A stretch of DNA of 63,169 bases, filler included, from Octopus bimaculoides (Eukaryota), in assembly GCF_001194135.2 (NCBI RefSeq). It is 4 parts of 4 records of this genome, joined end to end, with 100 filler letters (N's around TTAATTAATTAA, not from the genome) between each part and the next. Parts side by side here need not be neighbours in the genome. Positions count along the whole stretch, not along the records: positions 52,089 to 63,169 come from NC_068990.1; 3 more parts are not named here. The stretch is one strand, 5' to 3'. The position numbers and the translations under genes were made by a program. Shown piece by piece: positions 1 to 63,169 of the stretch (position 1 is the stretch's first letter; the number at the start of each line of letters is the position of its first letter). The notes under the pieces were generated by a model. The model did no database searches and was not told the DNA's origin. It saw only the letters and a program-made list of their open reading frames with translations.

Positions 1-24600: not shown

Positions 24601-25151
24601 AATGTTTCTGTGAAAATTTCAGATATGGAGACTCACGCCATGGAAGGCGACACTCCAAATTTGAACAATACCACTGAGCTGTTGAATGAATTGTATGAAG
24701 AAATGTTCCCCTCCCTTCCCGGCAGTGTGCCGGAGGAGGAAAACAGCTCTTCCAAGGAAGAAGACAACAATTAACACGACTAAAAGGACCGACCAACAAA
24801 ATTTAAACAAAAGTGAACTTTGCATCAATAACTACTGTCAACCAAGAGCTTTTAGACAACATAACGGAACTAGAGAAATTTAAAACTATGTTGAAAATGA
24901 GCGGAAATAACTTAAAACTTACTCCAGTAGGTCACCAAGCTACACCAGCAAAACTGATGGGGCCAAGGCCTGGATATTTTAATCCAGGCCACTGAACAGG
25001 ACCTCGATGAACTGCCGGATTTCATACGACACTACACTGCGCGTTATGGTGGAAGGACGCAGGCCACACTACTAAAAGTGTGGCCAATAAGCCACATTAA
25101 AGCCTAGTTGATATGTATCCTGTTGCTTCAATAATAATAGGTAAGTATGTA

Positions 25152-26416
25152 CAGGATGATCAACCCAAGTGTAGATATTTGTCTTGCTTAAATTCAATTA
25201 ACATTTCTTTTCTTATTTCAGAAATTTAATACTCTTAGCATTTAAGGTAGTAGTGAAGCTAATTTATACCTGAAATTTAATATACTTGAAGCTAGCATGA
25301 GTGGAATAAGTAAAGCAATTGAAGAGCTATTCAAGAAAGGAAAAACTCCAAGCGAGATTTTCAAGATTTTGAAACCCACTATCAGCAGATCAGGAGTCAA
25401 AAAGTAACCAAACGGATAAAAGAAACCGGTTCTTGCTTAACAAGAGTGAAAACTACTCCACCTCGACCAGTAAGAACCCAAAAACTCATCAAAAACACCA
25501 AAGAAAAGATCAGGCCCAGACCATAAATTCGCTTCAGAAGCTGGTACAAGCTATGGAACTATGCATAATTTGTTGAAAAATGATCTTCAGTTATTTCCAT
25601 TCAAGATACCAAAAGAAAATATTTTGTCTGAAGCCACAAAGGGAAAAAGACTGCAAAGAACAAAGCTTCTTCTGCAAAAGCTAAGAAATGGCACGCAGCC
25701 ACCAATACTGTACACAGATAAAAAGTTATTCAGTGTTCAAGCGTGCCACAATCCACAATCATATATATACAATAAATCAAGAGGACATTCCTGTTGAACA
25801 AAGATTATCCTTTCGGTGGCAGAAACCTGTATCCATAATGCTGTGGGCAGGTGTGACCTCAAATGGCTTAAAAACCCCTCTGATTTTCATTGAAGAGAGT
25901 GTGAAAATCAACCAACATGTTTATTTGGACATGTTAAAAGATAGAGTAGTCCTTTGGGTTATTGCAACAATGGGAAACAAAGGTGTAACTCTCCAACAAG
26001 ATGGCGCAACATCTCATACGGCTAAAACGTCCCAGAATGGTGTCGAGAGAATTTCAAGGCGTTCTGGTCGAAAGAGTTCTGCCCCCCTTTCCTTTTCACC
26101 CAACCTGAATCCGATGGACTTTAGCATATGGTCTATCCTTTGTGCTAATTCTCACACAAGTCTCAAAGCTCTTGAACACCATATGCGAAAATGCTGGGAC
26201 AAAATATCCGAAGAAACTGTTTTTACCACTTGCTCCCAAGCTGTTCCTAGACTCCGGCAGGTAGCCTCCGTCAAATGTGGATATATTGAAAATCGAATAT
26301 ATCATCTGAACCTACATTTTCTGGGCTTTATTTGAGCATATTTAAATTCGATATATCATTTTGTATCGAGATGTTATTTGAATAAATACATGTCTCCACT
26401 TCGTCTGATCACCCTG
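25152..26416 (+). mobile_element. Full-length Tc1/mariner element, maT (DD37D) family, decayed transposase
   Basis: TA flanks at 25150-25151 and 26417-26418. Imperfect ~30-bp TIRs (caggatgatcaacccaagtgtaga vs cagggtgatcagacgaagtggaga). ATG at 25297. Motifs YTDKKLF, LQQDGATSHTAK and SPNLNPMDFSIW; spacing is 37 after repairing frameshifts. Confidence 0.9.
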
Positions 26417-27717
26417 TATATATGCATGCATGTATGTGTATGTATGTATGTATGTATGTGTGTATGTATGCATGCATGAATGCAAGTATGTATGTATTTA
26501 TGTATGTTGCCCCATGCTAAATGCACTCGGAACAAGTGCACCCTTTACTGCGGTACCAAAAGCCGCCAGACCAAGAAAACAATATGGCTACTAATAACTT
26601 GCAATAAAGTTTGATAAAAGAACGGAAGCGGAACAGCGAGAAGTACAAAACCCCTTTTTCAGATTAAATCCTTTAGACTGTCAATAAAGTATCTTTGTAG
26701 TAAATGAAATGGTAATATACATACATGTATACATACATATACAAATGCGTACACACACAATCAACACCTTCACACATACATACATGTATACACAAGCATA
26801 CAAAATATATACATATACTACTATACAAATGGAAGTATATATCTATACATGCATATTCCCAAGGAGTAATTTAGATGAAAAAGTATTATTGAGCGTACAA
26901 AAAGCCATTGAAATTTCGAATCCAAGTAAGTATATTGAGAAGAAAAATTTGTGAGGGAAGTAAAATTAAGATTCCGTGGGAAGACTAATCTGGTGATGGT
27001 GAAATTTTCATTTTTGATATTCAGATAACTCCGAGAGACTTTAATCTGGATAAAATGTGTCTTTCTGCCGCGCAAACCTGTATTACATAAACAATTTCGC
27101 ACATCTGAATTCATGCTGTTCAATTAAGTTTTGAAACATGAACTGGCACAATGAGTCGCCTAAATCAGAAACTATTTTTATTATTCATCATAAGGCTGCG
27201 AGCGGGCAAAGCCGTCATCGCACTGAGCAAAACGCTTAGCAGCATTTCGTCTGTCTTTACATTCTGAGTTCAAATTTTGCCGAGGTTGACTTAATGTTTC
27301 ATATTTCGGGGTCAAGTACTGGAGTCGATGTATTCGGCTTAAACCCTCCCTTGAAAATACCGCTGGTCATGTGCTAAAATTTAAAATCATTATCATTCTC
27401 CATCTCACCAATTCTATAATTTTCAGGACATTCAACGAATTTCAACTTATTATCTTCCAAATACATTACAAAGCTTATAACCAAAAGAATGTGAAGAAAT
27501 CTCTGCTCAAAAAGTGTATAAAATATTTTGAAACAAAAAAAAAAATCTTAGAAAGTATTTTTAAAATATGAGCTTATTTTGAAGACCAATTCCTTCCCAT
27601 CTACGTCATCAATTATTTTTTTGTTCAAATATAAATATATTGGGGTTGTATAGTGCTGCAAACTATTAAAAGCAAATAGCCTGCTTTAATTTTTTTTTAT
27701 ATCATCTTTGATATATT

Positions 27718-27905
27718 TTACTTGCTTGAGTCATTAGGCTGTGGTCATGCTGGGGCACCGCCTTGGAGAATATTTTAGTCGAATGAATCGACCCCAGTAC
27801 TTAATTTTTTTAAGCCTGGTACTTATTCTATCGGTCTTTTTTGCCAAACCGGTAAGTTATGGGGATTAAACACACCAGCACTTGTTGTCAAGCGGTGCTG
27901 GAAGA
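27718..27905 (-). mobile_element. SINE A tail half. Similar copies at 10480-10640, 36490-36645 and 54590-54680, all minus strand.
   Basis: Matches the family A tail from the microsatellite onward. Confidence 0.7.
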
Positions 27906-27919
27906 CAAAACACGCACAG

Positions 27920-27952
<33 letters not shown>

Positions 27953-28481
27953 TGTGATATACCAACATGTGATAAATAACGGGTAAAGACCCCCACCTTC
28001 GGCCATGAACGACCATGGGACTGCACCTAGCAAAGCTGTTTAAGGAAAACCAGCAGTCGCCAATGCATACCGGCCTCTCCTCTCCACGTCACCGATGTTA
28101 TCTAAGGGAAACGCAAAAGCCAATACAGCTTGGCACCAGTGACGTCGCAACTTATTTCTCAGCCGAGTGAACTGGAGCAACGTTAAATAAAGTGTCGTGC
28201 TCAAGAACACAACACAACACACAGCCTGGTCCTAAAATCGAACTCACTACCTCGTGATTGTGAGCCTGACACTCTAATCACACAGCCATGCGTCTTTACT
28301 ATGTGTGATAAATAAATGTATACTGTATCAATCTGATACTGGTGGAACTTTTTACATTTTAGCTGATGTGTGTTTCAGCAGAAACGCCGTTGCTGAGTAT
28401 AATGATCCTGTCTTAGTTTGTGAAATAAAGGAAAACAACCAACCTCAGTAAAGAGGATTTTGATAGAGTTGTGCCTCTTAC

Positions 28482-28664
28482 GAATGTGTTGGAACCATAA
28501 ACTCTGAAAAATACATCGAAATACTTAAGCAAGGACTGCTTCCAATGTATTCACACGATAACATGACGAAAAATGAGTTTTTATTCATGGATGATGGGGC
28601 TCTATGCCACACAGTGAAAAGGAATCAACAACTGCTGACTGAAAATGGGATCAAAAAGCTTCCT
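28482..28664 (+). mobile_element. Tc1-family transposase fragment
   Basis: ECVGTINSEKYIEILKQGLLP...FLFMDDGALCHTVK...ENGIKKLP; second catalytic Asp motif. Ends at a microsatellite and gap. Confidence 0.75.
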
Positions 28665-29049
28665 TATGTGTATGCATATATATATATATATANNNNNNNN
28701 NNNNNNNNNNNNNNNNNNNNNNNNNNNNNNNNNNNNNNNNNNNNNNNNNNNNNNNNNNNNNNNNNNNNNNNNNNNNNNNNNNNNNNNNNNNNNNNNNNNN
28801 NNNNNNNNNNNNNNNNNNNNTATATATACATATATATATATAAATTTACATATATATACATGTATACAAACGTGCAAGTACTTGTATATATTCATATATA
28901 CGTATGTTTATATACATGTGCATACGTGTATTTGTATGCGTATAGACATATGTATATCAGTATGTATATGTATGTGCGCATGCGTTGATACATATGTATT
29001 GTGAGTGTGTGTGTATGTGTGTGTATGCGTACGTTTGTGTATGTGTGTT

Positions 29050-29081
<32 letters not shown>

Positions 29082-29136
29082 TGTGTGTGAGAGAGAGAGT
29101 GTGTGTGAGTGTGTGTGAGAGAGAGTGTGTGTGAGT

Positions 29137-29175
<39 letters not shown>

Positions 29176-29185
29176 NNNNNNNNNN

Positions 29186-29241
<56 letters not shown>

Positions 29242-29568
29242 ACGTGTATGTATGTGTGTATGTGTAAGAAGAGTTTGTGTATGCTTGTTACTTATCGTAC
29301 CTCCTGATATTTATGTGTCGATGAGTATGCGTATGTACAGGTGTGTAAGTGCACGCACTCGCGTGTAGAAATAGCTATTTTTACTGTGACAAATATAGCA
29401 TATAAGCTTCAGAAATATCACTAATTATTGTACAAACATTTCAAGATTTTAATGTAATAAACGTGAAATACTCGAGGACTTGTATTTTTTCCGCGAAAGA
29501 CATTTTTATTTCTTTGTAGCAGTTTGTTCAATATCATACATTTATGTATATGCCAATGTGTGAGTGCG

Positions 29569-29607
<39 letters not shown>

Positions 29608-29768
29608 CTACCTATATATAATAAACATCTATAAACATATACAAGAATGTTTATGCACTTAGTATATACATGTATATGTATATGCGAAGAGATGTATATG
29701 TATGTACGTATGTACGTATGTATGTATGAATGTATGCACGTATGTATGTATGCATGTATGTATGTATG

Positions 29769-29821
<53 letters not shown>

Positions 29822-30149
29822 GTCTGTCTATCTAACTTCCTATCGGTATGTCTATGTATGTATGTATGTATGTATGTCATTATTTAGTTTTATTTCAAGA
29901 TTTCTTGCCAATAGAGAAAGAGCCGGTTTCTAACCTAGATCTAAGGCTCCTTCATTAAAATTTCAACATTTTTGTATGTATGTATGTATGTATCTATGTA
30001 TGTATGTATGTATGTATGTATGTATGCCATTGTTTAGTTTTATTTCAAGATTTCTTATGTACACCTGTATGTATGTACCTATATATGCAAGTAAGTATAT
30101 AATGTATATGTGTGTGTGAGTGTGTGTGTAGACACACACACACTCACAT

Positions 30150-30370
<221 letters not shown>

Positions 30371-30447
30371 GTTATTTATAAATACATTTATATGTTATGT
30401 ATAAATATTTATATATACTATGTATGTATATAGTTATATATGCTGTG

Positions 30448-30487
<40 letters not shown>

Positions 30488-31015
30488 GTTTGTGTGTAAA
30501 CATACATTAATACATTCATACATACGTACATATGTAGATGCATACATGCATTTATACGTACATATATTTATATATATTCGCATATGCATGCGTATTCATA
30601 AACACAGGTACATACGTACACATTAATGTGTGCTTGTGTGTGTGCGTTTGTGTATATGTTTGTCTGTCTGTGTCAGTGCATGTGTGTATTTATAATGCAA
30701 TGTAATTTTAATATAGATGCAAGAAGAAAATGCAAAATACACAAGGCTTTATATTGAAAGTTCTTTTCCTTTACTGATAAGATTGAATAAGCAATCGAAA
30801 CATGGTCTTTTCTGATGCAAAATGATATTGATTTTAATAACTGAACTTCTTAGTGTATTTTGCATGTATATTATTGTGTCCATTTTATAATAGTTCTAAG
30901 TTACAGCACTGGGCACTGTGATTAATGCAGAAAGCTGTAGCGAAAGTTATAGAGAAATATACGATATAAACACGGACAAACAGACGGACAGACAGACGGA
31001 CAGACAGACGGACAG

Positions 31016-31081
<66 letters not shown>

Positions 31082-31093
31082 GGACGGACGGAC

Positions 31094-31150
<57 letters not shown>

Positions 31151-31169
31151 TAAACGTACATAATTCTCT

Positions 31170-31310
31170 TAGAAATCTATAAACTGGACAGTTCAAATCA
31201 TCCACAAGTGTAAGAAAATTTATGAAGGAATATTACAGAAACATTAAATTAATACTTAAAGCAGAACTAAATGCCAAACAAAGCAATTAGCATCAATATT
31301 CTAGATGAAT
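31170..31310 (+). mobile_element. R4/Dong-like LINE relic, post-RT region
   Basis: KEYYRNIKLILKAELNAK is homologous to ECYRRVREILMTKLNAR in the 47670-49767 copy. Confidence 0.55.
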
Positions 31311-31869
31311 CAGTAAAACTATTTTAATATTTTCGATTGGACGCGAAACGAACTAAAGAGAGTAGAGAGAAAAAGAAAACAATGACAGCATTTAGAAAAT
31401 ACAACCAACACTATCATGTTAGTTTTCAGGCATGACAGACTTTGGCTTTATTTTCACTGATGTATATGCCAGTATTATGAAATGCTAACAGAAAAGAGAT
31501 TGTGATATAAACTTATATTGGCACAGCACTCCTTTGGTTACGACAATGAGGGTTCCAGTTGATCCGATCAACGGAACAGCCTGCTCATGAAATTGACATG
31601 CAAATAGTTGAGCACTTCATAGACATGCATTTCCTTAACGAAATCCTCAGGGAGATTCAGCGTGACACAGAGTGTGACAAGACTGGTCTTTTAAAACACA
31701 CACACTACTCATTTTTGCCAACCGAGTGGACTGGAGTGACGTAAAATAGAGTTTTGCTCAAGGACATAACGCGCCGCTAGGAATCGATCTCATGACCTTA
31801 CGATCGTGAGCCGAATCCTCAAACTACTAAGCTACGCAATTACAGTCATATAAACATACATATGAAAAG

Positions 31870-32640
31870 ATCACCAAGTATTAAAGACAACGCGGCTTAA
31901 GTCTGGGATATGCCAATAAACAGGGACAAGATAGTGTTATTCGCCTGGATATGTTTGTCAAGGACCACCAGAAAAGAATATGCCTCGTAATCGAAGCATT
32001 AAGACTTTTTCCTAGAGAGGCATTTATTAATTTCCAAAAAGTACAAAGCTCTGTCTTTCAAAGTAAGATCCTTTGACTTCAACCCTCTTGTTTTAGCGTA
32101 CCAGCCACTTCGTGAAGGCCCCATGGAAGTCCTCCAAAGTGAAGGTACCCAGGATCCTTGTCACAGCTTCCATCTTCTCTATGTCTTCAAACTGACTGTC
32201 TCTGAAGTTCTGCTTCTGCGGGGTAACAACCAAAACTTACAGGAGCAAGGTCTGAATAGTACAGAGGGTGCGGGACAGTTTTTGATACCCATCTTAGTCA
32301 AGCAGTTCGTTACCAGGATGGAATTATGACAATCGATGTTTAGTAGGGTGTGTTCAAACTGCTGCTATAGCCTTCTCCTTCAATCTGGAATAATTGTAAC
32401 TGTCTCTCCTTAAAAGTCACAAAACTTCTGGAATGCACCTCATATATGTCCCAACAGATGATAACGATCTCTAAGAGAAATGAAGAAAATATCCAAATAT
32501 AAATATCTCGAAATAGAGAACTGTGAAGGTTGAAAAAAGAATCACGTCTACTATTTTAGGTGTTTGGGGAATGATCAATACCATACAGGCAATTAATACA
32601 TAAACAAAACTCCAGGTACTGGCTACTTCGCCATATTACT
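31870..32640 (+). mobile_element. R4/Dong-like endonuclease relic split by the mariner at 32016-32441
   Basis: WDMPI..FVKD..RICLVI before the insert; REMKKISKYKYLEIE after it. Confidence 0.55.
32016..32441 (-). mobile_element. Mariner deletion derivative inserted in a LINE relic
   Basis: Minus strand encodes frameshifted HNSILVTNCLTKMGIKTVPHP.Y.DLAP and TLEDFHGAFTKWLVR..VEVKGSYFE, i.e. the mariner C-terminus. Confidence 0.7.
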
Positions 32641-35152
32641 TCACAACTGTTACCAGTTGCCCCAAGTCTGTCTCCTGTGACATATCCTATAGTATGATAC
32701 AAGAGATTCATCATCACATTTATGTTGAGCAAAGCTCTTCATATTCGCTGTAGGATTGGGAAGCCACAGTACTGGTGTAGTGTCCATTTCCGGCATTCAA
32801 CACGGTGCTCTATATTGGAAGTACTTTTTCGGTCTGTGCTATTGTAAGGTTTTGGAATGTTCGAAGATTCTTGCCGACAAACTAGTATATCTCCTTCTCT
32901 GCAAGCGATATAAGACCTTGACCCACGATATTCTTCCTATGATTCTCTCAGTACCCCGCTTATGGTTGCCCGAGGCATAATCTTCTGGCTCTTGTTATTT
33001 GAACAAATGCTCATGAGGTTTTGCAGCTATTCTAGTATTTTTATTGTTCGTGATGGTATTATTTGCGGCTTAATAAGAATTCTTGTTGCTGTTGCTGTTG
33101 TTGCTACTGTTGTCGCTACAGCTAATATTGCTTCTGTTGTCACTGCTGCTTTGCCAATGTTCTGGATCATCACCTTTGCATTTCTATGGCCCAAATATTG
33201 GAGCCCAGATACATGGTTCGGCGTGTTCCTCACAATTTTTAACTTGCCTCTTCGCTCATTGTTCTATTCCAGATTTCAGATAGATACACCCGTAAGTATT
33301 CAGCAGTGGATAGCAAATACTTCTCCCTATGAGCCTGATAGGCCTTCTACCAGCTATTGTTTTTGAAGGTAACTGAAAGCTTTCACCATTTTTCAGTAAA
33401 CACAAACAAGTGACTAACCTCTTTGACATTTCTTGGCAAAGATGCACAGTCTCGCTTCACATCGTTTCACAAGACTACTTTCTTTTACGCGTATTGAGTC
33501 ATATCCAGGTGTCCTGTTGAGCTAGCAACACTGATAAAACTACCAATCGCGAAAAAAACTTTGTTTACACTCTTGATTAATATGTATATGTGAATACCGT
33601 TGTTATTGTTATTGTTACAACTAATAGTTTCGCCCCCATTTTGTGTGTCAATATTTTTAATGCCCATCAAATAACTATTTTTAATCTTTTTTTCTTTCGA
33701 TTATTGACTTGTGCGCGTTTATGCAATTAATAATATACATTTTTTTTAAATGTGCTCTATTTATTAGTACTTTTGGGGACGATCCCGTTTTGTTGCTGCT
33801 AAGGCAGACGCCATGTTTTGCTATGCGTTTGAAAGCTAGATATAAAAAATAAATGTCTAAAAAAAAAAAAAGGCAGACTTTAAAGCCTCCCCCAGTATGG
33901 GGAATGTGCCTCTGGGATTTTCAATAAGGTTCTCTTGGGAAATAATCCGGAAAGGAATAATTCACATTCATTAACATCGTGATAATAATCCAAAGTCTTC
34001 AGAGATGGTAAAAACGCGACATTCCAACAACAATGNNNNNNNNNNNNNNNNNNNNNNNNNNNNNNNNNNNNNNNNNNNNNNNNNNNNNNNNNNNNNNNNN
34101 NNNNNNNNNNNNNNNNNNNNNNNNNNNNNNNNNNNNNNNNNNNNNNNNNNNNNNNNNNNNNNNNNNNNNNNNNNNNNNNNNNNNNNNNNNNNNNNNNNNN
34201 NNNNNNNNNNNNNNNNNNNNNNNNNNNNNNNNNNNNNNNNNNNNNNNNNNNNNNNNNNNNNNNNNNNNNNNNNNNNNNNNNNNNNNNNNNNNNNNNNNNN
34301 NNNNNNNNNNNNNNNNNNNNNNNNNNNNNNNNNNNNNNNNNNNNNNNNNNNNNNNNNNNNNNNNNNNNNNNNNNNNNNNNNNNNNNNNNNNNNNNNNNNN
34401 NNNNNNNNNNNNNNNNNNNNNNNNNNNNNNNNNNNNNNNNNNNNNNNNNNNNNNNNNNNNNNNNNNNNNNNNNNNNNNNNNNNNNNNNNNNNNNNNNNNN
34501 NNNNNNNNNNNNNNNNNNNNNNNNNNNNNNNNNNNNNNNNNNNNNNNNNNNNNNNNNNNNNNNNNNNNNNNNNNNNNNNNNNNNNNNNNNNNNNNNNNNN
34601 NNNNNNNNNNNNNNNNNNNNNNNNNNNNNNNNNNNNNNNNNNNNNNNNNNNNNNNNNNNNNNNNNNNNNNNNNNNNNNNNNNNNNNNNNNNNNNNNNNNN
34701 NNNNNNNNNNNNNNNNNNNNNNNNNNNNNNNNNNNNNNNNNNNNNNNNNNNNNNNNNNNNNNNNNNNNNNNNNNNNNNNNNNNNNNNNNNNNNNNNNNNN
34801 NNNNNNNNNNNNNNNNNNNNNNNNNNNNNNNNNNNNNNNNNNNNNNNNNNNNNNNNNNNNNNNNNNNNNNNNNNNNTGAGTAAACTTTGTAATATAAAAC
34901 TACAAACTCTGCCCTCAAACGCGTTGAGTACTTGTTTCAAATGCTACCGTCCTACCACTTTCACAATAACCATACCTGTACTACTATATGTGTGGGCACG
35001 TACGTATATGTAGGTTTAGGGATAGATATATGTATATATATAGAGAGAGAGAGAGAGAAAGAGAAAAAAGAGAGAGAAAGAGAGAGAAAGAGAGGCGAGG
35101 AGGTAAAGAAGGAAGAGTTTTTTTTTGTTTTTTTTTTTTGCAGACAACTTAC

Positions 35153-35241
35153 AGAGGTGTTATCAGTTGGAAACTCTGCGTAACGGATGCTAGCAAGCTA
35201 ATGGGACCATCAGGAGAGAATGCGCATCGTTTCTGGATCTT
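35153..35241 (-). CDS. Candidate orphan exon of an unidentified gene
   Basis: Acceptor tctatttttctgcctgcctttcag, donor CT|gtaagt. Only one open frame: KIQKRCAFSPDGPISLLASVTQSFQLITP. No partner exons identified. Confidence 0.35.
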
Positions 35242-35649
35242 CTGAAAGGCAGGCAGAAAAATAGATAGATAGGTAGATAGATAAGTCAAAAATTACTCTG
35301 GTAGTTGAAAAAATTTGGAATATTTTTCACATATGATGCCTGGATGGAAAATAAATATATCCCGTGCATCACATGTGATACACAGGAGGGGTAAATGGTT
35401 GATGTAGAGACATAGCTGAATGCCTTATAAACTCTGGTATTGGTCCCGAGATAGCAAAAGAGATGCTTTCTCGAAGCGAATACCGCAGTTTGTACGGCTT
35501 TCAACGATATATCTGCTTTATGTATGTAACATAGATTGCTATTTTGAACTAATACTGCTTTTCTCGCCAATAACGAATGTGTGTGTATAAGTATGTGTAA
35601 GTATGTATGTAGATTTATATATATACATGTGTGTATATGAATGTACACA

Positions 35650-35706
<57 letters not shown>

Positions 35707-35872
35707 CATTATTATTATTATTATTATTATTTCGCTTAGGTATAACGATACTAATAACTTGGTGTTGGATTTCAATACACATACGCTTCAGAACAAAGCT
35801 TCAGTCAAGTACAGAGCAGTAATAAGAAATTAAAATGACATGAGTATAAGAAATTATGCCCTGCACTTCATT

Positions 35873-35953
35873 AGCTGATAGCTGTTTCTGCTATAAAATG
35901 CAATGCACTCATAGTTGAATATTTGTGCATCTCCCTATAGCTTCATCGGAGCT
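35873..35953 (-). ncRNA. Hammerhead-like motif with long stem II and CCGATGA core
   Basis: Minus strand reads AGCT-CCGATGA-a-GCTATA..ATGCAC..GTGCAT..TATAGC-a-GAAA-CAGCTA-TC/AGCT. Stem III is one substitution from the CAGCTG palindrome. Confidence 0.5.
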
Positions 35954-35988
35954 TCAAAAGTGCAATTGTATTTGGAAAAACGCTTACA

Positions 35989-36064
<76 letters not shown>

Positions 36065-36864
36065 GAAAAGTATTACCAACGGAAAAAGCATAAATGAATT
36101 GAAGCGTAAAATGTCGGCGTATGAGGTTCGGCTCAGTCGAGAAGACAGAACAATTCTTAGTCAACTTGAAATTATAAAGGTTTTAACAATAAGCGCAACT
36201 AGTAGGCCTAGAAAAACATATCACAAACATATACACAAGAACTGGTTATCGACATATATAGATATCTTAAACGAATTCGTTTTATGTTTGTTATTTGCAA
36301 TACAGTTATGTACAAATAGTTGTGTGCAACATTTCTTCAACTTAGAAGGACGACTACAGGTGATACTCGTGAAATTAATATTATTTTGAGCAACGTAAAG
36401 ACGAGGATCGCTACTCAAGCCAGTATTTGGTTGGAAAATATAAAATATATATATATTTCATCTTTTATCTTTCATTTCTTTCATGTCATTAGACAGCAAG
36501 TATACTTTGAACAGATTCGTTGAACAAATCGACCCCAGTACAGTTATCAGCCTGGTGTTTATTCTTTTGGACACTATTTGCCGAACCGCTATTTGCAAGG
36601 GCGTAAACAAACAAACACTGGTTGTAAAGCGGCGATGGCGGGCAAGCACAAACATGAAGACGCACTCACACACACACACACACACAAACACACAAACACA
36701 CACACACAGAAATGCGCGCGTACACACACACACACACACACATTATGTTATTCTCCATAATGATCTGCAGAAGTACTCAATACAAATACACACAGCATAT
36801 GTTTATTGAGGCAGGCCCAATGTAACTGGTAAGAAGAGGAACTTATATATATGTATGTGCTCCA

Positions 36865-36917
<53 letters not shown>

Positions 36918-37716
36918 NNNNNNNNNNNNNNNNNNNNNNNNNNNNNNNNNNNNNNNNNNNNTTAATTAATTAANNNNNNNNNNNNNNNNNNNNNNNNNNN
37001 NNNNNNNNNNNNNNNNNTATATGCGTCCGTATACGCACATATGTTATATGATCCTATTATATGATCCTAAATAGTAATCATCCTCCTGCATATTTAGATA
37101 AGATTGATGTATTCAAACTACTTCTTTCAACCTCTAAACCCACATATTTGTTATTTTACTGCACGCATCAAATATCAAAAGCTTCCCCACCCCTACTTCT
37201 TCTGTAACCCAAAGCAGTCAAAGCCATGAATTTGGATAACAAAATTGACGGGATTGTACTGAATATCGTAAACGAGAAATTATGATTTTATTGAAATTTT
37301 TCTCGCAGGCACTGAAGGAATACAAAACTTTTGTGGTAGGTGGCAATTGTTAGAAACTCTGAATGAAAAGTGGAGATAAGTTCAAGAAATTCAAAAAAAT
37401 TTCACGATTGACATATGTTTTCGGAAAAAAAAAAGAAAATATAATTTTTACACACATACACATACACATACACACACGCAGATGTGCAATAAGAAAGTTA
37501 GCAAATTGCGTTTATAGCTTAATTCATTGTTCATTTCATTCTTTGATACGATTTTTACTATATACTCTACGGATGTTTTGTGGATTTTCAGATTACTGGT
37601 GCACCAGCATTCTGAAAGACCTTCCCATCTTTCAATTTTCAGATAACCACCATCCATGGAAATGCTTCATAAAGTAAACGCCAACTCATCTACTCACCTA
37701 CTATATACATACATAC

Positions 37717-37960
37717 ATGGTGGTTGTCTACTCCTTACACAGAGTTTGACCACCTCCTGTACCTACACCTTAGCCCCTTAATGTAGTCTGATGTGGCTTT
37801 TTAAACCAGACAATGTTCTGAAAAAAAAACACCTACATAGATTGCACCTCTGATTTGAACTACCAATACCTGCAAATATGTTCTGCTCATTGTGGATCTT
37901 AACATGTCTTTTAAGGCCCCCATTGGATTTGCAAGCCTTCTGGCATACACCATATTCAAA
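37717..37960 (-). mobile_element. LINE 3' end (RTE-like) encoding two decayed C2H2 fingers
   Basis: YGVCQKACKSNGGLKRHVKIH and CNLCRCFFFRTLSGLKSHIRLH*, followed by a short 3' tail running into (ATGT)n. The 5' side abuts a microsatellite. Confidence 0.55.
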
Positions 37961-38196
37961 CATACATACATGCATACATACATACATACATGTATATGGA
38001 TTTACCTGGGATTATACCTAAGGACCTATACCTTCACAGGAGTACGGACCAACCTTCATACCCTCTGGAAAAAGATGAGCTGTGAACTTTATTCTCCTGT
38101 CTGTATTCTTCTATCTACTTTACTCTTTATTCTTCTATTTTATTCCTTATAAACTGTGAATTTTCCTGTCTAGAACTTTTATACATACTCATCTTA

Positions 38197-38270
38197 TCTC
38201 TGATGACGGCATACTCAGTATACGGACATGCTAGCCTATCACTTGGAATATCCCAGAAACAGCTGTAAGA
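38197..38270 (+). ncRNA. Hammerhead-like motif with canonical core and decayed long stem II
   Basis: TCT-CTGATGA-(49 nt, weak pairing)-GAAA-CAGCTG-TA/AGA. Lies in pyrimidine-rich sequence resembling Penelope-like terminal repeats. Confidence 0.45.
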
Positions 38271-38499
38271 CTACAAATTTACCCTAATTAAATTATTCTA
38301 TATGACTTCAGATACTCGCCCTGCCTTGGTCTTTGTTGCTCTTTTCCCCTGATATAATATATACCTGCTAACATGGAAGCTTAATACGGATCCTTAGTTC
38401 CAGCCTCAGCTGTGAACTTCGAACCTAACGGATAACCAATTATAGCGCTTAATCAGCGTACCTATTCGTTTAGATCACCGTGAATTAAACCCCTCATGT

Positions 38500-38556
<57 letters not shown>

Positions 38557-40068
38557 ATATTATATGTGTGTGTATTGGTCTTTTTTATATTTTCAGTTAT
38601 AATAAAAACAATTTTACACTAATCTGATGGGTTACTCTATACTTTTGTAGAGTACAAATTTATTATTCTTAAACAAGAAGGTCATTGACAGTTACTTTGA
38701 AGTTTTGGACAGTTTAAACGACTTGAGCGCAGAGCGTACAGGAACATGTCTAAACACTGTAACGTATTTTCTCTTCACATTCTGTCTAAAAAATTAACAT
38801 GAAAAACGTGCTTAGACTATTTCAGATTTGGTACTGTAGTTTGAAAATTATGAATATAAATATTATTTCGGTTCTCTTGATTACTCGGTAAAATTCAAGG
38901 ACGGACACGGCTTTCCTGTATAAATACAACCAATACAACATACATACATGCATGTGTGTATGTGTGTGTGTGTGTGTGTGTGTGTTGTTGTTGTTGTTGT
39001 TGTTGTTGTTGCTGTTCAAACTAAAGAAAGAGAGGGTGATGTATAGATAGTTTTCTTGAGTAATGATTGTGTGTTTGTCGTGTTGAAAGAAACTGAGGTT
39101 GTCAAGTTTTCATATGAAGACGTTACATTGTAACTATCTGTATGATGGCGTCTATGAAGAGGAGAAGGAAAGTTTATGAGGATTTGTGTCAAATGTGTGA
39201 ATTGTGGAATTGGAAGTAAGATGGGCAGTAAATGTGGAACCTTTCCCTCACAAGAGTACTGTTTTCGAAGAATTGGGTAAGAGGATTCCACAAATTTAGT
39301 AGAATTCTACTAGGCAATTTGAGAATCAGTTGCTTTGGTGATTCTAGTTACGACTATCTATTACCATAAATACAAGCTGGTGGTTTTGAGTGAGTTACTG
39401 TTGTTATTGTTGTTATTATTTAGTACTAGGTTTGCCAGATCGTGTTGATCTATTATGTAAGGCACTTCAATTAATTTTAGCAAGTCAAGCGATCACCTAG
39501 AGATTCTCACCCACCCATTAAGTGTAGTTTGTGTCCACATCTGCACTGCTGCAGTATAAGTATGTCTAAACTTTCACACTTAGAGAACTTCATGTTATGG
39601 ATTTTAGTTGTGCAATAGATGGCTAAGAGGCTAACTGTCTCAGTTGGCTCAGGGCTTAAACATATTTTCTTTCAAAGATAATAAATGTAAATCTTGCAGC
39701 ATGATAAGGCAGTGCTCAAACAATATGATAGGTGTAGAGATGCTGATAATCGTATAAAGTTTAAGTTTAATCGATTACCATCATTTTCCTATTACTGATC
39801 AAAAAATGAAATTACTAATTCGGTAATCAAAATCAAATACTTACGTAGCATTTTTTTTCGCATGCGTTAAGAATAGGATCGAACGTCACACATTCTATTT
39901 TCTCATCTATAAATTTATTCACAAATTGTTTCTAGAATCTATTGACTTCTAACTCATAACACAAACTTATAAGTCAATGGCACACAAATTATTCGGCAAG
40001 GTGTATAATAAATTAAATTAAATTAAACCCCAATGCATGATTGAAACTTAGTTTATCGGTTCGGTATA

Positions 40069-40456
40069 TTGTTGTTGTTGGCACTCCGTCGCTTACGACG
40101 TCGTGGGTTCCAGCTGATCCGATCAACGGAACAGCCTGCTCGTGAAATTAACGTGCAAGTGGCTGAGCACTCCACAGACATGTGTACCCTTAACGTAGTT
40201 CTCGGGGATATTCAGCGTGACACAGCGTGACAAGGCTGACCCTTTGAATTACAGGCACAACAGAAACAGGAAGTAACAGTGAGAGAAAGTTGTGATGAAA
40301 GAGTACAGCAGGGTTCGTCACCATCCCCTGCCGGAGCCTCGTGGAGCTTTAGGTGTTTTCGCTCAATAAACACTCACAACGCCCGGTCTGGGAATCGAAA
40401 CCACGATCCTATGACCGCGAGTCCACTGCCCTAACAACTGGGCCATTGCGCCTTCA
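40069..40456 (-). mobile_element. SINE family B, full length, with TSD
   Basis: Near-identical to 2705-3090. TSD cggttcggtata at 40057-40068 and 40457-40468. Confidence 0.92.
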
Positions 40457-40790
40457 CGGTTCGGTATAGATAAAGCTCAAAAACTCAACTTCAACGGGAT
40501 TAGAACTAAGAACGTGCAAAGGCATAACAAATAGAGCGTAACTGAATACGGCAAGTTATTTATTCAGGCCTTCTTAAAGTTCTTGGCACTCCAGAGACCC
40601 TTGTCAGCATAAGATATTATAAAAGAACCAGATTCGATTTTCCCGATAAAATACAATTAATGCATGTAATTTGCAACACTTGATTCAATCGACTCAACAC
40701 ATTCTCCTCTTAGAATTGGCTTTCTGCCTAGCCAGAAGAAAACTTTATCGTCATTATCATCAGCATTATTATCATTACCATCATCATCAA

Positions 40791-40835
<45 letters not shown>

Positions 40836-41344
40836 CGTTACTACGCTAATATCAATACATTATTAATATCCATTTTTCAGCTATCACATTTCCAAGATTT
40901 TTGATAGATTGATAGATATAATCTATATTCACATGTTTTGTTTTTCCCACTAAACTTTCAAAGATCAGTTAATCCACAGAAGTCATACCAATCTTGCTGC
41001 AGAGTAATTCTGAAAACATTAACGTGTAACGTGAGCTTGCTATTGCTCTATCTAAATTATTTGCTGTACTCGCCTAGTTGTAAATAATCTCTTTCGTTCA
41101 GTTCATTTCCATCTAAGATGCGTACAGACATCGGATTCTCGACTTATGAGCAATAGGTTTAGGGTTAGAGAAAATAATATCTTACGTTTGTATAAGTACA
41201 TATATACTCTCTGGATTATATCAAATGCGCACACACACACACACAAGAACACAAGCACACAAACACACACACACACACACACATAATACATACATATACC
41301 TGCGTATGTACCTATCTACATATGCATGTATGTTTATGTATATA

Positions 41345-41384
<40 letters not shown>

Positions 41385-41403
41385 CATACATGCTTATATA
41401 TAA

Positions 41404-41443
<40 letters not shown>

Positions 41444-42583
41444 TTTTTCTCCTTACCGTTTTTTGTTATATTTCTGCTGCTTTTAAATAAAGCATATTAC
41501 TCTACCTCTGGTATTTGAGTACTCTTTTTTCCACCTTGTTCAGAGCTCGTTCGCCCTTAGAATTGCCAAATAACCGGTAGTATTACGGTATACTTCCAAG
41601 TCTAGATTTAGGCATTCATCGTACGGCAAAATAAAATAAAATTGAATAAATAGAGTCAAGAATGATCACGTTTAGACAGCCATTTAGTGAACACTACATA
41701 CGTTTCGATACAACATAAATCAACATATACACAGGATTTAAATTAAGCAACGGTTTACCTGTATAATGGGATCCAATTGTATCTCCTCAGGTGATATATA
41801 ATTGCACTCTTTGACTGTGATGCTCACACATTGAACTGGCTCTTTTGAATCTAGCAGATGCTGGCTGTTCCAATCCGCTAGCTGACGAGGTGCCCCTGCA
41901 CGCTCGACATGAGTGGCATCGGATACACTGGTTGTCCACTTTGTTTCACATGTTAGTGTGTACATGCGAAGTTAATTTCGCAAATACACTCACACATGCG
42001 CTAATACATATACAATCACTCACACACACACATATACACACAGCTACATCTCTGGGCACCCCCATACATACTTCTACATATACACATATATATATACATA
42101 TATACATACATATATACACACATGCACACCTACACAGAGATACACATACATTTAAGCGCGTACGTGCACACACGCATACACACATACACAGACACACACA
42201 CACAAACACACACGCACAATCATACACATGAGGCCTAACCGTTAGTGTGCTAGACTCAGACTCCAAAGATTGTGTGTTCGATTTTCGTCCCGACCACACG
42301 TTGTGACGTTGAGCAAAGCACCTCATTTTATATTACTATAGTTTAACCATCTAAAATGAATAGCAGGCCCTCTCTCCCTCCAGTTACCCTATCCTGTATG
42401 TTCCTAAAGTTTCACCTGGATTGCTATAAGGTGTATATTTCAATTCACGAGTACATTAACACTCAAAACAACAAATAAAAGCATACTATAGGCTATCAAA
42501 TCATATTCGCTTGTGAGTTACGGCAATAAGATTGTTATATATGTGTTTGTATGCTTGTATGTATTCATACATATAGAAACATA

Positions 42584-43497
42584 CTAGGTGGTATGAAAAA
42601 GTTTCCGTACTAGTTCTGTAGTGCGCCATCAGATGGCAGCACACGGTTGCGTGTGCAGTGAGAGCTAGCAGAGACCTTCATGAAGCAGCGTGCCGAGTGA
42701 CATCGCTGTGTTTACTTTGTAAGTAGTGAAATTTGTGTTTTTTGTGATCACAGGTATGCGATTTTGTTATGGACAGGAAGTTAGAACAAGGAGCCAACAA
42801 GAAATCTGGCGTTAAACTTGGGAAGTCTGTTACAGAAACGTTCAGCATGCTTCAGCAAGCTTCCGGCGACGAGGCAATAGATTATAGGCAATGTTTCGAG
42901 TGGCAGATGCGCTTCAAAGGCGGGAAAACGTCCCTGAAAGACGATGAGCGACCTGGAAGACTTGCCACGAGCGTCACCCCCACCCTCAACCCCGAAAAGT
43001 GGAGAAAATTCATGTATGTGTATGAGGATCGTCGGATGACAATCAACGGCGTTTTGAAGGGTTTTGAGGGAGAACATTCGGCGAAAGTGACCGGACCTGT
43101 GGAGCACGAAGAATTGATTTCTTCTTGACGACAGTGCACCCTGTCACCGAGCTCCTCCTCACTCGTGAGTTTCTCGCCAAAACCAACATGGTATCGCTTC
43201 CGCACCCGCCCTATTCGCCAAACACCTGCGGACTTCCATCTCTTCTTCAAAACGAAAATACAGATCAAAAGTCGCCGTTTGAATACCGTTGTCGAGATCA
43301 AAAGCGAATCACAGAACGTCCTCGTCTTGCTTACAGAAAATTACTTCTAGGCCGGATTCCAAAAGAGGTAGGAACGCTGAAACCGATCTATTGCTGCGTA
43401 AGGTGACTATTTCGAAGGAGATGATATTAAAACTTAGGTAAATAGGTTACTTTTTTATTAAACATAACTAGTCCGGGAACTATTTGATACCACCTCG
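42584..43497 (+). mobile_element. Internally deleted mariner (DD34D-type) element
   Basis: TA flanks. TIRs ctaggtggtatgaaaaagtttccgtactagtt vs cgaggtggtatcaaatagttcccggactagtt. N-terminal HTH segment (VKLGKSVTETFSMLQQ...DDERPGR), then degraded D.SAPCHRA, LPHPPYSP and GDYFEG. The central region is missing. Confidence 0.9.
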
Positions 43498-44163
43498 TAT
43501 GAGGATTTATAGATATATTGACGCAAAACAAAATTTGATGCGAAATTCCAATGTGAGATCAAAGTTGAAGTTCTGAGGAAGAATTCATGCATGTATGTAT
43601 TTATTTAATTACTTATTTAGTAGCCAGTCAAATTGTCCTCAGCACCCATGAGAAAATATCAGCAAAAGAATATTACATATTAATATTTAAAGAAAATAGA
43701 GGGCGGCGGGTAACAGAATCGTTAGCACGCCTGGTGGAATGCTTATCGACATAACCTCCGGAGTTCAAATTCCGCTGAAGCTGACTTTGCATTTCATCCT
43801 TTCGGGGTCGATAAAACAAGTAGTAGTTGTGAACTGGGTGTCGATGTAATCGACTTAACTCCTCCCTCGAAATTACTGGTCGCGTGCCAAAATTTAAAAC
43901 CACTATCCAAGAAGTAAAAAAAAAAAATTAGTTTCCGTCAACTAAATTCACTCACGAGGAATTGGTCATACCGGGGTTATAGTGACAGACAAGGTTCCAT
44001 GCAGCGGGACTGAACCGGAAGGAAAGTGGCTACTAAGTGAACTTCTTAACTACAAGACCACACGCCTTGCTTGTTGTTCAAAGTGGTTTTATAAAAATAT
44101 CAAGAGCACAAATAATACAGTTAAATATTAAAGTTTATAACAAAAATTCATTGACTTAGACCC

Positions 44164-44568
44164 AGGCGTGGCTGTGTAGTAAGAAGCCTGCTTCCCAACC
44201 ACATGGTTCCGGGTTCAGTTCCACTACATGGCACCTTGGGAATGTGTCGTCTACTATAGTCTCGGGCCGACCAAAGCCTTGTGAGTTGATTTGGTTGGCG
44301 GAAACTGAAAGAAGTCTGTCGTATATATATATATATATATATATGAATGTGTTTGTGTCTGTTTGTCCCTCCACAATCGCTTGACGACCGATCTCGATGT
44401 GTTTACGTCCCCGTAATCTAGCGGTTCGGCAAAAGAGACCTATAGAATAAGTACCAGGCTTACAAAGAATAAGGACCAGGGGTCAATTTCTTCGACTAAA
44501 AGGTAGTGCTCCAGCATGACCGGAGTCAAAATGACTGAAACAAGTAAAATAATAAAAGAATAAAAGAA
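44164..44568 (+). mobile_element. SINE family A, full length
   Basis: Head, microsatellite and tail all present. Confidence 0.88.
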
Positions 44569-44691
44569 TTATTAGATTTGCAGTTTGTTTTTGCTTTTTT
44601 GTTTTTCGGAATCATAATTGCCCTTCATGTTTCAAATGCGCATCTTCATATCTCTGTATTTCCTCTCTGTCTCTGTCTCTCCTTCTCTCTC

Positions 44692-44773
<82 letters not shown>

Positions 44774-44809
44774 TCTCTCCCTCTCTTTCTTTCTTTCTCA
44801 ATAAATTTC

Positions 44810-45480
44810 CGCAATTTTGCACTTGTAAACCTTTCTTCGTTGTCCCAAATGCAGAAGTTCTTCACACTACATGTATAATACATTCCTGCACATCTCGATG
44901 TAACGCGAAACCAATTTTCCAATTGATGTTTATGTGTTGTAAATTGAGATGCGTTCCGACAGAGTTTTCGAAATAACAAAAATCAGAGAAACAACACGAA
45001 CAGAGAAAAGAGCAAGAAGCATGATCATTTTTATACATGAAAATAACCATATCGAAATATCTAAATGTACACAGTACAATATGCATACATAAAAAACATT
45101 TGAATGAAAATGTGCTAAGGTATATGAATCGTAATACTGCAATAGGGTACGTTCTTACAACAACTGTATGAGGAGGTGCTATAAGTGTTACTGGGAGAAT
45201 GAGGGTCATTGTCTTCTAACATCTGGTTCATCATTATTCTCATCTGCTTTAGTGGTGAAGAACTTATCCAAAGTTCTTCGATGGTTACGGCATATAAATT
45301 CTTTGTCAAGCTCAGTGTAGGAAAGGAGCTTATTGTAAACTACTTTCATATTTTTTATGGTGCCTTCGAGATTACTGTCGTTATCAGCAGCAACTTGCAA
45401 ATTCTTCCAACCCTCTAGCAATATTCTTTGCAGTCAATTTAAGTGGAGTTGATGGAATTTCCGTCTTGGGTCTTTCTTTT
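44810..45480 (-). mobile_element. Tigger/pogo-like transposase C-terminal relic
   Basis: Minus strand gives PLKLTAKNIARGLEEF and, after a frameshift, KVVYNKLLSYTEL..RRTLDKFFT, resembling the QTTLDSFF end of Tigger-type transposases. Confidence 0.45.
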
Positions 45481-47084
45481 TAAATGAAATATTTTTTATA
45501 ATTTGTTATCAAGAACAAGGCATTATCTCTGAAATTTAATGACATTAACAATAACAAAATTATGTACTTGTTGCATATTTCTACCATGCTGCTTGCAGGT
45601 TGTATAGGCTACGTGTTAGGTCGTCTCTATCTTTGCTTGAAAACTATTTTTTTGAAATTATTTCCTGGACAATTAGTCTCATAACCTTGAGCGTCTATGA
45701 TTACGGGTAGGGGATGTAAAGTTTAGTAAAGAAGTTTAAGTCGCGAAACTGTTGTCAATAAATGTTCTTGTTGATGTTTGAATGGAATATTTACTTCCTC
45801 TGGGCAGCTAACCTCGAAACAGTCCATAATATTTCTTTTCTGTACCAAACAACTATATCAAGTTTTGTTACATTTCTTATGCATGTATTCATGCATTCAT
45901 CTATTTATGTATACATTTATGCATATATGTATGTATGCATTCATGCATATAAACGTGTATGTATTGCAGTATAGTTTCCCATTATTCCTTCTCGCTTGCA
46001 TGCTTTCTTATCTAGGAGACATATGTAAGAATACATATGTATAAACCTGACTTCATTTTTTTTTTATACCTATGTTATTGGCATATAGATTATTATTCCA
46101 GTGGTGATTGGAAGAAACATGAATATGTATATTGATACTAGAATTGCGAACATCTTATTAATTGTCCATACTTTTCTTCTTCTGTACTTTTTCCAGAAAA
46201 CTGACATCAAATTGGCAAGTGCTGTCCCCAACGGAAGAAGTTCTTACATTTATTCCATATTAACACTATCATTTCTGTTGTTTTTCAGTTCACCTCTAGT
46301 CCATATTTTCATGCACCATTAAAATTATCGATCTAATTTTATGTATTTAGCTTCATTAACACCAACTTTGTTTCCAAGAATTTTATTCAAGAGTAATCTG
46401 ATAAGTTTATTAAAGAATTAATTTGTCTCACAACTTACTTTCAATGTCTCAAGATTTTTCTTTTCTCAATAATATTTATTGACGGCTGCTGTTTTTTTAA
46501 AGCATTTTTGTGCATTAAGTTTGGAATTCCTTACTCTTTCAGTGTATAAATGTAGCTTTTGTATACGTTTTAAAATCTTAGTCGAAGGAGAAGTCAGTTC
46601 CCATGACCGGTTAAAGGATCTCTGAGACAGGTGAGAGGAAGAGAGAGAAAGGTACCCTCAGATCGGAGACCTGGCCCGAATGCTTGTAGACACCGCTAAA
46701 GACACACAAGCTGAAAAGTGATGTTATATCAGGTGACAGGTTAAGTCTACCTATCACCCAAGTGTGCCATGGCGGGATTTGAGCTGAGAACACGACCAGC
46801 CGGAACAAGTACGACAATCCATTATTTCAGACGTTCTCACAGTTCCGCTATTTTGTCTACCCCGAAAGGATAAAAGACAAAGTTGACCTCATGGTTAGCG
46901 GCACTTCATCCCTCTTTAACGATCTGAGTTCAAATGCCGCCGGAGTCGACTTTGTTTTTTATCCTTTCAGGATCGATAAAATAAGTGTCAATTGAACGCT
47001 GGGGTTGATGTAATCGACTTACCCTTTACTCGAAATTACTGGCCTCGTGCCCAAATTTAAAACCATTATTATTATTATTATTAT

Positions 47085-47598
47085 TGAGTGAAAGAGCAGC
47101 ATATGCCATTAAAGTGATACTGGGGTACAAATATACGAAGTCCAATATTCCCATCATGACTACCTGTCAAATAAGAGTACACCAGGCACATGCATCATAA
47201 TCATATGTGCGCAACATAGTGATTTCATATCAAGTTAAACAACGCATGATCTTGCAGGTGGGGCGCAGTTAGAATTTTCTTCGGGTCAAGTAGCTCATCT
47301 CACCCAAAAGGTCCCTGAATAAGGGTTGTTTAAGGATGTCGAACGAAACACCCATGTTTAAAGAGATGAATTATTCAAACACATGGCTATGATGTTCTCC
47401 CACTACCTCTGCTCGTGATCAGAGATGCACATGTTGTCAACCACCAAGGGACATACTCAACTTATTATGGCCAAACAACTGACAAGCAAATCTGAGGTAT
47501 TTGCTGTAGCCCATCTTATACACCAATACAAAACATGTACATAACACTTCAAATCAGTTAAGATCAGAAACCATGAGAGCCAGTGCCTGGTTATGCAT
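47085..47598 (-). mobile_element. Unclassified ~520-bp non-coding element (element G), copy 2
   Basis: Three colinear copies in the window. This copy has (AAT)n on both sides. No credible coding region or tRNA head recognised. Confidence 0.8.
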
Positions 47599-47610
47599 TT
47601 ATTATTATTA

Positions 47611-47669
<59 letters not shown>

Positions 47670-47670
<1 letters not shown>

Positions 47671-49765
47671 GTTTGACTTTTGCTTTGTGTTTGTACAAGT
47701 TGACTCCAAGTCTCACCCAGAGACCCCAAGAGACAACAAGTTAGAGGTTTATGTTGGTGTTATGCCTAGGGTGTCATATATTTGGTTTTGCTCCTAGTAT
47801 TTGTTCTAGAGAATGTTTAAGAACACATAAGAGAATTATGAGTTTGTTTTAAAGTTTGAGATTGCATAGTATTTTACATAGGATATGGACAGTTCCCATG
47901 AGCACTAGCTTTTGAATTTCTGCCATTTGGAGGTTTCCTGGTATCAGAGCTAGGTAGCAATCAGCCCCTTTTTCTATCATTCCTAGGGCACCTATGACAA
48001 CAGGTATTGTTGCACCTATGACAACAGGTATTGCTTTAGTCTTGAGGTTCCACATTTTGCTAATTTCTATTTCAAGATCTTTATACTTGCTCAGTTTATG
48101 GTAGGTCTTGACAGATACATCTATGTCGACTGGGACAGTCATATCAATGAGGAGGCATGATTTTTGTCTGAAGTCTTTCAATATAATGTCTGGCCTATTC
48201 GCGTCTATCTTTCTGTTAGTTTGAATGGTGGAGTTCCAAAGGAGTAAGATGTGATCATTTTCAAGCACTAGAGGTGGCTTGTGTTCCCACCAGTTTTTAT
48301 CATGGGGCAGGTTCAGGTTTTTTGTAAATTACCCAGTGAATATATTGTGCAGCTCTATCATACCTGTTGAGATACTCTGTACGCACAAGAAGACTGCACA
48401 TGGAGACAACAGGATCAATGGTTTCATTTTATTGTTGACATACACGAGATGTTGGGTTACTGCCGTTCTTTAATATGTTTGTCTGGTAGTTCCTTGTCGG
48501 TAGGCATTGATCTTGTGTTGCTATGATAAACCCTTCTGTTTCTGATTTTAAGCCAGAAGACACTAACCATTGATGGGTAAGGGCTTTTTCAACATCGGCA
48601 CTATTAGCTCTCTTTGGGAATTTGCCATTGAGAGGTTTTTCTTGCCGTTTATCAGTAATAATATCTAAGGCAGCAGTTTAGCACAGGTTTTCATACGCAT
48701 AGTTTTTTCTGTACTTGTTTCTAGTACGTCAAATTCTGGAATTTTTTGTATTTGGAATTCACTTAGATATCCCTTTACCTGTTTTGTTACTGAGTATGAT
48801 GCTTTCTTGTTTTCATGCTTAACATCCTGTCATCAGAGTTTTTCAGGTAGGTGTCTAAGCCAATTTGTAGCAATCTTCATTGTTAATTCCAATTGTAAAA
48901 GTCCACGGCCACCCTCTTTTCTTGGCAGGTAAAATCGTTCTATATTTGCCTTAGGGTGATGCATTCTATGCATTGTCAACAATTTTCGTATTTTTCTGTC
49001 AAGATTACATATTTCAGTAATTGTCCAGTTAATGATATTGAAACTGTAAGTCACGACCGGTATGGCTACAGTGTTGATCGCTTCGATCTTGTTTCTTGCA
49101 TTCAGCTTTGTCATGAGTATTTCCCTTACCCTACGATAACATTCTCCTTTGATCCTTTCCCTCATCACTGAATGTTTGATTCCGTCCCCTTCAAATACCC
49201 CTATGTATTTGTAGCTCACCGCTGGTTCTAAATCTGTTATGATATTCTGCTGGTCAAGATTAACGTTTGATGTTTCTGTCATTTTTCCTTTGATACAGAT
49301 AGCTTTTGCACATTTATCGAGGCCAAATTGCATCCTGATGCTATCACTGAATTGTTTAAAATCGCTAGTAAACCCTGTAGTTGTTGGTCATTTTTTGCAA
49401 AAGAGCTTTAAATCATCCAGGTAAATGAGTTGATTTATATTTTTATCAAACATTTTATAGCCGTATTGTACATTATCGAGCAATTTCGAGAGAGGCATTA
49501 AGGTTAAACAAAAGAGGAGTGGTGATAGAGAGTCCCCCTTGAAAATGACACATGAAATTCTTGCATCTCCAGCATTGAGAGATTCATTGTCACTGTTCAA
49601 AGTCAGTGTGGTTCTCCGTGATCTCATACGCAAAGTAGGTGCTATTTTATACATTTCCAGACATTTCTTAATCCAGTTATGTGGTAGACTCTCAAAATAT
49701 TTTTTATAGTCTATCCAGGATATCGACAAGTATTTGTGTCGTTTGTGACAATCTTCCAAGATCAG

Positions 49766-49767
<2 letters not shown>
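47670..49767 (-). mobile_element. 5'-truncated R4/Dong-like non-LTR retrotransposon: RT, CCHC, restriction-like endonuclease, 3' UTR
   Basis: WIDYKKYFESLPH, IFKGDSLSPLLFCL, IYLDDLKL, YLPRKEGGRGL, CRVC..ETID, RHDRAAQYIHW, ANRPDII..LLID, KLSKYKDLEIEI. Several frameshifts. The 3' UTR ends in (AAT)n. Confidence 0.88.
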
Positions 49768-49808
<41 letters not shown>

Positions 49809-49818
49809 NNNNNNNNNN

Positions 49819-49855
<37 letters not shown>

Positions 49856-49857
49856 CA

Positions 49858-50290
49858 TATACACACAATAGAGTAGACTTTTGGAAAAGAAAAAAATCCT
49901 AACATCGGGCTAAAAGTAACCTTAGATGCCAAGAACCCTCCTAAGTATCCTAGCTGTCCCTAATAACACTGTTTTCTGGAGCTGTACTAAACTGGCTTTT
50001 ATACCTATTTCCTCTATCCAGCTGTTCAAATCCTTAGGGATAGTTCCCAATGCACCTATAAGTACAGGGATACATTTTCCCCGCACATTCTATAGTCTCT
50101 GTAATTTAGTGGCTAGTTCCTGGTACTTTGCTATTTTTCTATACCTCTCATATTGATTTTTTCATCATTTGGGACTGTAAAGTCAATTACCTGGCATTTT
50201 CTTTTCTTTTTATCTACTACTACGGTTGGTACAAAGTAGATCTCGTACTGTATACATTGGTAGGCCATTGAAACAAACACACCAGATTGT
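49858..50290 (-). mobile_element. R4/Dong-like 3' fragment, second subfamily
   Basis: KIAKYQELA...CIPVLIGALGTIPK...LQKTVLLGTARILRRVLGI*, then a distinct 3' UTR and (AAT)n. Confidence 0.8.
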
Positions 50291-50409
50291 TCATTTACAG
50301 AGTCATGTGGCAGAGAAAAGGGGGGAGACAGAGAGTAAAAGGAAAAAATAAAAAATAGAAAAGTAAACAAATAAAATAAAGGGAGAAAAAGGAAAGAAAA
50401 TTCACAGCG

Positions 50410-50878
50410 ACAATGCTCTTCTCAATACGTATGACGTACCAGTTAAGACAATCTTTTGCACGGATGGTAAGCCAGGGATCATTCTTTAATAATTTTCAGT
50501 TCCTTTTTTGATCATTCCAAGTGCCCCTATAATTACTGGTATTGAGATACCACATCTTTTCGATTTCGATTAGTAAATCTTTATATTTTCTGAGCTTATC
50601 AAATTCTTTCGCTGAGATATTATAGTCACAGGGTATGCTCAAGTCAACCAATAAATGAACTTTATTGCTTTTGTCTTTCACAACAATATCTGGTTTATTT
50701 GCTTTGATGGTCCGGTCTGTACATACTGGGATGTCCCAAAGAATAGTTACATTTTCTACCTCAATTACAGCCTCAGGGTGGTGCTTGTACCATTTGTCAG
50801 AAGTTTTGATTTTATAATGCCGACACATTATCCAATTTAGATACTGGCCAACTCTGTCATGTCTTGATTTGTACTCTA
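50410..50878 (-). mobile_element. R4/Dong-like 3' fragment, third subfamily
   Basis: YKSRHDRVGQY.NW..CRHY..KWYKHHPE..ILWDIP..TDRTIKANKPDIVVKD..LLVDLSIPCD..KYKDLLIEIEKMW. Confidence 0.85.
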
Positions 50879-50888
50879 TTAATATTAT

Positions 50889-51448
50889 TGAGTGAGAGAG
50901 CAGTGCATCCCATCAAAGTGACACTAGGGTACAAATATATGGAGCCTATTATACCCATCATGACTACCCGTCTGATAAGGGTACACCAGGCACATGCATC
51001 ACAACCATATGTGCGCGACATGGTGATCTCACATCAAGTTAAATAGCGCATGATCTTGCAGGTGGGGCCCAGTTAGAATTTTCGTCAAGTCGAGTAGCCT
51101 ATCCCATTCAAAAGTTTCCTGAATAAGGGTTATTTAAGTATGTTGAACGAAACACCCATGTTTCCAAAGGTGAATTATCCAAATCCCAAAAAATCCCTTT
51201 CAACATATGGCTATGATGCTCCCCAACTATTTCTGTTTGTGATCAAAGATGCACATGTCGTCAACCACTAAGGAACATGCTCAACTGGTTAAGGACTAAT
51301 AACTGACAATCAAATCTCTGGTATTGAGCAGAATATTCGCTGTAGCCCATCTTTTATACCAAGACAAAACAATGTACATGATAACACTTCCAATCAGTTA
51401 AGATCAGAAACCATGAGAACCACTGCCTGATACTGCATCAGGAATTTA
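50889..51448 (-). mobile_element. Element G, copy 3
   Basis: Colinear with copy 2. Bounded by (AAT/GAT)n and AATAATATTAAT. Confidence 0.8.
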
Positions 51449-51463
51449 TCATCATCATCATCA

Positions 51464-51509
<46 letters not shown>

Positions 51510-51611
51510 TATTATTATTAATTCAATAATTAATGATATATTATTCATAATATTACAGTAGTCCTGTTGTTATTACTTCATAATTTGAACAAAGCTCCTT
51601 TTTATTGTGTA

Positions 51612-51700
51612 CTAGCAGAAATACCCGGCTTTGCCCGGGTTAAAGAGAATAATGAAATCTAAAAACGCCGTCTAGACTACGCAACCCTCAACTGTTAGTA
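51612..51700 (-). mobile_element. Helitron-type 3' terminus
   Basis: Minus strand has the hairpin cccgg-gcaaag-ccggg, then 8 nt, then CTAG followed by T, the canonical Helitron end. The inner boundary is uncertain. Confidence 0.55.
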
Positions 51701-52101
51701 GCTACGATACCATATTTCTACATTAATAACTATCCAATCCATGCCAGCATGGAACATAGACATTAAGTGGAATGCCAGTCTCTCATCTAGGAGGGCCTTG
51801 AAATCAATGTTACCAACTGGGGACTATGTGTGCCGAAGTGATAATAAAAAGACCCAAAGGAGGTCTGCAACGAAATAATTTTACTCAACACTTTGCAAGT
51901 GAATCAGTGGAGGCAAAGATGTGTCTCATTTACTTGACAATTTATGCACCACATTGCAGAAATCACAATGTAAGTATATCTGAAAGGGNNNNNNNNNNNN
52001 NNNNNNNNNNNNNNNNNNNNNNNNNNNNNNNNTTAATTAATTAANNNNNNNNNNNNNNNNNNNNNNNNNNNNNNNNNNNNNNNNNNNNTATATATGCGTG
52101 C

Positions 52102-52146
<45 letters not shown>

Positions 52147-52154
52147 CCCATCTG

Positions 52155-52215
<61 letters not shown>

Positions 52216-55138
52216 ATATCTATCTATCGATCTATCATTTTAGCCATAGGTAGAACCATATTGGAGAAACATCCATGATTAAATACTTTGCTTTCTTTCC
52301 TCCTCCATGTTAGGATTGCATTGCGTCCACATCTCACATTCTTTATAAGATAATAAGGTTTGAATTGAAGGGGATTTGTCACTAATTCATACAAGTTAAC
52401 GTGTATTGGCATTTCCAGCCATGGACCATCTTATGGTTCAGAATGTAAGCTTTGAAGCATTTGTCAATTATTAGTAAAGATGGTTTTCAGTTTTCTGAGA
52501 GAAAGCCGACAGCAAAATAGAACAGTTTATGTGTTTATTTGTTATTATGTTTCTCGTCAGAATGCTTAATGATTATACCTTCATTCTCTTATTCTTTTAC
52601 TTGATTTATCTCTAGAGCTGCGGCCATTCTGGAATATGGCAATAAATATTACACCAGTTGCAAAATAAGGTGGATCGTAATTACATACTCCCGGAATTAA
52701 GCTAAGAATGAAGAGCGTGACGAACAGGAAATCATTACTGTGGCAGCGCAACATTTTAGAAATTGCAGGCAAAACTCTCTAACTTAAAAACATTAACCCC
52801 CTTCAAAATGTGAAAGGACACACTGGATAATAAAGTCCTGGGGACGGTTTGATCAAACACGCTCCTCATTACCATTTTGCATTGTTCAGCGCGAACAAGA
52901 ACAAGCGTCTCTAAATCTGGTGAAAAATAAGAAAATAGACAGAAATATTACTAAAGATAAATGGCATGGGTGCTTCATAAGACATCTATATATATATGAT
53001 GGATTCTCCTGTAGAAAACGACGCATGAGCATCCAGATTTTGCCGAACGACAAGCACAAATGATTTGTTTATAGTGATCAAATGTATGTGCCATACATTA
53101 GCTCACACCTTCCATCAAATCAATCGACGTTCCTGAACATGTTAACACGCCGGGCAAAATGCCTAGCGGTATTTCGTCTGTCTTTACTTTTAGGGTTCAA
53201 ATTCCGTCATGGGTGACCTAACCCTTCATCCTTTCAGAGTCAATGAAATAAAAAGTAACTGAGCAACTGGGATCGACTTATTCCCATCCGCACAGACCAT
53301 GTGGGGCCAAAATTTGAAAGCAATATTTAAGAACATGCGATCCAATTGCTTCAAACGTCGAAACATGACTTTTGTAGATGCAGCACGTCAATGAGCAGTG
53401 TGTAAAATTTCATCACCCTTGCCATAAATACACCTGGAAAGCAAGTCCCCTTCGTGAAATTTCCACAGGATCATTCGTATATTAAAACAGTCTCTCCTGA
53501 ATCACTTCTCTTTTCTTTCTTAGGCAGAATAATCATCACTTCTGTCCCATATTCCTTTCCCTCTTCCTCAATGAAAATGGCAATTTGGTTACAATCCTTG
53601 TATCGCTGAATCTTATATATTCGGTCATATCTAAATACTTTCGCTGGGGTCACAAAAGCTGTCATTCAAACATCGATAATACAACAGATAGCGTTCCAAT
53701 TATCTATATCATATCACGGAACTATACTTTTATATAATATAGTCAACTTCATTTCCTATACTTCAAGGATTGTCTTCAATGAAGTAAAGAAGAACATTGT
53801 TCGGAGAGACTTCAACCAACAACCTCATGGAAGTTCGCAATAACACTCATAGAATCTATTTGTACATGTCCTGTATTTCGATCAGTCTCACGACTTTGAT
53901 AATTTCTCCTCAGAATTTTAAATTGTTGACAATTTATACGTCCATTCATAAACAGAAATGACGCATACGTTACAGCTGCCACTCCGGAAGGCATGACCAA
54001 GCTGTTTCCATTTTCTAGTTCGTTTTACCATTTATCGATCTTAACCCTGTCGCTTTCACATTCCAGGAAGATTTTGTCTTATTCAAACCTACGCAGATAC
54101 ACAACTATTACATCCATATATCACCTATTTGCTGTGGTGCTGTGACCACACACCTCTTATAAAAACCATTTTCCTCAACTTATGCTCTCCCCCATTCGTA
54201 AGTTTGTGGGGATGTATGCGCCCACGTGCCAGTGGCGTTCGTTTGAAACTCTCTGTCTTGTTTCTGTCTATTTCTGTCGCACGTACACTTTTACCACACC
54301 CTTTCTATAAATTGATAGATGTTTTACACTACAGGAATCTATCGTTATCACTTCAATATAATAAATATACTTTTCAGGTTTTGTGACACAATGTGTCACA
54401 TAAACGTTTAATATTTGCCGTGAAATCAAACTTTCAAGAGTAAACAATGATATAAGCATAATGTTTTTGAGCACCATGAAACACTCCTGCGATTCTAACT
54501 ATTATAGAATTCTTATGCTTTTGTTTCCCAAAGATATATCTAGCAATCAGATTCGACAGCATGTCCCTCTTCGTCACATTGTTATGATCTTTTGACTTTT
54601 ATCGTTTACTTGTTTCAGTCATTAGATTGCGGCCTTACTGGGGCATGGCCTCGAAGAATTTTGAGTCGAAAAAAGCGNNNNNNNNNNNNNNNNNNNNNNN
54701 NNNNNNNNNNNNNNNNNNNNNNNNNNNNNNNNNNNNNNNNNNNNNNNNNNNNNNNNNNNNNNNNNNNNNNNNNNNNNNNNNNNNNNNNNNNNNNNNNNNN
54801 NNNNNNNNNNNNNAGTACTTATTCGTGTAAAGCCCACTACTTATTATGTTTGTCTATTTTGTCGGACCGATAAATTAGGAAGGCGTAAACACAAAGGCCG
54901 TCTCACAAATTACGCATTCCACGCGATATCTCATCATCCGTTAGTCCCCTTCTCGCGGCGGAGATCGGGACTGACAAGGATTCTGATGGACGGGTCACAT
55001 GAAGGACCCAGGGATATACCGAAAATAGTGAATGCAGTAACGTGCTGCAAAGAAGCATGACCTCATACTTGACCTGACCGATTATGACAGCATAGAGGAC
55101 TTGTTGCCATACAGTGGTCAAGGTAAATAAATACAGTA

Positions 55139-55425
55139 CAGTAACCACGCGCCATAAAGCGGTTCACGTATCGCGAATCACTTATCGCGATTCATTTATC
55201 GCGGTTCACTTATCACGGTTCACTTATCGCGGTTCACTTATCGTGGTTCACTTATGTCGATTCCTTTATGGTGTTGTTTTGCATTTATAATAGAATAAGT
55301 ATATATAAATTATAAAAAATAATAATATTAAAAATATACAGTACAGTGCTGTTTCTACTTCGCAGATTTTCACTATCGTGGCGGGGTTTCGGAACGTAAC
55401 ACCCGCGATAGTCGAGACAGTACTG
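55139..55425 (-). mobile_element. Tigger-type MITE, copy 2, with internal 14-bp tandem array
   Basis: TA on both sides and CAGTA termini. Seven copies of gcggttcacttatc at 55159-55256. Confidence 0.75.
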
Positions 55426-55822
55426 TATATAATACTATGGTCACATAATTTTCGTAGTCATACAGTTTGTCAATATGTTGGATAACAACAGAATCAGGAA
55501 CGATATTCACATAAAAATTCTTCCATGCTACCATTTATATATAATTTTTTTTTATTAATATTTAAACTCTTCTTCGTGTGTAACATTTTCGAAATTCACT
55601 GTCTTGATATTTCGGTTGATTAAACGAATGTAACGTACATATCACTGTTAATTTTAACATGAGATAATGGATAACTATTTTCGACTTTGTTCTATCAGAT
55701 AGGGATTTTTATATAATATCACTACATGGTATTATTCATAGGTTAATTTACTTCAAGTTGTATGCACACACAGACACACACAGAGATACACGCGCGCGCA
55801 CACACACACATAGATAGATGTA

Positions 55823-55859
<37 letters not shown>

Positions 55860-55890
55860 TTGCATACATATATATGTACATATATATGTG

Positions 55891-55922
<32 letters not shown>

Positions 55923-57121
55923 TNNNNNNNNNNNNNNNNNNNNNNNNNNNNNNNNNNNNNNNNNNNNNNNNNNNNNNNNNNNNNNNNNNNNNNNNNNNNN
56001 NNNNNNNNNNNNNNNNNNNNNNNNNNNNNNNNNNNNNNNNNNNNNNNNNNNNNNNNNNNNNNNNNNNNNNNNNNNNNNNNNNNNNNNNNNNNNNNNNNNN
56101 NNNNNNNNNNNNNNNNNNNNNNNNNNNNNNNNNNNNNNNNNNNNNNNNNNNNNNNNNNNNNNNNNNNNNNNNNNNNNNNNNNNNNNNNNNNNNNNNNNNN
56201 NNNNNNNNNNNNNNNNNNNNNNNNNNNNNNNNNNNNNNNNNNNNNNNNNNNNNNNNNNNNNNNNNNNNNNNNNNNNNNNNNNNNNNNNNNNNNNNNNNNN
56301 NNNNNNNNNNNNNNNNNNNNNNNNNNNNNNNNNNNNNNNNNNNNNNNNNNNNNNNNNNNNNNNNNNNNNNNNNNNNNNNNNNNNNNNNNNNNNNNNNNNN
56401 NNNNNNNNNNNNNNNNNNNNNNNNNNNNNNNNNNNNNNNNNNNNNNNNNNNNNNNNNNNNNNNNNNNNNNNNNNNNNNNNNNNNNNNNNNNNNNNNNNNN
56501 NNNNNNNNNNNNNNNNNNNNNNNNNNNNNNNNNNNNNNNNNNNNNNNNNNNNNNNNNNNNNNNNNNNNNNNNNNNNNNNNNNNNNNNNNNNNNNNNNNNN
56601 NNNNNNNNNNNNNNNNNNNNNNNNNNNNNNNNNNNNNNNNNTATATATATATGTGTGTGTCTATCTATATATATATATATACATGCACACACACAAACAC
56701 ACACATATATATATATACATCTCTATACAAACCGTTGCTGATTAAACAGGAGCGATAAATTGCAGGAGTCAATAGGAATATTAATTGTGCTTTGATACAT
56801 TTTAATTGAAACGGTCCAACTTCTAGTACTCAGCTGTTATTAGTTTCTAATCAACAACTGGTAAAGCAAACCTGCTTTGATATATATATGTGTAAATTTA
56901 TAGACATATTAAGTTAATGAAGTTGCAGAATCGTTAGTGCACGGGGAAAAATGGTAAGCTGCATTTTACCCGTTTTCACCTTCCGAGATCGATGTTGCCT
57001 TTCATAAATTCGGGGTTAATAAAATGAACCCTCGCTGATCACTGTTGTCTATGTAATCGGCTTAACTCTCCACCGAATTTGCTGACCTTGTGCCAAAACT
57101 TGGATCTCAATTAATAAACAC

Positions 57122-57189
<68 letters not shown>

Positions 57190-57195
57190 GAGGTT

Positions 57196-57496
57196 CACTC
57201 CGTCGGTTACGACGACGAGAGTTCCACTTGGTACAACCAAAGTAACAGCTTGCTCGTGAAATTAACGTGCAAGTGGCTGAGCACTCCACAGACACGTGTA
57301 CAACGTATTTCTCAATGAGATTCAGCATGACAGTTTGACGACGCTGACCCTTTGAAATACAGGTACAACTCATTTTTGTCAGCTGAGTGGACTGGGGCAA
57401 CGTGAGATAATGTGTCTTGCTCAAGGACACAACGCGTCGCTGGGAATAGGACGATCGTGACCCGAATGTCCTAACCACTAAACTACGCACCTTCAC
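57196..57496 (-). mobile_element. SINE B-related variant. Relatives at 12276-12460 (+), 22788-23072 (+), 27980-28292 (-), 31519-31838 (-) and 42225-42350 (+).
   Basis: B-type tRNA head followed by ttgtgtccttgagcaagacac-like body. Several relatives share the family B tail. Confidence 0.75.
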
Positions 57497-57603
57497 ACAT
57501 ACACGCACATATGTAAGTATGTATATATGTATGTACATTTATACATACACACCGACTTCTATGCGTACATATATTACACATATATAACTTATTGGTATTA
57601 TAG

Positions 57604-57963
57604 TTGCAATGGCCCAGTGGTTAGGGCAGCAGCCTCGCGGCCGTAGGATCGCGGTTTCGACTCCCAGATCGGGCGTTGTGAGTGTTTATTGAGCAAAAAC
57701 GCCTAAAGCCCCACGAGGTTCCGGCAGGGAGTGGTGGCGAACCCTGCTATAATCTTTTATCACAACTTTCTGTCACACTCTCTTCCTGTATTTCAAAGGG
57801 CCAGCCTTGTCACATTCTGTGTCACACTGAATATCCCGGAGAACTACGTTAAAGGTACACGTGTCTGTGGAACGCTCAGCCACTTGCACGTTAATTTCAC
57901 GAGCAGGTTGTTCTGTTGATCGGATCAACTGGAACCCTCGTCGTCGTAACCGACGGAGTGCCA
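57604..57963 (+). mobile_element. SINE family B
   Basis: Head gcaatggcccagtggttaggg; tail ...cgacggagtgcca. Confidence 0.88.
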
Positions 57964-59163
57964 CGATAATATATTGGTGGTGAAACAAATTTTGATTTTG
58001 CTGTAATAGCCTGACAATATTTTAGCCCCAATCCAGAAATGTTTACACACTTTCACCCCACGCAGAGAGTGGGAGGGAGAGAGAGAGGGAACGCGAAAGA
58101 CAGGGAGAGAGNNNNNNNNNNNNNNNNNNNNNNNNNNNNNNNNNNNNNNNNNNNNNNNNNNNNNNNNNNNNNNNNNNNNNNNNNNNNNNNNNNNNNNNNN
58201 NNNNNNNNNNNNNNNNNNNNNNNNNNNNNNNNNNNNNNNNNNNNNNNNNNNNNNNNNNNNNNNNNNNNNNNNNNNNNNNNNNNNNNNNNNNNNNNNNNNN
58301 NNNNNNNNNNNNNNNNNNNNNNNNNNNNNNNNNNNNNNNNNNNNNNNNNNNNNNNNNNNNNNNNNNNNNNNNNNNNNNNNNNNNNNNNNNNNNNNNNNNN
58401 NNNNNNNNNNNNNNNNNNNNNNNNNNNNNNNNNNNNNNNNNNNNNNNNNNNNNNNNNNNNNNNNNNNNNNNNNNNNNNNNNNNNNNNNNNNNNNNNNNNN
58501 NNNNNNNNNNNNNNNNNNNNNNNNNNNNNNNNNNNNNNNNNNNNNNNNNNNNNNNNNNNNNNNNNNNNNNNNNNNNNNNNNNNNNNNNNNNNNNNNNNNN
58601 NNNNNNNNNNNNNNNNNNNNNNNNNNNNNNNNNNNNNNNNNNNNNNNNNNNNNNNNNNNNNNNNNNNNNNNNNNNNNNNNNNNNNNNNNNNNNNNNNNNN
58701 NNNNNNNNNNNNNNNNNNNNNNNNNNNNNNNNNNNNNNNNNNNNNNNNNNNNNNNNNNNNNNNNNNNNNNNNNNNNNNNNNNNNNNNNNNNNNNNNNNNN
58801 NNNNNNNNNNNNATATATATATATATACATATACATATGTATGTATATATGCGGATGTATAGGTGTATACAGGTGCATATATATAATACTGTAATATGGT
58901 ATTGATATGCAGGCAGTCATAGTTAAGAAAGACTCTATGCTGGACTTAAGTGAAATGAATATATAATTTAAATCAAGTCGAAGTGACAGTGGTGAATTAG
59001 TCTTGACTATAGTTTCATGTAGCGAATTTTCCAGCAATCGACACACAGGCGCACACACGCAGACCCACTCACAAAAACACACATATACATATCTATTCAT
59101 ACATATATACATACATACATACATACATACATACATACGCACATATACCCATATATATATATG

Positions 59164-59200
<37 letters not shown>

Positions 59201-60202
59201 NNNNNNNNNNNNNNNNNNNNNNNNNNNNNNNNNNNNNNNNNNNNNNNNNNNNNNNNNNNNNNNNNNNNNNNNNNNNNNNNNNNNNNNNNNNNNNNNNNNN
59301 NNNNNNNNNNNNNNNNNNNNNNNNNNNNNNNNNNNNNNNNNNNNNNNNNNNNNNNNNNNNNNNNNNNNNNNNNNNNNNNNNNNNNNNNNNNNNNNNNNNN
59401 NNNNNNNNNNNNNNNNNNNNNNNNNNNNNNNNNNNNNNNNNNNNNNNNNNNNNNNNNNNNNNNNNNNNNNNNNNNNNNNNNNNNNNNNNNNNNNNNNNNN
59501 NNNNNNNNNNNNNNNNNNNNNNNNNNNNNNNNNNNNNNNNNNNNNNNNNNNNNNNNNNNNNNNNNNNNNNNNNNNNNNNNNNNNNNNNNNNNNNNNNNNN
59601 NNNNNNNNNNNNNNNNNNNNNNNNNNNNNNNNNNNNNNNNNNNNNNNNNNNNNNNNNNNNNNNNNNNNNNNNNNNNNNNNNNNNNNNNNNNNNNNNNNNN
59701 NNNNNNNNNNNNNNNNNNNNNNNNNNNNNNNNNNNNNNNNNNNNNNNNNNNNNNNNNNNNNNNNNNNNNNNNNNNNNNNNNNNNNNNNNNNNNNNNNNNN
59801 NNNNNNNNNNNNNNNNNNNNNNNNNNNNNNNNNNNNNNNNNNNNNNNNNNNNNNNNNNNNNNNNNNNNNNNNNNNNNNNNNNNNNNNNNNNNNNNNNNNN
59901 NNNNNNNNNNNNNNNNNNNNNNNNNNNNNNNNNNNNNNNNNNNNNNNNNNNNNNNNNNNNNNNNNNNNNNNNNNNNNNNNNNNNNNNNNNNNNNNNNNNN
60001 NNNNNNNNNNNNNNNNNNNNNNNNNNNNNNNNNNNNNNNNNNNNNNNNNNNNNNNNNNNNNNNNNNNNNNNNNNNNNNNNNNNNNNNNNNNNNNNNNNNN
60101 NNNNNNNNNNNNNNNNNNNNNNNNNNNNNNNNNNNNNNNNNNNNNNNNNNNNNNNNNNNNNNNNNNNNNNNNNNNNNNNNNNNNNNNNNNNNNNNNNNNN
60201 GA

Positions 60203-60460
60203 TATCAGTGAAGAATTTCACTTGAAAAGAAGATATAAGGTTTGCCAGGTTTTTGTCTCTCTCACCAAGGTCATCAGCTGTCGAACGCCGACGAAGGGAA
60301 ATAACCCTGAAATCCGGATACGTTCGTGCTGCTGGTCGAGTTGAGAGGGATAACTCCCTTGGCAAACAGGACACAGTCGTGTGACGATAAGCCAGCTGGA
60401 AGAGATGTCCTCCTGGGGCTAAAAGCAACAGTAACATCCACCCCTAGGGGTCAGCCACAC
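60203..60460 (+). mobile_element. Hammerhead-containing non-coding repeat, copy 1 (5' end cut by gap)
   Basis: Colinear with the reverse complement of 60840-61110: upstream hairpin, ribozyme, then AACTCCC, AGGAYACAG, GTGTGWCG..AGCCAGCTG and CCTGGGGCTAAA blocks. Confidence 0.7.
60282..60326 (+). ncRNA. Minimal type I hammerhead ribozyme with CCGACGA (U4C) core
   Basis: CGAACG-CCGACGA-AGGG(aaataa)CCCT-GAAA-TCCGGA-TA/CGTTCG. Perfect 6-bp stem I, 4-bp stem II, palindromic stem III. Predicted cleavage after 60320. Confidence 0.75.
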
Positions 60461-60503
60461 TTAAGTGGCAATATACTACACTTTATATATATATACACAT
60501 ATA

Positions 60504-60535
<32 letters not shown>

Positions 60536-60839
60536 CTGACACATATATTATTGTGTTTGGCATACACAAATATGTCTGTGTACGTGTATATGTATGCATG
60601 TAGTTTTAAGGAGAGATATCCAAAACACTAAATTTAAACAGTTAACATTGATTTGCATGATGATGATATCCTTGGGTTTTCACATAATGTAATAAGTCCC
60701 ATATGATATATAAGTATTATATGTCCGATTATCCCATTTCAAGCTGACCGTATTATTTCCTTACCCAGCACAAACGTTTCTATCATTATTACGGAAAACA
60801 GAATGAACTAAAGTAAAGTTTATTTCCCAACCGAATGTG

Positions 60840-61110
60840 GCAGTCTCTGTTGAGACGATTGCTACTCTTGTTTAGCCCCAGGCAACATCGTCTGCAGCTG
60901 GCTATACGACACACAACCTGTATCCTTATATTTTAGAACAGGGGAGTTTAGTACCCCCACCCAGCACAAAGCTCTATCTGTGGATCGCACGGTTTCAGGG
61001 TTATTTCCCTTCGTCGGCACGGAATAACTCTTTAGCTGAGATGGCGCTGCTAAATCGCTGTTCGAAAATATATATAATTTTCTAAGTGACACACTGTCAC
61101 TGATCTAATG
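60840..61110 (-). mobile_element. Hammerhead-containing non-coding repeat, copy 2
   Basis: Same block order as copy 1, inverted, about 380 bp away. Confidence 0.7.
60977..61023 (-). ncRNA. Second copy of the CCGACGA hammerhead, with stem III mismatch
   Basis: Minus strand reads TCCGTG-CCGACGA-AGGG(aaataa)CCCT-GAAA-CCGTGCGA-TC/CACAGA. Core and stem II are identical to the 60282 copy. Stem I is a different sequence that still pairs at 5 of 6 positions. Confidence 0.65.
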
Positions 61111-62614
61111 AATAAAAATATTATTGTTCCTAAATCTATCTCTCAACGAGAGATGTTCAGCACCAGTACATTAAAGTGAAGGTATAGACAGCTCTTGGGG
61201 ATAAACAGCAGTAGCATTCGTCCTAACATGGACTGCCATATTAGATTGGCAAATAACCCTTACCTTAAAGTACTCCTACTGAATATCTCTCGTTGAGAGA
61301 TTTAAGAACAAGAATGAAACACTTGTGGGGAATATCCCCATCTACAGTCATCTCTACGTAAATACATACATAAGTGCATACATACATAAATAAATACATA
61401 CACACACACACATGAATATATATACATACATACATATATATATATATAGACACACACACACCTATATGCACACACACATGCGTACATTTATACATACGCT
61501 CACACGCACATACATACAAACACACATATATTTAATATATTTAAAGTAATATCGAAGATTTTGTCAGAGAGAATGACATTTAACAAGGCTACCAATCATC
61601 TTACTGACACATTATATAAAATGGTTGGAACTTTAAGATCAGTTTCTCACCTAATTATGAGCAATGTTTCCTGAGACATAGGAAACTGAATAGAAGTTTG
61701 AAATTAATAGACATTTAAAATCAATCTTTTATTTAAACATATGATATTGCCAGAAAATTCTTATTCGTGTTTAATAGATTTTTTTTAGTTTGACTTAAGT
61801 AAAACTCCATTAATGAACATAAATAGTGTGTTACTTCTCATTTCGTGTAAAACGAAGTTTAGAAACAAATAATTCAGGTAACGTGTCTCACTAAATATAT
61901 AATTATACACTAAGAGAGTAACGGCTATTTACCAGCAAATTTAGAACCATAAACGTCATGTACAAAGCTTGAGGTATATATGTGCTATATACACCGAAAG
62001 AAAGTCTTAATTTGGTATGCGTAAAACGAGTGGCAAAAGTAGTGCAGTATGACTTTGAAATATACTTTAATCCAGAGAGATTCAATTTTCCCTGTCTGAA
62101 GCTGAAGTCTGTCTTCAAGAAAGAAAAATGGAAGCGACACAAATGAGACCGATCCTGTGACCTATGTCTATTGAAGAACAGTGTCTTGCTATTTTCCGGA
62201 CCATATGGTCTGTAGTTGAGAGCAAAATGATAAATGGGAAGACAACCAAATAATATAACGTTTACACTACTGAGAATGGTCGTATCCTCACGAAAACTAC
62301 AGACAATTTGGTTCCCAAATCAAAACTAATATCGAAGTGCTACCGCGAGAACGATTTCTTTTTTGAGAGAAATTATGAAAGTGACCTTGAATAAAGGCTA
62401 ACATTAAGGAAGGCTTGAAAGTGTAACATGTTTGGAATTTTGCAACTAGCTATCCGTTAGGACCGACGAATATGTTGGAAGACACGTTACACGAGGATAG
62501 CTGTTGGGAATGAAAACTTAATTATGAAATAATTAAATTTATAAATTACAACTAATAATTTTAAAAGAAATAATAATGGATGTTGTTAATAATCTTTTTA
62601 ACTACAAGCACAGG

Positions 62615-62975
62615 ACCTGATTATTTTTTCGGGGTGGGGATAGTCGATTACATCGACTCCAGTGCATGACTGGTACTCTTTCCATCGTCTCCAAAAGGAT
62701 GAAAAGCAAAGTCGACTTCGGCGGAATTTGAACTCGTAACGTAAAAACGGACGAAATACCGCTAAGCATTTCGCTCGGCGTGCTAACGATGTTGTTAATA
62801 ATGATAATAATACAGTTGATAAAAGGCAGCGAGCTGGCAGAAATGTTTAGCGGTATTTCGTCTGTCGCGACGTTCTGAGTTCAAATTCCGCCGAGGTCGA
62901 CTTTGCCTTTCATCCTTTCGGAGTCGATTAAATAAATATTTTTTATGAGCTGGGCTCGATATAATCGACTTAATC
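62615..62975. mobile_element. Head-to-head pair of SINE C copies (- 62615-62790, + 62822-62975)
   Basis: Both halves match family C in opposite orientation. Confidence 0.85.
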
Positions 62976-63169
62976 CGTTTGTCTGTCCTTGTTTGTCCCC
63001 TCTGTGTGTAGCTCCTTATGTTTAGAATATAACGATAACATACAATGAAACCTTAAAATGTCAATCGATTTGTTGTCGTCTGTAGAAGTGACTTTGTTCA
63101 TAATACCGGATATCTATATATGTCTTATTAACGCTAATTATGATATTGAGCGACAGGATTAAAGTCTAA

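What the first reader, a model, noticed from the sequence alone, without database searches (positions are those of the whole stretch)
60203..61110. Non-coding repeat family built around a hammerhead ribozyme with a CCGACGA core
Seen: two inverted, diverged copies of a ~300-bp element, each with a type I hammerhead fold. Their cores and stem II are identical, while stems I and III differ in sequence yet mostly still pair (CGAACG/CGTTCG vs TCCGTG/CACAGA), which looks like selection on structure. Both read CCGACGA rather than CUGANGA. CpG decay would turn CCGA into CTGA, not the reverse, so C4 is probably the family state. Established: minimal type I hammerheads with palindromic stem III occur in Penelope-like elements and retrozymes and cleave as dimers. 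Inference: this is a non-autonomous, ribozyme-processed retroelement family (retrozyme or SINE-like) with a non-canonical catalytic core. I do not recognise it from cephalopods, but novelty needs a literature and database check.
Basis: partly seen in the sequence, partly recalled or inferred. Interest (0 to 1): 0.85.

Follow-up and report, generated by a model that had tools for sequence, protein, structure and literature searches.

The report
Hammerhead-ribozyme repeat with C4 core
Two old, inverted copies of a ~300-bp non-coding repeat each carry a self-cleaving "hammerhead" RNA motif of the kind that animal retrotransposons use, but with one unusual core base, and whether it still cuts or how many copies the genome holds could not be tested here.

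Summary
Copy A (+, 60202 to about 60485, 5' end lost in an assembly gap) and copy B (-, 61110 to about 60806) are homologous at about 58-63% identity. Their only long identical block is 26 nt, GCCGACGAAGGGAAATAACCCTGAAA. It runs exactly from the last helix I pair through core, helix II, loop 2 and GAAA (2 of 100,000 permutations).

The motif has the architecture of metazoan type I hammerheads: 6-bp helix I, 4-bp helix II and a short palindromic helix III that implies dimer action. A covariance model built only from four experimentally active coral, mussel and axolotl retrozyme hammerheads ranks A first in the piece (17.4 bits, E about 0.002) and B third (12.4 bits). Rfam's own models find nothing.

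Helix I extends to about 50-nt arms that pair within each copy but not across copies.

Both copies deviate from consensus at U4 (C) and at G10.1-C11.1 (A-U). U4C has a viroid precedent with much reduced in vitro activity.

No animal genome was reachable, so copy number, family consensus, tandem source loci and cleavage remain untested.

Verdict: probably a hammerhead-bearing retrozyme or Penelope-like-element-derived repeat, a new member of a known kind. A functional variant core is unproven.

The parts
60202..60485 (+). Copy A of the repeat. Its 5' end is cut by the assembly gap 59201-60200 and its 3' end runs into a (TA)n microsatellite.
60205..60225 (+). Small 5' hairpin (CAGTGA...TCACTTG). 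Its counterpart in copy B is at 61085-61104 (-).
   Evidence: A 5' region vs B 5' region, score 36, 0 of 200 shuffles
60240..60287 (+). 5' arm of the extended helix I in copy A. Its last 6 nt, CGAACG 60282-60287, form the canonical helix I.
   Evidence: 39 inter-arm pairs, z=-7.5
60288..60294 (+). Hammerhead core box CCGACGA (C3 C4 G5 A6 C7 G8 A9). C4 replaces the consensus U4.
60295..60308 (+). Helix II AGGG/CCCT (A10.1-U11.1 instead of G-C) with 6-nt loop 2 AAATAA.
60309..60320 (+). G12 A13 A14, the palindromic helix III AUCCGGAU (60312-60319) and H17 = A60320. Predicted cleavage lies between 60320 and 60321.
   Evidence: the 8-bp intermolecular helix III in the dimer MFE
60321..60367 (+). 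3' arm of the extended helix I in copy A. Its first 6 nt are CGTTCG.
60371..60485 (+). 3' domain of copy A. It holds the conserved blocks AGCCAGCTG and CCTGGGGCTAAA and two terminal hairpins shared with B and the C fragment.
60806..61110 (-). Copy B of the repeat, more decayed than A.
60977..61023 (-). Hammerhead motif of copy B: UCCGUG / CCGACGA / AGGG-AAAUAA-CCCU / GAA / ACCGUGCGAU / C / CACAGA. Predicted cut is after C60983.
   Evidence: 12.4 bits, E about 0.05
60936..61063 (-). Long hairpin of copy B (arms 61063-61018 and 60982-60936) with the hammerhead at its apex.
   Evidence: 37 inter-arm pairs, z=-4.7; cross-copy arms do not pair
61186..61265 (+). Fragment C: only the 3' tail of the family, 79% identical to B's tail. 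It lies inside a foldback at 61120-61315.

Best explanation
These are dead genomic copies of a roughly 300-bp non-coding, hammerhead-bearing retroelement. It is of the type known in animals as non-LTR retrozymes, or as the ribozyme-bearing terminal module of Penelope-like elements (PLEs).

Shown:
- Each copy carries, at the apex of a roughly 50-bp extended helix I, a type I hammerhead with the canonical metazoan layout: 6-bp helix I, 4-bp helix II with an A-rich 6-nt loop, GAAA-Y...R-U-H, and a short palindromic helix III.
- The hammerhead's invariant region is the one block that stayed identical while the rest of the element diverged to about 50-60% identity.
- The helix I arms changed sequence but kept pairing.

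Inferred:
- In transcripts of source loci that contain two or more units, two motifs pair through the palindromic helix III (AUCCGGAU in A) into a double hammerhead. This cuts after H17 (A60320 in copy A).
- Cleavage releases unit-length RNA with 5'-OH and 2',3'-cyclic phosphate ends. A host tRNA ligase can circularise this RNA and a PLE-type reverse transcriptase can copy it back into DNA.
- The monomer is predicted to be held in an inactive fold, in which C3-C4-G5 pair with the CGG of loop 3.

The common ancestor of A and B already had C4 and A10.1-U11.1. The ribozyme of this lineage is therefore probably slow, and it may be inactive.
For: - Architecture and coordinates come from direct reading.
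- A relaxed descriptor hits only these two sites. Shuffles give 0.013 sites per piece.
- The 26-nt identical block spans exactly position 2.1 through A15.1 (2 of 100,000 permutations). U16.1 and a non-G H17 are kept beyond it.
- A covariance model was built solely from four hammerheads that cleave in vitro: coral Amil224, mussel Mg353, axolotl Ax353 and Ax330. Their sequences are from Supplementary Table 2 of PMC7229834. It ranks A first (17.4 bits, E about 0.0016, full length) and B third (12.4 bits, E about 0.053) in the piece with filters off.
- Those four ribozymes have the same layout, including 6-10-nt palindromic helix III segments such as ACGCGCGU in mussel.
- RNAcofold of two A molecules gives the double hammerhead as the MFE: -49.9 against 2 x -22.5 kcal/mol.
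- The extended helix I arms give 39 pairs (z=-7.5) in A and 37 pairs (z=-4.7) in B. Cross-copy arm combinations fall to shuffle level.
- In A the sense strand folds better than the antisense, -56.9 against -47.5, with 6 against 2 G.U pairs.
- Whole copy A has a fold z-score of -3.7.
- There are no ORFs or Pfam domains.
- Unit size is at least 280-300 bp and GC is 45-48%, as described for animal retrozymes (PMC7229834).
- Dual hammerheads 100-700 bp apart on opposite strands are described for PLE remnants (PMC4209133). Here the two predicted cut sites are 663 bp apart.
- Monomeric derivatives dispersed through genomes are described in 10.64898/2026.07.22.740005.
Against: - Only two copies and one fragment could be examined. 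No animal genome, transcriptome or repeat library was reachable.
- Rfam 15 hammerhead models give no match, even at E<=10 on a 65-nt stretch.
- Two of the best-conserved hammerhead features are not met: U4 is C, and G10.1-C11.1 is A-U. U4C considerably lowers activity in vitro (PMC3088659).
- No tandem arrangement is visible.
- No reverse transcriptase or endonuclease remnant lies in the piece.
- Copy B's motif does not fold as a hammerhead by MFE, and its 6-bp helix I is no better than 12% of shuffles.
- At genome scale a one-mismatch descriptor is expected to hit many times by chance. The case therefore rests on the conservation pattern, not on the motif match alone.
Confidence: 0.55

Rival explanations
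1. Hammerhead-derived but catalytically dead. The lineage descends from a CUGANGA retrozyme or PLE hammerhead, and the master that gave rise to A and B had already lost cleavage through U4C and A10.1-U11.1. The hairpin and its apex were then kept for another RNA-level role, for example recognition by the reverse transcriptase, or stability or packaging of the transcript.
For: - U4 and the 10.1-11.1 G-C pair are among the most conserved hammerhead positions, and U4C considerably reduces activity in vitro (PMC3088659).
- Animal PLE mini-hammerheads cleave poorly in vitro even with consensus cores (PMC4209133).
- C4 stabilises an inactive monomer fold by about 2 kcal/mol and halves the predicted dimer advantage.
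- Rfam models do not score the motif.
Against: - The conserved block ends exactly where hammerhead constraints end, and A15.1, U16.1 and a non-G H17 are kept in both copies. This is hard to explain if catalysis had been irrelevant for the whole divergence.
- A natural U4C viroid hammerhead still supports infectivity.
- An active axolotl retrozyme hammerhead has a U.U at 10.1-11.1.
Confidence: 0.22
2. Not a ribozyme at all. The element is a foldback or MITE-like DNA repeat whose internal inverted repeat carries a conserved apical loop. On this reading the hammerhead resemblance (10 of 11 core positions) is a chance match found because many sequences were read.
For: - The relaxed descriptor would hit by chance roughly once per 0.6 Mb (0.013 per 8.5 kb), so chance matches exist genome-wide and among repeat consensi.
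- Inverted-repeat or foldback structures are common in this piece: 57196-57960 and 61120-61315.
- Arms that match within a copy but differ between subfamilies are also expected for terminal inverted repeats.
- There is no Rfam hit.
Against: - The hairpin is internal to a longer homologous unit, not at its termini.
- Features that were not imposed by the search also match animal hammerheads: 6-bp and 4-bp helices, the GAAAY/RUH rule, a palindromic helix III, and conservation boundaries that coincide with the core.
- The independent covariance model places both sites full length.
- Copy A shows a G.U excess on the sense strand.
Confidence: 0.13
3. Same ribozyme, different carrier. A, B and C are not a separate non-autonomous family. 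They are 5'-truncated tails or pseudo-LTR pieces of an autonomous Penelope-like element, inserted in the complex tandem and inverted fashion typical of PLEs.
For: - PLE hammerheads sit in the pseudo-LTRs near the 3' end. Most genomic motifs are single and derive from truncated PLEs, and pairs on opposite strands 100-700 bp apart are described (PMC4209133).
- An inverted 5'-truncated copy next to the upstream end, and insertion into (TA)n, are described for PLEs (PMC8557442).
- Here C is a short tail fragment lying head-to-head with B, A ends in (TA)n, and all three share the 3' end.
Against: - No RT or GIY-YIG remnant is in the piece.
- PLE mini-hammerheads typically have a 6-8-bp helix II, an unpaired base after A9 and G10.1-C11.1. 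This motif instead has the 4-bp helix II layout of retrozyme hammerheads.
- A and B are too diverged (about 60% identity) to come from one insertion event.
Confidence: 0.3

Closest known systems
Metazoan non-LTR retrozymes with type I hammerheads (Cervera & de la Pena 2020, PMC7229834; coral, mussel, axolotl)
   Same: - Non-coding unit of about 300 bp with GC below 50%.
- Type I hammerhead with 6-bp helix I, 4-bp helix II, an A-rich loop 2 and a short palindromic helix III that implies action as a dimer.
- Helix I continues into a longer paired region.
- A model built from four such active ribozymes finds both copies.
   Different: - No tandem repeat is visible here. The copies are dispersed and inverted monomers, although copy A abuts an unsequenced gap.
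- The core is CCGANGA instead of CUGANGA.
- Position 10.1-11.1 is A-U instead of G-C.
- Expression and circular RNA are unknown.
Minimal hammerheads in pseudo-LTRs of Penelope-like elements (Cervera & de la Pena 2014, PMC4209133; Craig et al. 2021, PMC8557442)
   Same: - Palindromic 15.2-16.2 and loop 3, with dimer logic.
- Mostly solitary motifs from truncated elements.
- Pairs on opposite strands 100-700 bp apart.
- Inverted truncated copies, and microsatellite (TA)n at an insertion end.
   Different: - Helix II is 4 bp, not 6-8 bp.
- There is no unpaired base between A9 and 10.1, and no G10.1-C11.1.
- No RT/GIY-YIG ORF lies nearby.
Natural U4C hammerhead variant of a viroid (Ambros & Flores 1998, as cited in Perreault et al. 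2011, PMC3088659)
   Same: The same single core change, U4 to C. It shows that C4 can be tolerated in vivo.
   Different: - It is a sequence variant of one viroid's type III hammerhead, not the ancestral state of a genomic repeat lineage.
- Its activity was measured. Here nothing was measured.
Schistosome Sm-alpha SINE-like repeats and newt satellite 2 (classical animal hammerhead repeats; from my own knowledge and as cited)
   Same: A short non-coding interspersed or tandem repeat of about 330 bp with a type I hammerhead. The newt satellite 2 hammerhead acts as a dimer.
   Different: - Those have consensus cores and are recognised by Rfam Hammerhead_1. This one is not.
- No pol III promoter or tRNA-like part was found here.

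Membership tests
Hammerhead ribozyme, type I | Three helices around the core in the order I - CUGANGA - II - GAA - III - H17 - I', with helix I open | tested here: met
   Direct reading. The descriptor hits only at 60288 (+) and 61017 (-). Both give full-length alignment to model R1.
Hammerhead ribozyme, type I | Invariant core nucleotides C3 U4 G5 A6 G8 A9 G12 A13 A14 A15.1 U16.1, and H17 not G | tested here: not met
   10 of 11 are present in both copies. Position 4 is C in both (CCGACGA). H17 is A in copy A and C in copy B, both allowed.
Hammerhead ribozyme, type I | G10.1-C11.1 closing pair of helix II (the most conserved pair after A15.1-U16.1) | tested here: not met
   A10.1-U11.1 in both copies. 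Active natural exceptions exist, for example U.U in axolotl Ax353.
Hammerhead ribozyme, type I | Match to the curated Rfam hammerhead covariance models | tested here: not met
   No hammerhead family match at E<=10 in the 11-kb piece, in 909 nt, or in 65 nt around copy A.
Hammerhead ribozyme, type I | Match to a model of experimentally active animal retrozyme hammerheads | tested here: met
   Model R1 (4 sequences, 13 pairs): A scores 17.4 bits, E about 0.0016, rank 1. B scores 12.4 bits, E about 0.053, rank 3. E-values are rough and the model is small, so the support is moderate.
Hammerhead ribozyme, type I | Site-specific self-cleavage after H17 | not testable with these tools
   Needs in vitro transcription of monomer and dimer constructs.
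Non-LTR retrozyme | Head-to-tail tandem repeats of a 170-400-bp unit, each with one type I hammerhead | tested here: inconclusive
   No tandem copy is seen. Copy A starts at the edge of a 1000-N gap, so an adjacent unit cannot be excluded. Monomeric derivatives are described.
Non-LTR retrozyme | Non-coding unit of about 300 bp with GC below 50% | tested here: met
   At least 284 bp and about 305 bp. GC is 0.48 and 0.45. No ORF with a Pfam domain.
Non-LTR retrozyme | Expressed as linear and circular unit-length RNA | not testable with these tools
   No transcriptome data are reachable.
Penelope-like element (pseudo-LTR mini-hammerhead) | Hammerhead lies in the terminal repeat of an element encoding RT plus GIY-YIG endonuclease | tested here: not met
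   No such ORF or domain lies in the 11-kb piece. Absence from a gap-rich 11 kb does not exclude a distant autonomous partner.
Penelope-like element (pseudo-LTR mini-hammerhead) | Long helix II (6-8 bp), an unpaired base between A9 and 10.1, and G10.1-C11.1 | tested here: not met
   Helix II is 4 bp, and A60295 pairs with U60308.
Penelope-like element (pseudo-LTR mini-hammerhead) | Palindromic 15.2-16.2 and loop 3; solitary or oppositely oriented paired motifs | tested here: met
   AUCCGGAU in A. The two motifs lie on opposite strands with cut sites 663 bp apart.
SINE (pol III, tRNA/5S/7SL head) | Small-RNA-derived head with an internal promoter | tested here: not met
   ARAGORN finds no tRNA-like sequence. 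Rfam finds no small-RNA match in A or B.

The most novel reading that the evidence does not exclude
A and B sample an abundant, undescribed retrozyme/PLE-derived family of this (reportedly cephalopod) genome. On this reading its master copies keep a C4 (CCGANGA) hammerhead that is active in vivo as a dimer. C4 would be selected because it pairs with the palindromic loop 3 (CCG/CGG), locking monomeric or circular RNA in an uncleavable fold. Such a family is invisible to Rfam models and to CUGANGA descriptors, so censuses of animal hammerheads would be missing a class.
Probability: 0.2. Interest if true: 0.65.

Novelty: new member of a known kind. Interest (0 to 1): 0.4.

Why it matters
If the family is large and its C4 core cleaves, it would be the first genomic repeat lineage with a non-consensus U4 position as its ancestral state. 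That would show that standard searches (Rfam models, CUGANGA descriptors) under-count animal hammerheads. It would also give a natural test case for how tertiary or dimer context compensates for a weakened uridine turn.

If the core is dead, the element is still useful. It would be an example of a ribozyme module retained as a structural hairpin in a retroelement. Either way it adds a retrozyme or PLE-type element to a genome where none of this type has been described in the papers I could search.

Tried and rejected
1. Rfam 15 scans of the piece, of 909 nt and of 65 nt gave no hammerhead or other ribozyme family. The many mir-297/466/1277/3149 hits are (TA)n/(CA)n microsatellites far below gathering score.

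2. Pattern scans for the conserved block:
   - Metagenome contigs, viral contigs and prokaryote genome contigs gave 0 hits for the core-containing patterns.
   - Five metagenome hits to the bare 20-mer lack any CNGANGA box and are chance.

3. I tried to reach other genomic copies through spurious ORFs. A concatenated six-frame query against the 5.8-billion-protein set gave nothing at E<=10. Exact look-ups of the two window ORFs found nothing on record.

4. RNAalifold on the MAFFT alignment of the hairpin region was uninformative, because the sequence alignment is not structural. I replaced it with per-copy arm-pairing tests.

5. Apparent similarity between the sequences downstream of B and of C, which would have implied a tandem junction, was not significant: 741 and 612 of 1000 shuffles did as well. 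The idea was dropped.

6. The idea that an X-like terminal inverted repeat bounds copy B at 60608-60637 was dropped (E about 1.3).

7. Literature string searches for the motif sequence and for CCGANGA-type cores returned only unrelated primers and constructs.

8. The Ambros & Flores 1998 paper is not held, so the U4C precedent is cited second-hand from PMC3088659.

9. The covariation claim based on the 6-bp stem I of B alone was rejected as non-significant.
Full report
**Setting.** The piece 52089-63169 is a gap-rich draft sequence. N runs lie at 54678-54813, 55924-56641, 58112-58812 and 59201-60200. It is AT-rich (GC 0.365), full of (TA)n/(CA)n microsatellites, and has no convincing coding capacity. 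ORFs of 70 aa or more are microsatellite or gap read-throughs, or have no Pfam match. I could not verify the organism.

**The observation.**
- Copy A lies on the plus strand from 60202, which is the first base after a 1000-N gap, so its 5' end is unknown. It runs to about 60485, where it enters a (TA)n tract.
- Copy B lies on the minus strand from 61110 to about 60806.
- blastn aligns A and B at 63% identity over 294 columns (E=8e-15). MAFFT gives 58% identity over ungapped columns.
- A third, shorter fragment (C, about 61186-61265, plus strand) matches only the 3' tail of B, at 79% over 66 nt (E=2e-11).
- Both full copies read, in order:
  - a 6-nt helix I strand
  - CCGACGA
  - AGGG-AAATAA-CCCT
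  - GAA
  - a short segment that starts with A and ends with U
  - a non-G base
  - the helix I partner strand
- In A the motif is 60282-60326 with H17 = A60320. In B it is 61023-60977 with H17 = C60983.

**Is it more than chance?** Three tests address this.
1. A deliberately relaxed hammerhead descriptor was run on both strands. It allowed one mismatch in the 11 invariant positions, helix I of 6 bp with one mismatch, helix II of at least 3 bp, and free loop sizes. It finds only these two sites in the piece, and 300 shuffles give a mean of 0.013 sites. That rate still implies many chance hits in a gigabase genome, so the motif match alone is not decisive.
2. The alignment's longest identical run is 26 nt, GCCGACGAAGGGAAATAACCCTGAAA, against 49% identity elsewhere. 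Only 2 of 100,000 column permutations reach it. The run starts at the last helix I pair and ends at A15.1, which is the part of a hammerhead that cannot vary. Beyond it, U16.1 and a non-G H17 are kept while helices I and III differ.
3. I took the four retrozyme constructs that cleave in vitro from Supplementary Table 2 of Cervera & de la Pena 2020 (coral Amil224, mussel Mg353, axolotl Ax353 and Ax330). I aligned their hammerheads and built a covariance model with the textbook structure.
   - Searched over the piece with filters off, it ranks copy A first (17.4 bits, E about 0.0016, model positions 1-44, exactly 60282-60326).
   - It ranks copy B third (12.4 bits, E about 0.053, 60977-61023).
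   - The second hit is a 26-nt stub that deletes 25 model positions.
   - The model is small and its E-values are rough, but it is independent of the window.

Against all this, Rfam 15's own hammerhead models return nothing, even at E<=10 on 65 nt.

**Architecture.**
- Cervera & de la Pena 2014 describe the canonical animal type I hammerhead as helix I of 6 bp, helix II of 4 bp, and helix III of 1-2 bp capped by a small palindromic loop. That form is active as a dimer in tandem transcripts.
- The 2020 supplement gives the catalytic-centre rule CUGANGA / GAAAY / RUH.
- Copy A fits all of this except U4: 6 bp, 4 bp, GAAA-U...A-U-A, and AUCCGGAU (2 bp plus the palindromic tetraloop CCGG). The mussel ribozyme's ACGCGCGU is of the same style.
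- RNAcofold of two 61-nt A segments gives the double hammerhead, with an 8-bp intermolecular helix III, as the minimum-energy structure: -49.9 against 2 x -22.5 kcal/mol.
- The A monomer prefers an inactive fold in which C3-C4-G5 pair with the CGG of loop 3.
- Replacing C4 by U in silico weakens that inactive fold (-13.8 to -11.6). It raises the dimer advantage from -4.9 to -9.3 kcal/mol.
- Copy B's helix III (ACCGUGCGAU) has a C.A mismatch and central G.U pairs, and B does not fold as a hammerhead by MFE. B looks like the more decayed copy.

**Structure conservation.**
Given B's G/U-rich downstream sequence, 12% of shuffles offer an equally good helix I.
- The stronger signal is that helix I continues for about 50 nt on each side in both copies.
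  - In A the arms 60240-60287 and 60321-60367 form 39 pairs (z=-7.5).
  - In B the arms 61063-61018 and 60982-60936 form 37 pairs (z=-4.7).
  - No shuffle out of 500 does as well in either copy.
- A's 5' arm with B's 3' arm, and the reverse combination, fold no better than shuffles (-23.1 and -28.0 kcal/mol). The arms therefore changed sequence together.
- In A the sense strand is 9 kcal/mol more stable than the antisense and has 6 against 2 G.U pairs. In B there is no difference.
- The 3' domain shows two small hairpins shared by A, B and C, with a few compensatory pairs.
- This favours RNA-level constraint. With two or three sequences it is indicative, not proof.

**The core variant.**
- Both copies have C4 and A10.1-U11.1. 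Given their divergence, the simplest reading is that their common ancestor had both.
- The CpG-decay argument adds little, because the piece shows no CpG depletion (o/e 1.02).
- Perreault et al. 2011 note that core variants are rare. They report that a natural viroid U4C variant "considerably decreases activity in vitro" yet stays infectious, and that 10.1-11.1 is the most conserved pair after 15.1-16.1, with active U.U exceptions.
- C4 therefore has a precedent, and it predicts a slow ribozyme at best.

**What it is and how it would work.** The best reading is a hammerhead-bearing non-autonomous retroelement of the retrozyme/PLE-derived kind. Recent work argues that animal retrozymes descend from PLE pseudo-LTRs and leave many dispersed monomers. 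PLE remnants often occur as oppositely oriented hammerhead pairs 100-700 bp apart, with inverted 5'-truncated copies and microsatellite targets. Several local features fit that picture:
- The two predicted cut sites lie 663 bp apart on opposite strands.
- Fragment C lies head-to-head with B.
- Copy A ends in (TA)n.
- A, B and C share a 3' end.

Cleavage, circularisation and reverse transcription are inferred from the family, not shown. Whether the carrier is a separate ~300-bp family or the tail of an autonomous PLE cannot be decided here.

**Rivals.**
- A hammerhead-derived but dead motif kept as a structural hairpin.
- A chance resemblance at the apex of a foldback-type DNA repeat. Foldbacks are frequent in this piece.

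**Limits.** No animal genome, repeat library or transcriptome could be reached. Pattern scans, protein-space searches and exact look-ups all came back empty or with chance hits.

**Novelty.**
- Hammerheads in animal retroelements are well known, and 235 Hammerhead_1 hits were reported for the giant squid genome.
- I found no paper linking hammerheads to octopus repeats or describing a CCGANGA lineage, within the limits of the held library.
- I file this as a new member of a known kind. A 20% case remains that it is a functional variant-core family missed by standard searches.

Noticed in passing
window 61120-61315: A foldback with arms 61120-61185 and 61253-61315 (78% over 64 nt, E about 2e-10). 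Its loop and inner right arm carry the family's 3'-tail fragment C. It sits 10 nt from copy B's 5' end, head-to-head. It could be an insertion into a palindrome, a PLE-style inverted insertion, or a separate foldback element sharing the tail module.
   Followed up: partly
window 57196-57960: A second inverted-repeat structure: arms 57196-57301 / 57855-57960 (106 nt, 88%) and 57336-57363 / 57785-57812 (28 nt, 89%). The short ORFs across it have no Pfam match above threshold.
   Followed up: partly
window 53157-53252 and 62841-62936: A direct pair of a 96-nt repeat (78% identity) containing GGTTCAAATTCCG, which resembles a tRNA B-box region. It is possibly a tRNA-derived SINE. ARAGORN calls no tRNA there.
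   Followed up: no
window 55146-55283: A minisatellite of a CpG-rich 14-nt unit (consensus about CGCGGTTCACTTAT), roughly 9 units.
   Followed up: no
window 59201-60200: A gap of exactly 1000 N abuts the first base of copy A, and (CATA)n/(TA)n lies on its far side. The missing sequence could hide the element's 5' end or a tandem neighbour.
   Followed up: no
window 52089-63169: CpG observed/expected is 1.02 for the whole piece, so there is no sign of methylation-driven CpG loss. Copy A's 45-nt hammerhead holds 7 CpGs.
   Followed up: yes
window 60288-60290 with 60315-60317: C3-C4-G5 can pair with the CGG of the palindromic loop 3. C4 makes this inactive monomer fold 2.2 kcal/mol more stable than U4 would, which is a possible reason for the variant.
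   Followed up: partly
window 55800-59200, 60480-60600, 61400-61540: All Rfam microRNA-family matches (mir-297, mir-466, mir-1277, mir-3149 and others) fall on (TA)n/(CA)n microsatellites at 20-54 bits, against gathering scores of 75-100. They are low-complexity artefacts.
   Followed up: yes
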